DNA from: Anaerolineae bacterium CG2_30_57_67 | Lineage (GTDB): Bacteria; Chloroflexota; Anaerolineae; Anaerolineales; Villigracilaceae | DNA: 64,000 nt | Reading direction: 5' to 3' | Assembly (NCBI GenBank): GCA_001872455.1 | Contig: MNXJ01000071.1 | Location: 55,830 to 119,829, forward strand | Shown: in pieces, positions 1 through 64,000 of the stretch | How the letters are laid out: every line of letters begins with the position of its first letter | How positions within the stretch are numbered: the first letter of the stretch is position 1 | The notes under the pieces: model-generated | The model's input: the letters and a program-made list of their open reading frames with translations, nothing else | Told to the model about the DNA's origin: nothing | The model's database searches: none | Position numbers and translations under genes: made by a program

Positions 1-2
1 AA

Positions 3-272
3 GCGCTGGCAAACGCTGCCAAACACGCCGCCGCCAAGCGCGTCGAAGTCAGCCTGTGGAAAACGCCGGAGCGGTTAATACTCGAAATCCGTGACAACGG
101 CAAAGGTTTCGACATGAGCCAAAAAAGCACCACGCTGGGACACGGACTCGCCAACATGCAAACCCGCGCTCATCATGTCGGCGGTGATGTGGAAATTTGC
201 TCTACGCCAGACAATGGGACCTCCATTCTGGCTTGGGTGCCACGGGTGGAAAAGACAGATTTTTCAGGCTGA
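3..272 (+). CDS. sensor histidine kinase, C-terminal HATPase_c fragment (5' end outside window)
   Basis: Frame 3 reads ...LEIRDNGKGFD...GHGLANMQTRAHHVGG...GTSILAWVP. TGA at 270-272. Confidence 0.75.
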   Translation, partial: ALANAAKHAAAKRVEVSLWKTPERLILEIRDNGKGFDMSQKSTTLGHGLANMQTRAHHVGGDVEICSTPDNGTSILAWVPRVEKTDFSG

Positions 273-284
273 TTGCTTCTTCTC

Positions 285-1742
285 ATGAAAAGGCTTTCTC
301 GCATTCTTTGGGCGATTTTGCTGATTACCCTGCCCGTCACCAGCTTCCGTTACCTGCCTTTTATGGGAACCGGAACGGTAGTGCGTCCGCTGGCGCTTTA
401 CCCGTTACTGGCGCTCTTGCCAGTGCTGTTGATTCTGGCTTGGCGGCGCGAACTCAAAGCCCCCGTTTCGCCACATTTTACCGTTCTGCTGGCCTTTGTG
501 CTGGCCGCCATCGGCGCGACTGCGCTGGGTGCTGCCTTTGCACCCATTGAGTTACGCAGCGCCGATTATTTTGAGCGCGCCGGACGCGCTTTTCTCACCC
601 TCGGCATCGGGCTATCCTTCTTCCTGGCCGCCGTCTGCATGAATAAAAACGCAGACGACCTTAAATTTACCGTCAAGTGGCTGATGGTCGGGCTGGCGGC
701 GCAGTTGGTTTGGGGCGCTATTCAATTTATCGGCCTGAATAGCGGACACCGCGCCGAGCTGAAACAGATTCAGGAACTTTTTTCGGTGCGCGGGCTGGTC
801 AAAAACAAGCGCATTTCGGGCTTTACGTTTGAGCCATCCTGGTTGGCCTCGCAGTTGGCGACGTTATATTTGCCCTGGCTGGCGGCGATGTTGTTTGGTC
901 AGCAGGTATTGGCCTGGCGGCGTGCAGCGGTCAATGGCTTACCGTTCATCGTCAACCTTGTTCTACTGCTCGGCGCGTTGGCCGCGCTCCTCGCCACGTA
1001 TTCGCGCTCAGGGCTGGCGGTAACGGCTTTCGCTGCGGTAATCACTTTCAGCGTGGCCGGGCGTAGATTGTTGCAATCAGTTTGGGCGTGGTTTTTGGCG
1101 GGTTTCCGCCGTAGTGATGTAAAAAAACGTTTTGACGGCTGGCAGGCCGCGCTGGGACGCACTCTTCTCGTTTTGACGGCGCTGGCGCTTATCGCCGCTT
1201 CGGGCGCTTTTTTGGCGCGCAAGGGTTACATCGCCCGGCTGTGGACCAGCGATTTTGATAGCCTGTGGGGCTACCTGGTGGACGTTTCGCTGGGGCCGCG
1301 CGTGGCATACGCTTCGGCAGGCATGGCGGCCTTTGATAAAAATCCGCTGACGGGAGTAGGCCTGGGCGCGAGCGGATTTTCTATTTATCAGAATTTGCCG
1401 GACGGCGTGCTGATGGGCGTGCCGGAAATTGCCGAGGCGCTGGCGCCAACCTCGCGCCTGTTCCCCAACCCCAAAAATTTGTATGTGCGCCTGTTGGCCG
1501 AGACGGGTCTGGCAGGTTTTGCGTTATTTGTGGCTTTTTGCCTGGGACTGTTGGCCGATGCACTGAAGTTGTTGCGCCATGAGCGTGAGATCGCCCGTTA
1601 TTTGGGCGCGGCGGCAGTGTTTACGTTGGCGGCGCTGGCGTTACAATCCTTTTCGCAAGATTCGCTCGCCCTGCCTGAATTGTGGTTAAATTTGGGCGTT
1701 CTGGCGGGGATGGGTGAACGCAGAAGTCAGAATGATGAATGA
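285..1742 (+). CDS. O-antigen ligase (Wzy_C)-like polytopic membrane protein
   Basis: Many hydrophobic spans with a large loop containing YSRSGL, typical of the family. ATG at 285 (the ORF track starts at TTG 273). Confidence 0.6.
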   Translation: MKRLSRILWAILLITLPVTSFRYLPFMGTGTVVRPLALYPLLALLPVLLILAWRRELKAPVSPHFTVLLAFVLAAIGATALGAAFAPIELRSADYFERAGRAFLTLGIGLSFFLAAVCMNKNADDLKFTVKWLMVGLAAQLVWGAIQFIGLNSGHRAELKQIQELFSVRGLVKNKRISGFTFEPSWLASQLATLYLPWLAAMLFGQQVLAWRRAAVNGLPFIVNLVLLLGALAALLATYSRSGLAVTAFAAVITFSVAGRRLLQSVWAWFLAGFRRSDVKKRFDGWQAALGRTLLVLTALALIAASGAFLARKGYIARLWTSDFDSLWGYLVDVSLGPRVAYASAGMAAFDKNPLTGVGLGASGFSIYQNLPDGVLMGVPEIAEALAPTSRLFPNPKNLYVRLLAETGLAGFALFVAFCLGLLADALKLLRHEREIARYLGAAAVFTLAALALQSFSQDSLALPELWLNLGVLAGMGERRSQNDE

Positions 1743-1791
1743 AAAAGAGATGCTTTCGCCAATTTCCAATTCCTAATTTCCCGGAGTTTTC

Positions 1792-2526
1792 ATGATTATC
1801 CTTGCTGTTGGTATGCCCCGCGCTGGCTCTGGCTGGCACTACAATCTGATTCACGACCTAATGGCAACTACCGGTTGCGATGATGCCCGTGACATTCGTG
1901 AAAAATTTGGTTTGCAAAGCATTTTGACTGATGTCAATTGCAATATCGGCGTTCTTAGCGCCCGACGGATGTTGATGGTGACACGTCCGGCGTTATTGGG
2001 GCACACGTTTGTCATCAAAGCCCATTCCGCGCCGACGATTTGGGCGCGCGCGCTGGCGCAGGGCGGCTTGATGCGAATTCTCTACATCTACCGCGACCCG
2101 CGCGACGCCATGCTTTCCGCTTTTGATTATGGCCGCCGCGCCGTGGAAAAGGGCCGCCCGAATGCTTTTTCGCACCTGACAGATTTCAACAAAACGGTAA
2201 CTTTCATCAGCGAATATGTGCAGGGTTGGGAGCAATGGATTCTGCTTCCAGGCATTCTCAAAACCCGCTACGAAGATTTGCTCACCCGTTACGATGACGA
2301 ATCTGGCCGGATTGTGCGCTTTTTAGAGTTGGACGCACACAGTCAACCCGTGCAAACAGTCATCGAAAAATACCGTCCCAGCGGACAAGCGCAAGGACAA
2401 CAAGGTACGCACTTCTTCAAAGGGCAAATTGGCCGCTTCCGCGAGCGATACTCGCCCGAAGAGCAAAAACAACTGCTTGAGAAATTTGGCCCAACCCTAA
2501 AAAAAATGGGGTACGAACAGGAATAA
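1792..2526 (+). CDS. sulfotransferase family protein
   Basis: N-terminal MPRAGSGW loop (PAPS-binding-like) and a YRDPRD motif. 244 aa ORF. Confidence 0.6.
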   Translation: MIILAVGMPRAGSGWHYNLIHDLMATTGCDDARDIREKFGLQSILTDVNCNIGVLSARRMLMVTRPALLGHTFVIKAHSAPTIWARALAQGGLMRILYIYRDPRDAMLSAFDYGRRAVEKGRPNAFSHLTDFNKTVTFISEYVQGWEQWILLPGILKTRYEDLLTRYDDESGRIVRFLELDAHSQPVQTVIEKYRPSGQAQGQQGTHFFKGQIGRFRERYSPEEQKQLLEKFGPTLKKMGYEQE

Positions 2527-2648
2527 TGAATGATAAACGCAGCGCGTTCCAAACCGGTTAACTGGATAACAAAATTTCCATCTTAACATTTCTGCAAGGT
2601 GATCACCCCCCGTTTTTCCTAGCCGCAATCGGGTATCATTAATTCTCT

Positions 2649-4415
2649 ATGAATCGTTCCGATTCTCCTTTTGTCGCCGATTGGTTTGTCATTTCCCTGC
2701 GCTGGCTGGTATTGCTGGGGGTTATTGTCTCACTTTCTGCCGCCGGGCAGCTCTTTGTGTGGGTAAATTTATTGCTTGTTTTTCTCACACTTTGGAATAT
2801 CACTCTTACCTGGCTGGCGGGATTAAATCAGCGTTTGCCTCAGCACCGTCACGTTAGCGTTGCCGTTGATGTGGTCGTGACCTCTCTGTTTTTCTGGTTT
2901 CAAGGAGGCATTACCGGTCCGGCATTTTGGATTTGCATCCTGCCGCTTATTTCGGGCGGGCTGTACTTTGACCTGTCCGGCGGATTGATTGCCGGCGTGG
3001 CAATGGGGCTGGTAAACGCCCTCGATATTGTTTTTCATGGCATCCAGATTGTACCGCGCCTGCTTTTTGGTGGGCTTACCATCGGCATGGGGCTTTTCTT
3101 TGGCTACATCAGCCAACAGGTAATTCGTCAATTGCGGGTGACACGCGAACAACAGGTGGCCGTCCGCGAACACCAACAACGCATTGAAACCGACCGGATG
3201 CGCGCCATTTTCAAAGTCACATCCACACTTACGGCAACCCTCAACTACAAGCGCGTTCTCGATAGCGCCCTCGACCTGAGCGTCAGCGCTTTACATGTGG
3301 ACGATGTCCAATCGGATAAAAAGACACCGATGGACGACCGCCTGATCAGCGCGTTTTTACTTTTTAAAGACGAGCAGCTGATCGTTGGCTCTTCACGCCG
3401 CTTCACCAGTGCTGACCATCGCCTCACCTTTCCAGCAAAAACTGGCATTCTGGCAAAAAGCATCGAAGAAGGCGAGTCGGTTTTAACAGGTAGTGTTGCC
3501 AGCGACCCGGAACTAAAAAGCGTCATGGGGCTGCAATCCTGCCAATCGGTTTACTGCCTGCCTTTGCGGGTGGGATTAAGCACCTATGGCGCGCTCATCT
3601 TTGGGCATCCTCAACCCAATTATTTTGCCCCCGACCGATGCGATGTCTTGAGCATTTTGGCGCAACAGGCCACCATCGCCATCCAAAATGCGCGCCTCTA
3701 TCAAGACCTGGCCGACGAAAAAGAACACATGGCCGAGGCGCAAGAAGAGGCGCGCAAAAAATTGGCGCGTGACCTGCATGATGGTCCAACTCAATCCGTC
3801 GCTGCGATTGCCATGCGCGTCAACCTGGTGCGCCGTATGCTGGAGCGCGACCCAAAATCTGTTATGGATGAATTAGAAAAAATTGAAGACCTGGCGCGCC
3901 GCACCACCAAGGAAATCCGCCACATGCTCTTCACCCTGCGCCCACTGGTGCTCGAATCGCAGGGGCTGGTTGCCGCCCTGCAAGCCATGGCCGACAAGAT
4001 GAAAGAAACTTTTGGGCAGGAAGTCGTCATTCAGGTCAATCAAAAACTGGCGGATGACCTGGAAATGGGCAAAAAAGGCATCATTTTTTATCTGGCCGAA
4101 GAAGCCATCAACAACGCCCGCAAGCATGCCCAATCACCGCAAATTTTTGTGCGTCTGGCAACCGTCCCAAAAGAACCCGAAATTGCCTGGCTGCAAATCG
4201 CGGATAATGGCGTTGGCTTTGATGTGCAGGCCGTTACCGCCACCTACGACCAGCGCGGCAGTCTTGGCATGGTCAACCTGCACGAGCGCACCGAACTGAT
4301 TAATGGTTTGCTCCAAATTGATTCCGCCCCCGGCAAAGGCACACGCGTCAATGTTTACATTCCCCTCAGTGAAGAAGCCGCCGATAAACTTCATCATGGC
4401 CGCGCCCACGACTGA
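2649..4415 (+). CDS. membrane GAF-domain sensor histidine kinase (HisKA_3/NarL-type)
   Basis: N-terminal TM region, central GAF-like region, H-box LARDLHDGPTQ, and a C-terminal ATPase with NNARKHA and DNGVGF motifs. Confidence 0.85.
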   Translation: MNRSDSPFVADWFVISLRWLVLLGVIVSLSAAGQLFVWVNLLLVFLTLWNITLTWLAGLNQRLPQHRHVSVAVDVVVTSLFFWFQGGITGPAFWICILPLISGGLYFDLSGGLIAGVAMGLVNALDIVFHGIQIVPRLLFGGLTIGMGLFFGYISQQVIRQLRVTREQQVAVREHQQRIETDRMRAIFKVTSTLTATLNYKRVLDSALDLSVSALHVDDVQSDKKTPMDDRLISAFLLFKDEQLIVGSSRRFTSADHRLTFPAKTGILAKSIEEGESVLTGSVASDPELKSVMGLQSCQSVYCLPLRVGLSTYGALIFGHPQPNYFAPDRCDVLSILAQQATIAIQNARLYQDLADEKEHMAEAQEEARKKLARDLHDGPTQSVAAIAMRVNLVRRMLERDPKSVMDELEKIEDLARRTTKEIRHMLFTLRPLVLESQGLVAALQAMADKMKETFGQEVVIQVNQKLADDLEMGKKGIIFYLAEEAINNARKHAQSPQIFVRLATVPKEPEIAWLQIADNGVGFDVQAVTATYDQRGSLGMVNLHERTELINGLLQIDSAPGKGTRVNVYIPLSEEAADKLHHGRAHD

Positions 4416-4423
4416 AAGCCGCT

Positions 4424-5203
4424 ATGCCGCTCATCCAAAATTTCCATTATTTCGTCCACAATGAACAAGACTTCTCCCGTCCGGCGGTTGTGCTTTTGCA
4501 CGGCGCGGGCGGCAACCATCTTTACTGGCCGACAGAAATACGCCGATTGGAAGGTCAGCGCATTTATGCCCTTGACCTGCCGGGCCATGGCAAATCACAA
4601 GGTATCGGGCGGCACGCCATCGCTGAATACGCTCAAGACGTGCTGGACTTTTTGGGCGCACTCCAAATTCGCAAGGCTATTTTTGTGGGGCATTCGATGG
4701 GTGGGGCGATTGCGCTCCACCTGGCGATTCACAACCCCAGCCGAACACTTGGGCTTGGGCTGGTAGCAACGGCTCCGCGCTTGCGCGTGGCTCCTGCTTT
4801 GATGGAGAATACGGCCTCTGCAGCCACGTTCCCGCTGGCAGTTGATGCCGTTATTAATTGGTCATTCAACCCCCAGGCAGGCGCGCGTCTGCGCGAGACT
4901 GCCCACCAGCGCATGGCAGAAATCCGTCCGGCGGTCTTACACGGCGATTTTTTAGCCTGCGATGCCTTTGACGAATCTGGCGCGCTGGGTCGCATCAAAA
5001 CCCCCACGCTCATTTTGTGCGGCACACAAGATAAAATGACGCCACTTCACGCCAGCGAACAAATGCAAATGCGCATTAAAAACGCCAGCCTGCACCGCAT
5101 TGACGGCGCCGGTCACATGCTGATGCTCGAAGAACCCGCGCGGGTCGCCAGCCTGCTACAGGTTTTTCTGGACGGGATTGTATACCAGCCGGGCGTTCTC
5201 TAA
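4424..5203 (+). CDS. alpha/beta hydrolase
   Basis: HGAGG oxyanion region, GHSMGG nucleophile elbow, C-terminal GAGHM. Confidence 0.8.
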   Translation: MPLIQNFHYFVHNEQDFSRPAVVLLHGAGGNHLYWPTEIRRLEGQRIYALDLPGHGKSQGIGRHAIAEYAQDVLDFLGALQIRKAIFVGHSMGGAIALHLAIHNPSRTLGLGLVATAPRLRVAPALMENTASAATFPLAVDAVINWSFNPQAGARLRETAHQRMAEIRPAVLHGDFLACDAFDESGALGRIKTPTLILCGTQDKMTPLHASEQMQMRIKNASLHRIDGAGHMLMLEEPARVASLLQVFLDGIVYQPGVL

Positions 5204-5793
5204 AAAAGTTTTTGCAAAACGGGCAGGGCCGCTTCAACCGCGCGGGCGCGATGGCTGAAGCGGTTTTTGGTTTCTGCGGGCAGTTCAGCCATGGTTTTGT
5301 CTAATTCGGGCAGGAAGAAGATGGGATCATAACCAAAGCCACCCTGGCCGCGTTCTGTGGGGATGATTTCACCTTCGCAGCGGCCCTCGGCAAAAGCCAG
5401 CTCACCACCCGGCGCAAGCATCGCCACCGTGGCGCGAAAACGCGCCAGCCACGGACGCGGCTTTCCGCGTAAATTTTCCAACAAAAAGGCGCGCCGGTCA
5501 GCGTCGGAGGCGCCCGGTTTGGCGGCGTAACGCGCCGAGTACAGCCCCGGCGCCCCGTTGAGCGCGTCCACTTCCAGCCCGGAATCATCCGCCAGGCAGG
5601 GCAGGCCGCTAGCGGCGCAGTACGCGCGGGCTTTTTTGGCAGCGTTTTCGGCGTAGGTCTGGCCGTCTTCTTCGACCTTGAGCATCAGTCCCAACTCGCG
5701 CGGGGTGACAAGTTTCAGATTCAACGGGGCCAGAATTTCTTGTAATTCACGGATTTTTCCGGGGTTTTCGGTGGCAATCAGCAGTTTTTTCAT
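5200..5793 (-). CDS. rdgB: non-canonical purine NTP pyrophosphatase (RdgB/HAM1)
   Basis: Starts MKKLLIATENPGKIRE and ends ...FGYDPIF...SHR. Internal ATG at 5793 chosen over the long ORF. Confidence 0.85.
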   Translation of the reverse strand: MKKLLIATENPGKIRELQEILAPLNLKLVTPRELGLMLKVEEDGQTYAENAAKKARAYCAASGLPCLADDSGLEVDALNGAPGLYSARYAAKPGASDADRRAFLLENLRGKPRPWLARFRATVAMLAPGGELAFAEGRCEGEIIPTERGQGGFGYDPIFFLPELDKTMAELPAETKNRFSHRARAVEAALPVLQKLF

Positions 5794-6752
5794 GGCAAAT
5801 TCTCCAGCGCGGCGCGCAGGTTGCGCTGATAGCCGCTCAGTTTGGCGCGTTTGAGCGGGCTGTTTTTGAATTTTTGGGCAAATGTCTCGGGGGTTAGTTC
5901 CAACTCGGTTTGCAGAAGGGGTTGGGGCAGGCCGGCGCGCGGTGCAAAAGCCGGGTCGCCAGCGGCGGGGGCAAAGCGCCGGTTCCAGGGGCAAACCATC
6001 TGACAAATGTCACAGCCAAAAACCCAGTTGCCTATTTTGGGACGCAAATCGGGCGGGATTTCGCCCTTGTTTTCGATGGTCAGGTACGAAATACAGCGTC
6101 GCGCGTCGAGTCTGCGCTCTGGCAATAGCGCGCCGGTTGGGCAGGCTTCGATGCAACGGGAGCAGGTTCCGCAGTGATCCGTTTCAAAGGGCGGGTCGGA
6201 CGGCAATTCGATTCCGAGCAGAATTTCGGCCAGCAGGAAGTACGAGCCTAGACGCGGAGCAATGAGACAGGTATTTTTGCCGGCCCAGCCCAGCCCGGCG
6301 CGTTGCGCCAGGTCGCGCTCCAGCACGGGGCCGGTATCGGTATACCAGCGATTTGGGACAGCCTGACCGGTTTGCTCCTCGATGAAGGCGGCCAGCGCCT
6401 GCAGGCGTGGCGGCAGGCTGATGTGGTAGTCGTCACCCCAAGCGTAGGCGGCAATACGCCCTTGCGGGGCGAGGGCGTTTTCTTCGGCAACGGAAACCTG
6501 ATTCGGATTGGTGTAGGGAATCCCCAGGACGAGGATGGATTTGCATTCGGGCAGAATCTCTTTGGGGTCGGCACGGCGCGCGCGGGCGCGGGCATCTGCC
6601 AGATAGGTCATTTCGGCGTGAAATCCATCCGCCAGCCAGCGCTGATAGGTATCAAAATGTGCCGGGGGCGCAGGCGTGGTAATGCCCGCCAGCGAGAAAC
6701 CCAACTGACGAGCATGGTTTTTGAGCGCCTGGGCCAGTTCGGCGGGGGTCAT
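5790..6752 (-). CDS. queG: epoxyqueuosine reductase
   Basis: Two ferredoxin CxxCxxCxxxCP motifs (CGTCSRCIEACP, CDICQMVCP) and family-typical N-terminus. The stop overlaps the rdgB start (ATGA). Confidence 0.85.
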   Translation of the reverse strand: MTPAELAQALKNHARQLGFSLAGITTPAPPAHFDTYQRWLADGFHAEMTYLADARARARRADPKEILPECKSILVLGIPYTNPNQVSVAEENALAPQGRIAAYAWGDDYHISLPPRLQALAAFIEEQTGQAVPNRWYTDTGPVLERDLAQRAGLGWAGKNTCLIAPRLGSYFLLAEILLGIELPSDPPFETDHCGTCSRCIEACPTGALLPERRLDARRCISYLTIENKGEIPPDLRPKIGNWVFGCDICQMVCPWNRRFAPAAGDPAFAPRAGLPQPLLQTELELTPETFAQKFKNSPLKRAKLSGYQRNLRAALENLP

Positions 6753-7330
6753 TGAACGACGATGATGACCGAGACGTATTCGCCGAAAGAGTAGCCGTTG
6801 TTGTTGTAGAGAATCCAATAGCCGCGATAGGTTCCGGGCTGGGTGGGAGCGGTCAATTTTATCGAAATTTCCGTTTCCTGATTGGGAAGTACTTCCTGAC
6901 TGGTGTAGGTATCGAGGCCGCTCATGCGGTCGCCGTAGCTGTAGCGAATGGTGTACGCGCCCGTCCACGTACAGGAACCGATGTTTTTAAATTTCCAGGC
7001 CTTCTCAAAGGTTTGGCCTGGCGTCATGACGGTGTTATCCGGCACAGAAGCATCCGCCACCCACTTGGCATTGTCACAAATATTGACAGTGGGCGTGGTG
7101 GTAAAAGCCGGAGTGGGCGTGTCGCTGGGCAAGGTGGGGGTGAAAGTCTGCGATGGCGTGGGCGTGAAGGCGGCGGCGGTTTGGGTCACTTCGGCAATCA
7201 CGGTTTGGACGGCGGCAGTTTGAATAGCGTTGATATCCACCGGGGTGGCGGTGGGGGAGACCGGAGCCGGGGCGCAGGCCGCCAGAAGCAGGCTGAAGAA
7301 CAGGAGGAAGAGCAAGGGTGTATTTTTCAT
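6749..7330 (-). CDS. lipoprotein with C-terminal NBR1-like Ig-fold domain
   Basis: Lipobox LLLAAC signal, T/P-rich linker, then a WKFKNIGSCTW...PGTYRGYW domain. Confidence 0.6.
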   Translation of the reverse strand: MKNTPLLFLLFFSLLLAACAPAPVSPTATPVDINAIQTAAVQTVIAEVTQTAAAFTPTPSQTFTPTLPSDTPTPAFTTTPTVNICDNAKWVADASVPDNTVMTPGQTFEKAWKFKNIGSCTWTGAYTIRYSYGDRMSGLDTYTSQEVLPNQETEISIKLTAPTQPGTYRGYWILYNNNGYSFGEYVSVIIVVQ

Positions 7331-7477
7331 AAGGCACCTGTAGGTGCTCTGATTATATCGCTTGCGCACGAAAAATCGGGATGTTTTGCCTGCGTCAGAG
7401 GAACAACCCTGGCTGACGCACAAATTTGTCGGACAAGCAGTTTTGCAGTAAACTCGAGGTACGTTTTTTACTTTTTT

Positions 7478-7813
7478 ATGCGGGAGTCACTCATGTACAT
7501 CTTCGTCCGTTTTGCCGCGATTGTCACCATCATTTTTGGCGTTTTGCTGTTTGCCGCCGGGCTGGGGATTGCCGTCTATGGCCTGGCGCAAAACGTTGCG
7601 TTGACAGAATTGCTCAACGCCGCGCTGTTGAGCGGTTCACCCTACCGGCTGGCGGATGCCCGCTTTTGGGCGATTCTCGTCGGGCTGGCGCTGTTCATCG
7701 CCGGGGTGATGATTTCGGCGCAGGGTCAGTTGATGCTGGTTTTTGTTGACCTTGCCAACCACAGCCGCGAGACAAATGTCATTTTGCGCGGTTTTCGCGG
7801 CAAGGGGCAGTAA
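7478..7813 (+). CDS. hypothetical small membrane protein
   Basis: 111 aa with two or three hydrophobic helices. No recognisable motif. Confidence 0.4.
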   Translation: MRESLMYIFVRFAAIVTIIFGVLLFAAGLGIAVYGLAQNVALTELLNAALLSGSPYRLADARFWAILVGLALFIAGVMISAQGQLMLVFVDLANHSRETNVILRGFRGKGQ

Positions 7814-7849
7814 AACTTAAAACGGCGCACGTTTTTTGCGCTGGCGGCG

Positions 7850-8998
7850 TTGATTTTGCTGCTGGCAGTTTTCGCCGCCTGGAGTTTGCCCTACTTCCTG
7901 CAGCCGCCCGCCGCTGTCGGAACAAATTCCACGCTGGGGGCGCAGACGGAACGCGCCCGGGTGACGGAAATTCTCTCCGAAGCGCCGATTCAGATGGAAG
8001 GGCAGACGCAAACCTCGCAGCGGGTGCGCGTCGAAATTCTCAGCGGCGAGTACGCCGGTCTGCCGATGGAACTCGACTACGGTAAATATCGCCTTACGCC
8101 GCAGGATCAACTTTTGCGCCCTGGCGATGAAATTTTCATCACGCTCGGCAAAAATAGCGACGGCGTGCTGGAAGCCTTTTATGTGGATTTTGTGCGTGAG
8201 CGCGCGCTGCTGCTTTTGCTGGCAGTTTTTGTGGCGGCGATTGTGGCGATGGCGGGTTGGAAGGGGTTTCGCGCACTGCTGGCGTTGATTTTCAGCCTGG
8301 CGGTGGTCGTCGGCTACATCATCCCCCACATTTTGGCCGGTGAAGACCCGGTCACCGTCAGCGTGATTGGTTCGGCCATTTTGCTGGGCGTTTCGCTCTA
8401 TGTCACCTACGGCTGGACGCTGAAAACGCACGCCTCGGTCTTGAGTATGATTCTGGTGCTGCTGCTGACCGGAACGCTGGCTTCACTGTTTATGCAGGTT
8501 GCCCGCCTGAATAGTTTTGGCAGCGAAGAAGCCCTGTTTTTACAGCAGCTCGCGCAGGTCAAAATTAATTTACGCGGCCTGCTTTTGGGCGGAATCATCA
8601 TCGGCGCGTTGGGCGTGCTGGATGATTTGGTGACGACACAGGCGGCGGTGGTTTTTGAACTGCATCACACCGACGAGCGCCTGGGTTTTCGAGCCCTCTT
8701 CGCCCGGGCGATGCGCGTCGGGCAAGACCACGTTGCCGCCACGGTCAATACGCTGGTGCTGGCCTACGCGGGCGCCTCGCTGCCGTTGCTATTGCTCTTC
8801 AGCCTGGGCGGCGGAAACTATGGATTTTTGCTGAATGTGGAAATGATCAGCGAAGAGATTGTGCGTACGCTGGTCGGTTCGCTGGGGCTGATGGCGGCGG
8901 TGCCGCTGACGACGGCGATTGCCATCCTGCTGGCGCTGCATACGCCCGCCGGTTGGCGGGTCTGGCTCGGCCCTGAGGGCGAGGGCCACACCCACTAA
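7850..8998 (+). CDS. YibE/F family membrane protein
   Basis: N-terminal extracytoplasmic domain followed by about 6 TM helices in the family-typical pattern. TTG start as given in the ORF track. Confidence 0.7.
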   Translation: MILLLAVFAAWSLPYFLQPPAAVGTNSTLGAQTERARVTEILSEAPIQMEGQTQTSQRVRVEILSGEYAGLPMELDYGKYRLTPQDQLLRPGDEIFITLGKNSDGVLEAFYVDFVRERALLLLLAVFVAAIVAMAGWKGFRALLALIFSLAVVVGYIIPHILAGEDPVTVSVIGSAILLGVSLYVTYGWTLKTHASVLSMILVLLLTGTLASLFMQVARLNSFGSEEALFLQQLAQVKINLRGLLLGGIIIGALGVLDDLVTTQAAVVFELHHTDERLGFRALFARAMRVGQDHVAATVNTLVLAYAGASLPLLLLFSLGGGNYGFLLNVEMISEEIVRTLVGSLGLMAAVPLTTAIAILLALHTPAGWRVWLGPEGEGHTH

Positions 8999-9070
8999 TA
9001 ACGCCGCCTGTTACACAAAATTCGTTTCGTGCGCTCATTACACCCTAACTCGGACAAGCCGAAAGAGATT

Positions 9071-9153
9071 TGACCACGAAGGCCACGAAGCAACACAAAG
9101 GAAAACCAAAAAACTGCGTGACTCTTTGTGGTTAATTTCCTTGCTTTTTGTGC
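9071..9153. repeat. imperfect palindromic element of the CACGAAG type
   Basis: GACCACGAAGGCCACGAAGC... pairs with ...GCGTGACTCTTTGTGGTTAA. Related to the element at 35377-35433. Confidence 0.5.
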
Positions 9154-9174
9154 AAGAATTTCACTGATACGATA

Positions 9175-12100
9175 CTAAAGATTGTAGACTTTCACTTCTC
9201 CATCAACTTGTAAAAAAAACAGCCGGGTTTTGGGGCAAAAGCCAAGTTGGGCAGTAACAGCGGCGGCATAACGCGCCACTTGATGATCGTACCGTTCGCG
9301 ACGGATGGTGGATTGCGCTTCGGATTCGCTGCGGACATCGTCCGTCTTGAAGTCAATGATGAACCAACCTGCTTCGGTGTGGTAGAGCAAATCCATGATG
9401 CCGCGCTCGTCAGGTAAATCATAGCGGACTTCGTGGTGACGTTCGGCGGAGTCGAGTTCGGCAAAAAGGGGATGTGCGCGCAAGCGTTCCAACAGGCGGC
9501 GGGATTCTTGAATGGCGGCGTAGATTTCTTTGGGGTCGGTCAATCCAGATTCGAGCGCAAAGGGTTTCAGAAAATTATCAAAGTCATCATCGGGGAAATG
9601 CCAGCGGCGGATGGCTTCGTGGACGAGGCGTCCCACCAGCCAGGCGGGGGCGCGCGCGGTCTTGGTTTTCGAGACGATGCGCCAGACGCGCTGGGGTGGG
9701 TCGGATTCGTTGGCGCGGAGTTTCGCATCGCGGTCGGCGAGGGGAATGTTTGGGGCGAGGGGCGGGAGGATATCAGAACTCACCCCCAGCCCCTCTCCCT
9801 TTAGGAGAGGGGAGTCTGTCGAAACAGAATCAGGCTGAGGCGCGGAAGGAACGTCCGCTGGGGAGGAGGAATAGATCGAGGCGGAGATTCCGTCTGGGAG
9901 CAGGAAATGCTCGGGCGTAGACATCTCCACCTGTGCCTGCGGCACTGGCGCAGGCAAAAAAGAGAACTTGGAAAGCCAACCTGAAAGAGAGAACGTGCCG
10001 TCTTTTTTGAGTTTGACGTGACCGCTGACGATGAGTTTTTCTTTGGCACGGGTCGCGGCGACGTAAAGCAGGCGGTTGTCCTCGGCTTCGGCGCGGTCGT
10101 CTTCGAGGCGGGCGGCAAGTTGCCAGGCGGTGGAATGGAAGTCGTCATCGCGCAGATCAAGCAGGAGGTTGTTCGTGAGTTGGATTTTTGCGCCCGCGCC
10201 GCGATGTTCATAAGCCGCGTCAGCCAGGACGGTGAGGGGGAATTCGAGACCTTTGGCTTTGTGAACGGTCATCAGTTGAACGGCACCCGCACTGGCGGAA
10301 TCGGCGGGGGCTTCGCCTTCGCGCAGGCCGACATCACGCAAGGTTTTAACGTAGGCGAGAAAGTCGGTCAGGCTGACGAGGCGCGAGCGGTGCGCGTCGG
10401 CGAGTAATTTTTCCACGTTGCGGATCATGCGCGCGCCGTTTGGGCTAGAGGCGAGGATGGCACGGTAGTGGGTAAGGTCGAGCAGGCGTTTGAGGATAGC
10501 GGCGGCGGGAGCGCGGGAGGACAAATCATGAAGCTCGGTGAGGATGGATAAATTATGAATTAGGAATGATGAATTAGGAATTGAATTACGGAGGCTGTCA
10601 ATAATTTTAGCAGGAGTACTTGATTGATTGGGAAAGCGCAATTTGTAGATTTCCGCGTCGGGAAGAGCGAAGGCGGGGGAGCGGAGCAGGCCGACGAGGG
10701 CGAGGTCATCGGTGGGGTCGGCGATGGCGGTGAGGATGTTGAGCAGGTCGCGGATTTCGGGACGGTCGTAGAAGCCGCGTCCCGCCACGGTGACGAAGGG
10801 AATGTCCGCCGCTTCGAGCGCGTCTTCGTAGACGGGGAAGGCGGTGGAGGAGCGGAAGAGCAAAGCCATGTCGCCCCAGTCAAAGCCTTCGTTTTGATGG
10901 AGTTCGCGCAGACGGCGGGCAAGGGCTTGCGCGGATGCGGCGCGTCCTTCGTCTGCGGATTCTCCCATGCCAAGATGAAATTCGATGAAGGGCGGTTGGA
11001 TGTTTTCGCGTTTTGGATTCTGACGATAGGCGTGCAATGGCGCGAAGGGAACGGCATAGGGACGCGCGGGGTCATCAGTCTCGCCGAGGATGGGAGCCAG
11101 CAGGGAGTTAAGCGAATCGAGCAGAGGTTTGTGCGCGCGGAAGGTCAGGTCGAGGTCAATCAGTTCGCCGCCAGAAGATTGGATGTCGGCTTGAACCTGG
11201 CGGAAGACGGTCACATCGGCGGAGCGAAATTTGTAGATAGATTGTTTGGAGTCGCCCACGATGAAGAGGTCAACCCCCACCATCATCCCCAGCCCTTCTC
11301 CCGAGGGGAGAAGGGAGTCTGCTCCCTCTACCTTAGGGAGAGGGTTTGGGTGAGGGGAAAATCCCGTCAACGCGTAGACGATTTGTCTTTGGCGGTCATT
11401 GGTGTCCTGAAATTCATCCACGAGTACGGCGCGTAATTCAGATTGGAGTTCGGCGCGGACGTTGGGGTACGCCGTCAGTAATTGCGCGGTGAGACCTTCG
11501 AGATCATCGAAGTCGAGGGATTGACGTTCGTTCTTGCGTCGTTGATATTCGAGTTGCGTTTGGTCAAGCAGGCGGTGGATGGCGGGGAGATGCGCGGCCA
11601 GTTGTTCGTCCAGCGCGAAGCGGGATTTCTCGGCGAGGAATTTGAGATGTTCATCGTAAATTTCACGCAAAGCTTTCATCGCGTCGCGGATGGTTTCGAT
11701 ATCAGCATCAGCCCAGTTGCTTTTTTGTCCCTGCGTGGAGATGGCTTTGCGAAGCGCTGTGAGACTCAAAAGAACGGCGTCCCAGCTTTGCGCGGCGCGA
11801 GATTGTTGGATTTCATCCCATTTTACAAGAACGGCTTGGCGAGCAAGTTCAAGTTTGTCTTCGGGAGAGGTTGATTGCAAGGATGCGAGATTGGATAATG
11901 CATCAACCCAAGTTTGAGCATCGAGATACGTGGCAAGATAAGAGGAAAGAGCAAGTTCAAAACTTGTACACGGATTTGACGGATTACGCGGATTCTCACG
12001 GATTTCTTTTTTGTTTTTTCCGTGCAACTCCGTGAAATCCGTGTCATCCGTGTACAAAGATTTTACATCCAACCGACGGCTCATCAACGCGTTGAGAATT

Positions 12101-12633
12101 TGTCGCAATTCGTTTTCTTTGAAGATGCCAAACAGCGCGGAGGATGACTCATCGGTAGAAGCCCACGCCAGCGCTGCCTCAATCGCTTCGGCTTGCAACG
12201 CGGCGGACAGTCCCTCTTCGAGAACTTCAAACTGGGGGTCGAGTCCAGCCTCAGCGGGATGGGAGCGGAGAATTTCGGCGCAGAGGGAGTGGATCGTTCC
12301 AATGCGGGCGGAATCAATATTCTTCATCATCCCCAGCCCTTCCCCCGAAAGGGGAAGGGAGTCATCTGTCCCATCTCCCTTTGGGAGATGGGTAGGGTGA
12401 TGGGAAAGCGCGCTGCGAATCCGCGAGCGCATTTCCCGCGCGGCTTTTTCGGTGAAGGTGATGGCGAGGATGGAGCGGATGAGATAGCCCTGTTCCAGCA
12501 AATGCAAATAACGCCCTACCAGCGAAAGTGTCTTGCCGGAACCCGCGCCCGCCGTGACTGCGATAGCACGCGCCGAATCCGTGACGGCTTGTTGCTGGTT
12601 GCCTTTGAAGGAGAAGTGGGTGAATAAAGTCAT
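9175..12633 (-). CDS. UvrD/AddA-like ATP-dependent helicase with C-terminal PD-(D/E)XK nuclease domain
   Basis: Walker A AGAGSGKT, motif II VDEFQDT, motif III VGDSKQSIYKFRSA, C-terminal IIDFKTD...QVARY nuclease motifs. Carries four in-frame repeat insertions. Confidence 0.85.
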   Translation of the reverse strand: MTLFTHFSFKGNQQQAVTDSARAIAVTAGAGSGKTLSLVGRYLHLLEQGYLIRSILAITFTEKAAREMRSRIRSALSHHPTHLPKGDGTDDSLPLSGEGLGMMKNIDSARIGTIHSLCAEILRSHPAEAGLDPQFEVLEEGLSAALQAEAIEAALAWASTDESSSALFGIFKENELRQILNALMSRRLDVKSLYTDDTDFTELHGKNKKEIRENPRNPSNPCTSFELALSSYLATYLDAQTWVDALSNLASLQSTSPEDKLELARQAVLVKWDEIQQSRAAQSWDAVLLSLTALRKAISTQGQKSNWADADIETIRDAMKALREIYDEHLKFLAEKSRFALDEQLAAHLPAIHRLLDQTQLEYQRRKNERQSLDFDDLEGLTAQLLTAYPNVRAELQSELRAVLVDEFQDTNDRQRQIVYALTGFSPHPNPLPKVEGADSLLPSGEGLGMMVGVDLFIVGDSKQSIYKFRSADVTVFRQVQADIQSSGGELIDLDLTFRAHKPLLDSLNSLLAPILGETDDPARPYAVPFAPLHAYRQNPKRENIQPPFIEFHLGMGESADEGRAASAQALARRLRELHQNEGFDWGDMALLFRSSTAFPVYEDALEAADIPFVTVAGRGFYDRPEIRDLLNILTAIADPTDDLALVGLLRSPAFALPDAEIYKLRFPNQSSTPAKIIDSLRNSIPNSSFLIHNLSILTELHDLSSRAPAAAILKRLLDLTHYRAILASSPNGARMIRNVEKLLADAHRSRLVSLTDFLAYVKTLRDVGLREGEAPADSASAGAVQLMTVHKAKGLEFPLTVLADAAYEHRGAGAKIQLTNNLLLDLRDDDFHSTAWQLAARLEDDRAEAEDNRLLYVAATRAKEKLIVSGHVKLKKDGTFSLSGWLSKFSFLPAPVPQAQVEMSTPEHFLLPDGISASIYSSSPADVPSAPQPDSVSTDSPLLKGEGLGVSSDILPPLAPNIPLADRDAKLRANESDPPQRVWRIVSKTKTARAPAWLVGRLVHEAIRRWHFPDDDFDNFLKPFALESGLTDPKEIYAAIQESRRLLERLRAHPLFAELDSAERHHEVRYDLPDERGIMDLLYHTEAGWFIIDFKTDDVRSESEAQSTIRRERYDHQVARYAAAVTAQLGFCPKTRLFFLQVDGEVKVYNL
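9781..9816 (-). repeat. in-frame half palindromic element (36 nt) inside helicase
   Basis: Hairpin CCCCTCTCC-CTTTA-GGAGAGGGG. Encodes DSPLLKGEGLGV. Confidence 0.7.
11281..11355 (-). repeat. in-frame double-hairpin palindromic element (75 nt) inside helicase
   Basis: Hairpins CCCTTCTCCC-GAG-GGGAGAAGGG and CCCTCT(A)CC-TTA-GGGAGAGGG. Encodes PHPNPLPKVEGADSLLPSGEGLGMM. Confidence 0.75.
11966..12055 (-). repeat. in-frame 90-nt MITE-like element inside helicase
   Basis: Perfect 10-bp terminal inverted repeats GTACACGGAT/ATCCGTGTAC and internal CGGAT/ATCCG repeats. Encodes ...TDDTDFTELHGKNKKEIRENPRNPSNPC... Confidence 0.75.
12325..12402 (-). repeat. in-frame double-hairpin palindromic element (78 nt) inside helicase
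   Basis: Hairpins CCCTTCCCC-GAAA-GGGGAAGGG and CCCATCTCCC-TTTG-GGAGATGGG. Encodes HHPTHLPKGDGTDDSLPLSGEGLGMM. Confidence 0.75.
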
Positions 12634-12667
12634 CAGTCAGTGGGAGAATAAATTCCCCGCCCTCAGT

Positions 12668-12719
12668 CCATGGAAGTCCGCTTCAGCGGACTCGCGCAGT
12701 CAGCCCGCAGGGCTTCCAT
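12668..12719. repeat. small structured repeat (GAAGTCCGC-N4-GCGGAC type), copy 1
   Basis: About 80 percent identical by eye to 26251-26300. Nested stems GTCCGC/GCGGAC and TGGAAG/CTTCCA. Confidence 0.55.
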
Positions 12720-12809
12720 AGCGGCAAGAAGAAAAAGCATTGCCTCAAGAACAATGTATTAGAGTTGTTCCCGAATAGCAAATTTACCGTAATGTACCGC
12801 TTGGAGGAT

Positions 12810-12940
12810 GTCATTGCGAGGAGCGCGCTCTCCGCGGCGACGTGTGCCACGCAGTGGTACGCAATCTCCGATAAAAGGGGGGATTGCTTCGCCACACCTG
12901 CCCTGGCGGGCGGTGTCAGGGAAGTGCGGCTCGTAATGAC
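12810..12940. repeat. 131-nt MITE-like element (GTCATTGCGAG termini)
   Basis: Terminal inverted repeats GTCATTGCGAG / CTCGTAATGAC with 1 mismatch. Internal hairpin GCAATCTCC...GGGGATTGC. Confidence 0.55.
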
Positions 12941-13006
12941 ATTTTTGAGTGGATTTAAGGACAAACAACTATTAGGGAACAGGCCTACTGTTTCGTTAGC
13001 AGTTTC

Positions 13007-13058
13007 GGAGTCCAAAGTCTCCCGACGTTGGCGCCAAAATCTGGAGACTTTGGACTCC
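13007..13058. repeat. perfect 16-bp stem hairpin repeat (GGAGTCCAAAGTCTCC family)
   Basis: GGAGTCCAAAGTCTCC, 20-nt loop, GGAGACTTTGGACTCC. A related copy is at 37519-37572. Confidence 0.65.
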
Positions 13059-13094
13059 TTATCTAAACAGTATTGGTACTACGAGCCACAATTC

Positions 13095-13769
13095 CTATGG
13101 CACAGAAGTGGCGTCTGCGGCCAGAGGTGTTCCGGCGTATAGCGTTGGTCCGTTATCTGGCACGTCAGAGGGACGGCCAAGCGGCATAAGCGGGCGGTTG
13201 ATGCTGGATTGCCCGCCTTGCGCCTGCAGCATTTGGCGCAGGATGGCGTTGTCCCACACGCCGCCGCCGAGGATGTCGTTGCCTTTGGCTTCACCGTTTT
13301 TCCGCTGCGAACCGGCCAGCATCCCAGCGTAACTGCTCAAGTCCATGTTTTGCGTGGCCTTAATCACATCGGCATAGTGGCAGGTGGTGCAGGCGGACGC
13401 GCCGTTGTACCAGATGTTGGCCTCCACAAACAGGCGTTGCACGTCATCGCCAAAAGTGGCAGCGCAGGTGCGGCCTTGCAGGTCAGTAAAATTAAATGGG
13501 TCGGTTTCGGGGCTGCCAGCGCTGACCCACGCGCCAATTAATTCAACCGCAGTAATCTGGCATTTGACCGCGACCGGGGCGGCCCCCGCGCCAACCTGCG
13601 GTACAGGCAAGGTGGCCGCGATGATGGTGGGGATGGGTGTTATCAGCGGTTCGGCAATGCCGGTGCAAGTATTATTGGTTTGGCATCTTGAAAACACTGC
13701 CAGGGGAAAACCCACTGCCAGCATCAGCAAAATACCAAAAGAAATCAGCAAAATGGTTCTCAGTTTCAT
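13095..13769 (-). CDS. membrane-anchored monoheme c-type cytochrome, last gene of the ACIII operon
   Basis: N-terminal TM helix and a single CTTCH heme motif. Starts 13 nt downstream of the actE stop on the same strand. Confidence 0.6.
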   Translation of the reverse strand: MKLRTILLISFGILLMLAVGFPLAVFSRCQTNNTCTGIAEPLITPIPTIIAATLPVPQVGAGAAPVAVKCQITAVELIGAWVSAGSPETDPFNFTDLQGRTCAATFGDDVQRLFVEANIWYNGASACTTCHYADVIKATQNMDLSSYAGMLAGSQRKNGEAKGNDILGGGVWDNAILRQMLQAQGGQSSINRPLMPLGRPSDVPDNGPTLYAGTPLAADATSVP

Positions 13770-13782
13770 CAGCAGGCTCTCC

Positions 13783-14319
13783 TTAGGGCTGGGTAGGCGG
13801 GTTGGCTTTAAGCCAACGCACATAATTGACAATATCCCAGCGGTCGCGCACGTTGAAGTTCTCGTTGAGCGCGGGCATATGAATTTGGTTGTTTTCGCCC
13901 AAAATACCGTTGGAAATAGTCAAAAATAGCGCACCATCGGGATCACTTTGCACCACATCACTAATCAGGTTGGCTGGAGGGAAAACCAGCGCGCCGCCGA
14001 TGATACCATTGCCATCGCCGGTTGCGCCGTGACACTGCACACAGTTCTGGCTGAAGAAAATTCGCCCGCGCTCCACGGAAACAGCATCAGCCGGGACGGG
14101 GTTGACCGGCGCGCCCTGACCTGGCAGATAGGCGGCGCCTTCCACCGGGATGGATTGCGCCGCTACCGGTAACGGCGATTCCATCGGCTTGTACGACGGT
14201 TGAATCTCCATGAAGGAAACCCAATCTACTTTGACAACATCGTAAGTAAAAATTAACACCACGCCGAGCAGAAGCCCAACGGCAAGAAAGACCAACAGCA
14301 ATCGTTGCAAGAGACTCAT
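13783..14319 (-). CDS. actE: alternative complex III monoheme cytochrome c subunit ActE
   Basis: TM anchor plus CVQCH...MPA cytochrome c domain. ATGA overlap with actD. Confidence 0.7.
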   Translation of the reverse strand: MSLLQRLLLVFLAVGLLLGVVLIFTYDVVKVDWVSFMEIQPSYKPMESPLPVAAQSIPVEGAAYLPGQGAPVNPVPADAVSVERGRIFFSQNCVQCHGATGDGNGIIGGALVFPPANLISDVVQSDPDGALFLTISNGILGENNQIHMPALNENFNVRDRWDIVNYVRWLKANPPTQP

Positions 14320-14840
14320 AGAACCTCCGCCTGGGCGCGTTTGACAGATTCGGCGCCGAGTTCGTTCATCGCTTTTTCCACGTTTTGTTCCAACGCTCCG
14401 GCGCATTCAATGAGCAGGCCAATGCGCCCATCACTGATTTCTGGTACGTACTGCGTGGGAGTATAGTTGGGAAAGCGGCTATCCAGAAAGACGCCCAAAA
14501 AAGTTCCGAGAAGCATCAGCAGCATAATCATTTCGAACAGCACCACGATGGTGGGCGGGCCGGGGATATGCGCCTGACCGCCGACAACAATTGGGTACAT
14601 GTCGGGCGTTACAAAGGCGAGAAAATACCCCAATCCCAACCCAAGAATGGCGCCGCCCAAAGCAAAACGGGTGACGTTGCTGTGCTGATGTTGGCGCCCC
14701 AGCATGGCCTCGGTAATCGGTGCGCCTGAAATGACGGTGAGATGGTCGTCATGGATGCCGAGAGCGCGCAAGGCGTCCACGGCGCTGGCGGCGGGGTCAA
14801 TGTCTTCAAATATGGCGAGAAGTAGATTTTTTTCTGTCAT
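14316..14840 (-). CDS. actD: alternative complex III subunit ActD (DUF3341)
   Basis: Soluble N-domain plus two TM helices. Position between actC and actE. Confidence 0.7.
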   Translation of the reverse strand: MTEKNLLLAIFEDIDPAASAVDALRALGIHDDHLTVISGAPITEAMLGRQHQHSNVTRFALGGAILGLGLGYFLAFVTPDMYPIVVGGQAHIPGPPTIVVLFEMIMLLMLLGTFLGVFLDSRFPNYTPTQYVPEISDGRIGLLIECAGALEQNVEKAMNELGAESVKRAQAEVL

Positions 14841-14888
14841 TGGTTCTCCTATTCTGAAGTATCAAAGTAAAACTTTCCGTACTCCAGA

Positions 14889-16337
14889 TTATTCCAAATC
14901 AGCCACCGAAACTACCGGCTCTTTGCCATATTTACGGATGGAGTGCGCCATCTGGCCTTCCTGCACTTCCCAGACCGGCACGAGCGGAATGAGCCGCGAG
15001 GCAATCATATAGAGCAGGATGAAAAACGCGATTGAGCCGATGAAAATCGGAATTTCAACGCCAAATTTGATGCCTTGCCCCCACATGAAGGGCATGCGGT
15101 TAATTTGCAGGGAAACCGGAATGATAATGAAACGCTCTGCCCACATGCCCACGTTGGCGAGCAAGCCCACTGTGAATAAAATCCACGGATTGCGCCGCCA
15201 GTTTTTATTCCACAGCACCAGCCAGGGGATGGCAATATTGGTAATCAACATCATCAGCCAAACCCAACCAGCGGGGCCGGCTTCATGGAAGTGCAGCAGG
15301 GCATCCGTCCACTTATCGCCGCCGTACCACTGCACCATGTAATCGTTGAAAAAGAAATACGCCCAGGCCATCGAAATCACCAGCATCAATTTGCCCAGCG
15401 CGTCAAAATGTTCTTTACGAATAAAGTAATCCATGTTCTTCATCGTGTAGCGCAAGGTGATGACGACCATCGCCACCGCCGAGACACCCGATTGCAGCGC
15501 GCCGACGACGAAGTACGGCCCAAAGATGGTTGAACTCCAGCCGGGACGCATCGCCGCCGCAAAATCCCACGAGACGATGGTGTGCACTGAGAACATGACC
15601 GGCAAAATGGCAAAGGCAAAGATATTGAGCGCAATCCGCAGATGCGTCCATTCTGCTTCGGTGCCGCGCCAGCCGAGGGCCAGGATGCGGTAGAAGGTTT
15701 TGCGCCAGCCGGTTGAGCGGTCGCGCGCCATCGCCAGGTCGGGAATCAGCGGCAGGAAGAGGTACATGGTCGAGGAGAGCAGGTAGGTGTTAATCGCCAG
15801 AAAATCCCACATCAGCGGCGAGTGGAAATTCGTCCACAGTTGGCGTTGATTGGGGAAGGGAAACATCCAGTACGTCAGCCAGACACGCCCCATGTGCGCA
15901 AAAATATGAATACCCGCCTGCACCAGCCCAAAAGTTGTCATCAATTCAGCGGCGCGGGTGAAGGGACGGCGAAACTCCGCCTTGAAAACCCGTAGCAGCG
16001 CCGAGACAAACGTCCCCGCGTGGCTGATGCCAATCCAAAAAACCGTGTGGACCAGGAAGTAACTCCAATACATCGGGCGGTTGACGGTGGCAACGTACAA
16101 ACCTTCGGAAATCATGTAGCCCCAGGCGCCAAACAAGCCAACGGCGACGATTAGCGCCATCAGCGCGGCAATCGCCCAAAACTTCCACGAAGTCGTCAGC
16201 ATTGACTCCATCACCATTGCGTTCATTTCGCCGCGCGGCCTGGGGTCAAGCATCAGATGTTCTTTGCGCAGTTCGGCCTCGTGGTCGAGATGTTCTTCCG
16301 CGTGGGCGCGCGGCAGGGCGCTAGCCGAGATTGCCAT
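14889..16337 (-). CDS. actC: alternative complex III quinol-oxidising membrane subunit ActC (NrfD/PsrC-like)
   Basis: About 10 TM helices in a NrfD-like sequence. Start at ATG 16337 is uncertain. Confidence 0.8.
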   Translation of the reverse strand: MAISASALPRAHAEEHLDHEAELRKEHLMLDPRPRGEMNAMVMESMLTTSWKFWAIAALMALIVAVGLFGAWGYMISEGLYVATVNRPMYWSYFLVHTVFWIGISHAGTFVSALLRVFKAEFRRPFTRAAELMTTFGLVQAGIHIFAHMGRVWLTYWMFPFPNQRQLWTNFHSPLMWDFLAINTYLLSSTMYLFLPLIPDLAMARDRSTGWRKTFYRILALGWRGTEAEWTHLRIALNIFAFAILPVMFSVHTIVSWDFAAAMRPGWSSTIFGPYFVVGALQSGVSAVAMVVITLRYTMKNMDYFIRKEHFDALGKLMLVISMAWAYFFFNDYMVQWYGGDKWTDALLHFHEAGPAGWVWLMMLITNIAIPWLVLWNKNWRRNPWILFTVGLLANVGMWAERFIIIPVSLQINRMPFMWGQGIKFGVEIPIFIGSIAFFILLYMIASRLIPLVPVWEVQEGQMAHSIRKYGKEPVVSVADLE

Positions 16338-17115
16338 GGGAACCTCCAGAGAGATAAGATACGCGCGGCTGCGTGCCGAGTTCTTCCAGCAGGTGAACGG
16401 CGCGCTTGTCTTGCGACAGTTTACTGACGCGGCTTTGCGGGTCATCCAGCCGGCCAAAGATGATGGCGTCTGCCGGGCAGGCCTGAGCGCAGGCGGGGGT
16501 CACGTCGCCGTCCACCACCTCGCGGTTTTCCGATTTGGCCTGGTCTTCGGCTTTGTGAATGCGCTGAATGCAGAAGGTGCATTTTTCCATCACACCGCGA
16601 CGGCGCACGGTCACATCCGGGTTAAATTGGTTGTGCAGCGGGAAAACCAATTTACCGTCCTTGTCGGGGTTGGCGTGAATCGGGTTGATGGCAAAATCGG
16701 CCCAGTTGAAGACACGCACCACATACGGGCAGTTGTTGGCGCAATAGCGCGTGCCGACACAGCGGTTGTACACCTGCAAGTTGAGTTGTTCCGCCTCAGC
16801 GTGGACGGTGGCGAAAACCGGGCAGACCGGCTCACAGGGCGCGGAACCGCACTGCTGACACATCACCGGCTGAAAAGGGGTTGTCTTCACCTCGGGGTAC
16901 TGCCCCTCCCACAGACGTTCCACCCGCATCCAGGCCATTTGCCGCCCGTAGCCAGATTCTTTCTCGCCCACAAACGGGACGTTATTTTCCATCGAGCAGG
17001 CGGCGACACAGGCCTGACAGCCGGTGCAGAGGTCCATATCAATCGCCAGCCCCCAGCGGCCTGCTTCGCCTTCCTTCCACTCGGCTTTAAATTCTGGAAT
17101 TTTTGGACTAGACAT
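16321..17115 (-). CDS. actB: alternative complex III iron-sulfur subunit ActB2 (4Fe-4S ferredoxin-type)
   Basis: Several CxxCxxCxxxC(P) clusters (CTGCQACVAAC, CQQCGSAPCEPVCP, CVGTRYCANNCP, CTFCIQR). Confidence 0.85.
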   Translation of the reverse strand: MSSPKIPEFKAEWKEGEAGRWGLAIDMDLCTGCQACVAACSMENNVPFVGEKESGYGRQMAWMRVERLWEGQYPEVKTTPFQPVMCQQCGSAPCEPVCPVFATVHAEAEQLNLQVYNRCVGTRYCANNCPYVVRVFNWADFAINPIHANPDKDGKLVFPLHNQFNPDVTVRRRGVMEKCTFCIQRIHKAEDQAKSENREVVDGDVTPACAQACPADAIIFGRLDDPQSRVSKLSQDKRAVHLLEELGTQPRVSYLSGGSHGNLG

Positions 17116-17117
17116 GC

Positions 17118-19241
17118 TTACTCCTTCTTTTCACCAATACCATAAACGCCCAATTTACTCTCCAGGCGCGATAAAGTTTGCTTTTTGTCCGTCTTTTTGA
17201 TCTGAACTTTCAGCCCGCTGAAAGCCAGGTCGCCGGCGCTGTTGAAGTCGCCGCCCAGCAAATCGGCGGGATTGACGCCCCGCCCCTCGGCGTAGCGCCC
17301 GTAGGCGGTGTGACCCTGCCCGAAAGGAATGGCAACCGTATCCGGGCGGATGGCTGGATAGCGGTAAACGGAAACTTCCAGCATCCCAAACGGGGAAATC
17401 ACCTGCACCACGTCATCATCCAGCAGCCCCAACTCATCCGCCGTGACGGGGTTCATTTCCAGCCACGAATTCCACATGACGGTTGTCATCGGGTCGGGGA
17501 TTTCCTGCAGCCAGGGTTTGTTGGCGCCCGCTTCGGCCAAAATGGGCGAGGGGAAAACATGCAGATAAAATTCGCCTTCGCCCTGAACAGGCGGCGCTTC
17601 GACCTGCAGGGCTTTGTCGAGCAGCGGCGTTTCGGGAACGCTGAGTTTGGCGTCATTCGTCCACCAGCCGCCGAACTGCTGAAACTGCGCCCAAAACGAG
17701 GGCAAGTCACCCGCGCCGAAAAAGCCATCCGCCGCGCCGATCAGGCCGGTGACCTGCGCCTGCACAAAAGCGACTTCATCGGCGTAGGGCAATTTCCCAG
17801 CGGAGGCGGCCAGCAAAACATCGGCGGTGGCGCGCGTGTTGTAGAACGGGGCAATCACCGGCTGCGCGCCGGAAATCAGCGTCTGCCCGGCGCCGGTTGC
17901 GGCGCGCTGATAGCCCCACGATTCGAGGCCGGTGTGGTCGGGGAAAACATAATCGGCGGCCAGGGCGGTTTCATCGGGGAAGGATGCAAATGAAATGACG
18001 GTTGGCACTTTTTCGAGCGCTTCGCGGAAGCCGAGCGCGCGCGGCAGTTCAAACAACGGATTGACGCCGTGCACAAACAAGGTTTTGATTTTGCCCGCGT
18101 TCATGCGCTCAATCAGCGCGGCCATTTCTTTCAGGCTGGCCGGACGGTGATAGGCGTCATTGACGGCGGCGGGCGCGGTCAGATAGACGCCGCCGCTGGT
18201 GAAGGCATTCAGCGCAAGGATGGCTTTGCCCGCCTCGAGGCCGTTGCTTTGCGCCAGCGGAGCGCCGCCCGGCAGGGCAACGGGCCGTTCGGCGGCGGCG
18301 AAGAGCTGCGCCAGCCGTTCCAGCGTGGCTTGTTCCACGCCGGAGGCTTCGGCCACCGCGGCAACGTCCACGCCGTTAAAGGCGGGTAGCACTTTTCCTT
18401 TGATTTCAGCGGCCAGTTTGCCAAGCGCCAGCGCCACCAGACCCTCGGTGCCGGGGCGGACGGGAATCCACTCATCGGCTTTGGCGGCGGTCTGGCTCAT
18501 GCGCGGTTCAAATTGCACCAGGTAGCCGCGTTTGGCGCGGCGCATGTTGGCGAATTCGCGCGTGTAGGCGACCGGCGAAAGCCAGGTTTCGAGGAAATTT
18601 GCGCCAAACGAGAAAACCAGGTCAGCGTTGGATAGGTCAAAAAATAAATTATCGGGTTTGCCAAAGATGGCGCGGGCGGCCTCACCGAGGGTGGCGCGCG
18701 CTTCAAAAACGGCCAGCGCGCTGAAGCGCAGCGGAGCGGCGGCGGCGTAGGCTTTGCTCAACTCGCCCGCCAGGTCAAACAAATGATCGGGCGCGGTTCC
18801 CAGCAAAAAGGCGAAATCACCGCCGGCCAGCGCCTTGCCCACCACGCCGATGGCGGCGTCCCAGTCCATATCGGTAAAGGTTTTTTCGCCGCGTTTATGC
18901 TGACCAGGATTTTGAATCCGGTCGGGGTTGTACAAGCCCTGCAGGCTGGCTTGCCCACGAGCGCAGGTTTTTCCCAGATTGACGGGGTTGTAGGGGTTGC
19001 CTTCCGCCTTGATGGCGCGTCCCTGATGCGTGCGAATCACCAGCCCGCAGGCGGCGGCGCATTCGCGGCAGGTGGTGGCGTAGAAGGTGCTCTGGCCGTT
19101 ATAGGTATATTCCGGCATTTTGGTGTAGGGTTCGCGCACCACATAGCGCGAGGCCGGGCCGCAGCCCGTCAGAATTGTGGCAGTGGCCGCACCCAAACCG
19201 GCTAATTTTAGAAAGTCGCGCCGGGAAAAATTATCGGTCAT
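17118..19241 (-). CDS. actB: alternative complex III molybdopterin-oxidoreductase-like subunit ActB1
   Basis: Tat signal RRDFLKLAGLGAA and MopB-superfamily sequence. The stop is 2 nt upstream of the ActB2 start. Confidence 0.85.
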   Translation of the reverse strand: MTDNFSRRDFLKLAGLGAATATILTGCGPASRYVVREPYTKMPEYTYNGQSTFYATTCRECAAACGLVIRTHQGRAIKAEGNPYNPVNLGKTCARGQASLQGLYNPDRIQNPGQHKRGEKTFTDMDWDAAIGVVGKALAGGDFAFLLGTAPDHLFDLAGELSKAYAAAAPLRFSALAVFEARATLGEAARAIFGKPDNLFFDLSNADLVFSFGANFLETWLSPVAYTREFANMRRAKRGYLVQFEPRMSQTAAKADEWIPVRPGTEGLVALALGKLAAEIKGKVLPAFNGVDVAAVAEASGVEQATLERLAQLFAAAERPVALPGGAPLAQSNGLEAGKAILALNAFTSGGVYLTAPAAVNDAYHRPASLKEMAALIERMNAGKIKTLFVHGVNPLFELPRALGFREALEKVPTVISFASFPDETALAADYVFPDHTGLESWGYQRAATGAGQTLISGAQPVIAPFYNTRATADVLLAASAGKLPYADEVAFVQAQVTGLIGAADGFFGAGDLPSFWAQFQQFGGWWTNDAKLSVPETPLLDKALQVEAPPVQGEGEFYLHVFPSPILAEAGANKPWLQEIPDPMTTVMWNSWLEMNPVTADELGLLDDDVVQVISPFGMLEVSVYRYPAIRPDTVAIPFGQGHTAYGRYAEGRGVNPADLLGGDFNSAGDLAFSGLKVQIKKTDKKQTLSRLESKLGVYGIGEKKE

Positions 19242-19297
19242 AGGTCTTCCTTTCAGTCAAGAATCGCAATGCGCATCCGTACCGGGATTTTGCGGCA

Positions 19298-19879
19298 TTA
19301 ATAGTGACAAGTGCCGCACTCAATCAATTTGGTGCGTTTCACCGGGTCATTGGCCGTGCGTGCCTGGTGACAGGCAAGACACCAGCCCATGTTGACGGTC
19401 TGTTCGATTGTGGCGACAGTTTTCTTGCTCATGTCGCCGTGGCATTTTTCGCAGTTGAGGCCGGCGGCAATGTGCGGACGATGGTTAAAGTGAACAAAGT
19501 CGGGGACAATGTAAACGGGCACCCACTTAATGGCTTCGCCACGCTGAACATATCCGGCCAGTTTTTGCAGTTCCGGCGGCCATTTTTCCAGTGGAACGGG
19601 GTTGGCCGGGTCGGAATATTTTTTCAACTGGCCGTGACAGGCCCAGCACTTTTGCTCGGTCGGCAGACCCGCTGAAGCCTGACGCTGTGCGCCCGGATGG
19701 CAGTACAAACATTGAATTTGCAGGCCAACGTGAATGTTGTGCGGAAACTGAATCGGCTGTGGCGGCGGAACCTGCGTCTGGTAAAACGCCCAGCCTGCGC
19801 CGCCCACCAATGCCAGGAACGCAATAACAAGCGAATACTGAATAGCCGGCTTTTTTAGAAGGTTAAGAATTCTCTCCAT
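19298..19879 (-). CDS. actA: alternative complex III pentaheme cytochrome c subunit ActA
   Basis: TM anchor plus five CxxCH motifs (CLYCH, CWACH, CEKCH, CLACH, CGTCH). Confidence 0.8.
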   Translation of the reverse strand: MERILNLLKKPAIQYSLVIAFLALVGGAGWAFYQTQVPPPQPIQFPHNIHVGLQIQCLYCHPGAQRQASAGLPTEQKCWACHGQLKKYSDPANPVPLEKWPPELQKLAGYVQRGEAIKWVPVYIVPDFVHFNHRPHIAAGLNCEKCHGDMSKKTVATIEQTVNMGWCLACHQARTANDPVKRTKLIECGTCHY

Positions 19880-20114
19880 GCTCTCTCCTGTGGAGTTGCA
19901 ATAAAATTGCTTTATGACGTTTTTTGTCTGTGACGCTTTGCGTTCTCGGTGGCGAAATGAGGCTTGATTTTTGAAAACGGATGGGGACAGTAGCGAGACG
20001 ATTATACAAGACAACTTAAAATATGATAAGAAATATCCGCTATGGTGACCTGTTATATTGGGTGAAATTCCATCACCCGATTTGGTGAATTTCAAAACGA
20101 TGATACTAAAATCA

Positions 20115-20237
20115 CTGGTGAATACCCACAAATCGTCAAATGTCGTCCTGCGGCCAAAAGCGACATAAATATCGCGCTACGTTGTGCGATATTTATGTCG
20201 CTTTACATGGTAGAGCAAAGATATGGGGTATCACCGA
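20115..20237 (+). mobile_element. MITE-like element family A, copy with expanded core palindrome
   Basis: CTGGTGAATACCCAC...GGGGTATCACCG termini. The core GCGACATAAAT/ATTTATGTCGC is split by a 20-nt hairpin. Confidence 0.7.
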
Positions 20238-20263
20238 TAAGTCTTGTCTGGATTTCGAGATTA

Positions 20264-20304
20264 CAAAAAGCGTCCCGAAGATTTTTTACCTTCGGGACGC
20301 TTTT
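20264..20304 (-). terminator. intrinsic terminator downstream of acr3
   Basis: AAAAGCGTCCCGAAG, 8-nt loop, CCTTCGGGACGCTTTT. The T-run on the minus strand starts directly after the stop at 20305. Confidence 0.75.
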
Positions 20305-21426
20305 CTATCTCACCAACTTTTGATCCGGCGGACAGGCTTCCGCCGCCGCTGCGAGCATGGCCGGGTTGGACGAGACCGCCCCGCCGTAGTATTTCTTTTG
20401 GAAGAAGAATGCCACATTAACCAGCCCAATCATCACCGGCACTTCCACCAGCGGACCAATCACTGCCGCGAAAGCCGCGCCGCTGTTGATGCCAAAAACC
20501 GCCACTGCTACGGCAATCGCTAATTCAAAATTATTGCTGGCAGCAGTGAAGGAGAGCGTCGTCGTTTGCGAATAGTCCGCGCCGAGGCGGCGCCCCATCC
20601 AGAATGAGACGAGGAACATCAGCACGAAATAAATCAAGAGCGGGATGGCGATCCGAACCACATCCAGCGGAATCTGGACGATGAGATTCCCTTTCAGCGA
20701 GAACATGACCACAATCGTAAAGAGCAACGCTATCAGCGTCAGCGGGCTGACTTTGGGAACGAAGTTCTTGTAGTACCAGTCGCGCCCTTTAGCGCGTACC
20801 AAAATCAGGCGGGTGAGAAATCCCGCCAGGAAGGGAATGCCCAAATAGATGAAGACGCTCTCGGCAATCTGCCCGATGGTGATATTGACGGTGACACCGT
20901 CCAGCCCGAACCAGGTCGGCAGGATGGTGAGAAAAACGTAAGCATAGACGCTGTAAAACAAGACTTGAAAGACGCTGTTGAACGCGACCAGCCCAGCCGC
21001 GTATTCGGTGTCGCCGTGCGCCAGTTCGTTCCAGACGATGACCATGGCAATGCAGCGCGCCAGTCCAATCATGATTAATCCCGCGATATATTCGGGATAG
21101 CCACGCAGAAAAACGATGGCGAGTACAAACATCAGCACGGGGCCGATAATCCAGTTTTGAATCAGCGAGAGCGACAGAATCTTTTTATTGCGAAAGACAT
21201 CGCCCAATTCTTCGTATTTGACTTTGGTAAAGGGCGGGTACATCATCAGAATCAAGCCGATAGCAATCGGGATATTCGTTGTCCCGACCGAGACGGCGGC
21301 GTTGAAGGCTTTTACGCCTGACGGGGCGAGAAAACCAATCGCCACGCCGAGCGCCATCGCCGTGAAAATCCACAGCGTCAGGTAGCGGTCAAGGAAGGAA
21401 AGTTGTTGAGTAAGGGATTTTTGCAT
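20305..21426 (-). CDS. acr3: arsenite efflux transporter ACR3
   Basis: 373 aa, 10 TM, family-typical N-terminus [13 protein letters not shown]. Confidence 0.9.
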
Positions 21427-21447
21427 GTCTGTCTCCTGTTATTTGTT

Positions 21448-21474
21448 GTAGCGCAAATCAGAGATTTGCGCCAC
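21448..21474. repeat. REP hairpin unit
   Basis: GTAGCGCAAAT-CAGAG-ATTTGCGCCAC, located between the RAYT stop and the acr3 start. Confidence 0.8.
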
Positions 21475-21485
21475 GGCTTGCGGGG

Positions 21486-22133
21486 TTAAAAATCGTTCAA
21501 ATAAGAATATTTCCAATCTTGCCAGTCTGTCGCCAGCCCGGCTTCGACTGGGTTGTTCAAAATGTAACTGATGATATTTTCAAACTCGCGCTGGTTGCGA
21601 ACTACATGGTCATAACTCTCGTGCTGCCAAAATGCGCCGCTGCCGCCAAGAATCTTGCGGCAGGCATGACCTGTGCGTCCTTTAAGCAATTTCATGGCGT
21701 GGCTCAGGGATGTGTAATGCTGCCCTTGCTTCAGCGGCGGCGGCGTGGCGACGCCTTGCAGGTCAATCAAAATATGCGCGTGGTTAGGCATGATGCAATA
21801 ACAAATTAAGCGGTAGGTCTCTGGATGCAAAGCGTGAACTTCACGTCTGACTATTTCCGCAACTCTTGGGTCTTTCAACCACTGCGGACCAGCGCTGTGC
21901 GCCAGCAGAGCGTCATAGCGGGCAAACATTTTTTTAAACAGTATGTAGCGTTCTTCTGCCAGCGCTTCGCCTTGAAAATTTCGCGCTAAATTTTCTTCTG
22001 CTTTTTGGCGTTCAAGGTGCAAGGATTCCAACGCTTCTTGCGGCAGAGACCCTGCCAGCCGAAAGGTGACAAAATATACCGCGTTCGGCGGATGCCAGTG
22101 GGGTAAACGTCGGTAGAAGAGTTCTGTTTCCAT
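21486..22133 (-). CDS. REP-associated tyrosine (Y1, HUH) transposase, RAYT/IS200-like
   Basis: Contains RRLPHW...YFVTFRL, HUH motif MPNHAHILI and catalytic Tyr context WQHESYDHVV. Flanked by REP hairpins. Start METELFY at 22133. Confidence 0.8.
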   Translation of the reverse strand: METELFYRRLPHWHPPNAVYFVTFRLAGSLPQEALESLHLERQKAEENLARNFQGEALAEERYILFKKMFARYDALLAHSAGPQWLKDPRVAEIVRREVHALHPETYRLICYCIMPNHAHILIDLQGVATPPPLKQGQHYTSLSHAMKLLKGRTGHACRKILGGSGAFWQHESYDHVVRNQREFENIISYILNNPVEAGLATDWQDWKYSYLNDF

Positions 22134-22142
22134 AATGAAATT

Positions 22143-22283
22143 GTAGGGCAAGTCTGTGACTTGCCGCGCAAATTGGAAATTTGCGCCATGTAGCGCAAGT
22201 CTGCGACTTGCGACGCAAATTGGAAATTTGCGCCACGTAGCGCAAGTCTGCGACTTGCGACGCAAATCAGAGATTTGCGCCAC
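22143..22283. repeat. three tandem 47-nt REP doublet units
   Basis: Units at 22143-22189, 22190-22236 and 22237-22283. Each is GTAGCGCAAGTC-N4-GACTTGCG plus GCGCAAATT-GGA-AATTTGCGC. The last unit has the CAGAG loop variant. Confidence 0.9.
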
Positions 22284-22671
22284 GCAGCAACGCTGGGATT
22301 TCAATCAACATATCATCGCGCACCTTGCGGAAATCGGCAATATCATCGGTCTTGGCGGGGTCGGGAAAACTATGATGGACGCGCTTGCCTTTCCCGAGCC
22401 AGACGGGACATTCCTCCGCCGCCGAATCGCAGACCGTGACGACGACGTCAAACTCCGCGCTGCGGAATTCGTCCGCGAGTTTGGAGCGTCCCTCGTGTTG
22501 GATTCCAATCTCTGCAAGCGCGGCAATCGCTTTGGGGTGGACGAACCCCGCGGGCTTCGTCCCTGCGCTGACGGCTTGCCACTCGTCCGCCAGCCGCGCA
22601 TTGACAATTGCCTCCGCCATTTGCGAGCGGCAGGAATTACCTGTGCATAAAAATAAGACCTTGCGTTTCAT
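22267..22671 (-). CDS. arsC: arsenate reductase, LMW-PTPase (thioredoxin-coupled) type
   Basis: CTGNSCRS P-loop, later Cys (VTVCDSAAEECP) and DP motif. The last 5 codons and the stop lie in REP unit 3. Confidence 0.9.
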   Translation of the reverse strand: MKRKVLFLCTGNSCRSQMAEAIVNARLADEWQAVSAGTKPAGFVHPKAIAALAEIGIQHEGRSKLADEFRSAEFDVVVTVCDSAAEECPVWLGKGKRVHHSFPDPAKTDDIADFRKVRDDMLIEIPALLRGANL

Positions 22672-22706
22672 ACAGTTTGCTTCTCCATAATAGATTCGAT
22701 TTTTTT

Positions 22707-22958
22707 TCAAATGGCAGGCACGGAAATCTTTCCGCCACTGCTCAACACTTCGTTATTGATCAACACCAGCGGCAACTGCGCTCCTGCTGGCATAGGCGGA
22801 CAATCCGCGTCGAACAAATCAAAATAGCAGATTTCCACCGCATCGCCAAATTTTGTTTTCAACTGTCCCGCCGCCCAGTTGGCGACATCGCGCCACGAAT
22901 CTTTAACGCCGCTGGAGCAGGCAATCGGCGCGCCGATAATGTGAACGAGAACGCTCAT
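22707..22958 (-). CDS. hypothetical 83-aa protein, possibly YuzD/DUF1462-like thioredoxin fold
   Basis: The pattern VHIIGAPIACSSGV...WAAGQLKTKFGD...LPLVLINNEVLSSGGK resembles YuzD by eye. Overlaps the arsA stop by 4 nt. Confidence 0.4.
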   Translation of the reverse strand: MSVLVHIIGAPIACSSGVKDSWRDVANWAAGQLKTKFGDAVEICYFDLFDADCPPMPAGAQLPLVLINNEVLSSGGKISVPAI

Positions 22959-24799
22959 GCTTTCACCTGCTCGCCATACGCGCGATTGCCCAACTCCGCC
23001 AGCATCTCCAGCCCCTTCACTTCCTGCGGCTGGAGCGGAATCTCCAGCACGGGCACAGCAAAACGCTCGCGGATTTCCGCCAGATACCTGACCTGCATCT
23101 TGCGCCGCGCCTGTGCAAAGGGCGTCGTCGCCGCTTCGGGCGGGATGACGAAATTCACCACCACCAGCCCTGGCTGAATGCCGACTGTCGCCAATTCCTG
23201 CGCGGCGCGCCAGGCTTCCAAAATCGGCGTGGATTCGGGGTACATCACAAACGCAAACGTGCTTTGCGCCGGGTCGCGCATCATCTCAATCACCTGTCCG
23301 AAGCGCTGCTTGGCAACATCATCGGCGGCAGTCGCATCCACCGAAGCAAAGACCTTCACATCAATCTGCTGGCTCCAATCCAGCGGCAGTTCCAGCAGAC
23401 GCATGGTGTGTCCCGTCGGCGCGGTATCGAACACCACCGCGTCCCAATCCGTCTGCGAAGCGTAATCAATAAACTGGTCAAACGCCGCCATCTCTTCGGT
23501 GCAGGGCGAATCGAGTTCTTCTTCCATCACCTTAATTGCGCTTTCAGGTCGTCCGCGCTGACGGGCGTCATTCAGAATACGCGCCTTGTACGTTTCGGCG
23601 GCGGCTTTCGGGTCAATCTTGACCGCCCACAGGTTCGGCTGTCCACTGACCGCAGTGACATCATCGCCCACAGGCTGACCCAACACGTCGCCCAAATGCG
23701 CGGCGGGGTCAGTCGTCAGCAGCAGAGTCTTGCGTCCCTGCTGCGCCAGCCAGACCGCCGTCAGGCACGAAGCGACTGTTTTGCCGACGCCGCCCTTACC
23801 CGCAAAAAATACTGTGCGGCGATGACTGTTCGGCTGGATGCGGGCGCGGATTTCGTCAATGGATGAAGTTTCTACGCTGATAATTTTCCCGCCGCTCGAT
23901 TCCGACTCCGCTGGGGCTTGCTCGCCGTCAAAGAAAATTTTCCCCACCCCGCGCAGCCGCGCCGCGCCCGTAATCTCGCCCGAAAGCAGAGTCATGCGCT
24001 GGGTCGGGTACGGCAGTTCGGCGCTGATTTGTTTCAGGTAGCGCGCCTGCATCTCGGAGCGAGCCGCAAACAGCGGGTTGGATTTTTCCGAAGCGGGGAT
24101 AATCCCGTTGATGATGATGCGGTAGGTGTGAATCCCCAGTTTGGTCAGTTCGCTGATGGCGCGTTTTGTCTCGCGGATGGCTATCGCTTCGGGGTGCAGG
24201 ACAAAGGTAAAGGTCGAGAGCGATTCGTCGCGTAGGGCGGCCAGCGCGTTTTCGTATTTATGTTTCGCGTCTTGAATCGCGGCGGCGGGACCGATGCAAG
24301 TCTGCCCGCTGCCCGCGCTGGCGGCGTCAATGGATTGACTCCACTCGGCGGGCAGTTCCAGCAAACGGATGGTGTGACCCGTGGGCGCGGTGTCAAAAAT
24401 AATGACGTCAAATTCAGGCGCGGATTCGCCGCGCACGATGAAATCGGTGAAGCGATCGAAGGCGGCGACTTCCGCCGTGCAGGGACCGCTCATCTGCTCT
24501 TCCATCACCTGCACCATCTGGGCGGGGAAGGCGGCGCGCAACGGCGACATGGCGCGGTCAATGTATTCCTGCGTGGCTCTGTCGGGGTCAATTTCCATCG
24601 CCGATAAATTGGGGACGCCCGCAATCGGCGTGACGTGATGACCAATTTTCTGCTCGAATACATCCGCCAAATTTGACGCGGGGTCGGTGGTGACGATGAG
24701 CGTACGCTTGCCTTCATCGGCATAGCGGACGGCGTGCGTGCAAGCCATGCTGGTCTTGCCCACGCCGCCTTTGCCTGAGAAGAAAATGAATTGGGTCAT
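22955..24799 (-). CDS. arsA: arsenite-stimulated ATPase ArsA (two-domain)
   Basis: Two GKGGVGKT P-loops, two DTAPTGHT signature sequences, and Cys in the PCTAE and PCTEE contexts. Confidence 0.92.
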   Translation of the reverse strand: MTQFIFFSGKGGVGKTSMACTHAVRYADEGKRTLIVTTDPASNLADVFEQKIGHHVTPIAGVPNLSAMEIDPDRATQEYIDRAMSPLRAAFPAQMVQVMEEQMSGPCTAEVAAFDRFTDFIVRGESAPEFDVIIFDTAPTGHTIRLLELPAEWSQSIDAASAGSGQTCIGPAAAIQDAKHKYENALAALRDESLSTFTFVLHPEAIAIRETKRAISELTKLGIHTYRIIINGIIPASEKSNPLFAARSEMQARYLKQISAELPYPTQRMTLLSGEITGAARLRGVGKIFFDGEQAPAESESSGGKIISVETSSIDEIRARIQPNSHRRTVFFAGKGGVGKTVASCLTAVWLAQQGRKTLLLTTDPAAHLGDVLGQPVGDDVTAVSGQPNLWAVKIDPKAAAETYKARILNDARQRGRPESAIKVMEEELDSPCTEEMAAFDQFIDYASQTDWDAVVFDTAPTGHTMRLLELPLDWSQQIDVKVFASVDATAADDVAKQRFGQVIEMMRDPAQSTFAFVMYPESTPILEAWRAAQELATVGIQPGLVVVNFVIPPEAATTPFAQARRKMQVRYLAEIRERFAVPVLEIPLQPQEVKGLEMLAELGNRAYGEQVKA

Positions 24800-24820
24800 T
24801 GTTTTTCCTTGATGTAATGT

Positions 24821-24867
24821 GTAGCGCAAGTCTCTGACTTGCGGCGCAAATTGGAAATTTGCGCTAC
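24821..24867. repeat. 47-nt REP doublet unit
   Basis: GTAGCGCAAGTCTCTGACTTGCGGCGCAAATTGGAAATTTGCGCTAC. Confidence 0.9.
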
Positions 24868-24941
24868 GATAGCGTGGCTTTCACTTCATCCATCGTCGGA
24901 TACGCGCCCACTTTAATCACCTTGCCGCGCACAACGATAAT
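24868..24941 (-). pseudogene. relic 3' end (last 24 codons plus stop) of a second arsD
   Basis: 65/74 nt identical to 24991-25064. Translates IIVVRGKVIKVGAYPTMDEVKATLS*, versus ...TADEVKAALS* in the intact arsD. Confidence 0.8.
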
Positions 24942-24943
24942 GT

Positions 24944-24990
24944 GTGGCGCAAGTCTCTGACTTGCGGCGCAAATTGGAAATTTGCGCTAC
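24944..24990. repeat. 47-nt REP doublet unit
   Basis: Differs from 24821-24867 at 1 of 47 positions. Contains the arsD stop codon (24987-24989). Confidence 0.9.
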
Positions 24991-25334
24991 GATAGCGCGG
25001 CTTTGACTTCATCCGCTGTTGGGTACGCGCCCACTTTGATGACCTTGCCGCGCACAACGATAATCGGCAGGGCGTCCATTTGTTTCTCGCGGACGAGTTT
25101 CATCACTTCGGCATTGCCCAAAAAGGCGTTGGGGCTGCTCGCCATCTGATAGCGTTCCACGCGCAAGTTGTCGCGCTGGAGCGACATGACCATCTCGTTC
25201 ACGTCCAGCAAAGTTTGGTCAAGGACGGGCCCGCATAGTCCAGTGGGGCAGCACATCGGCGGGTCGAAGAATTCCACGTCCGCGGGGGCAATCGAAATCG
25301 GCAGGGTGTTGAGCAAGGGGATAACGTCAGTCAT
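24987..25334 (-). CDS. arsD: arsenic metallochaperone ArsD
   Basis: FDPPMCCPTGLCGP (Cys12/13/18 equivalents). The true start may be GTG at 25277 (VEFFDPPMCC) rather than ATG at 25334. Confidence 0.88.
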   Translation of the reverse strand: MTDVIPLLNTLPISIAPADVEFFDPPMCCPTGLCGPVLDQTLLDVNEMVMSLQRDNLRVERYQMASSPNAFLGNAEVMKLVREKQMDALPIIVVRGKVIKVGAYPTADEVKAALS

Positions 25335-25361
25335 GATCGTTCAGTCTCCGTTGAATATTTC

Positions 25362-25419
25362 GTAGCGCGAGATTTATCTCGCACTACGCTGTGCCGCGCA
25401 AGTCAGAGACTTGCGCTAC
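25362..25419. repeat. REP variant pair (two hairpins)
   Basis: GTAGCGCGAGAT-TT-ATCTCGCACTAC and GCGCAAGTC-AGAG-GACTTGCGC. The second is inverted relative to the 24821 unit. Confidence 0.75.
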
Positions 25420-25776
25420 AGACGGTCCGCAGGTCAGGCGGCGGGGTTGGATGCGCGCTGGGTCGAAGAACGCCCCAAAAGCGGCGTTGAGTTCATCCAG
25501 CGCGGCGCGGTTGATGGAGTAGTAAATCCAGCGCGAGTCGATGGCGTCGCGTTCCACGTCCACTAATCCGACTCCGCGCAGTTTGCTCAGGTGATGCGAA
25601 ATCAGGTTGGGCGCCATTTGCAAGGCGTCACCCAGTTCGCAATTGCATTGCACGCCGTCTATTAGCAGATTGATGATCAACAGGCGTTTCGGCTCGGCGA
25701 GAACTTTGAGCCGTTCTGCCAATGTTTCCAAGTTCACAGGGGCGGGATGGAGCTCATCCGAAATATAGTTCAACAT
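25384..25776 (-). CDS. arsR: ArsR/SmtB family metalloregulator
   Basis: CNCEL metal site followed by HTH LQMAPNLISHHLSKLRGVGLV. The C-terminal tail VAQVSDLRGTA* is encoded by the REP. Confidence 0.88.
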   Translation of the reverse strand: MLNYISDELHPAPVNLETLAERLKVLAEPKRLLIINLLIDGVQCNCELGDALQMAPNLISHHLSKLRGVGLVDVERDAIDSRWIYYSINRAALDELNAAFGAFFDPARIQPRRLTCGPSVAQVSDLRGTA

Positions 25777-25783
25777 AAGTTGA

Positions 25784-25811
25784 ATTATATAGGGAAACAA
25801 AATTTTGTCAA
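25784..25811 (-). promoter_or_regulatory. candidate sigma70-type promoter of the ars operon
   Basis: On the minus strand: TTGACA (25811-25806), 16-nt spacer, TATAAT (25789-25784). Only 7 nt separate the -10 from the arsR ATG. Confidence 0.45.
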
Positions 25812-25909
25812 GACTGAGATTTTTGTCTGTCAAATATTGCAGTCAGCGTAGGGGTTTTCTGAAGTGGAAATTGATTTTAGAGAAAAAAAAGGGCGATTTA
25901 AGGTGTAAA

Positions 25910-26200
25910 TTAATAGCTGCTGTTACGCAGCCTTGAGAGATTGCAACCCATCGTGGACCACACGAATCGCTTTGGGGTATAATCGTGCCCGCAAAACAAA
26001 ATGATTGAAATGTCGCTTGCCACGGGAATGTCCGTGTCATTGACATGATATAGACAGTTCAGCAGATTGAACCCTTGCACTGCACGGCATTTTGTATGAT
26101 CATAATACCAGCACATCACTTCGTTTTCATCGGTATACGGTTTTTCTTGGATCGTGTCATCAAAAATCGGAACAGCCTCCTCCTGTTCCACTTCGCGCAC
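25910..26200 (-). pseudogene. DDE transposase fragment (IS4/IS701-like)
   Basis: PIFDDTIQEKPYTDENEVMCWYYDHTKCRAVQGFNLLNCLY resembles the first-Asp region of DDE transposases. The ORF is truncated and no IS ends were seen. Confidence 0.5.
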
Positions 26201-26250
26201 TGTAGCTGCTCAGCCGCAGTGTTTCGTTGGACTAAAGTCCCGCATCAGTT

Positions 26251-26300
26251 CATGAAAGTCCGCTAAAGCGGACTCGTTGCGCCAGCCCGAAGAGATTCCA
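26251..26300. repeat. small structured repeat (GAAGTCCGC type), copy 2
   Basis: CATGAAAGTCCGCTAAAGCGGACTCGTTGCGCCAGCCCGAAGAGATTCCA matches 12668-12719. Confidence 0.55.
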
Positions 26301-26550
26301 CGTACTGAGCAGACGGCTTCAGCCCCGCAAAACAAGGATGGCTGAGCATCTACGTTCTTTGGTTCGATCTTTGCGCGGATCCCTGACCTTGCTAAAATGT
26401 GCTTCAATTGCTTCCAGGGCTTCTTCGGCATGGCTACATCCTACGGCATAGTCAGTTTTGCCTCAATTTAGACGCGATTGCCCTGGTTTTCTTCTCCGTT
26501 TGCCAATAAAATACGTGTTATACTGGCTAGGTAATTGAATAATCGGATCC

Positions 26551-26638
26551 CTAGTGTCGGAACTTTATAAAGTTGTAGGGTAAAAACGGCTGAATTGCGC
26601 CGTTTTTACCCTACAAAATCGGAAAGTTCCGGTACTAG
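26551..26638. repeat. 88-nt three-segment palindrome
   Basis: Core 18-bp perfect stem TTGTAGGGTAAAAACGGC, 8-nt loop, GCCGTTTTTACCCTACAA, extended by CGGAACTTT/AAAGTTCCG and CTAGT/ACTAG. Confidence 0.7.
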
Positions 26639-26713
26639 CCGTACCTTGGCCGCTGACCCTTTTATGGGTTGGCGGCCATTTTCTTCCCGGCCAAGCCGGA
26701 GAAAGCAGTAAAA

Positions 26714-26983
26714 ATGGAACCAAGAATTTACGTTGGCAACCTTGCCAAATCAACCACACAAGATGATCTCACCACCCTGTTTACGCAAGCCGGAAAAGTC
26801 GAATCGGTGGAAGTCATCAAAGACCGCGATAGTGGCCTGCCCAAAGGCTTTGCTTTTGTGACCATGGGTTCGCAGGCTGACGCCGATAAGGCCGTCGGCA
26901 TGTTTAACGCTTATTTGCTGGCCGAAAAAGAACTCAAGGTCAACATCGCCAAACCGCGCGTAGAGCACGCTTCGACCCGCTAA
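26714..26983 (+). CDS. RNA-binding protein (single RRM)
   Basis: RNP-2 IYVGNL and RNP-1 KGFAFVTM motifs. 89 aa. Confidence 0.88.
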   Translation: MEPRIYVGNLAKSTTQDDLTTLFTQAGKVESVEVIKDRDSGLPKGFAFVTMGSQADADKAVGMFNAYLLAEKELKVNIAKPRVEHASTR

Positions 26984-27003
26984 TTTCGAAATCACGGCTG
27001 TTT

Positions 27004-27038
27004 ACGTCCCTCGCCCCAACTGGCGAGGGACGTTTTTA
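27004..27038 (+). terminator. intrinsic terminator after the RRM gene
   Basis: ACGTCCCTCGCC-CCAACT-GGCGAGGGACGT followed by TTTTT. Confidence 0.8.
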
Positions 27039-27126
27039 AAATTACCTAACACAACCACATGCGAAATGGATATAATCTTCTTATTGATTCCCCTATTTTC
27101 ATCGTCCGCATTTTGGAGGAAAACCC

Positions 27127-28536
27127 ATGACCATTTCTGCTTTGCAAGAAGAACGCGTTCCCGTCCCCAGCCGTATCTGGATTTCAGTGGCTGATTCCGC
27201 TGTCGCCATCCTGCAATCGCTGGTAGCCGCTGGCGCGCTGACGTATTACTTCGTCAACGTGCGCGGCCTGTCCACCTATTACACCGGCATCGTCTGGCTG
27301 CTGTTTGGCATTTGGAACGCGGTTAATGACCCGCTTTTCGGCTACATCAGCGACCGCACAAAAAGCGATTTGGGCCGGCGCATCCCTTACATCCGCTACG
27401 GCGCGCCGCTGTTAGTGCTGTCGTTTGCGCTTTTCTGGGTGGACGTACCCTTCCTGCAAAGCCAGGTGGGATTGTTTATTCAAATGCTGTTGGCGCTTTT
27501 CCTGTTCGACACCATGTACACCGCCATTGCCACCAGCCTGTACATCATGCCCTTTGAAGTGGCGATTTCCAACAAGGCGCGCTCCAGCATCTTCGTCTGG
27601 AAAATTATTTTTCAGGTCTTTACCATCATCGTTCCGCTGGCGATTGAAGGGACGATTAAGCCCCAGGTCGGCGACGCTGCCGCCACCAATTTTTTCCGTT
27701 GGTTTCTGATTGCTTTTGGCGTTGGCATGGGCGTGCTGGTTTTTGTTAGCACCTTTTTTTACAAAGAAAAACACTACACCCAGGAAGAAGAACAATTCGA
27801 TTTTCTGAAAGCGTTCAAGTCTTGTTTCACCAATCGCTCGTTTGTCATCTTCGAGGTGATCAGTTTCACCATCATCTTCGTTCAAACTTCGCTAATGCAG
27901 GGTTTGTGGTACTACTTTGACGAAATCGCCGTCCCACGCACCTCGCTCTATATCGCGTTAGCGGCAGGCATTATCGGCGGCATTTTCCTGTGGGTTAACC
28001 GCCGCGAACCCTGGGGCGTGAAGCGCAGCACCCAAGCCTTTAGCTTGCTGTTTGGCATCGGCGCGTTACTCATCGCTGTCTTTGGCCGTGACGTAATTGC
28101 CGCTACGATTGGTTTTCTGCTCTTCGGGCTGGGCTTTGCGGGCGGCATGTATCTGATACCGATGATGAATGGCGATGTGGTGGACATGGACGAACACCGC
28201 ACCGGCCTACGCCGCGAGGGCATGTACGCCGGCGTCAATAGTTTTATTACCAAACCGGCGATCAGCATTGCCCAGTGGGCGATGCTGACGATTATGACCA
28301 TGTACGGCTACAACCAGAGTCTTGCCAAGGGCCTGCAATCATCAGCAGCGCAAACCGGCATTTTGCTTGGTTGGGCGCTGGTGCCCGGCATTCTGCTTCT
28401 GATTTCGTTCATTTTTCTGTTCTGGTATCCGCTGGATGGCGAAGGTTGGTTGGCGATCAAAGCCAAACTGGCCGAAATTCACAAAGAAAAAGAACGCAAA
28501 TACCTCGAATCCAAAGGCTATAAGATGACCGAATAG
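27127..28536 (+). CDS. MFS transporter, glycoside-pentoside-hexuronide (GPH) symporter-like
   Basis: 12 predicted TM helices and a GYISDRTKSDLGRRIPY motif typical of the GPH family. Confidence 0.75.
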   Translation: MTISALQEERVPVPSRIWISVADSAVAILQSLVAAGALTYYFVNVRGLSTYYTGIVWLLFGIWNAVNDPLFGYISDRTKSDLGRRIPYIRYGAPLLVLSFALFWVDVPFLQSQVGLFIQMLLALFLFDTMYTAIATSLYIMPFEVAISNKARSSIFVWKIIFQVFTIIVPLAIEGTIKPQVGDAAATNFFRWFLIAFGVGMGVLVFVSTFFYKEKHYTQEEEQFDFLKAFKSCFTNRSFVIFEVISFTIIFVQTSLMQGLWYYFDEIAVPRTSLYIALAAGIIGGIFLWVNRREPWGVKRSTQAFSLLFGIGALLIAVFGRDVIAATIGFLLFGLGFAGGMYLIPMMNGDVVDMDEHRTGLRREGMYAGVNSFITKPAISIAQWAMLTIMTMYGYNQSLAKGLQSSAAQTGILLGWALVPGILLLISFIFLFWYPLDGEGWLAIKAKLAEIHKEKERKYLESKGYKMTE

Positions 28537-28551
28537 ATTGTTTAGGTCAAC

Positions 28552-28586
28552 AAAAAGAGCGAACGGTAAACCGTTCGCTCTTTTTT
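28552..28586 (+). terminator. intrinsic terminator after the MFS gene
   Basis: AAAAAGAGCGAACGG-TAAA-CCGTTCGCTCTTTTTT. Confidence 0.85.
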
Positions 28587-28706
28587 GTTGCGCAAACGTG
28601 ATGTCTCAGGCATAGCGCTTTCCGAGCGTACCATCCGAATGTAAACATCCGGGCTGATTTTATGACCCCTGCCAAAATGTCCCGTCAGTCAGCCGAACCA
28701 CTGCTT

Positions 28707-28796
28707 CTGGCGATTGCCAACACTTCACCAAGTTGGCCCCACAATCAAAAGCGACATAAATGTCGCTTTGCAAGGCAAAATGTACCATTCAACCTG
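28707..28796 (+). mobile_element. MITE-like element family A, degenerate copy
   Basis: CTGGCGATTGCCA... with an intact core AAAAGCGACATAAATGTCGCTTTGCA. The right end is eroded. Confidence 0.55.
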
Positions 28797-28883
28797 CCGT
28801 CGCCGATAATTGAATCCACCGGCGACGGCACAGCGAGAAAGCGTGAACGGTTACCAAAAAATTCTCTCTGAACGGCAATCTAT

Positions 28884-29903
28884 CTACTTCGACCAAATTG
28901 CCAGTTCAAGCGTGATGCGCTCAAAATAGCTGTCATCGGGCAAAGCGCTCTGACCGTACTGAGCATCCATTACCGTCACCACCATTTGCAGGGTCTGCGT
29001 CTCCAGCACTACCTGACGATGGGGTTCGACCATGGTTAATTCGCCCTTCGATTCGAGTTTGGCGCGGATGGCCGCGTCATTAAAGGCGTGCGTGCTCATC
29101 AAAACTTTGGTCACGGTCTGAATGTCGTTTTTATCGAACATCCAAACTTCAAAAGCAGTTACTTTTTTGGGGTCGCCCACGCCAATCGTTTCGGAAATAC
29201 CAACACCACACTCGCCCAAAAACTCTCCGGCCTGTGAGTCGATGCTAAATGAGTCATCGAACAAGTCATCGCCCAAAACATAGGTGGTGACGTATTGCGC
29301 CACTGGTGGCGTTTGCGCCACTGCCGAAAAATCTGTTTTTTCGATGTTGCGAGTGATTTCTGCCGCTTGGGCTGCGGCGGAAGCCGGAACGCCAGCGTGA
29401 CGAGAACTGCGAAAAAGATAATAAGCCGCTCCACCCAACACGACCAGCGCCAGCAGGCCGCCCAGCACCGCCGCGATTGTCAGAAACCCATTGCCGCCGC
29501 TTGAAGCGGGAGGCTCTGCCGTTTGTGGTGCAGAGGGCGACATCAGGCCAACCTGGGTAAATTGCTGTTCCAACAAGGCAATAGCTTGGGGGTTTTGCAT
29601 CCCAGGATCAGCCTTGATTTCCTGAAAAACGGTATAGGCATACGGGCCAAGTTCGCCGTAACGCCGCGCCGCCAGATTCAAATCCTGATTGACTTGGAAG
29701 GAGTCAATCGCTGTACGCATATATTCCATGCGCAAATCGGGGCGCAGGTTTTCTACTGGCTGGTCAACCCATTGCACCGGCCAAATTTGCCAGGCGAAGA
29801 GCAGACCCAGCGCCAGCCCAACAACGAGGGACAAAACCACCTGCACAATCGGCTTTTTTGCGTATTCGGTGAGGACAGTCATGAAGCGCTCCTTTCGAGT
29901 CAT
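28884..29903 (-). CDS. hypothetical two-TM protein
   Basis: TM helices near residues 20-40 and 140-165, with an unrecognised soluble C-terminal domain of about 150 aa. The start may be ATG at 29882. Confidence 0.5.
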   Translation of the reverse strand: MTRKERFMTVLTEYAKKPIVQVVLSLVVGLALGLLFAWQIWPVQWVDQPVENLRPDLRMEYMRTAIDSFQVNQDLNLAARRYGELGPYAYTVFQEIKADPGMQNPQAIALLEQQFTQVGLMSPSAPQTAEPPASSGGNGFLTIAAVLGGLLALVVLGGAAYYLFRSSRHAGVPASAAAQAAEITRNIEKTDFSAVAQTPPVAQYVTTYVLGDDLFDDSFSIDSQAGEFLGECGVGISETIGVGDPKKVTAFEVWMFDKNDIQTVTKVLMSTHAFNDAAIRAKLESKGELTMVEPHRQVVLETQTLQMVVTVMDAQYGQSALPDDSYFERITLELAIWSK

Positions 29904-29976
29904 CGTAGCAACGGAACAAATGTATTATACATAAAATAACACTGGAAAAACCGGACAAAAAGTTCTCGTAAACTTC

Positions 29977-32268
29977 TTATTCGGAAGCAGTTTCCGCCAC
30001 GATAGTTTCCAGTAGAAAAGATTCCGAGCAGTTCAGGCATTGCGACTCGCGTTTGTTTGCCACCACCAATGTTCCGCCACATTTTGGACAGGGTGTTGCC
30101 AGCGGGCGCTTCCACGAGGTGAAATCACAGGTGGGATAGTTGGCGCAGCCATAGAAAACACGCCCCTTGCGCGTCTTGCGTTCCACTACATCGCCGTGGT
30201 CTTTAGGACATTTCACACCAATTTTATCCAGCCAGGGTTCGGTGTAGTGGCATTCCGGGAAGCCGGAGCAGGAAATAAATTTACCAAAACGCCCGTAGCG
30301 AATGACCAGTTCTTTGCCACAATCGGGACAGGCGCGGCCAATCGGTTCGGGCCCGCTTTTGGTGACGGGCATTTCAGCCTGGGCTTGCTTCACCTTGACA
30401 GCGAAGGGACGGTAGAAAGCGTCTATCACCTGCGTCCACTCCGATGCGCCATCCGCCACTTTATCCAGGTCGGTTTCCATCTGCGCGGTAAAGTTGACAT
30501 CTATAATTTCTGGGAAGTAGCGTGTCATCATGTCATTGACAACCATGCCCGTTTCAGTCGGTTGCAGGCGTTTCTCCACACGCACAACGTAACCGCGTTC
30601 TTGGACAGTGGAAAGGGTGGGCGCATAGGTGGAAGGCCGGCCAATTCCGTACGACTCAAGTTCTTGAACCAACGAGGCTTCTGAAAAACGCGGCGGTGGC
30701 TGGGTGAAATGTTGTTCCGGCAAGATGCGCACCAGCGTTTGGGGTTGTCCTTCGACAATTTTGGCAGGAATACGCACGTTGTCGTCGTCTTTCACGTCAT
30801 CGTTGCGGGTTTCCTCGTACACCACCAAAAATCCAGGAAATTTGACAGTTGAGCCTGCCGCGCGCAATAAATAGGTGTGTGCGCCTTGGCCGGCAACTTC
30901 CACCGAAAGAGTGTCGTACGCCGCCGATTCCATTTGCGAGGCGGTGAAGCGCTGCCAAATTAGCTGGTAGAGTTTGAACATGGCTGAGTCAAGGAACTGT
31001 TTAACCTTCTCTGGCGCGCGGAAAGTGGACGTAGGCCGAATGGCTTCATGCGCCTCCTGTGCGCCCACCGCGCGGGTTTTGTATTCCGGCGGCTGAGGCG
31101 GCAAGAAATCATTCCCGTAGCGCTCGCCAATGAAACGGCGGGCTTCGTCGCGCGCCAGTTGCGAGATGTTGGTCGAATCAGTACGCATGTACGTTATCAG
31201 GCCGGTATTGCCGCCCTCGCCGACATCCAACCCTTCGTACAATTTTTGCGCCAGTCCCATCGTGCGCTTGGCGGTGAAACCCAGTTTGCGCGAGGCTTCC
31301 TGCTGAAGCGTGGAGGTGATGAACGGGGCTGAGGGCTTGCGCCGCCGCTCGCCGCGCTTGATTTTACTGATGCTATATGCCGCCGCTTGCATGTCCGCTA
31401 AGTGCGACTCGGTCTGCGCCTGAGAAGTTAGCTCCGGCTCCAGATCGTCTACCCGCGCCAGTTTCGCCACAAAAGATTGTTTTCCGCCCTGAGGAAGCAG
31501 TTCAGCGGCAATTGTCCAGTATTCTTGTGGGGTGAAATCATCAATCTGACGCTCGCGTTCCACAATCAGACGCAGGGCCACCGACTGTACGCGCCCCGCT
31601 GAAAGGCGCGAGCGCACTTTCTCCCACAGAATCGGGCTGATGCTATAGCCAACCAAGCGGTCAAGCACGCGCCGCGCCTGTTGGGCGTTAACCAAGTTCA
31701 TATCAATTTCGCGCGGGTGACTGAAGGCCTCGGCAATGGCGGGTTCGGTGATTTCATGGAAAACAACCCGCTTGACCAGGTTCTCCGGCATGTCCGTGGC
31801 TTCCATCAGATGCCACGAGATGGCCTCCCCTTCACGGTCAGGGTCAGTTGCCAGGTAAATTTCGGCGTGCGTTTTTGCGAGTTGCTTAATTTCTTTGACT
31901 ATTTTGATTTTTTCGTTGGGGACGCGATATTTTGGCGCAAAGTGATTATCCACGTCCACCGAAAGCTGCGAGCGCAGCAAGTCGCGCACATGCCCCACCG
32001 AGGCGCGGACGGTGTAGCCCTTGCCTAAAAAGCGGCCCACCGTCTTGGCCTTGGCCGGTGATTCAACGATAACCAGTTTTCCGGAGCGTTTTTCTTCGCG
32101 TTTTGGGGCTTCCTGCCCGGCATGGGCTTCGGTTCTGCCCGTGCGATACATGCGCGTACCGCACACCGGGCAAATTCCGCGCGTGACCGGTGCGCCAACG
32201 GCGTTGAAGGTGGCTTGCGCGTTTTCAATTTCGCGCTTGGCCTTACATTTCATGCAATAAGCTTCCAT
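29977..32268 (-). CDS. topA: DNA topoisomerase I with N-terminal zinc-ribbon extension
   Basis: Toprim KLVIVESPAKAKT, catalytic-Tyr region TYMRTDS, three C-terminal CxxC...CxxC ribbons, plus about 60 aa of N-terminal CMKC...CPVC ribbon. Confidence 0.92.
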   Translation of the reverse strand: MEAYCMKCKAKREIENAQATFNAVGAPVTRGICPVCGTRMYRTGRTEAHAGQEAPKREEKRSGKLVIVESPAKAKTVGRFLGKGYTVRASVGHVRDLLRSQLSVDVDNHFAPKYRVPNEKIKIVKEIKQLAKTHAEIYLATDPDREGEAISWHLMEATDMPENLVKRVVFHEITEPAIAEAFSHPREIDMNLVNAQQARRVLDRLVGYSISPILWEKVRSRLSAGRVQSVALRLIVERERQIDDFTPQEYWTIAAELLPQGGKQSFVAKLARVDDLEPELTSQAQTESHLADMQAAAYSISKIKRGERRRKPSAPFITSTLQQEASRKLGFTAKRTMGLAQKLYEGLDVGEGGNTGLITYMRTDSTNISQLARDEARRFIGERYGNDFLPPQPPEYKTRAVGAQEAHEAIRPTSTFRAPEKVKQFLDSAMFKLYQLIWQRFTASQMESAAYDTLSVEVAGQGAHTYLLRAAGSTVKFPGFLVVYEETRNDDVKDDDNVRIPAKIVEGQPQTLVRILPEQHFTQPPPRFSEASLVQELESYGIGRPSTYAPTLSTVQERGYVVRVEKRLQPTETGMVVNDMMTRYFPEIIDVNFTAQMETDLDKVADGASEWTQVIDAFYRPFAVKVKQAQAEMPVTKSGPEPIGRACPDCGKELVIRYGRFGKFISCSGFPECHYTEPWLDKIGVKCPKDHGDVVERKTRKGRVFYGCANYPTCDFTSWKRPLATPCPKCGGTLVVANKRESQCLNCSESFLLETIVAETASE

Positions 32269-32292
32269 CAGTTCTCCAGAACCCGGGGCGGG

Positions 32293-33372
32293 CTATAAAT
32301 AATTTTCCTGATTATGTTTTTTAAGATGCGCGACGACTTCTTTCACTTGTTGCGATTGGTCGGTCTTGCATATTAACAACACGTCGCCCGTTTCTACCAC
32401 GACAATATTGTCCATTCCAATCGTCACAATCAGGCGGTCACTGCCTACCGCATATACCAGGCTGTTATGTGTATCTAATGCCAAATGTTGGGCGTTGAAA
32501 TCCACGTTGCCATTCATATCGGGCAGTAAAACTTCCAAGAGCGAATCCCACGAGCCAACATCGCTCCAACCCAAGCCGCCCGCAGGGAGGACGGCCACTT
32601 TATCGGCTTTTTCCATAACGCCATAGTCAATGGTTTCAACTTTCAATCCGGGCCAGACGGCATCCATAACGGAAGCGCGATTCGGCGCAGCGACAATTTG
32701 TTTCAGCGTCGAAGCCAGTTCTGGCATCTGGCGGGAAAATTCAGCCAGGATGGTTTTTGTTTTCCAGATGAACATGCCGCTGTTCCACGAGTGGCCGCCC
32801 GCGCGGAGCATAGCGGCGGCGGCGGTTTCATCTGGCTTTTCCTTAAAGCGCTTGACGGTGTACGTTGGATAACGAAACGCGCCGGGGAGCGCTTCGCCCT
32901 GCTGAATGTAGCCGTAGGCGGTGGAGGCCTGGCTTGGCGTGATACCGAGTGTGACCAGGTAATCAGCGTGGGCAACGTCTACCGCCGCGCCCAGCAGGTA
33001 GTGAAACAAGTCGCGGTTGCGGATGAAATGATCAGCGGGCAAAACAGCCATGACGGCCTGCGGGTCGCGCTGATACAAAATGGCGGCGGCCAGGCCAATG
33101 ACGGAGGCCGTGCCGCGCGGGGCAGGTTCAATCAGGTAGTTTTCGGCGGGAATTTCTGGGCATTGCGCCATCATGGCGCGCGCCTGTTCGGCCACGGTGA
33201 CAACAAAAATCCGTTCAGCGGGTAAGAGACCATCGAGGCGGCGAACCGTACTTTGAAATAAGGTTTCTTCGCCCAATAATGGCAGAAGTTGTTTGGGACT
33301 GTTTTTTCGTGAGACCGGCCAAAGGCGTGTACCGCCCCCTCCAGCCATGATGACGGCATAGGTATGGTTCAT
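32293..33372 (-). CDS. mannose-1-phosphate guanylyltransferase
   Basis: N-terminal AVIMAGGGGTRLWPVSR nucleotidyltransferase motif. 359 aa. Confidence 0.8.
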   Translation of the reverse strand: MNHTYAVIMAGGGGTRLWPVSRKNSPKQLLPLLGEETLFQSTVRRLDGLLPAERIFVVTVAEQARAMMAQCPEIPAENYLIEPAPRGTASVIGLAAAILYQRDPQAVMAVLPADHFIRNRDLFHYLLGAAVDVAHADYLVTLGITPSQASTAYGYIQQGEALPGAFRYPTYTVKRFKEKPDETAAAAMLRAGGHSWNSGMFIWKTKTILAEFSRQMPELASTLKQIVAAPNRASVMDAVWPGLKVETIDYGVMEKADKVAVLPAGGLGWSDVGSWDSLLEVLLPDMNGNVDFNAQHLALDTHNSLVYAVGSDRLIVTIGMDNIVVVETGDVLLICKTDQSQQVKEVVAHLKKHNQENYL

Positions 33373-33493
33373 GAGAAAGGGAAAATAGAGAGTAGAGACA
33401 ATGTAGGATAAAGAGAATAGAGCAGGAGAAGACGAGATAAGTTTGGCCGATTGTAACCCCGAACAAGCGTTTTATTCAATCTCTGGATTTTCA

Positions 33494-34603
33494 TCATTTC
33501 ACATTGTACTCCCCTGGCGGCTCGCGCATTCCGACATAAGTCATCCCACCCACCTGGCGCACCATGCCTTTCAGCTCCATCATCGTCAGGGCGGCAGAAA
33601 TTTTCTCAATGGGCAGACCGGTACGGGCGCGAATATCGTCTACATGCAAAGGCTCAGCGCCGAGCAAATTCCACAAGGCCGCTTCCACCGGTTCGGAGGG
33701 CAGGTTCTGACGAATCTCACGACGTTCAACGTTGCGATTCAAGTCAAGCGCGGTCAACAAATCAGCGGGGGAAAGCAGCGGATGAGCGCCATTGGCAATC
33801 AGACGATTGGCGCCCTTGCTCTGCGGGGCATAAATGTTACCGGGGACGGCAAAAACTTCGCGCCCCTGTTCTGCCGCAAACGAGGCCGTAATCAGCGCCC
33901 CGCTGGTTTCTCCGGCTTCGATGACAACGACTGCGCGCGCCAACCCGCTGATGATACGGTTGCGCGGTGGAAAGTTAGTGGCGTCAGGCGGCGTGCCGGG
34001 GGCGTAATCGCTGATGACGGCGCCCTGCGCGGCCATTTTCTCGGCCAGGGCGCGATGTTCGGGCGGGTAAATTTTATCTACGCCCGAACCGAGTACGCCG
34101 ATGGTGCGGCCACCCGCTTTGAGCGCGGCGTTATGCGCCACCGCGTCCACGCCGCGCGCCAGCCCACTGACGATGGTGACCCCGTTGCCCGCCAAAACGC
34201 TGGCAAGTTCTTCCGTCACCTGACGCCCATAGGCCGAAACTGCGCGCGTGCCCACAATCGCCACCGACCAATCGTCTTCGGGGGTGATTTCGCCGCACAA
34301 GTACAACACGGGCGGGGGTTGGTCAATTTCCTTCAGACGAAGGGGATAATGCGCATCGTTCCAGGTGAGCAAGCGAATGCCAGATTTTTCGATACCGGCC
34401 AGGTACTCGTCCAAATTGATATTCTTCCGGGCGAGAATGACACGTTCCGCAATTTTCGCACTCAGGCCTGCCGCCGTTAAATCAAGCGGCGAGGCGTTCC
34501 AGGCGCTTTCCAGATCGCTAAAGTAGTCAAACAGGGCCTGCAAACGTACAGCGCCAATGCCCTTGACCAGCGTAAATCCCACCCAGAAGCGCCGATCGTC
34601 CAT
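33494..34603 (-). CDS. dprA: DNA processing protein DprA
   Basis: Rossmann-like core GLARGVDAVAH...GSGVDKIYP...VVIEAGETSGALITA and a C-terminal winged helix. Confidence 0.88.
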   Translation of the reverse strand: MDDRRFWVGFTLVKGIGAVRLQALFDYFSDLESAWNASPLDLTAAGLSAKIAERVILARKNINLDEYLAGIEKSGIRLLTWNDAHYPLRLKEIDQPPPVLYLCGEITPEDDWSVAIVGTRAVSAYGRQVTEELASVLAGNGVTIVSGLARGVDAVAHNAALKAGGRTIGVLGSGVDKIYPPEHRALAEKMAAQGAVISDYAPGTPPDATNFPPRNRIISGLARAVVVIEAGETSGALITASFAAEQGREVFAVPGNIYAPQSKGANRLIANGAHPLLSPADLLTALDLNRNVERREIRQNLPSEPVEAALWNLLGAEPLHVDDIRARTGLPIEKISAALTMMELKGMVRQVGGMTYVGMREPPGEYNVK

Positions 34604-34604
34604 T

Positions 34605-35117
34605 TCAGGCTTCGTCCACCAGGCCCGGCAACAGATGAACCTTCATGCGTTGCTGCTCCAGATTGATTTCGAGCAACACCTGCTGAAGCGCGGGAAGCAG
34701 AATTTCACGCCCGGCCTCGTTGCGAACAACGTAAACGTCATTCGCGCCGGTTTGGATGATTTCCGTCACCGCGCCAAGAGGAATGCCGTTTTCGTCTTCC
34801 ACTTGCAAGCCGATAATTTGATGGTGGTAATATTCGCCTTCAGGCAGGGGCGGGCGGTCGTCAGCGCGCACATAGGCTACTTTACCGGTCAGCTTGGCAG
34901 CTTGTTCATGCGTCGAAACGCCATCAAAGCCCAATACCATGCCGTCGTTGTGCGGTTTGCGGCGGGTAATTTTCAGCGGAGTTCTTTCATCACCTAAATA
35001 GAGCAACGTTCCCGGGCGAATGCGCTCGGGAAAATCGCTGTAAACTTCAAATACCAGATCGCCTGCCACGCCATGCGGGCGGCGCAACAGCCCAACGGCC
35101 AGATAAAGATCACTCAT
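34605..35117 (-). CDS. rimM: 16S rRNA processing protein RimM
   Basis: N-terminal GLLRRPHGVAGDL and a PRC-barrel C-terminus. Context is with rpsP. Confidence 0.88.
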   Translation of the reverse strand: MSDLYLAVGLLRRPHGVAGDLVFEVYSDFPERIRPGTLLYLGDERTPLKITRRKPHNDGMVLGFDGVSTHEQAAKLTGKVAYVRADDRPPLPEGEYYHHQIIGLQVEDENGIPLGAVTEIIQTGANDVYVVRNEAGREILLPALQQVLLEINLEQQRMKVHLLPGLVDEA

Positions 35118-35350
35118 CAGGGTTCCATCACGTCCAGCGTGACTTGCTGGCCTTCACGTTCGGCGGCGACCCGAAGCAGGACGCGGATGGCATTGGCAAC
35201 ACGACCACCCTTGCCAATCACACGGCCCATGTCTTCTTTGGCGACGCTCAAATGCAACCGCACGCGGTTTCCCTGATGCGACTGGTCAACCTGTACCTGG
35301 TCAGGCGATGCCACCAGCGACTGGGCGATGAATTCGGTCAGAGATTTCAT
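35117..35350 (-). CDS. KH-domain RNA-binding protein (YlqC/UPF0109)
   Basis: GRVIGKGGRVANAIR GxxG KH motif. 77 aa. Confidence 0.85.
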   Translation of the reverse strand: MKSLTEFIAQSLVASPDQVQVDQSHQGNRVRLHLSVAKEDMGRVIGKGGRVANAIRVLLRVAAEREGQQVTLDVMEP

Positions 35351-35376
35351 TGAAATTCTCCAATACTTACATTTTC

Positions 35377-35433
35377 CCCACGAAGAGCACGAAAGCGCCT
35401 TGAAATTCGCGTTTTCCGTGCGCCTCGTGGCAG
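35377..35433. repeat. imperfect palindrome of the CACGAAG type between rpsP and the KH gene
   Basis: CCACGAAGAGCACGAAAGCG, 15-nt loop, CGTTTTCCGTGCGCCTCGTGG. Confidence 0.55.
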
Positions 35434-35445
35434 GAACTACCGGCC

Positions 35446-35787
35446 TTATTTGTTGGTTTTGACGCTGATGTTGCGGGTGGCTTCGGCGGTTTTTGATTCT
35501 TCCACCAGTGTGGCAACTGCTTCGCCTTTTTTGAAGCGGGAAAAACGGTCGAGTGTGCCGGTGGTTTTGAAGATTTGTGCCACAGATTCGGTTGGTTGAG
35601 CGCCTTTGCTCATCCAGTCGAAAACTTTGGCTTCATCAACGGTGATGGTACCGGGGTTGGTACGCGGGTTGTAGAAGCCGATGATGTCGAGGAAGCGGCC
35701 ATCGCGCGGCGATTCTTTGTCGGCGACGATGATGCGGTAGGACGGTTGGGCCTTGAGGCCAATGCGGCGAAGACGAATACGAACCAT
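35446..35787 (-). CDS. rpsP: 30S ribosomal protein S16
   Basis: Starts MVRIRLRRIGLKAQPSYRIIVAD... Confidence 0.92.
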   Translation of the reverse strand: MVRIRLRRIGLKAQPSYRIIVADKESPRDGRFLDIIGFYNPRTNPGTITVDEAKVFDWMSKGAQPTESVAQIFKTTGTLDRFSRFKKGEAVATLVEESKTAEATRNISVKTNK

Positions 35788-35820
35788 TTGAACTGACTCC
35801 TTGTTGAAATTGTGAAAATA

Positions 35821-37143
35821 TTACCCAAAAAGACGCGGCAGACCTTTCATGCCGGTCTTTTGGAGGGCTTTCATCATGCGTTGCATTTCACGATATTGCT
35901 TGATGAGGCGGTTGACGGCCTGCACATCCATGCCTGAACCGGCGGCGATGCGGCGGCGGCGCGAGGCGTTAAGAATGTCGGGCTGGCGGCGCTCCTGGCG
36001 GGTCATCGAGTTGATGATGGCTTCGGTCTGGCTGAAGTTTTTTTCCACGTCGCGTGGGTCAATGCTTTTGGCGGCCTGCCCCAACTGGCCGGGCAGCATT
36101 TCCAAAATTTGGGAGAGCGGCCCCATCTTTTTCATCTGGCGCATCTGGTCGAGCCAATCTTCCAGATCAAAACTGCCACTCATCATTTTCTTGGCTTGTT
36201 TTTCGGTAGCGCCCGCATCAAAAGCGGCTTCGGCTCTTTCAATCAGGCCGATGACGTCGCCCATGCCGAGGATGCGCGAGGCCAGGCGTGCGGGGTCGTA
36301 GACTTCCAGCGCGTCGAGTTTTTCGCCGGTGCTGAGGAACTTAATCGGCACACCGGTCACCGAACGGATGGAAATGGCCGCTCCGCCGCGCGAGTCGCCG
36401 TCCATTTTGGTCAAAATCAGGCCGGTCAGGGCAACCGCATCGCGGAAGCCTTCTGCGACGTGTAGCGCTTCCTGACCAATCATCGAATCGACTACCAACA
36501 GGGTTTCTGCCGGCGGTACACGCTTGAGGATGGCTTTGAGCTCGTCCATCAGCGCGTCATCCAACTGTGAGCGGCCAGCCGTATCAATAATCATGACGCC
36601 GAAGCCGCCTTTTTGCGCCTGGTCAAAGGCTTTGGCGACCAGGTCGGGCGGTTTCATGCCGGGTTCGGTAATTACGGGCACGTCCACCCGTTCGCCCAAG
36701 GCTTGCAATTGTTGAACCGCTGCCGGACGATAGGGATCGCCCGCAACCAGCATCACGCGCTCGCCTTTGGCGCGCAACAGTTTGGCAATTTTACCGGCGG
36801 CAGTGGTTTTGCCGGAACCTTGCAGGCCGACCAACATCAGCACCCGCGGTTTGGCGCCGGTGAGATTAAGCGGAGAGACAATGCCCAGCGTGTCAATCAG
36901 TTCTTCATGAACAATTTTGATGACCTGCTGGCCGGGGTTCAGCGCCCGTGAGACTTCAGCGCCGATGGCGCGTTCTCGCACCCGGGCAACAAAATTTTTG
37001 ACAACGCTGTAATGCACATCCGCTTCGAGCAGCGCCAGGCGCACTTCGCGCATGGCAACGTCCACGTCGGCCTCGGAAAGTTTCCCGCGGCGGCGCAGTC
37101 CATCGAATACCTGATTCAGGCGGTTGGTGAGAGTCTCAAACAT
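35821..37143 (-). CDS. ffh: signal recognition particle protein Ffh
   Basis: GLQGSGKTT P-loop, DTAGR motif, Met-rich M domain. Confidence 0.93.
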   Translation of the reverse strand: MFETLTNRLNQVFDGLRRRGKLSEADVDVAMREVRLALLEADVHYSVVKNFVARVRERAIGAEVSRALNPGQQVIKIVHEELIDTLGIVSPLNLTGAKPRVLMLVGLQGSGKTTAAGKIAKLLRAKGERVMLVAGDPYRPAAVQQLQALGERVDVPVITEPGMKPPDLVAKAFDQAQKGGFGVMIIDTAGRSQLDDALMDELKAILKRVPPAETLLVVDSMIGQEALHVAEGFRDAVALTGLILTKMDGDSRGGAAISIRSVTGVPIKFLSTGEKLDALEVYDPARLASRILGMGDVIGLIERAEAAFDAGATEKQAKKMMSGSFDLEDWLDQMRQMKKMGPLSQILEMLPGQLGQAAKSIDPRDVEKNFSQTEAIINSMTRQERRQPDILNASRRRRIAAGSGMDVQAVNRLIKQYREMQRMMKALQKTGMKGLPRLFG

Positions 37144-37272
37144 GGCAATTAAAAATAAATTTTTTCACCCCGAACGAGAGTCGCCACTTGGGAGACTGGA
37201 GTCCAGCGTGAAATGAGTTATCGAACGGGCGCTATTGTAGCCGTAAGAAGGAGAAAATGCAAGGGCAAAAAC

Positions 37273-37368
37273 CTGGTGATTGCCACAAGCCGCCAATTTT
37301 CGTCCTGCGGACAAAAGCGACATTTATGTCGCTTTGCAGGGTGGAACAAAGATGTGAGTAATCACCAG
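37273..37368 (+). mobile_element. MITE-like element family A, 96-nt copy
   Basis: Terminal inverted repeats CTGGTGATTGCCAC / GTGAGTAATCACCAG and core AAAAGCGACATTTATGTCGCTTTGCA. Confidence 0.75.
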
Positions 37369-37416
37369 CTTTTATCGGTTGCTAAATTTCCGCAATGTGG
37401 GTAAGATAAGGAAACC

Positions 37417-37464
37417 ATGACGAGATTTCTCGGCCATCGTTTCCACGGCATTTGGTTGCCATAA
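37417..37464 (+). other. candidate 15-codon leader ORF (MTRFLGHRFHGIWLP)
   Basis: ATG preceded by AAGGA, followed 10 nt later by the intrinsic terminator and then the aminotransferase gene. Confidence 0.25.
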
Positions 37465-37474
37465 AGTCAGCGCA

Positions 37475-37512
37475 AACCTGACGGGTAGATTCTTACCTGT
37501 CAGGTTTTTTTT
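37475..37512 (+). terminator. intrinsic terminator/attenuator upstream of the aminotransferase gene
   Basis: AACCTGACGGGTA-GATTCT-TACCTGTCAGGTT followed by TTTTTT. Confidence 0.65.
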
Positions 37513-37518
37513 CCAAAG

Positions 37519-37572
37519 CGGAGTCGAACATCTCCTGATGTTCGCCCTAACGTCGGGAGACGTTTGAGTCCG
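37519..37572. repeat. imperfect copy of the GGAGTCCAAAGTCTCC hairpin family
   Basis: CGGAGTCGAACATCTCC...GGGAGACGTTTGAGTCCG. The loop and right arm match the reverse complement of 13007-13041. Confidence 0.55.
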
Positions 37573-37602
37573 AAAAATCATATTTTTTCCAAAGGAGCAT
37601 GA

Positions 37603-38850
37603 ATGCAAACACCCTGGGAATATCGCTACGCCCACCGCACCCAAAAAATGGGCAGTTCCGTCATCCGCGAACTGCTCAAGCTAACGGAACAACCCGACAT
37701 CATCTCGTTTGCGGGCGGCCTGCCCGCCCCGGAAGTTTTTCCGGTGCAAAAGTTTAAGGAAGCCTGCAATTATGTGCTGGAAAATGAGTGGGCGCAGGCG
37801 CTGCAATACGGCGCAACCGAAGGTTTCACCCCGTTGCGCGAGATGATTGCCCGTCATACCGGGCGTTACAGCGTCAAAGTGACCCCCGAAAATATCATGA
37901 TCACCTCTGGCTCGCAGCAGGCGCTGGATTTTATCGGGCGGCTGTTCCTCAATCGGGGCGATTACATCGTCGTCGAGTCGCCCACCTACCTGGGCGCGCT
38001 GCAAGCCTGGAACGCCTACGGGGCGCAATACATCGCTGTTCCTTCCGATGAACACGGCATGATTGTTGACGAATTGGAAAAAGTGCTGCGCATCGGGCCA
38101 AAATTCATCTATGTTTTGCCCAATTTCCAAAACCCCTCGGGCGTGACGATGAGCCTGGAACGCCGCAAAAAACTGGTCGAAATCGCCGACCGCTACGGCG
38201 TGCCGATTGTCGAAGATGACCCCTACGGCCAGCTGCGCTACGACGGCGACCATCTGCCCTCGGTGGTGGCGCTCGACGCTGAGTATCGCGGCGATAACGG
38301 CACCTACACCGGCAACGTCATCTACCTGAGCACGTTTTCCAAACTGCTGGCGCCCGGCCTGCGCCTGGCCTGGGTGATTGCCCCCAACGAAGTCATCCGC
38401 CGCCTGGTGATGAGCAAACAAGCCGCCGATTTGCACACATCAACCTTCACGCAGGTGGTGGCCTACGAAGTCGCCAAAGGCGGATTTTTGGACGAGCACG
38501 TCAAACTCATCCGCGCCACGTACAAGGAACGCCGCGATATGATGCTGGAAACGATGGACGAACTTTTCCCGTCCGAAGTGCGCTACACGCGTCCCGAAGG
38601 CGGCATGTTCCTGTGGGGCATTTTGCCCGAAAATATGGACGCGGCGGAACTCTTCAAGAAGGCGATTGATAAAAAAGTGGCCTTTGTGCCGGGCGCGGCT
38701 TTTCACCCCACCGGCGGCGGAAAAAACACCCTGCGCCTGAACTTTTCCTACTCGCGCCCGGAGATTATCCGCGAGGGCATCACCCGCCTCGGCCTGCTTC
38801 TGCGCGAGGAAGTTGCCAAAAACGCGCAAAGCAAACACCTCTACGATTAG
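37603..38850 (+). CDS. PLP-dependent aminotransferase (class I/II, 2-aminoadipate/aromatic type)
   Basis: YLSTFSKLLAPGLRLAW PLP-lysine motif. 415 aa. Confidence 0.8.
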   Translation: MQTPWEYRYAHRTQKMGSSVIRELLKLTEQPDIISFAGGLPAPEVFPVQKFKEACNYVLENEWAQALQYGATEGFTPLREMIARHTGRYSVKVTPENIMITSGSQQALDFIGRLFLNRGDYIVVESPTYLGALQAWNAYGAQYIAVPSDEHGMIVDELEKVLRIGPKFIYVLPNFQNPSGVTMSLERRKKLVEIADRYGVPIVEDDPYGQLRYDGDHLPSVVALDAEYRGDNGTYTGNVIYLSTFSKLLAPGLRLAWVIAPNEVIRRLVMSKQAADLHTSTFTQVVAYEVAKGGFLDEHVKLIRATYKERRDMMLETMDELFPSEVRYTRPEGGMFLWGILPENMDAAELFKKAIDKKVAFVPGAAFHPTGGGKNTLRLNFSYSRPEIIREGITRLGLLLREEVAKNAQSKHLYD

Positions 38851-38869
38851 TTTCTCCCCAACCTTGCAG

Positions 38870-38897
38870 CGCCGGTCATCCGACCGGCGTTTTTTTT
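38870..38897 (+). terminator. intrinsic terminator after the aminotransferase gene
   Basis: CGCCGGTC-ATCC-GACCGGCG followed by TTTTTTTT. Confidence 0.85.
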
Positions 38898-38906
38898 GTG
38901 GCGGAA

Positions 38907-38915
38907 TGCTATAAT
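38907..38915 (+). promoter_or_regulatory. extended -10 promoter element upstream of dnaE
   Basis: TGcTATAAT. No good -35 element was seen. Confidence 0.45.
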
Positions 38916-38920
38916 CTTGT

Positions 38921-38983
38921 CAGTTGCCGGTTGTCAGTGATCAGTTGCCAGTTGCCAGTTATCAGTTGTCAGTAACCGGTAAC
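38921..38983 (+). repeat. nine tandem heptanucleotide repeats (CAGTTGC consensus) in the dnaE leader
   Basis: CAGTTGC CGGTTGT CAGTGAT CAGTTGC CAGTTGC CAGTTAT CAGTTGT CAGTAAC CGGTAAC. Confidence 0.9.
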
Positions 38984-38990
38984 CCGCTAT

Positions 38991-39093
38991 TCCCTGTTTC
39001 CCCCTCTTCCCATCTTCTTTTCTCCTCTCTCCTCCTCTTCTCCTCTTCTTTTCTCTCCTCTTCCCCTCTTCCCCCCTCCCCCCCTCCCGCCCC
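38991..39093 (+). other. 103-nt polypyrimidine tract ending at the dnaE start codon
   Basis: Only three purines in 103 nt, and 39013-39088 is an unbroken run of 76 C/T. No Shine-Dalgarno sequence before ATG 39094. Confidence 0.9.
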
Positions 39094-42000
39094 ATGTCCT
39101 TCGTTCACCTGCACACCCACACGGTTTACTCGCTCCTGGATGGTTTTTCCAACATCAAGAAGCTGGTCAAACGCGCCAAAGAAATGGACATGCCCGCGCT
39201 GGCGATTACCGACCACGGCACCATGTTCGGCGTGGTCGAATTCTACAACGCCGCCAAAGAAGCCGGGGTCAAACCCATCATCGGCGTGGAAACTTACATG
39301 GCCGCGCGTGGCATGCAAGACCGCGACTCCAAACTGGATAAAAAGTCCAGCCACCTGCTGCTGCTGGCCGAAAATGAAACCGGCTACAAAAACCTGCTCA
39401 AAATCACCTCCGCCGCGCAAATGGATGGTTTTTACTACTATCCGCGCATTGACCACGACTTTCTGGCGGCGCATTCCGAGGGGCTGATTGCCACCTCGGG
39501 CTGCATGTCCGCCGAAATTCCACGTCATCTGCTGGAGGAAAAACCCGAAGAAGCCGTGCGCCGCATGAACTGGTACTTTGACGTTTTCGGCCCCGACCGC
39601 TTCTACGTGGAATTACAGCAGCACAACATCGCCGAAATGGTGGGGCTCAACCGCCGCCTGGTGGAAATGGGCGCAAAATACTCGGCCAAATTTGTCGCCA
39701 CCAACGATGTTCACTACATCGAACCGGAGGACGCCGATTACCAGGACGTGCTGCTCGCCATTCAGACGGGAAAATTACTCAGCGACCCCGACCGGATGCG
39801 CTACGACAGCAAAACCTTCTACCTGCGCTCCCCGCAGGAGATGAGCCGCCTGTTTGCCGAAATCCCCGAAGCGCTGAGTCACACCCTCGAAATCGCCGAA
39901 CGCTGCAACGTGGACCTCGGTTTCAAGGGCTATCACCTGCCCGAATTCCCCGTCCCGCCCGAGTTTACCGCCGAAACCTACCTGCGCCACCTGTGCGACG
40001 AGGGCCTCGAAAAACGCTACGGCGCGCACAAAACCGACCCGGAAATCTGCGAGCGGCTCGAATTTGAGTTAAACGTCATTCACACGATGGGCTTTGACGC
40101 CTACTTTCTCATCGTGTGGGATTTGTGCCGTCACGCCCGCGAAAATGGCATCTGGTACAACACGCGCGGCTCCGGCGCTGGATCGCTGGTGGCCTATTCG
40201 CTTTTCATCACGCTGGTAGACCCCATCGCGCATCACCTGCTTTTTGAGCGCTTTCTCAATCCCGGGCGCGTTTCCATGCCCGATATTGACCTGGATTTCC
40301 GCGATGACCGCCGCTCCGAAATGCTGGTTTACGCCGCCCAAAAATATGGTGATGACAAAGTGGCGCAAATCATCACCTTCGGCACGATGGCCGCGCGCGG
40401 TGCGCTGCGCGATGTGGCGCGCGTGATGGATATTCCCATCCCCGAAGTGGACAAGATTGCCAAACTTGTCCCCAATATCCCCGGCAAACCCATGTCGCTT
40501 TCCGAAGCGCTCGACCAGGTGCCGGATTTCAAGGCCGCCTACAACAGCGACCCGAAAATCAAAAAGCTGGTGGACACCGCCATTCACATGGAAGGCACCG
40601 TCCGCAACGCCGGCACGCACGCCGCCGGGTTGGTGATTTCGGACAAGCCGATTACCGAGTATCTGCCCATTCACCGGCCAACCTCCGGCTCGGAAGAATC
40701 GCCCGTCAAAACCGTCACCCAGTTTGAGATGGGCATCCTCGACGGCATGGGCATGCTCAAGGTGGATTTCCTCGGCCTTTCCACGCTGACGGTGATGGCG
40801 CGCGCCTGCGGCATGATTAAAGAACACTACGGCAAAGACTACGACCTGAACAACATCCCGCTCGACGACCCGGAAACCTTCAAATTACTCGGCGAAGGCA
40901 AAACGGCGGGCGTCTTCCAATTGGAAGGCACGGGTATGACGCGCTACGTCGTCGAGATGAAACCCAAAAACCTCGACCACATCATCGCCATGGTGGCGCT
41001 CTACCGCCCCGGCCCAATGGATTTCATCCCCAGCTACATCCGCCGCATGCACGGCGAAGAACCGATTGTCTATCGTCACCCCTCGCTGGAGCCAATTTTC
41101 AACGACACCTACGGCATCCCGGTCTACCAGGAACAAATCATGCGCGCGGCAGTGGAAGTCGCCGGCTACAGCCGCTCCGAATCGGACGACCTGCGCAAAG
41201 CCATTTCCAAAAAACAATTTGAGAAAATCGCCAAGCACAAACAAAAATTCATCCACGGCGCGGTAGACAAAGGCGTGATGAACGAAGCCACCGCCACGGC
41301 GATTTTTGAAGACTGGGAACAATTCGCCCGCTACGGCTTCAACAAAAGCCACGCCGCCGATTACGGCCTCGTCTCCGTACAGACCGCCTTTCTGAAAGCG
41401 CACTACCCCGCCGAATACATGAGCGCGCTCATGTCGGTTTTCAAAGACGACAGCGCCAAAGTCTCGCTCTACATCGCCGAAGCGCGCGCCCTCAGCATCG
41501 CCGCGCTGCAGCCCGACGTGAACCATTCCCTGCTGGATTTCAGCATCGAAGACCCGCTGGACGAAAAAGGCCAAAAACATTCTGCCATTCGTTTTGGCAT
41601 GAGCGCCATCAAAAATGTCGGCATCGGCCCGGTGGAATTGATTTTGGCTGGCCGTCGCGTGAACGGAATCGAAAAACCCTTCAGCGACCTGAACGACCTC
41701 GCCCAGCGCGTGGATTTGAAATCCGTCGGCAAGCGCTCGCTCGAATACCTGATCAAGGCCGGAGCGTTGGATTCGTTTGGTGAGCGCGCCGCCCTGCTGG
41801 CCGCCCTCGATCAGTTGGTCGCCGTCAGCGCCGGTCACTTCAAAGCGGTGGACAGCGGCCAGATGTCGCTCTTCGGCGCGGCAACCGGCGTTCAGGCGCA
41901 GAACATCAGCCTCGGCAGCCAGAAAACCGACAAAAAAGAAGCCCTCGCCTGGGAACGCGAATTGATGGGCGTCTATCTTTCCGACCACCCGCTCAAAGCC

Positions 42001-43371
42001 TACGAGGAACTGCTGTTAAGCGGTGTCAGTCACAACTCGCTGACGTTGAGCGAGGCCACCAGCCCCCAACCCTGCCGCGTGGCGGGTTTGGTGGTTTCCT
42101 CGCGCCCCTACAAAACCAAAAAAGATACCATGATGGGTTTCGTGACGCTGGAAGATTTGACCGGCAACATCGAGCTGGTCATTTTCCCGCGCGCCTGGGA
42201 AAAATACCGCGCCCTGTGCGAAGACGGCAAAGTGATTTTGGCGGTTGGCAAAATTGACCCGGCCACCACCCCGCCCAAAGTGCTGGTGGACGAAATTCGC
42301 ACCGATTTCAAGGTCTATTCCTCGGTTAATCAGTTTTCCAGTTCTCCAGTTGACCAGTTATCCAGTTCTTCGGTTAGCCAGTTTTTCAGTTCTCCAGTTG
42401 ACCAGTTATCCAGTTCTCCAGTTAATCAGTTCTCCGGTTATCCAGTTAACCAGTTCTCCAGTTCTCCAGTTAATCAGTTATCCAGTTCTCCAGTTAATCA
42501 GTTTTCCAGTTCCGCCGTCCAACCAGCCAACCGCCCAACCGGACAACCGGACAACCGTCCAACCGGACAACCGGACAACCGGACAACTGCCCAACCGGAT
42601 AACCGCTCAACCGCCCAACCGGACAACCGCCCAACCGCCCAACCGGACAACCGGACAACTGCCCAACCGGATAGCCGCCCAACCGCCCAACCGGACAACT
42701 GCCCAACCGGACAACCGGACAACCGCCCAACCGCCCAACCGGACAACGACTTTACCAACCTGCCGCCCGAACCCGATTTCCCTGACGACTGGGACATGGA
42801 CGTTTCTCCCGCTCCGCTCCGCGCCGCGCCGCCGCCCGCGCCCATGGACGACGCCTTGTACGCCGAAGAACAACAACTGGACAACCGGATAACCGAACAG
42901 CTGGACAACCGAACAACCGAACAACCGGACAACCGAACAACCGAACAACCGGACAACCGGACAACCGAACAACTGGACAACCGGACAACCGAACAACCGG
43001 ACAACCGTCCAACCGGACAACCGGACAACCGGACAACCGAACAACCGAACAACCGCCCGGCCCCACAATTTGATTTTCGCCCCTTGACCCGCGCCGCGCC
43101 CGAACCCGACCTGCCGCCGCGCATGATAACCATTGTCCTGCGTCCCAACGGCGACCCGGAACGCGACCGGCGGCGGCTCAAAAACATCTATTTCATTCTC
43201 ATGTCGCAGCCTGGCAAAGACCGCTTTCAGTTTCAAATTTTTGAAGGCGGCAAAGGTCATCTGATTGATTTTCCCAACGACAGCACGCGCCTGAATGCCG
43301 AACTGCTGACACGCCTGAAAAACCTGACCGGCGACGAAATCTGGCGCATCGAGGACATTAACTACCTGTGA
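39094..43371 (+). CDS. dnaE: DNA polymerase III alpha subunit with a long repeat-encoded insertion near the C-terminus
   Basis: PHP N-terminus FVHLHTHTVYSLLDG, polymerase core, HhH and OB fold (to about residue 1075), low-complexity repeats, then a roughly 100-aa tail. Confidence 0.92.
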   Translation: MSFVHLHTHTVYSLLDGFSNIKKLVKRAKEMDMPALAITDHGTMFGVVEFYNAAKEAGVKPIIGVETYMAARGMQDRDSKLDKKSSHLLLLAENETGYKNLLKITSAAQMDGFYYYPRIDHDFLAAHSEGLIATSGCMSAEIPRHLLEEKPEEAVRRMNWYFDVFGPDRFYVELQQHNIAEMVGLNRRLVEMGAKYSAKFVATNDVHYIEPEDADYQDVLLAIQTGKLLSDPDRMRYDSKTFYLRSPQEMSRLFAEIPEALSHTLEIAERCNVDLGFKGYHLPEFPVPPEFTAETYLRHLCDEGLEKRYGAHKTDPEICERLEFELNVIHTMGFDAYFLIVWDLCRHARENGIWYNTRGSGAGSLVAYSLFITLVDPIAHHLLFERFLNPGRVSMPDIDLDFRDDRRSEMLVYAAQKYGDDKVAQIITFGTMAARGALRDVARVMDIPIPEVDKIAKLVPNIPGKPMSLSEALDQVPDFKAAYNSDPKIKKLVDTAIHMEGTVRNAGTHAAGLVISDKPITEYLPIHRPTSGSEESPVKTVTQFEMGILDGMGMLKVDFLGLSTLTVMARACGMIKEHYGKDYDLNNIPLDDPETFKLLGEGKTAGVFQLEGTGMTRYVVEMKPKNLDHIIAMVALYRPGPMDFIPSYIRRMHGEEPIVYRHPSLEPIFNDTYGIPVYQEQIMRAAVEVAGYSRSESDDLRKAISKKQFEKIAKHKQKFIHGAVDKGVMNEATATAIFEDWEQFARYGFNKSHAADYGLVSVQTAFLKAHYPAEYMSALMSVFKDDSAKVSLYIAEARALSIAALQPDVNHSLLDFSIEDPLDEKGQKHSAIRFGMSAIKNVGIGPVELILAGRRVNGIEKPFSDLNDLAQRVDLKSVGKRSLEYLIKAGALDSFGERAALLAALDQLVAVSAGHFKAVDSGQMSLFGAATGVQAQNISLGSQKTDKKEALAWERELMGVYLSDHPLKAYEELLLSGVSHNSLTLSEATSPQPCRVAGLVVSSRPYKTKKDTMMGFVTLEDLTGNIELVIFPRAWEKYRALCEDGKVILAVGKIDPATTPPKVLVDEIRTDFKVYSSVNQFSSSPVDQLSSSSVSQFFSSPVDQLSSSPVNQFSGYPVNQFSSSPVNQLSSSPVNQFSSSAVQPANRPTGQPDNRPTGQPDNRTTAQPDNRSTAQPDNRPTAQPDNRTTAQPDSRPTAQPDNCPTGQPDNRPTAQPDNDFTNLPPEPDFPDDWDMDVSPAPLRAAPPPAPMDDALYAEEQQLDNRITEQLDNRTTEQPDNRTTEQPDNRTTEQLDNRTTEQPDNRPTGQPDNRTTEQPNNRPAPQFDFRPLTRAAPEPDLPPRMITIVLRPNGDPERDRRRLKNIYFILMSQPGKDRFQFQIFEGGKGHLIDFPNDSTRLNAELLTRLKNLTGDEIWRIEDINYL
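42323..42746 (+). repeat. 53 in-register octanucleotide repeat units inside dnaE
   Basis: 24 units of CAGTTNNC/CGGTTNNC (42323-42514) followed without phase break by 29 units of CCGSMCAA (42515-42746). Confidence 0.9.
42877..43052 (+). repeat. 22 octanucleotide repeat units (CCGRACAA) inside dnaE
   Basis: CTGGACAA CCGGATAA CCGAACAG CTGGACAA CCGAACAA ... counted unit by unit. Confidence 0.9.
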
Positions 43372-44381
43372 TCTACCGTCTGCTGCGCCCCCTGCTCTTC
43401 CGGCTGGAACCGGAAGCCGCGCACCAACTCACCCTGCGGCTGATTGCCCTCGCCGGGCAAATTCCACCCGCCCGCTGGGCGCTGACCGCGCTCTTCGCCG
43501 CGCCCGCCCGACCGGTGAACGCCTTCGGCCTGCAATTCAAAAACCCCGTTGGCCTGGCGGCTGGTTATGACAAGGACGGCCTCGCCGTACGCGGGCTGGC
43601 CGCTCTCGGCTTCGGCCACCTCGAAATCGGCACCGTCACCCCCCGGCCCCAGCCCGGCAACCTGCGCCCACGCGTTTTTCGCCTTCCGCAAGACGAAGCC
43701 GTCATCAACCGCATGGGGTTTCCCGGCCAGGGCATGGAAATCGTCGCTGGCAACCTGCGCCGTGCGCCCGGCGTACCGCTGGGCATCAACCTCGGCAAAA
43801 ACAAAGATACCCCGCTGGAAGCCGCCGCCGAAGATTACCTGGCGCTCATGCGCCGTTTTTCCGGCCAGGCCGACTACTTTGCCATCAACATTTCATCGCC
43901 CAACACGGTTGGCCTGCGCCGCCTGCAGGGCCGCGCCATGCTGGAAAACCTGCTGGCGGCAGTCGCCCGCGCCCGGCGAGAACTGCCGCCCGCGCCCATC
44001 CTGGTCAAACTCGCCCCCGATTTGAGCGATGAAGAACTGGATGACGCGCTGGCCGCGATTGTGGCGAACGGCATGGACGGCGTCATCGCCACCAACACGA
44101 CTCTGCGCCGCGAAGGGCTGACCTCCCCGCTGAAAATTGAATCCGGCGGCCTGAGCGGACGCCCGCTGACGGCGCTGGCCGATGCCACCCTGGAGAAAAT
44201 TGTCGCCCGCCTGGCTGGCCGGTTGCCGGTCGTGGCTGTTGGCGGCATTCTCACCCCTGCCGACGCGCGCCGCAAGTTGGAACTGGGCGCAACGCTGGTA
44301 CAAATTTACACCGGTCTGGTCTACGCCGGGCCGCGGCTGGTGCAAAAAATTATTCGTGAAATTCCTGCGCCTGGTAAGTGA
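43368..44381 (+). CDS. pyrD: dihydroorotate dehydrogenase (quinone), class 2
   Basis: GLAAGYDKDG, EIGTVTPRPQPGN and NISSPNT motifs. The GTG start overlaps the dnaE TGA (GTGA). Confidence 0.9.
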   Translation: MIYRLLRPLLFRLEPEAAHQLTLRLIALAGQIPPARWALTALFAAPARPVNAFGLQFKNPVGLAAGYDKDGLAVRGLAALGFGHLEIGTVTPRPQPGNLRPRVFRLPQDEAVINRMGFPGQGMEIVAGNLRRAPGVPLGINLGKNKDTPLEAAAEDYLALMRRFSGQADYFAINISSPNTVGLRRLQGRAMLENLLAAVARARRELPPAPILVKLAPDLSDEELDDALAAIVANGMDGVIATNTTLRREGLTSPLKIESGGLSGRPLTALADATLEKIVARLAGRLPVVAVGGILTPADARRKLELGATLVQIYTGLVYAGPRLVQKIIREIPAPGK

Positions 44382-44913
44382 AAACTTCCAGGCGCTTTTT
44401 TTGCCACAAATCGGCGGGCGCGCCCATTTTCTGGCACAGGTGATTCAAAAATTCGCTTTTCTCTGGCAGCTGCGCCCAAACTTGTGGCAAAAATGTCGCC
44501 CGCCGCAGCCCGTCGCGCAGGGTGACGCCGTCCACGCCGGAGCGCAGTTTGGCGGGTAAATCTTGCGGGTTGGTGTATTCCAGCGGCTGAGGCGGCGTCA
44601 GGTACGAGAGCTCAATGTGAATTTCTGGCAGTTCTTCCGGGCGGACGGGTTCAAAGCGGTAGTCGTTCAGCGCGGCGTCCACGGCGTGTTCGCGCACATC
44701 GGCAACCAGCGGCTGGTGCGCTTCGAGTGAGCCGACACAGCCGCGTAGGTTTCCCGCCTCCGTCAGCGTGACGAAAGCCGCGCCGGGGCGCAACAAAACC
44801 TCCGGCAGGTCGGCGGGCAGGGGCGGCAAGGCTTCGCCGCGCACGGCGGCTGTCAGCGTTTGGCGCGCCAGGTGAAGCAGAATCTTCTGCTCGGCAAGGG
44901 AGATGGGGGTCAT
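44350..44913 (-). CDS. AMMECR1 domain protein
   Basis: LRGCVGS motif. 187 aa from MTPISLAEQ. The convergent 3' end overlaps pyrD by 32 nt. Confidence 0.8.
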   Translation of the reverse strand: MTPISLAEQKILLHLARQTLTAAVRGEALPPLPADLPEVLLRPGAAFVTLTEAGNLRGCVGSLEAHQPLVADVREHAVDAALNDYRFEPVRPEELPEIHIELSYLTPPQPLEYTNPQDLPAKLRSGVDGVTLRDGLRRATFLPQVWAQLPEKSEFLNHLCQKMGAPADLWQKKRLEVFTYQAQEFHE

Positions 44914-44914
44914 G

Positions 44915-45394
44915 CTAAATTTTGGTGTAGCCCTGATTGAAATAAACCAGCGGCGCACCCGTCGGTGCGCTTTGGGCGGCCAGCACTTCGGCGATGAAGA
45001 GCGTGTGTAAGCCAGAAACAATTGTGCTGACGACGTGGCAGTCCAACCAGGCGAGACCATTTCGCAGCAGGGGAGCGCCGCTTACCAGCGTGAAGGTTTC
45101 CAGCCCGGCGAGACGGTCGAGTTCATCGGGAACGCGCCCGGCGAAACGGTTGGAAATTTCTTCTTGTCCGATAGACAAAATGGTAACGCCAAACATGCGA
45201 GATTTTTCTACCAGGTCGTGCGTGCGCGTATTTTGCGCCAATGAAATTAGAATTTGGGGCGGTTCCAGTGAAACGGATGTGAAGGAACTGACGGTCATGC
45301 CATGCGAAACATTGTTGGCCGTTGCGGTGACAATCGTCACGCCAGTTGTCCAAAAACGCATTGCCTGGCGTAAAATAGCGGGGTCGGTAGGCAT
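44915..45394 (-). CDS. flavin reductase-like FMN-binding protein
   Basis: Split-barrel pattern GVTIVTA...HGMTVSSFTSVSLEPP. 159 aa. Confidence 0.8.
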   Translation of the reverse strand: MPTDPAILRQAMRFWTTGVTIVTATANNVSHGMTVSSFTSVSLEPPQILISLAQNTRTHDLVEKSRMFGVTILSIGQEEISNRFAGRVPDELDRLAGLETFTLVSGAPLLRNGLAWLDCHVVSTIVSGLHTLFIAEVLAAQSAPTGAPLVYFNQGYTKI

Positions 45395-45461
45395 TAATTC
45401 TCCAGTGGTAAATTTCTTGCATCATACTTCCGGCCACAGGTTGCGTCAAGGCGATTCGGCG

Positions 45462-45597
45462 CTGGTGATACTCCACATCTTTGCTTTTACTCCAGCCTGC
45501 CAAGCGGCATTGGCTCATGTGTAAAAAATATGCAGCCTTTTTTTACACATGAGCCGCAACATTTATGTCGCTTTTGGCGGCCTATGGTCATCATCAG
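45462..45597 (-). mobile_element. MITE-like element family A, copy interrupted by a 50-nt hairpin in its core
   Basis: The CTGGTGATACTCCACATCTTTGCT... left end matches copy 47616. The core is split by GGCTCATGTGTAAAAAA...TTTTTTTACACATGAGCC. Confidence 0.65.
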
Positions 45598-45642
45598 AAT
45601 TCGGCGGTGGATGTTCTGTCAGACGCGCTTAACTTTCAAGAG

Positions 45643-46542
45643 ATGAAAATGAAAAAAGAACCTTTGTTGCTGATTGTTGGCGGTGTGGCGCTGGCTTTTT
45701 TTGTGGCGCTGACGGTAAATCCCGCCTTCTTTCACACTGTTTATAAATCGGGATGGCAAACGTTACGCAAATGGCAGGCGCTGTGGGCGTCGTCAGATTT
45801 TGGCGACCCGTTACCGGTGACGCCGCTGGCGCTGCGACTTTCTCCGCTGGATGGCGCGCCGTTGGTATTTATCCCGACTGGCGAGTTTGAACTGGGAACG
45901 AACGAAGCCGCCTACGCCAAAAGTCAACCGGCGCATCGTGTGTATGTGGATGCTTTCTGGATGGACCAGATGGAAGTTTCCAACGCGCAGTATGCGCGCT
46001 GTGCGCTGGCTGGGGCGTGTACGCCGCCCCTGAATGGCGATTATCCCAACCGCTATTTAGACTCTACCTATGCCAATCATCCGATCACGTATGTGGTCTG
46101 GTCTCAGGCGATCGCATATTGCGCCTGGGCCGGGCGCAGACTGCCCACCGAAGCCGAATGGGAACGTGCGGCGCGTGGCGAGGATGGCCGCTTATATCCC
46201 TGGGGCGATACTCCGCCCGATATTTTTCGCTTGAATTACAATGACAACATTGGCGACACCACGCCGGTAGACCGCTATCCGTTTGGAGCCAGCCCGTATG
46301 GCGTTTTGAACATGGCCGGTAATGTACGCGAATGGGTTTCAGATTGGTTTAATCAGGGCTACTATCTGCACTCACCGTATGAAAACCCCGGTGGGGCGCA
46401 AAACGCTGAAAACAAGGTACTGCGAGGCAGTTCTTTCACGGATGATGCTTACCAGAGCGTGGCTTTTAATCGCTACGAACATTATCCCATGTCGCCGGGC
46501 GAAAATCGCGGCTTCCGTTGTGTTGAAGAGGACACAAAATAA
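45643..46542 (+). CDS. formylglycine-generating-enzyme (SUMF1) family protein, membrane anchored
   Basis: Contains EAEWERAARG, YPWGD, GNVREWVSDW, RGSSF and GFRCV. N-terminal TM helix. Confidence 0.8.
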   Translation: MKMKKEPLLLIVGGVALAFFVALTVNPAFFHTVYKSGWQTLRKWQALWASSDFGDPLPVTPLALRLSPLDGAPLVFIPTGEFELGTNEAAYAKSQPAHRVYVDAFWMDQMEVSNAQYARCALAGACTPPLNGDYPNRYLDSTYANHPITYVVWSQAIAYCAWAGRRLPTEAEWERAARGEDGRLYPWGDTPPDIFRLNYNDNIGDTTPVDRYPFGASPYGVLNMAGNVREWVSDWFNQGYYLHSPYENPGGAQNAENKVLRGSSFTDDAYQSVAFNRYEHYPMSPGENRGFRCVEEDTK

Positions 46543-46553
46543 AGGAATTTAGG

Positions 46554-47561
46554 ATGAAAAAACAAGCGCAATTTTGGCTGGGCGTGTTGGTCAGCCTGTT
46601 ATTTCTGTGGCTGGCGTTGCGCGGCTTGCGTCTGGGCGATTTTTGGAGCGCCATCCGCGCCGCCAATTACTGGTGGATTTTGCCCGGCATCGCGGTCTAT
46701 TTTGTGGGCGTGTGGGTCCGCGCCTGGCGCTGGCATTACCTGCTGGGGCCGATTAAGAAAATCCCTACGCGGGTGATGTTTCCTATCACCGCCATTGGCT
46801 ACATGGGCAACAATATCTACCCGGCGCGCGCGGGCGAAGTCTTGCGCGCGGTCATCCTCAAGCGCAAGGAGGGTGTGCCGGTTTCTGCCGCCCTGGCAAC
46901 CATTATTGTGGAAAGAATTTTTGATGGCGTGGTGATGCTGGCTTTCGTTTTTGTCAACCTGCCAGAGCTGGCAAAACTGACCAGCGCTTCGGGCTTTGTC
47001 GGCAACATTCAGCAGGTGGCGATGTGGGGCACGGCAGCCTTTATCGGTGCGCTGGCAATTTTTCTGCTGGCGGCCATGTTCCCTCAAAAAACGGCGGCGC
47101 TGGGTGAATGGGCGCTCGGCATTGCGCTTCCGGCGCGCTTTCGTGAAAAAGCCAGCGGAATTATGCACCGTTTTCTCGATGGCCTGGCCTCGTTACGCTC
47201 CCCTTCCAACGTGCTGATGGTGTTTGCCACCTCGCTGGTCATCTGGTTGCTGGAGACGGCAAAATATTGGTTTGTGATGCACGCCTTCAATTTCACAGTT
47301 TCATTTTTCGCGCTGATGCTGATGAACGGTATCGTCAACCTGGCGACAACGATACCCTCCGCGCCGGGTTACATCGGCACCTTTGACGCGCCCGGCATTG
47401 CCGTTCTGACGGCTTACGGTGTCGAACAGGCCACCGCCGCCGGATACACCCTGACACTGCATGTTGCGCTGTGGCTGCCGATTACCTTACTGGGCGCCTG
47501 GTTTCTGGCGCGCGAGGGCATTCACTGGAGCGACAGCCTGCGCGGAGAAATGAGCGAATAA
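46554..47561 (+). CDS. flippase-like (UPF0104, lysylphosphatidylglycerol-synthase TM region) membrane protein
   Basis: Eight TM helices with the family-typical WRWHYLL region. Confidence 0.7.
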   Translation: MKKQAQFWLGVLVSLLFLWLALRGLRLGDFWSAIRAANYWWILPGIAVYFVGVWVRAWRWHYLLGPIKKIPTRVMFPITAIGYMGNNIYPARAGEVLRAVILKRKEGVPVSAALATIIVERIFDGVVMLAFVFVNLPELAKLTSASGFVGNIQQVAMWGTAAFIGALAIFLLAAMFPQKTAALGEWALGIALPARFREKASGIMHRFLDGLASLRSPSNVLMVFATSLVIWLLETAKYWFVMHAFNFTVSFFALMLMNGIVNLATTIPSAPGYIGTFDAPGIAVLTAYGVEQATAAGYTLTLHVALWLPITLLGAWFLAREGIHWSDSLRGEMSE

Positions 47562-47615
47562 GAGTATGTCTCCCACAATTCGTTCAAATTTGGAATTGCC
47601 GGAAAATTACCGCGC

Positions 47616-47711
47616 CTGGTGATTTCCACATCTTTGCTCCACCCTGCAAAGCGACATAAATGTCGCTTTTGTCCGCAGGACAAAAACTGGCGACTTATGG
47701 GTAATCACCAG
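47616..47711 (-). mobile_element. MITE-like element family A, 96-nt copy (inverted orientation)
   Basis: CTGGTGATTTCCAC...core AAAGCGACATAAATGTCGCTTT...GGGTAATCACCAG. Confidence 0.75.
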
Positions 47712-47712
47712 A

Positions 47713-47844
47713 CAGGGGTTTCTTAAAGTCACACTGCTTTTTATCGCGAATAGTGCGAATTGACGAATGGCGCGAATAACCCCAGTGAAATTTGTGGCAT
47801 TTGCTCATTCGCGTTGGCTGTTTTTCGAGTTTAAGAAAGCCCTG
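47713..47844. mobile_element. 132-nt MITE-like element family B, flanked by a 10-bp direct repeat
   Basis: Terminal inverted repeats CAGGGGTTTCTTAAAG / GTTTAAGAAAGCCCTG. AATCACCAGA is present at 47703-47712 and 47845-47854. Confidence 0.7.
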
Positions 47845-47863
47845 AATCACCAGACCGGGCTGG

Positions 47864-47892
47864 TTGACAGATTTCTGGTTTGGTTGTAAAAT
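47864..47892 (+). promoter_or_regulatory. sigma70-type promoter of tRNA-Ala
   Basis: TTGACA, 17-nt spacer, TAAAAT. The tRNA starts 24 nt downstream. Confidence 0.6.
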
Positions 47893-47915
47893 CGCCGTCG
47901 CCTCAAAAAAGGTTT

Positions 47916-47988
47916 GGGCCCATAGCGCAGTTGGGAGCGCGTCTCAATGGCATTGAGAAGGTCGCGAGTTCGAATCTCGCTGGGTCCA
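47916..47988 (+). tRNA. tRNA-Ala (anticodon GGC)
   Basis: Cloverleaf folded by hand: 7-bp acceptor with G3:U70, loop AUGGCAU, T-loop TTCGAAT. CCA is not encoded. Confidence 0.9.
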
Positions 47989-48030
47989 CAAAAATAGGTC
48001 AGGTGTACGCCTGACCTATCAAGTTATTAA

Positions 48031-48332
48031 AAGTCATGGCAGGAGTAGTAAGCCATCCCGTCAGCGAGTTGGGAGCGAAAGGTGGAAGCCCAACGTAGCA
48101 CCCAGCGGGAGCGCACACACCCAAGCGGGTGCCAAAGGCCGAACTCGCCCGCCACCCCTCACGGGGAGATTGTGCTGGTAAATCTGCTTAAGCATTCAGC
48201 AGATAGTCAGCGCCGGGAAAGCCCGTTACAGCGCCAAAGTGGTAACACGAACTTCATCTCGTGTTACAAGCCGGGTGGTACCGCGGAGTCAGCCTTCGTC
48301 CCAGTTTTGTGGACGGAGGCTTTTTGTTTTTT
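48031..48332 (+). promoter_or_regulatory. T-box riboswitch leader of leuS
   Basis: AGCGA bulge (48074-48078), distal-loop GGTGGAA (48081-48087), GAA-CTC-G specifier candidate (CTC at 48144-48146), T-box GGGTGGTACCGCG (48273-48285), terminator 48292-48332. Confidence 0.85.
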
Positions 48333-48348
48333 CAAAAGCGAGGACCGA

Positions 48349-50826
48349 ATGAATAAAACCTATACCCCAAAAGAAATTGAACCCAAGTGGCAGGCCAAAT
48401 GGGAGGCAGATGGTCTCTATCACGCTGATATTGACCCGAACAAACCCAAACACTACGCGCTGACGATGCTTCCTTACCCCAGCGGCGACCTGCACATCGG
48501 TCACTGGTACGCTATGACGCCCTCTGACGCACGCGCACGTTACATGCGCATGAATGGCTACAACGTTCTGTTTCCAATGGGATTTGATGCCTTTGGCCTG
48601 CCCGCCGAAAACGCCGCCATCAAAAGCGGCATTCACCCAATGGCGCGCACCCGCGATAACATCGTGCGTATGCGCAAACAACTGCGCTCAATGGGCACCA
48701 TGTTCGACTGGCGGCGCGAAATGGTCTCGTGTGAGCCGGAATATTACCAGTGGACAGAATGGTTTTTCATTCAACTCTATAAAAATGGTCTGGCCTACCG
48801 AAAAAAATCACCGGTAGATTTTTGCCCAAATTGCAACACCACCCTGGCGCGTGAGCAAGTATGGGGTGACGACCGTCACTGTGAGCGTTGCGGCACGCCC
48901 GTTATCAAAAAAGACCTGGAACAATGGTTCTTCAAAACCACGAAATACGCCGATGAATTGCTCTCTTACGAAGGCATTGACTGGCCGGAACGCGTGCGCA
49001 TCTTGCAGACCAATTGGATTGGCAAGAGCGAGGGCGCAGAGGTTTATTTTCATGTTGCTGATGGCGCTGCGGCGCTGATGACCATCTTTACAACTCGCCC
49101 GGATACGCTATGGGGCGCAACCTTTATGGTCATCTCGCCGGAACACCCGCTGGTAGAAAAAATCACCACACCAGAGCAGCAGGCGGCAGTACAAACCTAC
49201 AAAGCTCAGGCCGCACGTCAGAGCGATATTGAGCGCGAGGCCACTGACAAAGAAAAAACCGGCGTTTTCACCGGCGCATACGCCATTAACCCGGTCAACA
49301 GCGCAAAAATCCCGATTTGGATTGCAGATTATGTGCTGATGAGTTACGGCACTGGCGCAATCATGGCCGTACCGGCGCACGATGAACGCGATTTTGCCTT
49401 TGCCCGAAAGTTTGAGTTGCCCATTATCCCGGTCATCCAGCCCGAGGGACAGCCCGCTCTCGATGGGGCGACGATGGAAGTTGCCTATAGCGGTAGCGGC
49501 AAAATCGTCAACTCTGGCCCGTTTAACGGGACATCCGTAAACGACAAAAAAGGCAAAGAAAATCCCGGCATCATTGCTGTCGCCAGGTGGCTGGAAGAGA
49601 AAGGCTTTGGCAAATTGGCCGTGACCTACAAATTACGCGACTGGTTGATTTCACGCCAGCGCTATTGGGGCTCACCCATCCCGATGATTTATTGTGAAAA
49701 AGACGGCTGGAATCCAGTTCCCGAGGACCAATTGCCCGTAACTCTGCCCGAAAATGTGGCGTGGAAGCCAACCGGTGAAAGCCCGCTGAAACTGCACCCC
49801 ACCTGGAAAAATACCCTCTGCCCGGTCTGTGGCGGCGCGGCCACACGCGAAACTGATACGATGGACACATTTATGTGCTCATCATGGTATCACCTGCGCT
49901 ATCTCTCCCCGCACTTTTCAACTGCGCCATTCGACCAGCGCGAATATGATTACTGGATGCCGGTGGATACCTACACCGGCGGCATTGAACACGCCAATAT
50001 GCACCTGATGTACACACGCTTCTTCCACAAAGCCCTGCGCGACATGGGCATCACCAAAGGCAACGAGCCGATGACACAGTTGCGCAATCAGGGCATGGTG
50101 CTGGGCGAAGATAACGAGAAAATGTCAAAGAGCCGTGGCAACGTCATTTCTCCCGATTTGCTAGTAGAGAAATATGGCGCGGATACCGTGCGCGCGTACC
50201 TGATGTTTTTTGCGCGCTGGGATATGGGCGCGCCCTGGGATAGCCAGGGCATTGAAGGCTCAGCGCGCTGGTTACGGCGTGCCTGGACACTGATAACGGA
50301 CAGCACAACTAATCAGCCGCTGGCTACGGCTGAAGTACGGCGCGACATTCGGCGCAAAGTTCATCAAACCTTAAAACATGTGACCCGTGACTTTGAAAAT
50401 TTCGAATTCAACACGATCGTTTCGGCGCTGATGTCTCTGTTGAACGACTTGTACAAAGCGCGTGAAGCCGGCGCGGCTGGAACACCAGAGTGGCGCGAAG
50501 CGATGGAACTCTATGTGAAAATGATGGCGCCGCTGACGCCCTATGTTGCCGAAGAATTGTGGGTAAATGTGTTGGGAAAGCCCTACAGCGTCCACACCCA
50601 GCCCTGGCCGGTCGTAGAGGAAGAAGCGGCCCGTGACGATGAAATCACCATTCCGATACAAGTTAACGGAAAATTGCGCGACCGGTTGACGGTTTCGGCT
50701 GATGCAAGTGAGGCACAAATCAAGGCGCTGGCGCTGGCAAGCGCAGCGGTGCAAAAATATTTGGAGGGGCAAACGCCTAAAAAGGTGATTGTGGTACAGA
50801 AAAAGCTGATCAATATCGTCGTATAA
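48349..50826 (+). CDS. leuS: leucyl-tRNA synthetase
   Basis: HIGH motif (DLHIGHWY) and KMSKS. 825 aa from MNKTYTPKEIE. Confidence 0.95.
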   Translation: MNKTYTPKEIEPKWQAKWEADGLYHADIDPNKPKHYALTMLPYPSGDLHIGHWYAMTPSDARARYMRMNGYNVLFPMGFDAFGLPAENAAIKSGIHPMARTRDNIVRMRKQLRSMGTMFDWRREMVSCEPEYYQWTEWFFIQLYKNGLAYRKKSPVDFCPNCNTTLAREQVWGDDRHCERCGTPVIKKDLEQWFFKTTKYADELLSYEGIDWPERVRILQTNWIGKSEGAEVYFHVADGAAALMTIFTTRPDTLWGATFMVISPEHPLVEKITTPEQQAAVQTYKAQAARQSDIEREATDKEKTGVFTGAYAINPVNSAKIPIWIADYVLMSYGTGAIMAVPAHDERDFAFARKFELPIIPVIQPEGQPALDGATMEVAYSGSGKIVNSGPFNGTSVNDKKGKENPGIIAVARWLEEKGFGKLAVTYKLRDWLISRQRYWGSPIPMIYCEKDGWNPVPEDQLPVTLPENVAWKPTGESPLKLHPTWKNTLCPVCGGAATRETDTMDTFMCSSWYHLRYLSPHFSTAPFDQREYDYWMPVDTYTGGIEHANMHLMYTRFFHKALRDMGITKGNEPMTQLRNQGMVLGEDNEKMSKSRGNVISPDLLVEKYGADTVRAYLMFFARWDMGAPWDSQGIEGSARWLRRAWTLITDSTTNQPLATAEVRRDIRRKVHQTLKHVTRDFENFEFNTIVSALMSLLNDLYKAREAGAAGTPEWREAMELYVKMMAPLTPYVAEELWVNVLGKPYSVHTQPWPVVEEEAARDDEITIPIQVNGKLRDRLTVSADASEAQIKALALASAAVQKYLEGQTPKKVIVVQKKLINIVV

Positions 50827-51053
50827 GCGCAGACGCCACTGATAATGTTATCCGCCCCCGTTAATCCGAGGATTGACGGTGTGAAAAGTTTAAAAATTTT
50901 GGTCCAAAAAAGTCTTTTTGTGCACGCAAAGGTTGTCAGAGCGGAGTGGGTGAAGTGCAAAATCTTCGCAAAGCGCCCTGCAAAGGACATGATTTTGCTC
51001 GAAAGTCGGGAGACTTTCGACTCCATCCCTGACATGATTTGCGCGCACAAAAG

Positions 51054-51150
51054 CTGGTGATTACCCACAAGTCGCCAATTTTCGTCCTGCGGACAAAAGC
51101 GACATAAATGTCGCCTTGCAAGATGGAGCAAAAATGCGGGTAATCGCCAG
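51054..51150 (+). mobile_element. MITE-like element family A, 97-nt copy
   Basis: CTGGTGATTACCCAC...AAAAGCGACATAAATGTCGCC...GCGGGTAATCGCCAG. Flanks are ACAAAAG / ACAAAAAG. Confidence 0.75.
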
Positions 51151-51160
51151 ACAAAAAGTC

Positions 51161-51189
51161 TTGTCAAAGCAGGTGGCTTCGGCTATAAT
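51161..51189 (+). promoter_or_regulatory. sigma70-type promoter of tRNA-Val
   Basis: TTGTCA, 17-nt spacer, TATAAT. The tRNA starts 14 nt downstream. Confidence 0.6.
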
Positions 51190-51202
51190 CCCGCCTCGCT
51201 AC

Positions 51203-51276
51203 GGGCGCGTAGCTCAGTTGGTTAGAGCGCATGTATCACACACATGAGGTCAGGGGTTCGAGTCCCTTCGCGCCCA
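51203..51276 (+). tRNA. tRNA-Val (anticodon CAC)
   Basis: Cloverleaf folded by hand: acceptor GGGCGCG/CGCGCCC, anticodon stem CATGT/ACATG, loop AUCACAC, T-loop TTCGAGT. Confidence 0.9.
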
Positions 51277-51341
51277 CACTCGCAGAAAGGCCCCGCGTAT
51301 GCCGCGCCTGGCCTTTGGTTGAACGGCACGAAACCATATCA

Positions 51342-51387
51342 AAACAAACAACACGCCCCTGTGGTTTTTGGGCGCGTTGTTTGTTTT
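51342..51387. terminator. bidirectional hairpin terminator between tRNA-Val and the DinB-like gene
   Basis: AAACAAACAACACGCCC, 11-nt loop, GGGCGCGTTGTTTGTTT, with A/T runs built into both arms. Confidence 0.6.
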
Positions 51388-51423
51388 ACGATGATGATGA
51401 ACAGTAATCCGCGGCAGAAGACA

Positions 51424-51918
51424 CTATTCGGTTTTGGCTCGTGGCAGATGCGATGACGTGATACTTTGCAAATGCTCTTCGATGTGCGCCAGGCCGTACT
51501 CAGCCCAGGCTTGCAGAGCAACTTCGCCCAGCACTTCGTGGCGGCTGACGCGGTTCCAGGATTCAATCGGCAGGGTGGAAAGCCAGTCTACCAATTCGTT
51601 GATGCCGTATTGCAAAGCAGAAAGAATTTCGGCCAACGATTCTGCTGGCTGGTAACTGTTTTTCAACCACTCATCGGCGTCGAAATTAGCAAAGGTAGGC
51701 GTGTTTTCGTTGGCGGTACGGCGCAGGCGCAGGCCATAGACTTGTTCGTGTACGTCGCGGACGTGCGCGGCGATTTGGTGCGTGTTCCAGCCGCCGGGTT
51801 CGAGCGGAGCGAAGATATCACTGACGGCGCGGCAGACGGCGCAAAATTCAACGGCGGCCTGGCGGGTGCGCGCCAGCAGGCGGGCGCGGTATTCCAGCAG
51901 TTCCTTGTTATTGGGCAT
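51424..51918 (-). CDS. DinB-family (DinB_2) metalloenzyme-like protein
   Basis: Four-helix-bundle pattern with conserved His residues (HQIAAHVRDVHE..., ...HIEEH). Confidence 0.6.
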   Translation of the reverse strand: MPNNKELLEYRARLLARTRQAAVEFCAVCRAVSDIFAPLEPGGWNTHQIAAHVRDVHEQVYGLRLRRTANENTPTFANFDADEWLKNSYQPAESLAEILSALQYGINELVDWLSTLPIESWNRVSRHEVLGEVALQAWAEYGLAHIEEHLQSITSSHLPRAKTE

Positions 51919-52579
51919 CAGATTCTCCAAAGTTGAAAATACTTCCAGCGGACAGGCTGGGGTTCTGGCAGAGCGCCAGCGCAGCGGAGGGCAGGTCGGC
52001 AAACGCATGCGAATCTGTCAGATGTTGCGGCAGGCCGCTGGTCAGACCGTAGAGCGTCATGTTGGCGGCAGCGAGTTCGGGGGCGGCAGAACGAATCAGG
52101 GCCGGGAGCGCCATTTGACTGGCAAAAAAGGCTGAGGCCTGCGGGCTTTGGCTGCGCCCGGCGAGGGGAAAAACGCACAGGAAGACGCCCCCGCCTTGCA
52201 GACGAAGAATCCGCCCGAAAGTTTGAATCATCAAAAATGTGCCAATGGTGTTGATTTCAAAAACGCGGTGCAAATCCCACTCGTCCATTTCCAACACGGG
52301 CGCGCGCGGCTCGACGCGCGCGCAATGAATGACGGCAGAAAGGCCGCCCAGATTATCGCTGATTTCATTGGCGAGCGCCTGCACAGTCACTTTTTTGGAG
52401 ATGTCTTGCACGAAGACATGCGCTTGCCCGCCAGCGGCCAGAATTTGAGCGGCAACAGCTTCAACGTTGATGGGGGTGATGTCGTTAAGCGCCAGGCTGC
52501 AGCCTTGCCCGGCAAAAGCGAACGCCAAGTCGCGCCCAATGCCGCGTCCGGCGCCGGTGATGAGAATATTTTTGGTCAT
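51908..52579 (-). CDS. short-chain dehydrogenase/reductase (SDR)
   Basis: TGAGRGIG cofactor motif. 223 aa. A classical YxxxK was not evident by eye. Confidence 0.7.
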   Translation of the reverse strand: MTKNILITGAGRGIGRDLAFAFAGQGCSLALNDITPINVEAVAAQILAAGGQAHVFVQDISKKVTVQALANEISDNLGGLSAVIHCARVEPRAPVLEMDEWDLHRVFEINTIGTFLMIQTFGRILRLQGGGVFLCVFPLAGRSQSPQASAFFASQMALPALIRSAAPELAAANMTLYGLTSGLPQHLTDSHAFADLPSAALALCQNPSLSAGSIFNFGESDAQ

Positions 52580-53277
52580 GGTTGGGCCTCGCAGGTGGGA
52601 ATGGTCTCGGGGTTTTCGTGCGCGTTGAGCGCCAGCCCGAAGTAGGGCGAAGGGTCGTAAGTGTTGCGAATGTCGAGTTCGTTGGTGAAGCGCCCGGCGT
52701 TGTCTTTGACGATGGAAATGTGCAGGTGAACGCCAACCGGGTTGCGCGGATCGCCGGAGTAGTTGCCCTGATAGCCGAGAAAATCGCCCGCGGCGACGGG
52801 TTTTTCGCTGGTGCCGGGCGGGAAATCGGCGGCGATGAAGGAATTGCCGTCGGCGTCGGCCATGTGGGTGTAGTACACCCACATTTGGCGTCCGGGCGCG
52901 AGCGGGTCATCGGGAACGCGCACGATGACGGAGGCTTTCCACGCTGGCAGGCGGGTGAGAAAACCGGGGAAGGCGGCCAGCACCGGCGTTTCGCCGCTGC
53001 CGGAGCGAGCGAAGATGTCAATTCCCTGATGACGGTGGCTGGGGCGGAAGGAATCGTCCCAGATGAAGCCGGCCAGACCGGTGGTGGGAAAGATGAAAGG
53101 CGCAGCGTTACAGCGTGTTCCGGCGGCGATGACCAGTTCCGGGTGGGAGGCCGGGTCGCTGAAGAATTGCCAGACGCGCTGTCCGCGCGCCAGCGTAGGA
53201 CGAAAGGTTCGGTACAACCAGACCGTCAGACCAAGCATCAACCCAACAACCAGAAAAAGGGGAAGTTTGCGAGACAT
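52576..53277 (-). CDS. M23 family metallopeptidase, membrane anchored
   Basis: HQGIDIF (HxxxD) and VHLHISI (HxH) motifs. N-terminal TM helix. Confidence 0.8.
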   Translation of the reverse strand: MSRKLPLFLVVGLMLGLTVWLYRTFRPTLARGQRVWQFFSDPASHPELVIAAGTRCNAAPFIFPTTGLAGFIWDDSFRPSHRHQGIDIFARSGSGETPVLAAFPGFLTRLPAWKASVIVRVPDDPLAPGRQMWVYYTHMADADGNSFIAADFPPGTSEKPVAAGDFLGYQGNYSGDPRNPVGVHLHISIVKDNAGRFTNELDIRNTYDPSPYFGLALNAHENPETIPTCEAQP

Positions 53278-53329
53278 GAGATGATTATAACTTGGTAAAA
53301 TGCTTCCAACACTTTCTGGAGAAATTACC

Positions 53330-54343
53330 ATGCGCGTAAAATTGGCTTTTTTGCTTGTAATGCTTTTGTTGGCCGCCTGCTCTGGTGCGCCCGCTGCAAC
53401 CGAATCGCTGGAGACCCCTGTCCCCAGCGAAACCCCGCGTCCGACGGTTGGGCCGACACCCACGCCGGGCCTGCCGCTCGCCATTTTGCTCATTCCCGCC
53501 GACCTGAACGAGGAAACATCCAATGCCTACCAAAAAGCGGTCTACGGCCTGGCGCAATCCGCCGGAATGCGCTTTCAGGTACGCAACAAACTGACCGAAG
53601 CAGACCTTGACCCTGCCCTGAAAATTGTTGTCGTCCTGCCGCCCGACCCAGGTTTGGCGCAATTGGCCGTCGCCGCGCCGCAAGCGCAGTTTTTAGCGGT
53701 CAACTTCCCAGGCATCAGCGCCGGCGGTAACATCAGCATTCTCAACGCCGAGGGGGTACGGATTGACCAGCAAGCCTTCATCGCCGGCTTTATCGCCGCC
53801 ATCACCACCGAAGACTACCGCACCGGCGTCATCACGCGCAAAGACACCCCCGAAAGCGCCCTCATTCAGCAGGCTTTCCGCGCCGGGCAGGAATTTTTCT
53901 GCGGCCTGTGCAACCCCTACGCCGGGCCACTTGAAGAATACCCGCTGACGATTGAAATCCCCGCCGATGCCAAACCCGCCGAATACGGCGCCTACGCCGA
54001 TTTCCTGCTGCGCAAGCAGGTTTCCACGCTTTTTCTGCAGCCGGGCATCGACGCGCCCGAACTACTCGACTACCTGACGATTGTCGGCGCGTTTGTGATT
54101 GGCGCGCAGACACCTCAAAAATTGCAGTCCAACTGGGTCGTCACGCTTCAGCCAAATTACCTCGAAGCCCTGAAAACCGCCTGGCCGGACCTGCTGACCG
54201 GGCAGGGCGGACAAACCTTCGCCGCTCCGCTGACGTTTACCGACATGAACGAGGAAATTTTCACCCCCGGCAAGCAAATGCTGACCGGCGAAACGTTGCG
54301 CGATTTAAGCGACGGATTTATCTCCACCGGCATACAACCCTGA
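53330..54343 (+). CDS. lipoprotein, periplasmic-binding-protein (BMP/Med-like) fold
   Basis: Lipobox LLLAAC. The QAFIAGFIAA region resembles the BMP family. No adjacent ABC genes. Confidence 0.45.
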   Translation: MRVKLAFLLVMLLLAACSGAPAATESLETPVPSETPRPTVGPTPTPGLPLAILLIPADLNEETSNAYQKAVYGLAQSAGMRFQVRNKLTEADLDPALKIVVVLPPDPGLAQLAVAAPQAQFLAVNFPGISAGGNISILNAEGVRIDQQAFIAGFIAAITTEDYRTGVITRKDTPESALIQQAFRAGQEFFCGLCNPYAGPLEEYPLTIEIPADAKPAEYGAYADFLLRKQVSTLFLQPGIDAPELLDYLTIVGAFVIGAQTPQKLQSNWVVTLQPNYLEALKTAWPDLLTGQGGQTFAAPLTFTDMNEEIFTPGKQMLTGETLRDLSDGFISTGIQP

Positions 54344-54362
54344 CTCATTGTAGAATATACGG

Positions 54363-54788
54363 ATGCAAATGAAAAAACTTCAACTTCGTAGCCCTTCCGC
54401 CTGGACGATGTTCATCTTTGGCGCGCTGGCGTTGATTCTGGGGCTGGTGGGGATTTTCCGCCCTGAATGGACGCTGGCCCTGCTGGGATTTACCATCACC
54501 GAGGCCGCCGCCCGCTTGCCGGGCGATTACACACTGACTTTTATCACCGCATCGTCAATGGCATCCTTCAACATGGGCGTTTACTACATTCTAGCGGCAC
54601 TTACCAACTGGCAAGATTTCTTCCGCTGGACGGTTCCCTTCCGCGTAGTAACGTTCACAGTTTTCAGCCTGGCGGTTTTGCGTGGTATTGCCCCGGCGGG
54701 CTTTTTGGGTATTGCGGTGTGGGAATTGACCGGCGCAATCGTCACCGGGCTGGCGCTTTGGCAAGAAGGACGAAAACATGGAGGCTAA
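54363..54788 (+). CDS. hypothetical four-TM membrane protein
   Basis: 141 aa with four hydrophobic helices. Confidence 0.45.
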   Translation: MQMKKLQLRSPSAWTMFIFGALALILGLVGIFRPEWTLALLGFTITEAAARLPGDYTLTFITASSMASFNMGVYYILAALTNWQDFFRWTVPFRVVTFTVFSLAVLRGIAPAGFLGIAVWELTGAIVTGLALWQEGRKHGG

Positions 54789-55155
54789 CATGCGCTCGCA
54801 CTGGGTGGAACACGCTGGAAAACAGATTTTCTATCAGGATTTCTCCGGCCACGACATTCTGCATTCCGACCAGGTCAAGACCGAACTTTCTGCTGTGCAG
54901 TTGATTGTCACTGCGCAACCCCCAAACTCTACCCGTGTGCTGGCCGATTTTCGTGAGACGACCATTGGAAAAGATTTGATAGACTTGATGACCGCCAGCT
55001 CGATCGAGACCAAAGCGCATGTACTGAAGACCGCCATCTTGGGCGTCACCGGCACCAAACGCATTTTAGTCAATGTGTTGATGAATTTGACCGGTCAAAA
55101 GCTTGTTGTTTTTGAAGAAGAGCAGGAAGCGCTGGATTGGCTGGCAAAAAATTAG
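54778..55155 (+). CDS. hypothetical STAS/SpoIIAA-like protein
   Basis: 125 aa. The pattern VLADFRET...AILGVTG...VFEEEQEALDWL resembles STAS-like DUF proteins. Overlaps the upstream gene by 11 nt. Confidence 0.4.
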   Translation: MEANMRSHWVEHAGKQIFYQDFSGHDILHSDQVKTELSAVQLIVTAQPPNSTRVLADFRETTIGKDLIDLMTASSIETKAHVLKTAILGVTGTKRILVNVLMNLTGQKLVVFEEEQEALDWLAKN

Positions 55156-55212
55156 TTTAACTTGTGATTGATGCCTCAATCCGTAATTCCTGTTTTGCAT
55201 TAAACCCCCATC

Positions 55213-57693
55213 ATGCTCAACCCCTTGCCCATTCTGCAACGCCGCCGCGAGCGACATCAGCGCGAAGCGAACTCTGCCCGCCACAACCTCACCCGCGCCG
55301 GGCTGGGAGCAGGTCTCACGCTGTCACTTGCGTTTGGGCTGATGCTGCTGGCGCTCGGTTTGGGTTACGCCAATATCACCGCCAACTTGCCCTCGGTGGA
55401 AGGGTTACCCGCCATCATCAACTCTCTGCGTCAGCCCACCCGCCTGGTAGACCGTTCTGGCGTGCACTTATTGACTGTTCTCGCCGCGCAAGACGCCCCA
55501 CGCAACCAGTTACCGCTGGCGCAACTTCCGCCCGCAGTAGCACAAATCACCCTGGCGCTGGCTGACCCAACTTTTTACAGCCACCCTGGTTTCAGCCTGC
55601 GGGGGCTTACCGACCCGCAGCAACACCCCACCCTGGCGCAACGCCTGGCCGCTGACCTGCTCGTGTGGGACGAGCCGCCCTCCTTGCGGCGCGCTCTGCG
55701 CGAACGGCTGCTGGCCGCGCAAATCACCAGCCGCTACGGACGTGATGCTGTGCTGGCATGGTATCTCAACACTGCCAACTACGGCCACCAAACCAGTGGC
55801 GTTGATGACGCCGCCCGGCTCTATTTTGGTAAACCCGCCAGCCAACTCACTCTGGCCGAATCCGCCCTGCTGGCCGTCGTCAGCCAAAACCCAGCGCTCA
55901 ACCCACTCGACACTCCTGAGCTTGCCCGTCAGCGCGCGCGTGAAATTCTCGCCGCCCTGCCCGCCGCCATCGCCTCGCCACAACAAATTACCAGCGCGCA
56001 GGCCGAACAGTTTCAATTTCAACCCATGCCAACGCCAAACGGCACGGCGCCCGCCTTCACTGCGCTAGCGCTGACCGAACTCAGCCGCGACCAAAGCCGC
56101 GCGCGCATCGAACGGGGTGGCATGATCATAACTACCAGCCTTGACTTTGACCTGTATCAACACACCGTCTGCTCCACCCAAACCCAACTGACTCGTCTGC
56201 GCGGCCAACCCGCCCCTGTCAATTGCGCTGTGCTTGCCAGCCTGCCGGCCCTGCCACCCGCTGCCCCGCTCGAAAACGTCAACGCCAGTGCAATTATTTT
56301 CGACCCGCAAACCGGTCAGGTACTGGCGCTGATGGGAGAAATGGATGCCAGCGGCGACTCGACCCGTTTAATGGAACATCGTCCCGGCTCCAGTTTATTG
56401 CCGTTTCTCTATCTAACCGGATTCAGCCGCGGGTTGAGTCCGGCCTCACTGGTTTGGGATATTCCCCCGGCGTCATCTTCCACCCCGCCCCTGGCTGATG
56501 TCTATACCGGCCCTCTGCGCGCCCGCCTAGCTATGGTCAACGACGTGCTGCCCCCTGCCGCACGCTTGTTGGATGAGATAAGCCTGCCCGCTTTTGAGCA
56601 AACCCTGCAAACGCTGGGCATCCAACTTGCGGATACAGCCACTTTTCACGCCCTGCTCGACGGGAAAAATTACCTTTCGCCGCTGACGCTGGCGCGCGCT
56701 TACGGAGCGCTGGCCGCCAATGGCGTGATGGTTAGCCCGCAGACCGTTCTGCAAATCCAAACCACCGACGGCGTAACCATCCAAAAATTGGTTGCGCCAC
56801 AGCCTTCCGCAGTCATTAGCCCGCAATTGGCCTATCTGGTCAATCATGTTCTAGCCGATGACTCTGCGCGCTGGCTGAGCCTGGGAAACCCAAACCCGTT
56901 TGAACTGCCGTTTCCATCGGCTGCCAAACTGGGCGCGACACTTGACGGTCAGGATATTTGGGCGATTGCGTACACGCCCTTGCGCGTTGCGGTGGTGTGG
57001 ATGGGCGCATCCAGCCCGACGCAGCGTGCCGCCGCTGGTCTTTCTGCCGCATTATTGACAACGGCCAGCCAATCTTTGCCGCCCGAAGATTGGGTTGTGC
57101 CGCCAACGATTGTGACTCGCACTGTCTGCGACCCAAGCGGTATGTTGCCCACCCCGGCTTGCCCGGCGCAGGCCGAAGAAGTTTTCTTGAGCGGCTATGA
57201 ACCCGTGCAAGCTGACACTCTTTACCAAACCGTTGCCATTGACCGTGAAACCGGCATGTTGGCAACTATTTTTACCGCGCCGGAGCTGGTGGAAGAACGG
57301 ATTTTCATGGTCGTGCCGCCTGAAGCGCAAAACTGGGCGCAAAGCACGGGCATTGAAGCCATCCCAAGCGTCTACGACACCATTCAAGTTCCGCCACAAC
57401 GTCCCGGTCTGGCAATTTCTGCGCCCCTGATGTTGGCCGGGGTCAGTGGAAAAATTAGTGTGCGCGGTGCGGCGAGCGGCGCGGGTTTTGCCTCTTATCG
57501 CCTGCAAGCCGGGCAGGGGCTAAACCCATCCAGCTGGATTTTGGTGGCGGAGGCAACGCAGCCGGTCGAGGCTGGGGTGCTGGCCGAATGGGATACCAGC
57601 GGGTTAAGCGGGTTGTACACACTTCAGCTGGTCATTCTCCACACCGACGGGAAGATTGAGACAACCGCAGTGGCAGTGACCATCAAAGAATGA
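55213..57693 (+). CDS. class A penicillin-binding protein homologue (GT51 + transpeptidase) with substituted catalytic motifs
   Basis: GT51-like LADPTFYSHPGF...RRALRE...YLNTANYG and TPase-like RPGSSLLPF...SPLTLARAYGALAANG...KLGAT...WAIAYTP. Confidence 0.75.
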   Translation: MLNPLPILQRRRERHQREANSARHNLTRAGLGAGLTLSLAFGLMLLALGLGYANITANLPSVEGLPAIINSLRQPTRLVDRSGVHLLTVLAAQDAPRNQLPLAQLPPAVAQITLALADPTFYSHPGFSLRGLTDPQQHPTLAQRLAADLLVWDEPPSLRRALRERLLAAQITSRYGRDAVLAWYLNTANYGHQTSGVDDAARLYFGKPASQLTLAESALLAVVSQNPALNPLDTPELARQRAREILAALPAAIASPQQITSAQAEQFQFQPMPTPNGTAPAFTALALTELSRDQSRARIERGGMIITTSLDFDLYQHTVCSTQTQLTRLRGQPAPVNCAVLASLPALPPAAPLENVNASAIIFDPQTGQVLALMGEMDASGDSTRLMEHRPGSSLLPFLYLTGFSRGLSPASLVWDIPPASSSTPPLADVYTGPLRARLAMVNDVLPPAARLLDEISLPAFEQTLQTLGIQLADTATFHALLDGKNYLSPLTLARAYGALAANGVMVSPQTVLQIQTTDGVTIQKLVAPQPSAVISPQLAYLVNHVLADDSARWLSLGNPNPFELPFPSAAKLGATLDGQDIWAIAYTPLRVAVVWMGASSPTQRAAAGLSAALLTTASQSLPPEDWVVPPTIVTRTVCDPSGMLPTPACPAQAEEVFLSGYEPVQADTLYQTVAIDRETGMLATIFTAPELVEERIFMVVPPEAQNWAQSTGIEAIPSVYDTIQVPPQRPGLAISAPLMLAGVSGKISVRGAASGAGFASYRLQAGQGLNPSSWILVAEATQPVEAGVLAEWDTSGLSGLYTLQLVILHTDGKIETTAVAVTIKE

Positions 57694-57973
57694 GTATCAA
57701 TATTCCCATCCATAAACGGCAGATGTGCATTAATCTTTTATGGTTCTCCCCAGATTTATGGGGGAAATGAGCAAGAAATCGAGTATGCTTGAAGGATAAG
57801 CACACTATTACTGCCAAGCGGCCCAATGAAAACTATCCGAGATACGGCGCACGCCGCCAAACGAACAGCAAGAAAACCAGCCACAAACTACTCAAGGGTA
57901 TCCGCTGGATTTTGGTAAGAAACCGATATTTCCCTTTGCCTGGTAGCTATCCCGAACGGATTGTGGCTGCACC

Positions 57974-58014
57974 AAAAAGTGGGCGCGGGAAAATCTTCCG
58001 CGCCCACTTTTTTA
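57974..58014. terminator. bidirectional intrinsic terminator
   Basis: AAAAAGTGGGCGCGG, 9-nt loop, CCGCGCCCACTTTTTT. Confidence 0.8.
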
Positions 58015-58544
58015 TTTGCGCTGTATGGCCTGGTAACCCATGGATATCAGGGTGAAGGCGATGGAGAGGCTGGCGGTAATCAGCAGCAGCGCCCGCCAAT
58101 CGAGGCGGGTGGGGACGAGGCTGGAGTTTTGCGCCGGGGCGTTCTGGCCCTTTTCGGGGGAGGAAGTTGTTCCGGCGGGGGCTGTACTTCCGCTGGAGGT
58201 GGAAGTTCGCATCCAGGGCGGGCATGGCCGTTCCAGGTACGCCCTGGATGATAATTTATTTGAAGCGCCTGGTCGCTGGTGTTGTTCAGCACGTTTTGGA
58301 CATTCAGCGCGAGCGCGGGGATAGTTCCAGCGGGGATTTCGTCCCAGCGCAGCAGCAGGCTGGTCAGGGCGGCAATTTCTTCCGGGCGGAGGGTTTTGTT
58401 CCAGGAGGCCATCAGCGTGCCGGGACGGCCATAGGTGATGACGGTGGTTAATTCTTCGGCGGTTTTTTCGCGCACGGCGGGGTCGTTCAGCGCGGGGGCG
58501 ATGCCGGTTCCCAGCCCATCGACGCCGTTACCTCCGGGTGACAA
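58012..58544 (-). pseudogene. c-type cytochrome gene remnant (no CxxCH, frame-shifted 3' part)
   Basis: SPGGNGVDGLG...GRPGTLMASW...EEIAAL is a cytochrome c domain lacking its heme motif. IIIQGVPGTAMPAL and the TM tail ...LLLITASLSIAFTLI lie in the other two frames. Confidence 0.4.
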
Positions 58545-58666
58545 ATTTTGCCCATCTATCCCGGTTTCAACTACACCCGGAAGGGCGACTATCCAAAATT
58601 CTTAACGCGAATAACACGAAAAAAAAAAATCGCGCTACGGGTTTGTCTTGTTGCAGCGGTCTCAAG

Positions 58667-60211
58667 TTAAGGTTTTTGGGAAGGCGTAATTTTTCGATAC
58701 AGGCGATAGTCGCCAAGCGTCGTCTCAAGCGCATAGTTGGCCTGCACAAATTTATACACCCGGGCAAGGTTGTCAGGTAAAAACGGCCAAAGTTGACCGT
58801 TTTTTTCTTGTTCGCGGCGCACTGCCGGGTCGAGGCAGGGCAGCAAATCCTGATTGACGGCGCAGGTATCCACAATCAGCGCGGGCGGGTGAGAAACCAA
58901 ATCTGCATAAAAGCGCTGTGCCAACCCGTCAGAAAGCGACGAATCGGCCAGCAGCGGGTAAAACAAAATTGCCGAGGGGGTTTCGCGGCGGGCAAGAAAA
59001 TTAAAGGCCAGGCGTCCGCCCCAGACGAGGACAAAATCAGCAGGGGCGGTTTTCTCACGCAAATAGGCGGCGACAGGATGCCCAATTTCGATACCCTGCT
59101 GACGTTCGAAGAGTAAGCGTTGGGTGATTTGGCGATAATCGCTGATGGTTTGCGGCGCAAGCGCCAGCCCGGCCACGAAGAGCGCCGGGAGCAGCCAGGC
59201 GCGCGGTGGGCGGCTCAACCCCGGCAGGGTGGCGAACAGGGCGGCAGAGAACAAGCCGAGCGGCGGCAGCCAAAGCATCAGATAGTGGGCGTAGCCACGC
59301 CCGGAAATAGCGCTGAAGGCAATCTCCAGCGGCAGGGCAATGAAAAGGAATATGGAAAACGGTTCGCGCCGCGCCGGGGAGAAGGCCAGCGCGGCCAGCC
59401 CCAGCAGGCCAAAACCGGCGGGAATGCCAATTTGCGCCAGCCCGCCGAGAAAAACCGGGGCAATGCCCTGCGATTCTTTTTGGATGGAAAAATTGAAGAG
59501 CAGGGCGGCTTCCAACAGGGCGCGGAAGTTGCCGCCGAGGGCAAACGCCAGAGCGACGCCGCCCACCGTCAGCAAGACGGCCAGCCCCGACCAGAGCAGA
59601 CGGCGCGCCAGGGTGCGAAAATCACGCGTTTGCAGGGCAAGCAGGCCCCAGGTCAGCACACCCGCCAGGGCCGAGGCGGTGTTGTTGGCGCGCAGTAAAA
59701 AGCCGCCCGCAAAAGCCAGCCCCAGCAAAAACGGGTAACGCCGCGCGGCGGAGTTTTCCTGCCCGCGCAGAAACGCCCAAAAGGCGATAAAAGCCAGCGG
59801 CAGGGCGTATTCTTCGGTCAGGTTGCCGCCATCCAGGACGGCGTTCAGGCCAATTAGCCAGGTGAAAGTTGCCAGCCAGGCGGGCAGACCGCCCCAACGA
59901 CGACGCATCACGTCAAAACCGAGGCCGGCGGCCAGGGCGAGAAAAACAAATTCCAGCGTCCAAACACCCCAGCGTGTGCCATGCCCCATCAGCAGGCCGA
60001 GCGCGTTGAGGTAGAAAATTCCAGGCGGCTTGCTTTCCCAAAAATCCACGTAGGGGATTTTTCCGCGCAGGAGTTGCTGGCCGGTGTAGAGGTAGTAGCC
60101 ACTGTCAAGCGATGGGAAAACCGTCAGCGGGCTGGCCTGGCGTAAGACAATCAAGAGTAGCAAAAGCGCGAGGAGAAAACCAAAAAGAGTGGGGAGAAGA
60201 CGTTTTATCAT
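58667..60211 (-). CDS. ArnT/PMT-like (GT39/GT83) membrane glycosyltransferase
   Basis: Polytopic, with N-terminal DSGYYLYTGQQLLRGKIPYVDFWESKPPG typical of the family. An alternative GTG start is at 60229. Confidence 0.7.
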   Translation of the reverse strand: MIKRLLPTLFGFLLALLLLLIVLRQASPLTVFPSLDSGYYLYTGQQLLRGKIPYVDFWESKPPGIFYLNALGLLMGHGTRWGVWTLEFVFLALAAGLGFDVMRRRWGGLPAWLATFTWLIGLNAVLDGGNLTEEYALPLAFIAFWAFLRGQENSAARRYPFLLGLAFAGGFLLRANNTASALAGVLTWGLLALQTRDFRTLARRLLWSGLAVLLTVGGVALAFALGGNFRALLEAALLFNFSIQKESQGIAPVFLGGLAQIGIPAGFGLLGLAALAFSPARREPFSIFLFIALPLEIAFSAISGRGYAHYLMLWLPPLGLFSAALFATLPGLSRPPRAWLLPALFVAGLALAPQTISDYRQITQRLLFERQQGIEIGHPVAAYLREKTAPADFVLVWGGRLAFNFLARRETPSAILFYPLLADSSLSDGLAQRFYADLVSHPPALIVDTCAVNQDLLPCLDPAVRREQEKNGQLWPFLPDNLARVYKFVQANYALETTLGDYRLYRKITPSQKP

Positions 60212-60260
60212 TTTTGGGATTTGTTCCACGGAAGAAACCGGCGCGTGAGTTTTCGTATCT

Positions 60261-60956
60261 CTACTTCATCTGCTGGCGCAGAGCGTGCAGTTTTTCCACA
60301 ATTTCGACGGGCAGGCGCGAGACGTGGCCGAGGCTGTGCGCCATGTAAACGACTTTGGCGACGTGCTCCACCCGCTCCAGGTGAATCAGGCATTCTTCCA
60401 GGTCGCGGCCAACGGTGATGGCGCCGTGATTGCGGATAAGGACGGCGTCGTGCGCGCCAATCAGCCCGCGAATGGCGTCGGCGTTTTCGCTGGTGCTGGG
60501 GGTGGCGAAGCCGGTTACAGCCACCGGGCCGAGGCCTTCCAGCAATTCTGGCAAAACGTCCTCCGGGAAGGGGATTTCGGCCACTGTCAGCGCAGTGGCG
60601 TGCGCCGGGTGGGCGTGAATGATGGCGCGGATATCTGGCCGCTGGTGGTAAGCCTCGAGGTGCATCGGCGTCTCGGAGGAGATACGCCGTTTGCGGCGCG
60701 GGTCGGCTTTGATAACCTGGCCGTCAAGGTCAATCACCAGCAAATCTTCCGGTTCCAGGCGCCCCTTGCAAAGCGTGGACGGGGTAATCAGAATATGGTC
60801 AGCGCCCATGCGGACGGAGATATTCCCGTTGTTGGCGGGCATCAGCCCTTGTTCGTAACACAATCGCCCGGTTTCGACAATTGCTAAACGCAAATCGCGC
60901 TCGGTGGCAAGGGATGTAAAACGGATGCGATTGGCAGATGGAGAATTTGAAAACAT
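60261..60956 (-). CDS. class II aldolase/adducin family protein
   Basis: NGNISVR and HAHPAHATAL metal-binding His cluster. 231 aa. Confidence 0.8.
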   Translation of the reverse strand: MFSNSPSANRIRFTSLATERDLRLAIVETGRLCYEQGLMPANNGNISVRMGADHILITPSTLCKGRLEPEDLLVIDLDGQVIKADPRRKRRISSETPMHLEAYHQRPDIRAIIHAHPAHATALTVAEIPFPEDVLPELLEGLGPVAVTGFATPSTSENADAIRGLIGAHDAVLIRNHGAITVGRDLEECLIHLERVEHVAKVVYMAHSLGHVSRLPVEIVEKLHALRQQMK

Positions 60957-61014
60957 GCTTACTCCTGGCGCGCCATTGCGGCGGTGCTTGCATTAACGAT
61001 TCCGTGGCGCAATG

Positions 61015-61052
61015 ATAAAAACAACTTCCGAAGCGCGGGGCTTCGGAAGTTG
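61015..61052 (-). terminator. intrinsic terminator after ileS
   Basis: Minus strand: CAACTTCCGAAGCC-CCGC-GCTTCGGAAGTTG followed by TTTTTAT. Confidence 0.8.
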
Positions 61053-61057
61053 TGGCG

Positions 61058-64000
61058 TTAGAACTTCGGCCCGGTTTTGACCAGCGCAATCATCACCTTT
61101 TCGCCGTCAAACTCCTCCACCGTCACCTTGGACGTGTACGGCGAAGGTGTAAAGTGCAATTCCAGCGCCAGCGTTTCACCCATAATCGTCTCACGGTGAA
61201 GTTCGAGGGCGGTTTGTAGGCCGGGCGAAGCGCTCAGGTACAGGCGAATGCGGTCGGCCACGTCCAACCCGGAAATCTTGCGGAAATCTTGCACACGGCG
61301 CACAAACTCACGCGCCAGGCCTTCGCGCACCAGCTCGGGCGTCAAATCAGTCACCAGCGCGGCCACATACGGCCCATCTTCGGCGATGGCAAAACCTTCT
61401 TTTGCCAAAGATTTGACTTCGACTTCTTCCGGCAGAATCTCGTAGGATTGACCTTCAACCTCCAGCGGAAGTTTGCCCGCCGTCAAAAGGGCGTGAGCTG
61501 TCTCTTCAGCATTCAGCGCCAAAATGGCCTTTTGCAACGCTGGAAATTTATTACCATATTTTTGGCCGAGTTGCTTGGGCAAGGGTTTGACGCTGTGCGA
61601 CAGAGCCTCGGTCGCCGCATTCAGCAAACGCACTTCTTTGACGTTGAGCTCGTCTTCCAGCAGGTCGGCGTAATCTGTGACCGCCTCGCGCTCGTTGACA
61701 TTTGCCACCGAGAAGGCGGCCTCCGCCAGCGGCTGACGCACCTTGCGGTTGGCCTTGGCGCGGGCGGCATGACCGAGCGAAGCCAGGCGCATCACCAACG
61801 CCATCTGACGATTTAGTTTTTCATCCACCAGCGTCAAGTTGGGCTCCGGCCAGGTTGCCAGGTGCACCGATTCGGGCGCGGAAGCGTCTACTGTGCGCAC
61901 CAGATTCTGATAGAGTTCATCCGCCAGAAAAGGCATGGCCGGGGCCAGGAGTTTGCTGAGCGTGACCAGCGCCGTGTACAGCGTCTGATAGGCGGCCTGC
62001 TTGTCCGAATCCGAATCCGATTTCCAGAAGCGGCGGCGTGAGCGGCGCAGATACCAGGTGGAAAGCGCCTCGACAAATTTTTCCACCGGACGAGTGGCGG
62101 CGGTGACATCGTAACGCTCATAGGCCTCGGTCACATCGCGAACAAGCGTGTTCAGTTCGGAAAGAATCCAGCGGTCGAGGGTTGAATAGGCTAACGGTTG
62201 CCCCGCTGCGGCAGGCGTCCATTTATCCAGGTTGGCATACGTCACAAAGAACGAGTATACGTTCCACAAAGTCAGGGTGAAACTGCGCAGCACCTCGCCG
62301 ACCAAATCCACAGAGAAGCGGCGCTCGTTGCCGGGGGGCGTGGCCGTGTACAGATACCAGCGGAAGGCGTCCGCGCCGTGCAAATCCAAGACATCCCATG
62401 GATTGACGATGTTGCCCTTTGACTTCGACATTTTCTCGCCGTTGCCGTCCAGAATCAGACCGAGGCAGAGCACGTTTTTGTAGGCGACGTTGTCCATCAA
62501 CATGGTGCTGATGGCGTGCAGAGAATAGAACCAGCCGCGCGTCTGGTCAACCGCCTCGCAGATGTAATCCGCGGGGAACTGGCGCTTGAAGGTTTCCTGA
62601 TTTTCGAAGGGGTAATGCCACTGCGCGTAGGGCATCGCGCCCGAGTCAAACCAGACATCAATCAGTTCGGGCACGCGCGTCATTTTTCCGCCACATTCCT
62701 GGCAGGCAAAGTGAACAGTATCCACATGCGGGCGGTGCATGTCCAAATCGGTCAGATCGCGGCCAGCGAGTTGGGCCAGTTCCGCCACCGAGCCGATACA
62801 GTGTTGATGCTTGCAGTCAGCGCATTCCCACACTGGCAGGGGCGTGCCCCAGTAACGCTCGCGGCTGAGCGCCCAGTCAATGTTATTTTCCAGCCAGTTG
62901 CCAAAGCGGCCTTCCTTGATGTGCTCTGGCACCCAGTTGATGGTGCGATTCAGCCCGGTCAGACGTTCTTTAAACTGGCTGGTGCGGATGTACCAGGCCT
63001 CGCGCGCGTAGTACAACAGCGGGGTTTTACAGCGCCAGCAGAACGGGTAGGTATGCGTGTACGGCATTGAGCGGAAGAGCAGGCCGCGATTGTCCAGGTC
63101 GGTGATGATGGACGGGTCGGCGTCTTTGACGAAGACCCCGCGCCAGGGAGTCACTTCCGGGATGAATTTGCCGTCGGGGGCGACAGCCATAATGACCGGC
63201 AGGTCGTATTCCATCGCCGCTTTCATATCGTCCGCGCCGTAGGCCGGGGCCATGTGAACCAGGCCAGAACCGTCCTCGGTCGTGACGAAATCGGCCAGAA
63301 TGACGTAATGCGCCGGTTTTTCGGGCGGCAAAAACGTAAAGAGCGGCTTGTACTTGACGCCCTGCAGTTTTTTGCCCTTGAAAGTTTCCAGCACATTCAC
63401 TTCTTCGTCACGGAAAACTTTTTTCAGCAAGGCTTCGGCCAGGATAAGTTTCTCTGTGCCGCCGCTTGTCCCGGTCGCCGTTTCTGGCAGGGAACGTTCC
63501 ACTTTGACGTAGCTTACTTCTGAGGCGACGGCAACTGCCACGTTGGCGGGTAACGTCCAGGGCGTCGTCGTCCACACCAGTAGCGAAGTGCCCGGTTCAT
63601 CCATCAGCGGCATACGCACAAAAACTGACGGGTCGGTGACTTCATCGTAGCCTTGCGCCACTTCATGGTCGGAAAGCGGCGTGCCGCAGCGCGGGCAGTA
63701 GGGAACAACCTTGAAGCCCTGATAGAGCAGGTTTTTGTCCCAAAACTGGCGCAAAATCCACCAGAGCGACTCGATGTAGTCGTTGGTAAAGGTCACATAG
63801 GCTTCCTGCAAGTCCACCCAGAAGGCAATGCGGTCGGTCAGCCGCTCCCAATCCTGAATGTAATCAAACGCCGATTTTTTGCATTCCTGATTGAACTTTT
63901 CAATGCCATATTCTTCAATTTGTTGTTTATTGGTGAAACCGTGTTTCTTTTCCACTTCGATTTCCACCGGCAGCCCATGCGTATCCCAGCCGCCGCGCCG
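61058..64000 (-). CDS. ileS: isoleucyl-tRNA synthetase (N-terminus outside window)
   Basis: KMSKS (GEKMSKSKGN), editing-domain and anticodon-binding sequence. The ORF is open to the window edge. Confidence 0.93.
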   Translation of the reverse strand, partial: RRGGWDTHGLPVEIEVEKKHGFTNKQQIEEYGIEKFNQECKKSAFDYIQDWERLTDRIAFWVDLQEAYVTFTNDYIESLWWILRQFWDKNLLYQGFKVVPYCPRCGTPLSDHEVAQGYDEVTDPSVFVRMPLMDEPGTSLLVWTTTPWTLPANVAVAVASEVSYVKVERSLPETATGTSGGTEKLILAEALLKKVFRDEEVNVLETFKGKKLQGVKYKPLFTFLPPEKPAHYVILADFVTTEDGSGLVHMAPAYGADDMKAAMEYDLPVIMAVAPDGKFIPEVTPWRGVFVKDADPSIITDLDNRGLLFRSMPYTHTYPFCWRCKTPLLYYAREAWYIRTSQFKERLTGLNRTINWVPEHIKEGRFGNWLENNIDWALSRERYWGTPLPVWECADCKHQHCIGSVAELAQLAGRDLTDLDMHRPHVDTVHFACQECGGKMTRVPELIDVWFDSGAMPYAQWHYPFENQETFKRQFPADYICEAVDQTRGWFYSLHAISTMLMDNVAYKNVLCLGLILDGNGEKMSKSKGNIVNPWDVLDLHGADAFRWYLYTATPPGNERRFSVDLVGEVLRSFTLTLWNVYSFFVTYANLDKWTPAAAGQPLAYSTLDRWILSELNTLVRDVTEAYERYDVTAATRPVEKFVEALSTWYLRRSRRRFWKSDSDSDKQAAYQTLYTALVTLSKLLAPAMPFLADELYQNLVRTVDASAPESVHLATWPEPNLTLVDEKLNRQMALVMRLASLGHAARAKANRKVRQPLAEAAFSVANVNEREAVTDYADLLEDELNVKEVRLLNAATEALSHSVKPLPKQLGQKYGNKFPALQKAILALNAEETAHALLTAGKLPLEVEGQSYEILPEEVEVKSLAKEGFAIAEDGPYVAALVTDLTPELVREGLAREFVRRVQDFRKISGLDVADRIRLYLSASPGLQTALELHRETIMGETLALELHFTPSPYTSKVTVEEFDGEKVMIALVKTGPKF

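What the first reader, a model, noticed from the sequence alone, without database searches (positions are those of the whole stretch)
9781..12402. Four palindromic repeat elements are inserted in frame in one helicase-nuclease gene, all multiples of 3 nt
The 1152-codon UvrD/AddA-like ORF is uninterrupted although it contains four repeat elements:
- A 78-nt double hairpin (12325-12402, HHPTHLPKGDGTDDSLPLSGEGLGMM).
- A 75-nt paralogue (11281-11355, PHPNPLPKVEGADSLLPSGEGLGMM).
- A 36-nt half element (9781-9816, DSPLLKGEGLGV).
- An unrelated 90-nt element with perfect 10-bp terminal inverted repeats (11966-12055, ...ENPRNPSNP...).

The 75-nt copy sits between helicase motif II (VDEFQDT) and motif III (VGDSKQSIYKFR), inside the RecA-like core. 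This resembles Rickettsia palindromic elements, which colonise ORFs and are translated. No neighbouring gene carries one.
Basis: partly seen in the sequence, partly recalled or inferred. Interest (0 to 1): 0.65.

Follow-up and report, generated by a model that had tools for sequence, protein, structure and literature searches.

The report
In-frame palindromic repeats riddling an AddA gene
A DNA-repair helicase-nuclease gene (AddA type) of an uncultured groundwater Anaerolineales bacterium carries at least six short dispersed repeat elements inside its reading frame, and in related bacteria the same loop positions hold other repeat families, so this is a known kind of selfish-DNA decoration with unusually fast turnover.

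Summary
The 1152-codon ORF 9175-12633 (-) is an intact AddA-like helicase-nuclease under purifying selection. All four elements lie at the stated coordinates, in frame and strongly hairpin-forming.

Two more repeat-derived segments exist: 9928-9954 (a 27-nt hairpin insertion, 30-90x depth in the metagenomes) and 10552-10587.

The elements are dispersed repeats. Similar copies with other flanks occur in the same metagenomes, and near-identical copies lie between genes in other genomes. Metatranscriptome contigs run straight through them.

A confident AlphaFold model (pLDDT 82) has low confidence only at elements A, B and C and in the linker that holds D. A sister clade of 119 orthologues carries none of the repeat motifs, against 327 hits in the window's clade, and has short or native sequence at these sites.

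The new point is turnover. In 120 close orthologues the same sites hold at least 10 repeat families, with about 50-60 family changes per site. The partner gene addB is hit too.

Verdict: a REP/MITE/RPE-like in-frame colonisation of permissive loops. This kind is known, and intragenic REPs in recB/uvrD-type repair genes were reported in 2013. It is seen here in Chloroflexota with extreme same-site turnover. Translation and the turnover mechanism are inferred, not shown.

The parts
9175..12633 (-). AddA-like SF1 helicase-nuclease gene, 1152 codons, the host of all the elements
   Evidence: ORF. Pfam UvrD-helicase 6.5e-58, UvrD_C 4.8e-30, PDDEXK_1 6.5e-7. Foldseek best match is AddA 4CEJ_A, E 4e-46. 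pN/pS 0.31-0.44 against six orthologues.
12325..12402 (-). Element A: 78-nt double hairpin of family 1 (HHPTHLPKGDGTDDSLPLSGEGLGMM, aa 78-103), between helicase motifs Ia and Ib
   Evidence: Fold -47 kcal/mol, z -5.7. The PcrA alignment has a 5-residue loop here. pLDDT about 51. An RNA contig spans 12307-12581. Depth is 3-7x with foreign flanks.
11965..12057 (-). Element C: 90-94-nt palindrome with 10-13-bp terminal inverted repeats built of CGGAT modules (LYTDDTDFTELHGKNKKEIRENPRNPSNPCT, aa 193-223), in domain 1B
   Evidence: z -8.4. pLDDT 48-50. 91% nt identity to the L001 copy, against 74-79% in the flanks. Other copies with foreign flanks exist.
11281..11355 (-). Element B: 75-nt double hairpin of family 1 (PHPNPLPKVEGADSLLPSGEGLGMM, aa 427-451), between helicase motifs II and III
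   Evidence: z -2.5. The site is a 4-6-residue loop in distant orthologues and in PcrA. pLDDT 41-48. An RNA contig spans 11167-11547.
10552..10587 (-).
   Evidence: Ortholog segments at this site hold at least five repeat families and span 48-103 aa in the 70 listed. An RNA-run contig matches 10551-10582 with foreign flanks. It is modelled as part of a helix with good confidence, so here it is integrated into the fold.
9928..9956 (-).
   Evidence: Column occupancy 0.16 among 120 orthologues. Depth is 506-632 against 15 and 7 in two DNA runs, carried by 31-nt unitigs. Fold z -2.0.
9781..9816 (-). Element D: 36-nt single family-1 hairpin plus tail (DSPLLKGEGLGV, aa 940-951), in the linker between the helicase and nuclease domains
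   Evidence: It is present or absent among orthologues: about 30 of 120 carry it, and some carry it in tandem. It lies in a disordered linker with pLDDT 29-41. An RNA contig spans 9545-9967.

Best explanation
The gene encodes a working AddA-type helicase-nuclease, the helicase subunit of an AddAB double-strand-break repair enzyme. At least six of its surface loops or linkers are built from short dispersed DNA repeats of the REP/MITE kind, most of them palindromic.

**Proposed sequence of events.**
1. Repeat copies land in, or are copied into, the gene.
2. Only copies that keep the frame, have no stop codon and sit in structurally permissive loops survive selection.
3. They are then transcribed and translated as extra, mostly disordered peptide.

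The permissive positions are:
- between motifs Ia and Ib;
- in domain 1B;
- between motifs II and III;
- in domain 2B;
- in the helicase-nuclease linker.

**Turnover.** In this Anaerolineales clade the same loops have been overwritten again and again by different repeat families. I think this most likely happens by new elements inserting into or next to the resident palindrome, followed by deletion, and by gene conversion from other genomic copies. Each species therefore has its own set of cassettes, while the catalytic core stays conserved.

**What is shown.** The presence, palindromy, dispersal, lineage specificity and loop location of the elements, their retention in RNA, purifying selection on the gene, and same-site family turnover.

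**What is inferred.** Translation, selective neutrality, and the molecular mechanism of insertion and turnover.
For: - **Anatomy and palindromy.**
- **Dispersed copies.** Element bins have 3-8x depth at 90% likeness or more, and contigs run on into foreign flanks at the element borders. Element E has 30-90x depth. Orphan 40-60-aa ORFs encode the same double element. They lie in short spacers between a histidine kinase and a response regulator, and between urea carboxylase and amidase genes. Their DNA is near-identical to the right halves of A and B.
- **Lineage specificity.** There are 327 repeat-motif hits in 120 orthologues of the window's clade and 0 in 119 of a more divergent sister clade. 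Site-length SD is 2.9-11.3 aa in the window's clade and 0.8-2.7 aa in the sister clade. Distant orthologues have a 4-5-residue loop at B and native helical sequence at A and C.
- **Loops.** The model has pLDDT 81.9 and pTM 0.72. Its only segments below 50 are aa 88-92, 195-204, 214-218, 430-452 and 930-988, which correspond to A, C, B and the linker that holds D. The PcrA alignment breaks exactly at A and B.
- **Functional gene.** pN/pS is 0.31-0.44, and the fold matches AddA.
- **RNA.** Metatranscriptome contigs are colinear through D, B, C and A, and no joints appear in the RNA runs.
- **Peptide is a by-product of the DNA.** The same DNA family is read in other frames in addB genes (SPSPVLGRGA, LPLSQFLGEGE).
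- **Turnover.** Seven to ten states per site at A, B and C. Fitch changes are 55, 63, 51 and 28 at A, B, C and D, against 69, 80, 67 and 38 for shuffled labels. Compound and nested forms occur, such as GEGSG-RRTEPVEV-VR.
- **Young or homogenised elements.** Element C is 87% identical at third codon positions between the window and L001, against 56-62% in the flanks. The GLGMM tail occurs only in the window protein, at both A and B.
- **Precedent.** Intragenic REPs concentrated in repair genes, including recB and uvrD-type helicases, with different REPs at about the same recB site in two Xanthomonas species (PMC3733652). RPEs in Rickettsia (PMC10969869).
Against: - No extragenic copy of family 1 or of the C type lies in the 64-kb window. 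Their copy number in the metagenome looks modest, at 3-8x, so they are not shown to be classic high-copy REPs in this genome.
- No transposase, target-site duplication or GTAG/CGTC tag was found.
- Translation of the inserts is not observed directly, and the RNA contigs could include carried-over DNA.
- No empty state was seen at sites A and B in any of the 120 close orthologues, and C (about a quarter unclassified, some apparently native) and F are mostly filled. The elements are also enriched in addA and addB: 11 of 25 perfect hairpins of 10 bp or more lie in about 27% of 200 kb. A pure 'tolerated junk' model does not predict either point, and both might reflect selection or targeting.
- Some occupant families are direct repeats with little predicted structure (L001 site A -3.8, L004 site A -0.1 kcal/mol).
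- The NJ tree used for the turnover counts may be poorly resolved, which would inflate them.
Confidence: 0.72

Rival explanations
1. The hairpins are kept by selection as nucleic-acid signals inside the coding region. They could be mRNA structures that pause ribosomes between domains or set mRNA half-life. They could also be DNA structures that feed back on expression of the very enzyme that processes broken or hairpin DNA. On this view any strong palindrome will do, which would explain why families can replace each other.
For: - Sites A and B hold some repeat in every one of the 120 close orthologues, whatever the family; C and F are mostly filled.
- The structures in the window are very stable, at -47 and -41 kcal/mol with z -5.7 and -8.4.
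- Both addA and addB are hit in relatives.
- Repair genes are preferred hosts in other phyla (PMC3733652).
Against: - Several occupants at the same sites have almost no predicted structure (-0.1 to -4 kcal/mol).
- Sites D and E are present or absent among orthologues.
- The sister clade works without any such element.
- No Rfam family matches.
- Full occupancy is also explained by a ratchet, because the native segment was destroyed and precise excision is rare.
Confidence: 0.1
2. The inserted peptides have been taken over for protein function. They could serve as flexible spacers of a required minimum length that replace lost native helices at A and C, or as interaction surfaces. Selection would then act on length and disorder, not on sequence.
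For: - At A and C the elements stand where distant orthologues have native segments of about 20 residues, and total span is similar.
- Site C always keeps at least about 14 residues, and the 14-aa family-1 unit equals the 14-aa apparently native form TADVTSNLAASLVE.
- Element F is modelled as a confident helix.
Against: - At B the ancestral state is a 4-5-residue loop, so 25 extra residues are not needed.
- Lengths vary widely, with SD up to 11 aa.
- The same DNA is read in different frames elsewhere.
- Peptide sequence is not conserved across families.
Confidence: 0.12
3. The elements are not translated. They would be removed from the mRNA or skipped by the ribosome, like the byp elements of yeast mitochondria or T4 gene 60, or cut out of the protein like inteins.
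For: The inserts are strong hairpins of 27-90 nt inside a conserved gene, which superficially resembles bypass elements (my own knowledge of Lang et al. 2014, not checked here). One orthologue, P0008, does carry a true intein, but in motif III.
Against: - Every element in the window is a multiple of 3 and free of stops. So are the hundreds of elements in the full-length orthologues and in the loci found by tblastn, apart from one deletion and one frameshift case. Untranslated inserts would not be under that constraint.
- RNA contigs are colinear and show no joints.
- There are no intein motifs.
Confidence: 0.03
4. The segments are not mobile or copied DNA at all. They would be low-complexity linkers that evolved in place by slippage and converged on similar sequences.
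For: Some occupants (HPSSF, ITNYQ/ENRKS, and element F) are short tandem direct repeats that slippage could generate.
Against: - Near-identical DNA, in 30-nt blocks that include the GGGCTGGGGATG tail, lies in unrelated intergenic spacers of other genomes.
- Foreign-flank copies occur in the same metagenome.
- Element C is far better conserved than the synonymous sites around it.
Confidence: 0.03

Closest known systems
Intragenic REP elements in DNA-repair genes (Di Nocera et al. 2013, BMC Genomics 14:522, PMC3733652)
   Same: Short palindromic repeats, single or as inverted dimers encoding 20-30 residues, lie in frame inside genes for RecBCD, UvrD/Rep helicases, UvrABC and DnaE. Sometimes these are the only coding sequences hit in a genome. 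Different REPs lie at about the same recB site in two Xanthomonas species.
   Different: - Those REPs carry GTAG or CGTC tags, which family 1 and the C type lack.
- The hosts were mainly Proteobacteria, Opitutus and Rickettsia, whereas this is Anaerolineales (Chloroflexota).
- That paper reports only one comparison of REPs lying at about the same site, two Xanthomonas recB genes. It has no counterpart to six sites in one gene, ten or more families, or about 50-60 family changes per site.
Rickettsia palindromic elements (RPE; Ogata et al. 2000, 2002; summarised in PMC10969869)
   Same: Palindromic dispersed repeats are inserted in frame in conserved genes. They are believed to be translated and lie at positions compatible with the protein fold.
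   Different: - RPE-1 is about 100-150 bp, and the host is an obligate intracellular alphaproteobacterium.
- No sequence relationship was tested or is expected.
- In the accounts I read, RPE insertions are not reported as recurrent replacement by other families at one site.
MITEs that create in-frame fusions (intragenic ERIC elements, Delihas 2007/2011; cyanobacterial MITEs)
   Same: Element C has perfect terminal inverted repeats, is about 90 nt long, has an open frame, and has dispersed copies.
   Different: No target-site duplication or parent insertion sequence was identified. Element C is built of tandem CGGAT modules.
Translational bypass (byp) elements of Magnusiomyces mitochondria
   Same: GC-rich hairpin-forming mobile inserts lie in coding regions and stay in the mRNA.
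   Different: Byp elements break the frame and are skipped by the ribosome. Here every insert keeps the frame and lacks stops, which points to translation. The comparison rests on my own knowledge.

Membership tests
AddA (helicase-nuclease subunit A of AddAB) | SF1 UvrD-like helicase core with motifs I, II and III | tested here: met
   Pfam UvrD-helicase 6.5e-58 and UvrD_C 4.8e-30. GAGSGKT, VDEFQDT and VGDSKQSIYKFR located.
AddA (helicase-nuclease subunit A of AddAB) | C-terminal PD-(D/E)XK (RecB-type) nuclease domain | tested here: met
   PF12705 at aa 993-1143, E 6.5e-7, above the cut-off.
AddA (helicase-nuclease subunit A of AddAB) | Overall fold like solved AddA | tested here: met
   Foldseek top hits are 4CEJ_A, 4CEI_A and 3U44_A, E 4e-46 to 5e-41, TM 0.53. 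RecB comes next.
AddA (helicase-nuclease subunit A of AddAB) | Curated equivalog score (NCBIfam TIGR02785/TIGR02784) | tested here: not met
   312.8 bits against a cut-off of 707.65, and 249.8 against 860.75. It is therefore AddA-like, not the Firmicutes or alphaproteobacterial equivalog.
AddA (helicase-nuclease subunit A of AddAB) | Adjacent addB partner gene | tested here: not met
   No addB lies anywhere in the 64-kb window (tblastn). In relatives L001, L006 and L023 an ADDB_N + PD-(D/E)XK gene lies directly upstream.
REP / REPIN elements | Short (20-40 nt) imperfect palindrome, often as an inverted pair | tested here: met
   Family-1 units have 10-bp stems with 3-nt loops. A and B are inverted pairs with complementary outer arms.
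REP / REPIN elements | Many dispersed, mostly extragenic copies in the same genome | tested here: inconclusive
   There are no extragenic family-1 copies in the 64-kb window. Depth is 3-8x with foreign flanks in the metagenome, and stand-alone intergenic copies occur in other genomes. The whole genome is not available.
REP / REPIN elements | GTAG or CGTC terminal tag (the two superfamilies of PMC3733652) | tested here: not met
   The unit reads GACTCCCCTCTCC...GGGGCTGGGGGTG and has neither tag at either end.
REP / REPIN elements | Associated RAYT tyrosine transposase | not tested
   The window's ORFs were not all scanned, and a 64-kb window cannot exclude one.
Rickettsia palindromic elements | Palindromic dispersed repeat inserted in frame in conserved genes, at fold-compatible positions | tested here: met
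Rickettsia palindromic elements | Sequence membership in RPE-1 to RPE-10 and a Rickettsia host | not tested
   No RPE consensus was compared. The host is Anaerolineales, so membership is not claimed, only the same way of working.
Rickettsia palindromic elements | Insert peptide present in the mature protein | not testable with these tools
   This needs proteomics. The indirect support is frame conservation and colinear RNA.
MITE | Terminal inverted repeats, 70-300 bp, non-coding for a transposase | tested here: met
   Element C has perfect TIRs of 10 bp (12-13 bp with one more base pair each side) and is 90-94 nt long.
MITE | Target-site duplication and a parent IS with the same TIRs | tested here: inconclusive
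   No obvious duplication flanks 11964-12057 by reading. No parent element was searched for.
Introns / inteins / bypass elements | Removed from RNA or protein, so not constrained to keep the frame | tested here: not met
   All inserts keep the frame in the window and in the full-length orthologues. RNA contigs are colinear.

The most novel reading that the evidence does not exclude
addA and addB are true hot spots, not merely tolerant genes. On this reading REP-like elements of many families home in on a resident palindrome, or are copied into breaks that the palindrome provokes. A few fixed codon positions then behave as swappable in-frame cassettes.

The link to the enzyme that processes such breaks would be causal, a feedback between hairpin-induced double-strand breaks and the AddAB repair machinery. 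That would explain why repair helicase-nucleases are the preferred intragenic hosts of palindromic repeats across phyla.
Probability: 0.2. Interest if true: 0.75.

Novelty: new variant of a known kind. Interest (0 to 1): 0.55.

Why it matters
In-frame colonisation of genes by palindromic repeats is an accepted curiosity. It is documented mainly in Rickettsia and for a few REPs in Proteobacteria.

This case extends it to uncultured Chloroflexota. It also offers a natural experiment of unusual size. There are 120 orthologues with six defined loop positions and ten or more repeat families swapping places. A sister clade of 119 orthologues with none serves as control.

That makes three open questions testable:
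- How do such elements choose or reuse their targets?
- How fast can proteins acquire and exchange disordered loops from selfish DNA?
- Why are DNA-repair helicase-nucleases hit so often?

There is also a practical point. These cassettes inflate alignments and generate thousands of spurious 'hypothetical proteins' in metagenome annotation.

Tried and rejected
- **Profile search with the 28-aa element peptide.** A doubled profile returned only orphan ORFs under 100 aa. That shows stand-alone copies exist, but it cannot measure enrichment in large proteins.
- **Exhaustive search with 30 aa of element B.** It gave 13 hits, and the four long ones scanned have Ig/PKD-like or unrelated domains and look composition-driven. 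Not informative.
- **Rfam.** Only sub-threshold miRNA-like hairpin hits.
- **Metagenome locus scan.** DNA-level comparison therefore rests on nine close loci.
- **First AlphaFold run.** With 32 close sequences it was too poor to use (pLDDT 53). I replaced it with a 148-sequence alignment.
- **Site D.** My regular expression misfired and the output there is meaningless. Site D was redone.
- **DNA alignment of filled and empty site D.** It does not show clean insertion borders, so no target site could be defined.
- **DNA 'joints' 9799>12370 and 11357>12370.** They have only 21-22 nt on one side. I take them to be other element copies or graph artefacts, not deletions.
- **Pseudogene, intron/intein/bypass and in-situ slippage readings.** All were considered and rejected, as set out under the rival explanations.

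Full report
**1. What is in the sequence**

The ORF 9175..12633 on the minus strand is uninterrupted and 1152 codons long. It has UvrD-helicase, UvrD_C and C-terminal PD-(D/E)XK domains. It scores as AddA/RecB-like but below NCBIfam equivalog cut-offs.

| Element | Coordinates | Length | Position in protein | Nature |
|---|---|---|---|---|
| A | 12325-12402 | 78 nt | aa 78-103 | family-1 double hairpin |
| B | 11281-11355 | 75 nt | aa 427-451 | family-1 double hairpin |
| D | 9781-9816 | 36 nt | aa 940-951 | family-1 single hairpin |
| C | 11966-12055 | 90 nt | aa 193-223 | palindrome with perfect 10-bp terminal inverted repeats, built of CGGAT modules |

A, B and D share one hairpin-plus-tail unit (CCYTCYCC-loop-GGRGARGG-CTGGGG). 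A and B are inverted pairs of that unit and are 90% identical over 39 nt.

Folding against dinucleotide shuffles gives z = -5.7 (A), -8.4 (C), -2.5 (B) and -1.6 (D). Two control stretches of the same gene give +0.3 and +0.9.

In the whole 64-kb window the family-1 motif and the pyrimidine-stem hairpins occur only in this gene. No other long ORF carries any of the repeat peptides. Independent assemblies of three DNA runs cover the elements colinearly, so they are not assembly artefacts.

**2.

- **Element E, 9928-9954.** This is a 27-nt insertion (PAPVPQAQV) that 84% of orthologues lack. It contains the hairpin TGCCTGCG-N7-CGCAGGCA. In two DNA runs its 29 nt have a depth of 506-632, against 15 and 7 for the surrounding gene, carried by 31-nt unitigs. 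That is the signature of a high-copy repeat.
- **Element F, 10552-10587.** This AT-rich tandem segment (NSIPNSSFLIHN) lies at a position where orthologues hold at least five other repeat families and span 48-103 residues in the 70 listed. A contig of an RNA run matches 10551-10582 with foreign flanks.

About 10% of the protein is therefore repeat-derived.

**3. Source and gene status**

The sequence is held by aquifer and groundwater metagenomes. The closest proteins are from Chloroflexi/Anaerolineales MAGs at 62-76% identity.

Against six orthologues pN/pS is 0.31-0.44, with pS near saturation, so the gene is under purifying selection. A 148-sequence AlphaFold model (pLDDT 81.9, pTM 0.72) matches AddA of the B. 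subtilis AddAB complex best (4CEJ_A, E 4e-46), followed by RecB.

In relatives an addB gene (ADDB_N + PD-(D/E)XK) lies directly upstream. The window has no addB at all.

**4. Are they dispersed repeats?**

Yes.
- At 90% likeness or more, the bins holding A, B and C have 3-8 times the depth of the gene. Contigs run from the element borders into unrelated sequence.
- A profile of the double element finds hundreds of orphan 40-100-aa 'hypothetical proteins' that consist of little else.
- Two of these that I looked up lie in short spacers between co-directional genes: histidine kinase and response regulator, and urea carboxylase and amidase.
- Their DNA matches the right halves of A and B almost base for base, including the GGGCTGGGGATG tail.
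- The window itself has palindromes of other families in intergenic DNA. These include 9043-9179 directly downstream of the gene, at about 15x depth, and 13007-13058 upstream. The latter belongs to a family that sits inside addA in other species (DSKVSRLS..ETLDS).

**5. Are they lineage-specific insertions in loops?**

Yes, with a twist.

- **More distant Anaerolineae orthologues (36-49% identity).** They have a 4-5-residue loop at B (..ALxG-xxGK-LFIVGD). At A and C they have unrelated, conserved, helical native segments.
- **Sister clade.** It comprises 119 orthologues and is more divergent in its core than the window's clade (0.65 against 0.75 mean identity). It has 0 hits to eleven repeat-peptide motifs, against 327 in the window's clade. 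Its length at the six sites is nearly constant, with SD 0.8-2.7 aa against 2.9-11.3.
- **PcrA alignment.** Alignment to PcrA (1PJR) breaks exactly at A (5 residues in PcrA against 31 here) and at B (6 against 33).
- **AlphaFold model.** The only segments with pLDDT below 50 are aa 88-92 (A), 195-204 and 214-218 (C), 430-452 (B) and 930-988 (the linker with D). F is modelled as a confident helix, and E lies in blocks scoring 63-73.

The twist is that at A and C the elements stand in place of a lost native segment rather than being pure additions.

**6. Same sites, different families**

Between tight anchors, each of the 120 close orthologues has some repeat-like peptide. The anchors are SRIRxAL / IDSARIG, RRLDV / FxxxLSSYL, and ALTGF / VDLFIVGD.

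The families differ. They include PLPxGEGxGVR, HPSSFILHPS, ERSTFNVQ, ELTAKxAKxAKE..LSVLRGS, NSEFxIQNS, ITNYQSP, IENRKSEIVN, DSKVSRLS..ETLDS, ESASADFHELRQGF, NGTRTSAENAE..IRVNPR, GRRTEPVEVVR, and the window's C type.

On the DNA I could fetch, most of these are strong palindromes, for example -55 kcal/mol at site B of L004. Some are direct repeats with little structure.

Site D is present or absent: about 30 of 120 orthologues carry family 1, and some carry it in tandem.

On an NJ tree of 1015 core columns the family label changes many times.

| Site | Fitch changes | Shuffled labels | Nearest neighbour shares the family |
|---|---|---|---|
| A | 55 | 69 | 48 of 120 |
| B | 63 | 80 | 43 of 120 |
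| C | 51 | 67 | 66 of 120 |
| D | 28 | 38 | 86 of 120 |

The window's seven nearest relatives all differ from it at A and B. Compound and nested forms are common, such as GEGSG-RRTEPVEV-VR and ITNYQSP+IENRKSEIVN.

The counts depend on rough regular-expression classes and on a tree that may be poorly resolved. I treat them as an order of magnitude.

**7. The elements are younger than the gene or are homogenised**

Element C is 91% identical between the window and L001, and 87% at third codon positions. The flanking gene is 74-79% identical, and 56-62% at third positions.

The tail GLGMM occurs at both A and B of the window protein and in none of the other 119 orthologues. This points to a genome-specific subfamily or to conversion between the two sites.

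**8. The partner gene is hit too**

In about 200 kb of close-clade DNA there are 25 perfect hairpins with stems of 10 bp or more:
- 8 in addA (14% of the DNA);
- 3 in the 1027-1094-codon ORFs just upstream of addA, where addB lies (Pfam-confirmed only for L001);
- 7 in intergenic DNA;
- 7 in other open frames of 150-332 codons.

Family-1 units in addB are read in other frames (SPSPVLGRGA, LPLSQFLGEGE). The peptide is therefore a by-product of the DNA.

**9. Are they translated?**

This is not shown directly. Three lines support it:
- Metatranscriptome contigs cover D (9545-9967), B (11167-11547), C (11813-12338) and A (12307-12581) without gaps or joints. DNA carry-over cannot be excluded.
- Every element in the window and in the full-length orthologues keeps the frame and lacks stops. 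Among the tblastn-found loci, only L014 (an internal deletion) and L030 (a frameshift) are broken.
- There is no intein signature.

**10. Comparison with what is known**

The closest description is by Di Nocera et al. 2013 (PMC3733652):
- REPs inside genes are concentrated in replication and repair genes (UvrABC, UvrD/Rep helicase, Pol I, RecBCD, DnaE/DnaE2).
- They are often dimers encoding 20-30 residues.
- Sometimes these are the only coding sequences hit in a genome.
- Different REPs lie at about the same recB site in two Xanthomonas species.

RPEs of Rickettsia are the classic case of in-frame, fold-compatible palindromic inserts (PMC10969869).

The present elements lack the GTAG/CGTC tags, have no known transposase, and are in another phylum. 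I therefore file them as working like REP/RPE/MITE inserts, not as members of those families. Full-text searches for the characteristic peptides and for Anaerolineae plus palindromic insertions found nothing relevant.

**11. Verdict**

The thing itself is a known kind.

What goes beyond the known is the scale and the same-site multi-family turnover, with a clean repeat-free sister clade as control. The mechanism of turnover is inferred from compound forms and from the youth of the elements, not demonstrated. It could be nested insertion into the resident palindrome followed by deletion, or gene conversion from other copies.

A functional role of the hairpins or peptides cannot be excluded. It is not needed to explain the data.

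Noticed in passing
window 9043-9179: An intergenic repeat lies directly downstream of the addA stop codon (ACCACGAAGGCCACGAAG...CTTTGTGGT, the 'HEGHE/TAKxAK' family). Depth in the DNA runs reaches about 210-245, against about 15 for the gene, and many contigs with different flanks join at 9042/9043 and 9179/9182. A variant lacking 67 nt (9064>9132) is also abundant.
   Followed up: partly
window 13007-13058: A 26+26-nt perfect-register palindrome (GGAGTCCAAAGTCTCC...GGAGACTTTGGACTCC) lies about 375 nt upstream of the addA start. The same family (DSKVSRLS..ETLDS) sits in frame at site B of addA in about 12 orthologues.
   Followed up: partly
window 12634-13100 and whole window: addA has no adjacent addB, and no addB occurs anywhere in the 64 kb. 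In relatives (L001, L006, L023) a Pfam-confirmed addB lies directly upstream, and L005 and L081 have addB-sized ORFs there. There is also almost no synteny with those loci.
   Followed up: partly
P0008 (orthologue, 1518 aa): One orthologue carries a true intein (PF14890) inserted after GDSKQ in helicase motif III, a few residues downstream of cassette site B.
   Followed up: no
L014 308-2002; L030 453-3819: Two related MAG loci have a broken addA. L014 lacks residues 547-1090 (internal deletion or misassembly). L030 has a frameshift near residue 560-574.
   Followed up: partly
window 39094-43371: The DnaE gene is unusually long at 1425 aa, with about 350 residues after the OB domain that Pfam does not cover. 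No repeat peptide or strong hairpin was found in it.
   Followed up: no
window 22166-22233, 24821-24867, 21452-21466: Copies of another small palindrome family (GCGCAAATTGGAAATTTGCG, read as ..RKSEICA..) lie around the ArsA-like gene.
   Followed up: no
window 26551-26638 and 61024-61050: There is a 40-nt-arm inverted repeat at 26551-26638. A hairpin ACTTCCGAAG-N7-CTTCGGAAGT lies at 61024-61050. The latter's CTTCCGAAG motif also occurs in frame in the addB-sized ORF of L081 and at site C of addA in L004.
   Followed up: no
P0253, P0254 (sister clade), site C: Even in the repeat-free sister clade a few orthologues have an 8-residue insertion (GSTELAEV) at site C. It resembles the small nested RRTEPVEV unit of the window's clade.
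   Followed up: no
window 9799>12370 and 11357>12370 (DNA runs X1, X4): Contigs join one family-1 hairpin to another across 1.0-2.6 kb, with only 21-22 nt on the short side. These are probably other element copies or assembly-graph artefacts. Recombination between the elements inside the gene is not excluded.
   Followed up: no

Follow-up and report, generated by a model that had tools for sequence, protein, structure and literature searches.

A REP/RAYT system with conserved placement between arsC and acr3 in the ars operon of Anaerolineae

Introduction

Among the described systems closest to the locus studied here is the REPtron of E. coli, in which the tnpA-REP gene (yafM) goes together with BIMEs. 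This gene is always found at one locus, and its product builds tandem BIMEs in vitro (PMC3333891); the catalytic residue of the enzyme is Y115 (PMC3479197). The signature of class 2 includes the Y---NP motif and the GTAG-reading residues W94, Q95, E100 (or D), H101 and R104 (PMC6006769). GTAG REPs have been reported from Chloroflexi (PMC3733652), and RAYT group 4 has been described as common in Caldilineae (PMC5581495). When and why a RAYT is expressed, and what benefit it brings to its host, are open questions in the field. The E. coli TnpA-REP enzyme is auto-inhibited and barely active.

Here we describe a domesticated hairpin-cutting transposase (RAYT) with palindromic REPs between arsC and acr3. 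It lies in a 64-kb stretch of DNA (the window, meaning the whole stretch analysed) from an Anaerolineae MAG of the CG (Crystal Geyser) series, phylum Chloroflexota, as the original prediction had guessed from the look of the sequence. The suggestion that a REP/RAYT system would be new for this phylum is weak, as RAYTs and GTAG REPs are already on record in Chloroflexi, and many of the homologues already carry the label 'RayT' in JGI annotation. The system is of a known kind, and its unusual part is the conserved placement in the ars operon; a literature search for links between RAYTs or REPs and arsenic or the ars operon turned up no relevant paper in the library searched.

Results

The ars operon and its transcription signals. 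Pfam families identify a co-oriented arsRDA-C-acr3 operon (HTH_5, ArsD, two ArsA_ATPase halves, LMWPc and SBF). All of its genes are on the minus strand: arsR (25384..25776; 130 aa, HTH_5), arsD (24987..25334; 115 aa), arsA (22955..24799; 614 aa, both ArsA_ATPase halves), an 83-aa ORF without a confident family (22707..22958), an arsC of the LMW-PTP type (22267..22671; 134 aa, LMWPc) and acr3 (20305..21426; 373 aa, SBF family), which has a good Shine-Dalgarno sequence and is named ACR3 arsenite efflux transporter by NCBI. The RAYT gene (21486..22133, minus strand) was predicted to lie between arsC and acr3 on the same strand, and its flanks are indeed the co-oriented LMWPc and SBF genes. The surroundings of the operon have no island signature, as there is no adjoining tRNA, no integrase and no GC or compositional anomaly. 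A 96-aa ORF upstream of arsR (25910-26200) was suspected of being a transposase remnant; it had no Pfam hit even at E=5, and this candidate was dropped.

The operon has a promoter, TTGACA-16-TATAAT (25784..25811, minus strand), that agrees with the consensus at 12/12 positions, and a 12-4-12 inverted repeat (25763..25790) covers the -10 box and the arsR ATG and may serve as the ArsR operator. At the other end, an intrinsic terminator (20263..20300, minus strand) begins 4 nt past the acr3 stop codon and consists of an 11-bp GC-rich stem, a 9-nt loop and a T-run; it was read straight from the sequence, its loop exceeding the limit of 8 of the terminator tool. No T-run terminator was seen ahead of acr3 within the operon. 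A promoter scan of the arsC-RAYT interval found no convincing site, and a weak match (9/12) within the RAYT coding sequence is not counted as evidence. It had been argued that there is no non-REP room for a promoter upstream of the RAYT gene, and the spacer does hold REP sequence only. The consensus promoter with its candidate ArsR operator, together with a terminator that comes only once acr3 has ended, makes arsenite-dependent co-transcription of the RAYT with the ars genes plausible, and the layout of these signals is consistent with it. The RAYT gene has no obvious Shine-Dalgarno sequence.

The RAYT protein. The 215-aa product belongs to the Y1/HUH proteins of class 2 and is of the RAYT (TnpA-REP) type. 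Its start codon is correct, because the N-terminus aligns with homologues from the first residues. The predicted HUH motif, MPNHAHILI, occupies residues 115-123, with H118-A-H120 as the metal-binding motif and both histidines invariant among 64 aligned homologues. The catalytic tyrosine had been placed wrongly, in WQHESYDHVV: in an alignment to E. coli TnpA-REP, Y174 of that segment falls opposite W99, and Y115 pairs with Y190, within SYILNNP. The residues Y190-I-L-N-N194-P195 constitute the Y---NP motif; Y190, N194 and P195 are invariant in the 64 homologues, and N194 pairs with N119 of E. coli TnpA-REP. Aligned with 4ER8, residues W169, Q170, D175, H176 and R179 take the GTAG-reading positions W94, Q95, E100, H101 and R104. 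The HUH, W-Q, D-H, R and Y---NP motifs of the protein do not vary across the 64 homologues and agree with the class-2 signature (PMC6006769).

The TnpA-REP structure 4ER8 is the sole PDB sequence match of the protein. It is also the top Foldseek match of an AF2 model with a pLDDT of 92 (E=2.5e-8), the next being ISDra2 and IS608 at E values of 6e-4 or weaker. An HMM comparison, proposed along with the original prediction, gave 77.3 bits (E=1e-21) with the NCBIfam model REP_Tyr_transpos (NF047646), just under the cut-off of 80. The earlier assignment to the RAYT type rather than to IS200 TnpA is supported by the motifs, by 4ER8 as the best match in both sequence and fold, by this near-threshold score and by the GT[AG]G REPs on both sides. 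The prediction that TnpB and IS ends are absent also holds, the neighbours being arsC and acr3, and the window has a single RAYT copy. We note that similarity to Pfam PF01797 (Y1_Tnp) likewise fell narrowly short, with a score of 21 against a cut-off of 23, and that both near misses (77.3 versus 80; 21 versus 23) count against a REPtron.

REP hairpins and doublets. The spacer between arsC and the RAYT gene is filled by an array (22143..22283) of three tandem 47-nt doublets with six GT[AG]G-footed hairpins, and a lone REP, footed on each of the two strands (GTAG...CCAC; 21448..21474), follows the gene; these seven hairpins, six upstream and one downstream, are the REPs within 1 kb of the RAYT, and all have GT[AG]G feet. 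The bracketing of the gene by three 47-nt units and a single downstream REP is therefore as predicted, with the spacings amended from 12 to 11 nt between stop codon and REP and from 10 to 9 nt between array and ATG. TRF detects the 47-nt unit 3.1 times across 22143-22288, with 90% matching and a score of 229. Each 47-mer is a BIME/REPIN-like doublet of two inverted REPs, designed as GT[AG]G-stem-loop-stem, 1 nt, and then the inverse, so that each REP has its own foot. The inverted pairing of REPs, often tandem, that characterises BIMEs and REPINs is present here in three tandem units; a single long REPIN hairpin is not formed, as the MFE fold of a doublet consists of two separate 8-9 bp hairpins, whose stems differ (GTC versus ATT). 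Two hairpins per 47-mer had been predicted correctly, but not the loop of four nucleotides: the first hairpin is CGCAAGTC-N3-GACTTGCG, and the N4-loop pattern as first written has no match in the REP array. The hairpins have 8-bp stems and 3-nt loops, and all of the REP units fold as predicted (z-scores of -4 to -8.6 versus shuffles). The E. coli TnpA-REP requires a stem mismatch; the 8-bp stems of the window are perfect, which counts against a REPtron, and the details of recognition may differ between the two enzymes.

Copies beyond those first noted are also present in the window. Two 47-nt doublets, each made of two inverted REPs, are found at 24821..24867, adjoining the arsA start, and at 24944..24990. 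A single REP, GTAG-CGCAAGTC-tct-GACTTGCG (25397..25419, minus strand), lies within the 3' end of arsR, a variant with a GCGAGAT stem and a GTAG foot on both strands (25362..25387) lies in the arsR-arsD spacer and covers the stop codon of arsR, and a 48-nt palindrome (20157..20204) contains two REP-like units with GCGA[CT]AT stems that meet at CTAC/GTTG. The pattern GCGCAAAT-N5-ATTTGCGC has 8 matches against 0.2 expected, and GTRGCGC-N13-GCG has 11 against 0.93. Within the 64 kb, the REP family is confined to the ars operon, where it fills the arsR-arsD, arsD-arsA, arsC-RAYT and RAYT-acr3 spacers, and the remaining 58 kb of the window are without any copy of it, which also counts against a REPtron. 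The REPs overlap the stop codons of three genes: the last codons of arsR come from REP sequence, the TAG stop of arsD is within the GTAG foot of the adjoining REP, and the last four codons and the stop of arsC are inside the first REP of the array. At the arsD-arsA joint, a 123-bp tandem duplication (24815..25060; two copies, 92% identity) repeats the last 76 nt of arsD together with a REP doublet. A pattern scan of GTDB representatives, among whose listed matches the genome of the window itself does not appear, showed these REP units and 47-nt doublets dispersed at unrelated loci of other Chloroflexota MAGs. A CRISPR-like reading of the array was dropped, since the doublets are contiguous and without spacers, as was a terminator reading, since no T-run follows the units. 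Rfam found no known RNA family across the region and only two tRNAs, which are far away.

Relatives of the locus. In all nine RAYT lineages at 67-100% identity that had long enough contigs, the gene is co-oriented inside an ars cluster; none of the approximately 70 loci at 64% identity or less is inside one. By neighbour joining, the ars-linked RAYTs group together as one clade. Their dN/dS is 0.06-0.15 (about 0.1), with a saturated dS of >1, and, as judged from these sequence comparisons, the clade is under strong purifying selection. Sister RAYT clades sit at other loci, for example adjoining a xanthine dehydrogenase gene (L131 and L137). GT[AG]G hairpins lie no more than 500 bp from the RAYT gene at most of the approximately 100 homologous loci, and in this set the REP stem sequences co-vary with the RAYT clade. 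REPs occupy the arsC-RAYT and RAYT-acr3 spacers in all ars-linked lineages compared, and the arsD-arsA spacer in the window and in two relatives (L004 and L127). Two loci with flanks that are 99.9% identical (L120 and L121) nevertheless have 6 versus 3 doublets, a difference that could be an assembly artefact. The outer context of the ars-RAYT block varies, with ACIII genes, CrcB, MFS/FAD genes, a kinase/regulator pair or an ArsP permease alongside. Nested among these lineages is an Acr3 (89-92% identity) without a RAYT, in L004, where arsC-acr3 is kept with a spacer of about 40 nt that contains neither REP nor RAYT and where deletions join ars gene fragments.

Discussion

Our results make it very likely that this locus is a genuine REP/RAYT 'REPtron', which settled between arsC and acr3 in an Anaerolineae ancestor and has since been inherited with the ars operon. 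Its components would be a nuclease of the class-2 Y1 HUH type that acts on single-strand DNA, and the GT[AG]G-footed hairpins cognate to it. By analogy with E. coli TnpA-REP, the RAYT may bind REP hairpins extruded in single-stranded DNA and read the GT[AG]G foot; it may then cut and rejoin nearby, spreading REPs and growing or shrinking tandem doublets. Such an activity would explain the seeding of every ars spacer with REPs and the variable arrays. The layout suggests that acr3 expression needs read-through across the RAYT gene; because the RAYT has neither promoter space nor a terminator of its own and acr3 needs this read-through, the RAYT is most likely transcribed only within the ArsR-controlled polycistronic mRNA. 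It would probably be poorly translated, because it is without a Shine-Dalgarno sequence, and the REP hairpins would fold in this mRNA too. The arsenic context is most simply explained by history, with the unit anchored there by descent, and less simply by a function dedicated to arsenic.

A dedicated function, in which the RAYT, the REP hairpins or both have been recruited as functional components of the operon, is nevertheless worth weighing, even though we consider it unlikely. As elements of the mRNA, the hairpins could determine how stable or how well translated arsRDA-C is relative to acr3, or an ArsR-gated RAYT could link arsenic stress to the genome plasticity that REPs drive. Such co-option would fit with a placement kept over saturated synonymous divergence and under strong purifying selection, with REPs in identical ars spacers of several lineages and over the stop codons of arsR, arsD and arsC, and with the candidate ArsR-type operator at the operon promoter. 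However, a fixed locus and purifying selection are general properties of RAYTs (PMC5581495, PMC3333891), the sister clades are anchored at unrelated loci, and the arsC-acr3 pair of L004 does with its short spacer and without REP or RAYT. It is similarly doubtful that the nuclease is made only under arsenic stress, with stress-gated REP mobilisation and array remodelling, and that spacer REPs tune segmental mRNA stability. As sister clades are anchored elsewhere, inheritance by descent is the simplest reading.

Pure vertical descent does require loss or cassette transfer, because the outer contexts differ and L004 has an Acr3 without a RAYT. These differing contexts, the fused gene fragments of L004 and the second, diverged arsD tail with its REP doublet, which differs from the first copy mostly at synonymous positions and has the look of a recombination scar, might suggest that the REP/RAYT helps to move or recombine ars modules between genomes or operons and that the association reflects co-transfer. 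We regard this as highly improbable: the operon as a whole is not neatly enclosed by any pair of REPs, its composition is not anomalous, it has no integrase or adjacent tRNA, and a loss of outer synteny is ordinary at such divergence. Moreover, movement of kilobase segments is not known for monomeric TnpA-REP. The least probable reading, and one that is already contradicted, is an ordinary IS200/IS605 insertion or its decaying relic. Its basis is the weak Pfam Y1_Tnp similarity and the presence of IS200/IS605 TnpA structures among the lower fold matches, but the best matches are all TnpA-REP, the tyrosine motif is Y---NP and not that of class 1, and GT[AG]G REPs stand on either side where LE/RE ends would be expected, with no TnpB. 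The ORF is also intact, with invariant catalytic residues and a dN/dS of about 0.1, and the locus is syntenic across the clade. A REPtron inherited with the ars operon remains our preferred explanation.

The RAYT/REP family documented here is well populated in Anaerolineae, and its REP stems clearly co-vary with the RAYT clade. In the window, the visible REP population is concentrated in a single operon, and REPs supply stop codons and C-terminal tails of resistance genes. A promoterless RAYT clade whose genes precede an essential efflux gene, within an operon inducible by metal, would also be a simple experimental handle. If the RAYT were stress-gated, it would be the first with a known expression condition, and a domesticated transposase would here have a natural switch for its induction; should history alone account for the placement, the locus is a tidy but ordinary case of RAYT locus fidelity.

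The locus shares features with several described systems and differs from each. The IS200/IS605 TnpA proteins (IS608 and ISDra2) appear to share with the window RAYT a HUH/Y1 chemistry that acts on single-stranded hairpin DNA and uses a 5' guide tetranucleotide; the RAYT differs in its tyrosine motif, in having no LE/RE ends or TnpB and in its single copy within the 64 kb, and its fold match to them is weaker than that to 4ER8 by about four orders of magnitude in E-value. The Pseudomonas REPIN-RAYT system of Bertels and Rainey resembles the locus in its inverted-REP doublets and in a RAYT that is flanked by its own repeat family and with which the REP sequence co-varies, and probably also in the low copy number and vertical inheritance of that RAYT. 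In the window, by contrast, the REPs within a doublet differ in their stems and lie 1 nt apart, yielding two small hairpins rather than one long REPIN, and the copies are seen in the ars operon only, within 64 kb. Also close are subclasses 2.4 and 2.7 of TnpA-Y1 class 2, an assignment made from published motifs and not from a tree with the Quentin sequences (Quentin et al. 2018). They share N-H-u-H, W-Q and YI[LR]NNP, a protein some 213 aa long, D where E. coli has E100, and long GT[AG]G REPs of canonical form less than 1 kb away; the window protein has Ala as the hydrophobic residue of HuH, and no ars operon context has been described for these subclasses. Subclass 2.4 corresponds to RAYT group 4 of Bertels, found in Cyanobacteria, Chlorobia, Caldilineae and others. 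With the E. coli REPtron (PDB 4ER8), the locus has in common the HUH Y1 fold, a catalytic tyrosine on a helix with the Y---NP motif, counterparts of W94, Q95, H101 and R104 among the GTAG-reading residues, REPs of alternating orientation that bracket the gene, tandem BIME-like arrays and one fixed locus within a lineage. The window RAYT is, however, only about 19% identical to the E. coli protein, has D for E100 and, in the model, about 50 extra residues that would form a helical hairpin between beta1 and alphaA; its REPs have perfect 8-bp stems with 3-nt loops where the E. coli stems are bulged, and its gene is embedded in an inducible operon without a spacer of its own.

Results

The RAYT open reading frame (215 aa; 21486 to 22133, minus strand) lies between an LMW-PTP-type arsC (22267 to 22671, minus strand) and acr3 (20305 to 21426, minus strand). 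All ars genes of the window are on the minus strand, and an 83-aa open reading frame, arsA, arsD and arsR are located upstream of arsC-RAYT-acr3. The RAYT gene has no TnpB partner and no IS ends, as claimed in the original prediction.

The encoded protein scored 77.3 bits (E=1e-21) with the NCBIfam model REP_Tyr_transpos, below the cut-off of 80, and 21 with Pfam Y1_Tnp, for which the cut-off is 23. Its sole PDB sequence match was Escherichia coli TnpA-REP (4ER8), which was also the best Foldseek match of the AlphaFold model (pLDDT 92; E=2.5e-8), with IS200/IS605 TnpAs following at 6e-4 or weaker. In the model, residues 32-78 form an additional helical hairpin that separates the first strand from the core. 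Residues H118, H120, W169, D175, H176, R179, Y190, N194 and P195 are invariant in 64 homologues. Quentin et al. described class 2 (TnpA-REP) as having a Y---NP tyrosine motif and identified the GTAG-reading residues as W94, Q95, E100 (D in some subclasses), H101 and R104; their subclass 2.4 has the motifs NH[IFV]H, WQ and YIxNNP, while subclass 2.7 has [ND]HVH, WQ and YI[LR][NQ]NP, a length of ~213 aa and a D at E100 (PMC6006769). By its motifs, the window protein fits subclasses 2.4 and 2.7. In E. coli TnpA-REP, Y115 is the catalytic tyrosine and N119 a metal ligand (PMC3479197), and these align with Y190 and N194. The catalytic tyrosine had been placed in WQHESYDHVV, but the tyrosine of this motif, Y174, aligns with W99 and the assignment must be moved to Y190. 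The protein is, as proposed, a RAYT and not an IS200 TnpA, given the REP_Tyr_transpos score, the fold and PDB matches to 4ER8 and the class-2 motifs.

REP hairpins bracket the gene. Three head-to-tail 47-nt units (22143 to 22283; TRF: 3.1 copies, 90% match, score 229) fill the arsC-RAYT spacer and end 9 nt from the RAYT ATG, and a single 27-nt unit (21448 to 21474) lies 11 nt past the stop codon. Each unit follows the design GT[AG]G-CGCAA[AG]T[CT]-nnn-[AG]A[CT]TTGCG, a perfect 8-bp stem with a 3-nt loop and GT[AG]G in front; the 4-nt loop originally given for the first hairpin has no match in the array. In the 47-mer, two footed hairpins of opposite orientation are separated by 1 nt, and each strand hence presents one footed REP. 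Further copies, missed by the original prediction, are doublets in the arsD-arsA spacer (24821 to 24867 and 24944 to 24990), a single unit inside the 3' end of arsR (25397 to 25419), a variant with a GCGAGAT stem (25362 to 25387) and a REP-like palindrome just beyond acr3 and its terminator (20157 to 20204). This palindrome of 48 nt is near-perfect (24-nt arms, 92% complementary) and consists of a pair of REP-like units whose stems read GCGA[CT]AT. The GCGAGAT-stem unit is related to it, and the two may represent a second REP family. Several REPs overlap coding sequence: arsC ends within the first REP of the array, which holds its four final codons and its stop codon; the TAG stop codon of arsD coincides with the TAG in a GTAG foot; and the arsR tail is encoded by REP. 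Matches to the REP pattern were far over chance (8 against 0.2 expected; 11 against 0.93 expected), and the predicted folds were much stabler than shuffles (z of -4 to -8.6). Scanned for GT[AG]G-footed hairpins of any kind, the remaining ~58 kb of the window contained no REPs of the family. The REP population visible in these 64 kb is confined to the ars operon, which is worth recording.

Other repeats in the window comprise an inverted repeat (26551 to 26638; two 40-nt arms of 83% complementarity with 8 nt between them) shortly before a small RRM-domain gene (26669 to 26983, plus strand), and ~730 nt of 24-nt tandem repeats (42325 to 43055) near the C-terminus of a 1425-aa DnaE (Pol III alpha) open reading frame (39094 to 43371). 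These tandem repeats translate into runs of octapeptides, among them QPDNRPTA and SSSPVNQF.

A sigma-70 promoter of perfect consensus (TTGACA-16-TATAAT; 25811 to 25784, minus strand) precedes arsR, whose mRNA is possibly leaderless. A 12-4-12 inverted repeat (25763 to 25790) spans both the -10 box and the ATG of arsR; its resemblance to an ArsR/SmtB operator suggests a candidate operator. No T-run terminator was found in the window between arsR and acr3, and a strong hairpin with a T-run (20300 to 20263, minus strand) begins 4 nt past the acr3 stop codon. The RAYT gene has no Shine-Dalgarno sequence; acr3 and arsC each have one. As Acr3 is needed for resistance, read-through across RAYT is expected, and arsenite-dependent transcription of RAYT is therefore plausible.

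An identical RAYT, together with Acr3 and an ACIII subunit, is present in CG-series MAGs of Anaerolineae, in which the RAYT is annotated as a 'hypothetical protein', and the window's contig was found again in many metagenome assemblies. Homologues of the RAYT gave 1298 matches at an E of 1e-5 or better, mostly in Anaerolineae, many with the JGI label 'REP element-mobilizing transposase RayT'.

The main addition to the original finding is that the ars placement is conserved. RAYTs are co-oriented inside ars clusters in relatives with 78% (L120-122; arsR...arsC-ORF-REP array-RAYT-acr3), 75% (L123; arsC-REPs-RAYT-REPs-acr3), 72% (L134; arsC-RAYT-acr3), 71% (L124-126; arsR-thioredoxin-REPs-RAYT-REPs-ArsP permease, with acr3 1 kb upstream), 70% (L140; arsC upstream), 68% (L132; RAYT-acr3) and 67% identity to the window's protein (L127/128; arsR-arsD-arsA-arsC-REPs-RAYT-REPs-acr3). 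Two more RAYTs of this clade are on contigs too short for judging context. No ars gene was located within 4 kb of the RAYT at any of the ~70 loci whose identity was 64% or lower. The ars-linked RAYTs form one clade in a neighbor-joining tree, and the outer genomic contexts of their loci vary. Values of dN/dS in this clade (0.06-0.15, with dS >1) are like those of Acr3 and ArsC, indicating that the gene has long been kept intact at the ars site. One Anaerolineae relative (L004; bin_39, JBBITE010000041.1, 1 to 1712) has a degraded ars operon with an intact acr3 (88% identity; Acr3 at 89-92%). There, the tails of arsR and arsD are followed by a REP doublet, by a fusion of the first 46 arsA codons to the final 37 codons of arsC, and by acr3; the ~40-nt arsC-acr3 spacer contains neither REP nor RAYT.

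Sister clades occupy other sites. On two divergent contigs (L131, 6001 to 9648; L137, 3314 to 6411), sister RAYTs of 58-63% identity lie between N6-methylase genes (in L137 also PglZ-like genes) on the upstream side and, directly downstream, a xanthine/aldehyde dehydrogenase gene. The REPs particular to this clade are AACAAGTC-tata and GACAAATC-tata. Another sister site follows an ABC transporter (L129 and L130). GT[AG]G hairpins were located within 500 bp of the gene in most of the ~100 homologous loci inspected, and their stems vary by RAYT clade ([CG]GCAA[AG]TC, GACAAGGC/GTCAAGGC, AACAAGTC-tata, GGCAACTG and others), the signature expected of cognate REP-RAYT pairs. A RAYT from Chthoniobacterales (L039, JBPCRH010000074.1, 41 to 752), 32% identical to that of the window, is flanked by GT[AG]G-CGCAAGTT hairpins, a core almost equal to that of the Anaerolineae ars clade but in a different phylum.

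Across the GTDB representative genomes, the REP pattern matched at least 117 eight-kb stretches, against an estimated chance expectation of roughly 35 in 596 Gb. The matches listed, which do not include the window's own genome, were from Chloroflexota, Acidobacteriota (Pyrinomonadaceae/Blastocatellia) and Verrucomicrobiota (Chthoniobacterales). Among them, ~95% were perfect hairpins, a complementarity that the pattern did not demand, the window's stems dominated in Chloroflexota, and almost none of the stretches encoded a Y1 protein. Doublets of 47 nt and the same design occur at non-ars sites in Chloroflexota (L006, L026, L051, L087 and L098). From these hairpins, stems and non-ars doublets, the repeat is judged to be a dispersed REP type in Chloroflexota.

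Discussion

The simplest explanation of the conserved ars position of the RAYT is a single insertion followed by descent. As sister clades are anchored at other loci, locus fidelity seems to be general among these RAYT genes. A functional link of the RAYT to arsenic stress is possible.

The REP arrays themselves may be dynamic. Two MAG contigs with flanks 99.9% identical and the same RAYT protein carry 6 (L120, 9694 to 9975) versus 3 doublets (L121, 2166 to 2306) upstream of the gene, a difference of exactly three 47-nt doublets, which is either true variation or a collapse in short-read assembly. E. coli TnpA-REP cuts and rejoins single-stranded REP DNA and can assemble tandem BIMEs in vitro (PMC3333891). 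Within the window, the final 76 nt of arsD together with a 47-nt REP doublet occur twice, as a 123-bp tandem duplication (24815 to 25060). The copies show ten differences, mostly synonymous when read in the arsD frame, and hence the arsA-proximal copy resembles the 3' end of another, diverged arsD allele. The pattern points to recombination with a second, divergent ars operon, not to decay in place.

In summary, the observation behind the original prediction was confirmed with corrections, while its interpretation is supported only in part. GTAG REPs have already been reported in Chloroflexi (PMC3733652) and RAYT group 4 has been described as common in Caldilineae (PMC5581495); together with the class-2 motif fit, these reports show that the REP/RAYT system itself is of a known kind and ordinary in identity. 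Within the literature searched, no paper connected ars operons with RAYTs or REPs. The promoter-less conserved position before acr3 is a new contextual observation, and the clade-wide embedding of a RAYT in an inducible resistance operon is worth recording and open to experiment.

Follow-up and report, generated by a model that had tools for sequence, protein, structure and literature searches.

The bacterial replicase is essential. Its DnaE1-type Pol III alpha subunits, such as those of E. coli and Thermus aquaticus, carry a PHP domain, the polymerase, HhH and an OB fold in that order. In the solved enzymes the C-terminal domain (CTD) is adjacent to the OB fold, and we know of no solved Pol III alpha structure with a long disordered spacer between the two. 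The CTD is poorly conserved in sequence and binds tau, and DnaE2 never has a CTD after the OB fold (PMC3919608).

Several kinds of repeat invite comparison with the locus described here. Simple-sequence-repeat contingency loci, such as the tetranucleotide tracts of Haemophilus and Neisseria (see PMC2651432), have a non-triplet unit inside an ORF, and changes of one or two units truncate the product. The tracts are long, perfect and homogeneous. They lie in dispensable genes, typically surface or restriction-modification genes, with ON and OFF alleles. Bacterial in-frame coding minisatellites (VNTRs) have a period that is a multiple of three, differ by whole units, and encode low-complexity polar sequence between conserved flanking domains. 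The STRR heptamers of filamentous cyanobacteria, reportedly described by Mazel and colleagues in 1990, are tandem 7-nt units of a few families, dispersed mostly through leaders and intergenic spacers, with families side by side. At the protein level, the Ala/Pro linkers of 2-oxoacid dehydrogenase E2 and the Pfam family PF04886 are flexible tethers between folded domains.

The locus lies in a 64,000-nt stretch of the groundwater Anaerolineae bacterium CG2_30_57_67 (GCA_001872455.1, MNXJ01000071.1:55830-119829), called the window below. Here a dnaE gene contains about 600 bases of translated repeat DNA. We consider it likely that these arrays are a translated in-frame minisatellite that lengthens the disordered OB-to-CTD tether of DnaE1, built from a 7/8-nt repeat family that recurs elsewhere. 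Literature on octanucleotide or heptanucleotide repeats in Anaerolineae, on STRR and on Crystal Geyser yielded no description of these arrays. The features of the locus are as follows.

38868..38899, + strand: intrinsic terminator of the upstream aminotransferase gene (GC stem, then T run)
38906..38915, + strand: ATGCTATAAT, putative -10-like promoter element (the decamer is also found upstream of relatives' dnaE)
38921..38983, + strand: nine tandem heptamers in the dnaE 5' leader (CAGTTGC, CGGTTGT, CAGTGAT and similar; CRGTT core)
38990..39093, + strand: pyrimidine (C/T)-rich tract of about 100 nt, ending at the ATG, read from the sequence
39094..43371, + strand: dnaE (DnaE1-type Pol III alpha), 1425 aa, from the ORF and its profile and Pfam matches
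41860..41874, + strand: candidate internal beta-clamp-binding motif QMSLF (aa 923-927), of what we understand to be the QL[SD]LF type
42076..42300, + strand: OB fold, aa 995-1069, from Pfam (aligns with the E. coli, M. tuberculosis and Thermus alpha chains)
42323..42514, + strand: array 1, 24 octamers with core CRGTT in eight 24-nt super-units, V(N/D)Q(F/L)SSSP, from repeat analysis
42515..42746, + strand: array 2, 29 octamers of CCGGACAA and CCGCCCAA types, peptide QPDNRPT(G/A), from repeat analysis
42747..42876, + strand: non-repetitive linker segment with PPEPDFPDDW (42763-42792) and PMDDxL (42841-42861), both kept in relatives
42877..43052, + strand: array 3, 22 octamers, CCGAACAA and CCGGACAA, peptide QPDNRTTE, from repeat analysis
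43120..43368, + strand: C-terminal domain, aa 1343-1425, beta-alpha-beta-beta-alpha-beta, presumed tau-binding CTD from a Pol III alpha fold match

The gene product scores 1315.6 bits against NCBIfam PRK06826 (cut-off 1260) and 1265 bits against PRK05673 (cut-off 1002). Pfam places PHP at residues 5-177, DNA_pol3_alpha at 296-561, the finger domain at 564-727, HHH_6 at 802-899 and OB at 995-1069. PHP, the polymerase core (palm, thumb and fingers), HhH and OB are therefore in the order expected of a DnaE1, at equivalog score. The internal QMSLF is a further likeness. We take it to be a candidate beta-clamp-binding motif, at a position comparable to that of E. coli QADMF. Upstream, no purine-rich Shine-Dalgarno sequence is visible in the C/T-rich tract before the dnaE ATG. 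Rfam, run over the entire window, finds two tRNAs and nothing else.

Three gap-free octamer runs of 24, 29 and 22 units lie between the OB fold and the tail. The initial annotation had placed them at 42323-42746 (24 units, then 29) and 42877-43052, and each run (42323-42514, 42515-42746, 42877-43052) does keep a single register with zero indels. All units are translated within the DnaE ORF, and the 75 octamers encode 200 aa. Their translation does give 8-aa peptide repeats, VNQFSSSP, QPDNRPTx and QPDNRTTE. The proposed unit consensus was too narrow, fitting only 15 of 24, 20 of 29 and 16 of 22 units, where the core CRGTT fits 24 of 24. The proposed relation between the arrays stands: the reverse complement of CCGGACAA, register-shifted, is CGGTTGTC, in agreement with the CRGTT core that array 1 shares with the leader heptamers (38921-38983). 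Array 2 octamers are thus in the reverse-complement orientation of the array 1 core. Both enriched words, CAGTTNNCCAGTT (27 occurrences versus 0.63 expected) and CAACCGNNCAACCG (48 versus 0.77), reach their counts in 0 of 100 shuffles. The leader heptamer motif occurs 6 times versus 0.46 expected and has the same CRGTT core as the coding octamers.

The units are heterogeneous. Arrays 1, 2 and 3 contain 12, 8 and 6 distinct unit sequences, and their longest runs of identical units are 2, 3 and 3, far from the long homogeneous tract of a contingency gene. The array 1 peptide was considered as a clamp-binding motif (QLSSS / QFSSS) and rejected because the hydrophobic positions of QL[SD]LF are missing. 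Inspection of the repeat peptides revealed no clamp-binding-like or other known motif.

The arithmetic of the initial annotation, three units to eight codons, is sound. An octamer is not a whole number of codons, so each of three successive units falls in a different frame. One octamer is thereby read in every frame by turns, and one cyclic 8-residue peptide results. In each of the three arrays the 24-nt period also outscores the 8-nt one: the autocorrelation at lag 24 is 0.83-0.91, versus 0.71-0.86 at lag 8, and TRF matches are 84-90% at period 24 versus 77-86% at period 8. The effective period is therefore a multiple of three, as in coding minisatellites. The assertion that all six frames of the units are free of stop codons does not hold. 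Array 1 has 8 stops in + frame 1, recurring at exactly 24 nt, with a further 15 on the - strand; the counts are 2 (+) and 1 (-) for array 2 and 1 (+) for array 3. The alternative + frame does terminate at 42892, as had been noted. In simulation, as the annotation foresaw, gain or loss of one or two units truncates DnaE at aa 1083-1333 with loss of the tail, and a 3-unit change spares the tail.

The tail is about 84 aa long. Its conservation, raised as a check on the initial annotation, was confirmed: it is kept in at least 327 Anaerolineales / Chloroflexota genomes (confirmed loci). There are 31 close homologues, and 928 cluster representatives match at E<=1e-3; in all 150 of these 928 that were listed, the match ends at or near the protein C-terminus. 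Sequence searches with the tail against Pfam, NCBIfam and PDB sequences gave no match. An hhalign comparison with the E. coli alpha CTD covered 16 columns only, at a probability of 1.3%, and is not significant. An earlier, shallower AF2 model (16 sequences, linker residues included; pLDDT 68.7) gave no meaningful fold match and was superseded by a deeper, trimmed one with pLDDT 84.8 and pTM 0.72. The best six Foldseek matches of this model in the PDB are all Thermus aquaticus Pol III alpha (2hpi, 4iqj chains A-D, 3e0d), with E values of 5e-4 to 6e-2, TM scores of 0.50-0.61 (0.57-0.61 for the best five) and rmsd of 3.2-3.8 Å over 78-88 columns. Its matches further include E. coli 5fkv and 5fku. 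Because the top matches of the model are Thermus Pol III alpha, the tail is presumed to be the tau-binding CTD, the match being to Pol III alpha chains as targets, within which Foldseek gives neither location nor residues. A CTD after the OB fold, as expected of DnaE1, is thus indicated by predicted fold, and the domain differs from those of known DnaE1 enzymes in escaping sequence profiles. By this likeness the tail would bind tau.

The OB-to-CTD linker is 263 aa here, the longest of 60 compared. It spans 128-205 aa in the 59 Anaerolineales relatives with a measurable linker, where it is Pro/Ala-rich and, apart from the nearest few, non-repetitive. PPEPDFPDDW and PMDD are the only motifs conserved across relatives' linkers. 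The site is thus bounded by two conserved folded domains and is variable in length among homologues. The linker here is 86% polar or disorder-promoting and 14% hydrophobic, versus 35% hydrophobic in the DnaE core, and it matches Pfam PF04886 'PT disordered repeat' at 35.5 bits (cut-off 26.2). It differs from the Ala/Pro linkers of E2 enzymes in being composed of Q/P/D/N/R/T, not A/P, and in being generated by a non-triplet DNA repeat.

The initial annotation had also asked whether the linker is always repeat-encoded. It is not, as such repeats occur in 4 of the 59 relatives and 55 have none. The four are the nearest relatives, which carry short copies of matching octamers in two arrays of equal order and site, with fewer copies: about 11 + 6 units in L004 and L006, about 5 + 9 in L010, and about 12 degenerate units in L002. 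DnaE core identity to the nearest relatives is 83-89% over the BLASTP-aligned stretch, which for L004 and L006 covers the first 613-765 residues only. Array 3 is absent from every relative examined.

The same repeat family is found in an unrelated enzyme. Both flexible linkers of an E2 acyltransferase are made of heptamers and octamers of the dnaE type. Linker 1 has CAGTTGN heptamers followed by CCGNCAA heptamers, and linker 2 has 16 CCGGACAA octamers encoding PDNRPTGQ, as in DnaE. The E2 array is 131 nt and invariant, with a protein of 445 aa in 3 of 3 full-length members and the exact sequence on 21 contigs. The E2 accessions (NCP88444.1, OIO83448.1, PJB67637.1) share the NCP, OIO and PJB prefixes of the DnaE accessions (NCP85759.1, OIO84024.1, PJB68276.1), which suggests that the two proteins belong to the same submitted genomes. 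The E2 locus also shares dispersed repeats with the window. Heptamers fill the leaders of both dnaE and E2, and the leader of a leuB-like gene (L103) is filled with dnaE-type octamers. These loci were seen within about 85 kb of inspected genome.

Broader searches were less specific. A metagenome scan for five CRGTTNNN units, a pattern that proved too generic, returned at least 120 stretches; among the matches listed, most are unrelated octamer microsatellites of many organisms, and L103, L130 and perhaps L095 are the only informative loci. When proteins were searched with the peptide of arrays 1+2, the matches were 19 ORFs, short and mostly spurious, that cover similar repeats of other organisms; no host protein family was recovered, not even that of E2. 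At the loci inspected, the family resembles STRR in its tandem 7-nt units, in their presence in leaders and in having several families side by side, and it may share the dispersal through many, mostly intergenic, loci. It differs in its Chloroflexota host, CRGTTG core, 8-nt versions and long translated arrays in housekeeping genes. The resemblance is one of kind, not membership. Coding minisatellites are likewise an imperfect match, since the 24-nt unit here consists of three 8-nt units, the octamer also occurs untranslated in leaders, and the host gene encodes a replicase.

Public assemblies differ in the length of the arrays. The exact 1425-aa DnaE is on 9 contigs, and its 90% cluster includes versions of 1409, 1401 (twice), 1393 (three times), 1385 and 1369 aa. 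All 11 full-length versions are in frame. Seven variant contigs were fetched, with deletions of 48, 72, 72, 96, 96, 120 and 168 nt, every one a multiple of 24. All assembly length differences fall in arrays 1 and 2; array 3 is invariant. Outside arrays 1 and 2 the seven agree over about 5 kb, leader heptamers included, with zero substitutions. Point variants within the arrays (C to R, P to Q) also distinguish assemblies. These are whole in-frame unit differences between identical flanks, which either real alleles or assembly effects could produce; we infer real alleles. Exact repeats of 15 nt or more in array 1 are all spaced 0 mod 24, as are 5 of 6 exact repeats of 25 nt or more in array 2, so a homology-driven deletion, whether biological or by an assembler, would be mostly in frame regardless of selection. 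Multiples of 24 alone do not prove selection.

One contig departs from this pattern. GCA_009994975.1 JAACQJ010000029.1 (L211), a partial NCBI contig, lacks 16 nt (2 units) of array 2. This puts the tail out of frame, and the tail is called there as a separate 191-aa ORF. The deletion is 161 nt from the end of the contig, and that end is itself within the repeats, so the frame loss is weak evidence. If it is real and abundant, frame loss would be tolerated at least transiently. Another contig, L210, looked like a disrupted dnaE allele and proved to have a 100-N scaffold gap in array 1.

We propose that the building block is a 7/8-nt repeat whose core is C(A/G)GTT(G) or, in reverse complement, CAAC(C/T)G. 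It also occurs at several other loci of this organism, where it lies in 5' leaders, in spacers between cistrons and in flexible linkers between domains. Within a linker, its cyclic translation supplies a peptide rich in P, Q, D, N, S, T and R. The arrays would grow and shrink by replication slippage, or by unequal recombination, between partly identical units. Selection would then act as a frame filter, in which only changes of 3n units leave the essential C-terminal domain in frame. Such retention would explain both the 24-nt super-structure and the multiples-of-24 differences in nearly all assembled versions. Expansion would be tolerated because linker length is loosely constrained, as the range from 128-205 aa in relatives to 263 aa here indicates.

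Other readings assign the arrays a different role or question their variation. One possibility, though a rather unlikely one, is a monomorphic population with genuine arrays, in which all length and frame differences are errors of short-read assembly across a block too long for reads to span. The varying block (arrays 1+2) is 424 nt, longer than a short read, and the 176-nt array 3 and the E2 array are constant. Several assemblies also break or gap inside array 1, so the length differences may be assembly effects. The longest version is also the commonest, and zero substitutions in the flanks mean that the contigs may derive from one clone. However, exact repeats within the arrays reach 36 nt at most, which lets an assembly graph at k of 37 or more resolve the arrays, and 4 of the 7 fetched variant contigs are megahit k141 assemblies. 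Junction homology is just 15-36 nt for the five simple deletions, novel junction k-mers should originate in reads, and the point variants within arrays that differ between assemblies also argue against assembly error. The initial annotation had seen a phase-variation-like architecture, which would make dnaE a contingency locus where slippage of one or two octamers switches DnaE between CTD-bearing and truncated forms. The unit length and the simulated truncations fit this, as does L211 at face value, and the frequent breaks in array 1 would fit heterogeneity. The reading is nevertheless not supported, and we judge such a switch highly unlikely. The units are interrupted and organised in 24-nt super-units, full-length alleles are all in frame, and the one out-of-frame case sits near a contig end. 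The alternative-frame peptide has no protein match among 5.8 billion cluster representatives. The gene is a DnaE1-type replicase with a widely kept tail, not a dispensable surface or restriction-modification gene, and the matching repeats in the same organism's E2 linkers are in frame without length variants among full-length cluster members.

The repeats might also matter in themselves, as peptide or as nucleic acid. As peptide they could be multivalent docking sites for a replisome partner, or a spacer selected for its length, expanded adaptively. Their persistence at the site in four related species, the record length of the linker, and the divergence of variable positions in array 1, which keeps the coding frame free of stops while one alternative + frame has 8, are all compatible with this. 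We find it improbable because the identical PDNRPTGQ serves as a linker in E2, 55 of 59 relatives manage without repeats, whole 8-aa blocks come and go among otherwise identical contigs, and inspection shows no known motif in the repeats. At the nucleic-acid level, CRGTTG units could be protein sites or form RNA or DNA structure that regulates dnaE, with translation incidental; pairing could join array 1 to array 2, or the heptamers of the leader to arrays 2 and 3. One core is indeed present in both the 5' leader and the coding arrays, arrays 1 and 2 are inverted, and E2 linker 1 repeats their order of CAGTTG type before CAACYG type. For 42300-42770, RNA folding predicts -118 kcal/mol versus -93 for shuffled sequence (z = -4.9). 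This fold, however, is a diffuse zipper of 3-bp helices with an ensemble frequency of about 0 and a centroid of -64 kcal/mol. An inverted-repeat search (38800-43400; 9-nt exact seed, 14-nt minimum) found no array 1/array 2 arm pair, and Rfam found no match. Copy number and unit sequence drift freely in relatives, most of which have no repeats, and the heptamers in relatives' leaders are unrelated in sequence. A regulatory role of this kind is therefore very improbable.

Under the favoured reading, that of an in-frame minisatellite in a DnaE1 tether, a non-triplet microsatellite has been domesticated as coding material, with octamers in three frames giving a polar 8-residue tether. A single DNA unit would be reused in the linkers of unrelated enzymes and in untranslated leaders. 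The comparison documents that in Anaerolineales DnaE1 a long disordered stretch separates the OB fold from the C-terminal domain. Should the tail bind tau, such a spacer implies that polymerase and clamp loader are coupled much more loosely. The locus offers a natural test of how far the replisome tolerates changes in linker length, and overturns no principle. A more active version, which we regard as a long shot, is that the CRGTTG repeats are a lineage-specific system that keeps generating and resizing disordered linkers and 5' leaders genome-wide. CRGTTG might, for instance, be the motif that some particular enzyme or DNA-binding protein recognises, or at which it slips. The polymerase-to-tau tether of dnaE would then vary in length in real time, with occasional viable alleles in which the polymerase is uncoupled from the tau-binding domain, and replisome coupling would change stochastically.

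The arrays also affect annotation. They break or distort short-read assemblies, which leads to split or truncated dnaE calls such as NCT19972.1 ('hypothetical protein') and NCT20507.1 ('partial'). Other heptamer families are present in the window, at 1759 and 10551.

The three octamer arrays are translated within an open reading frame for a DnaE1-type Pol III alpha. The protein scores 1315.6 bits against NCBIfam PRK06826 (cut-off 1260) and carries the Pfam domains PHP, polymerase core, fingers, HhH and OB fold (aa 995–1069). A QMSLF sequence at aa 923–927 resembles an internal clamp-binding motif and is, we assume, a candidate for one. The relevant features are:

39094–43371, + strand: dnaE open reading frame, 1425 aa
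42323–42514, + strand: array 1, 24 octamers
42515–42746, + strand: array 2, 29 octamers
42877–43052, + strand: array 3, 22 octamers

An identical protein is public as NCP85759.1, OIO84024.1 and PJB68276.1 ('Anaerolineae bacterium CG_4_9_14_3_um_filter_57_17', a name that suggests an origin in the Crystal Geyser aquifer series). The exact protein is also found on 9 contigs. This recurrence shows that the arrays did not arise from a single assembly error.

The initial annotation had reported 53 plus 22 octamers in unbroken register, and this observation is real: 42323–42746 holds 53 units without an indel and 42877–43052 holds 22. Tandem Repeats Finder (TRF) recovers all three arrays. CAGTTNNCCAGTT has 27 matches against 0.63 expected and CAACCGNNCAACCG has 48 against 0.77, counts reached in none of 100 shuffles. 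The unit consensus proposed at that time fits 15 of 24, 20 of 29 and 16 of 22 units in arrays 1, 2 and 3, respectively, but not the rest; a five-base core, CRGTT, is present in every array 1 unit. The repeats had also been called stop-free in all frames on both strands. This is wrong for array 1, which has 8 stops in + frame 1, at intervals of exactly 24 nt, and 15 on the – strand. For arrays 2 and 3 the count is one to three stops each. The 24-nt period is stronger than the 8-nt period, both by autocorrelation (0.83–0.91 at lag 24 versus 0.71–0.86 at lag 8) and by TRF matches (84–90% versus 77–86%). Array 1 amounts to eight repeats of a 24-nt unit in which three octamer subtypes follow one another in a constant order.

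Beyond the arrays, the last ~84 residues of DnaE (aa 1343–1425, the tail) match no Pfam, NCBIfam or PDB sequence. Even so, the tail forms a well-conserved domain, with 31 close homologues. It was confirmed at 327 loci in species-representative genomes, and nearly all of the 80 listed carry an Anaerolineales, Anaerolineae or Chloroflexota label. A search of 1.84 billion proteins returned 928 cluster representatives at E ≤ 1e-3; in all 150 of the 150 listed the match ends at or near the protein C-terminus. An initial AlphaFold model based on 16 sequences was of low confidence (pLDDT 68.7) and gave no fold match. A second, from 32 sequences and domain-trimmed, reached pLDDT 84.8 and pTM 0.72, with a beta-alpha-beta-beta-alpha-beta order. 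Against the whole PDB, its best six matches are all Thermus aquaticus Pol III alpha (2hpi, 4iqj chains A–D and 3e0d), with E of 5e-4 to 6e-2, TM of 0.50–0.61 (0.57–0.61 for the best five) and rmsd of 3.2–3.8 Å over 78–88 columns. E. coli 5fkv and 5fku are likewise among the matches. Sequence comparison leaves one trace only, in which the last helix pairs with E. coli residues 1141–1156 over 16 columns; it is not significant. According to a survey of alpha subunits (PMC3919608), the C-terminal domain (CTD) of Pol III alpha is poorly conserved and often missed in detection, binds tau, and is never present in DnaE2. On the strength of the fold matches and this survey, we read the modelled tail as the canonical CTD, with putative tau binding.

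The linker between OB fold and tail was measured in 59 relatives with a measurable ORF. There it is 128–205 aa long, Pro/Ala/Glu-rich and non-repetitive, and only PPEPDFPDDW and PMDDxL are conserved. Both motifs are found in the window DnaE between arrays 2 and 3. Its own linker measures 263 aa, more than any other among the 60 compared. Polar or disorder-promoting residues make up 86% of it and hydrophobic ones 14% (35% in the core), and it matches Pfam 'PT disordered repeat'. A long OB–CTD spacer in Anaerolineales DnaE is an unusual feature. The linker is not always repeat-encoded, as CAGTT/CAACCG octamers occur only in the four closest of the 59 relatives (L002, L004, L006 and L010). Their DnaE cores are 83–89% identical to that of the window over the BLASTP-aligned stretch, which for L004 and L006 is the first 613–765 residues only. 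The octamers of these relatives, ~5–12 units each, match arrays 1 and 2 in place and order; nothing equivalent to array 3 occurs in the relatives compared. The octamer seed is thus older, and it was expanded in the window's lineage.

A more distant DnaE (L022, from MFD01213.bin.1.46) has translated linker heptamers CAACCTT, AGTTGAA and CAACCTG, ~4.5 copies each, which suggests independent colonisation of the same permissive linker site. Stop-to-stop DnaE ORFs reach ~1680–1750 aa in L004, L006, L012, L026, L034, L037, L043 and L071, 300–400 aa above the rest, and that of L031, at 2098 aa, runs past the locus end. Alignment of the window DnaE core to L004 and L006 stops at aa 613 and 765. What the long relatives carry looks like an insertion in the polymerase core, possibly an intein.

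Three successive 8-nt units are read in three frames and give one cyclic 8-residue peptide from any entry frame. For this reason stops are almost absent from every + frame of arrays 2 and 3. Array length would change by slippage or unequal recombination. The claim that gains or losses of one or two units truncate the protein holds in simulation: changes other than multiples of three units cut DnaE at aa 1083–1333, and multiples of three keep the CTD. Such a filter would leave a 24-nt super-structure. The repeat peptide, polar and proline-rich, would suit a tether.

Scanning metagenomes for five CRGTTNNN units gave largely uninformative matches, since octamer microsatellites are common in many organisms. 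The exceptions among the matches listed are L130 (Ga0210041_1004935) and L103 (Ga0210044_10000273). L130 encodes a 2-oxoacid dehydrogenase acyltransferase (E2), has two dispersed repeats in common with the window, and supplies a further in-ORF octamer array, in E2 linker 2:

L130 3598–4273: repeats
L130 3638–4975, + strand: E2 open reading frame
E2 aa 5–76: lipoyl domain (Pfam)
E2 aa 117–151: E3-binding domain (Pfam)
E2 aa 213–440: catalytic domain (Pfam)

Linker 1 of E2 is encoded by five CAGTTGN heptamers and then seven CCGNCAA heptamers. Linker 2 is encoded by a purine-rich tract and then 16 CCGGACAA-type octamers, and its PDNRPTGQ peptide repeats are identical to those of DnaE array 2. The E2 leader is likewise made of heptamers, and full-length E2 cluster members are all 445 aa. 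The E2 accessions (NCP88444.1, OIO83448.1 and PJB67637.1) have the same prefixes as those of DnaE, from which we infer that both come from the same submitted genomes. In L103, eight CCGAACAA/CCGGACAA octamers at 218–287 are 95% identical to window 42912–42981 in array 3, and occupy the short spacer from the upstream gene's stop codon to the ATG of a leuB-like gene (MNFNITLLPGDGIGPEV...). The dnaE leader itself holds nine heptamers, CAGTTGC/CGGTTGT. With these repeats at E2, L103 and the dnaE leader, the dnaE arrays belong to a repeat family that the organism carries in several leaders and flexible linkers. That its non-triplet sub-unit is common to coding arrays and untranslated leaders is unusual. 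The family presumably resembles cyanobacterial STRR heptamers in kind, without being the same.

Full-length members of the 90%-identity DnaE cluster measure 1425 (three sequences), 1409, 1401 (two), 1393 (three), 1385 and 1369 aa. The shorter ones always fall below 1425 aa by a multiple of 8 aa, with whole 8-aa blocks absent from arrays 1 or 2; array 3 is invariant. The DNA of seven variant contigs (JGI and ENA samples) is identical to the window outside arrays 1 and 2 over ~5 kb, leader heptamers included. Their deletions span 48, 72, 72, 96, 96, 120 and 168 nt; five are simple, with junction homology of 15–36 nt, and the other two look like compound events. Support for real alleles is given by the longest exact repeat within the arrays, 36 nt, which makes a de Bruijn graph unambiguous at any k ≥ 37, and by the four of seven variants that are megahit k141 contigs. 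Assembly effects call for caution, as the variation is confined to a 424-nt block beyond short-read span, array 3 (176 nt) and the E2 array (131 nt) are constant, and several assemblies break in array 1 or place 100 N there. Deletions that keep the frame are also what homology alone predicts, biological or computational, as the longest homologies inside the arrays already sit in 24-nt register (all in array 1, and five of the six of at least 25 nt in array 2).

NCBI contig JAACQJ010000029.1 (L211; GCA_009994975.1) begins within array 1, at window position 42499, and lacks two array 2 units (CTGCCCAA CCGGATAG, 42660–42675), with no other difference over 5.8 kb. Its dnaE frame reaches a stop equivalent to 42892, leaving the CTD out of frame. 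The tail is annotated apart, as the 191-aa hypothetical protein NCT19972.1, and the N-terminal 1103 aa are on another contig as 'partial' DnaE NCT20507.1. The deletion lies 161 nt from a contig end that falls inside the repeats, the least reliable part of the assembly. The 90% cluster holds no other out-of-frame DnaE product, and the alternative-frame peptide has no match in a 5.8-billion-cluster protein database. L211 is weak evidence that two-unit changes can occur, and not evidence of a switch.

The phase-variation-like device first proposed for dnaE is not supported. Of four features that define phase variation, a non-triplet unit within the ORF is present. A long, perfect and homogeneous tract is absent (the longest runs of identical units are 2, 3 and 3 in the three arrays), and the gene is a DnaE1-type replicase, presumably essential. 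As for alleles, 11 of 11 full-length versions are in frame, with the partial contig L211 as the one out-of-frame case. A structural role in RNA or DNA is suggested by the inverted orientation of arrays 1 and 2, seen also in the two halves of E2 linker 1, and by a predicted fold with z = -4.9. However, this fold amounts to a diffuse zipper whose helices are 3 bp long, conservation among relatives is absent, and there is no Rfam match. A specific function of the repeat peptides themselves is unlikely, given that the repeats are reused in E2 and absent from most relatives. Array expansion is probably neutral or nearly so, since linkers of widely differing length are tolerated in the DnaE family.

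Immediately upstream of the dnaE start codon is ~100 nt of nearly pure C/T (window 38990–39093), without a purine-rich Shine-Dalgarno. The E2 linker 2 tract that adjoins the octamers is of the complement type, so a composite of repeat and polypyrimidine may recur in both orientations. In L002, L003, L004, L006, L007, L009 and L010, a conserved AACGAACACCCGTTCC box lies ~60–90 nt upstream of the -10-like decamer ATGCTATAAT before dnaE. We take this box (GAAC-N4-GTTC) to resemble a LexA/Cheo-type SOS box. The window keeps ATGCTATAAT (38906–38915) and lacks the box, with a terminator in its place.

A dispersed hairpin element with core AAAGCGACATAAATGTCGCTTT occurs in the window at 20133, 28724, 37290, 47624 and 51072, and once in L130 (585–636); it serves as a marker of L130 as the same or a very close genome. 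Window 9175–12633 (– strand) is an ORF of 1152 aa, UvrD/AddA-like helicase-nuclease from a reading of its translation only, with translated short tandem repeats. These are AATGATG/AATTAGG heptamers at 10551–10582 and CACGGATTT 9-mers with inverted copies at 11967–12054; three 'LP..GEGLG' peptide inserts look like a translated dispersed repeat. Intergenic L095 5120–5250 (Ga0210033_1000006), whose host is not necessarily the window's organism, has AATGATG heptamers (the unit at window 10551), CGGTTTTC octamers and CTGATAA heptamers side by side. Two internal palindromes (GTAGCGCAAGTCTGCGACTTGCG ACGCAAATTGGAAATTTGCGCCAC) mark a 47-nt element found at window 22142–22284 and 24815–25064, in three tandem copies and in two more that lie within a 123-nt duplication.
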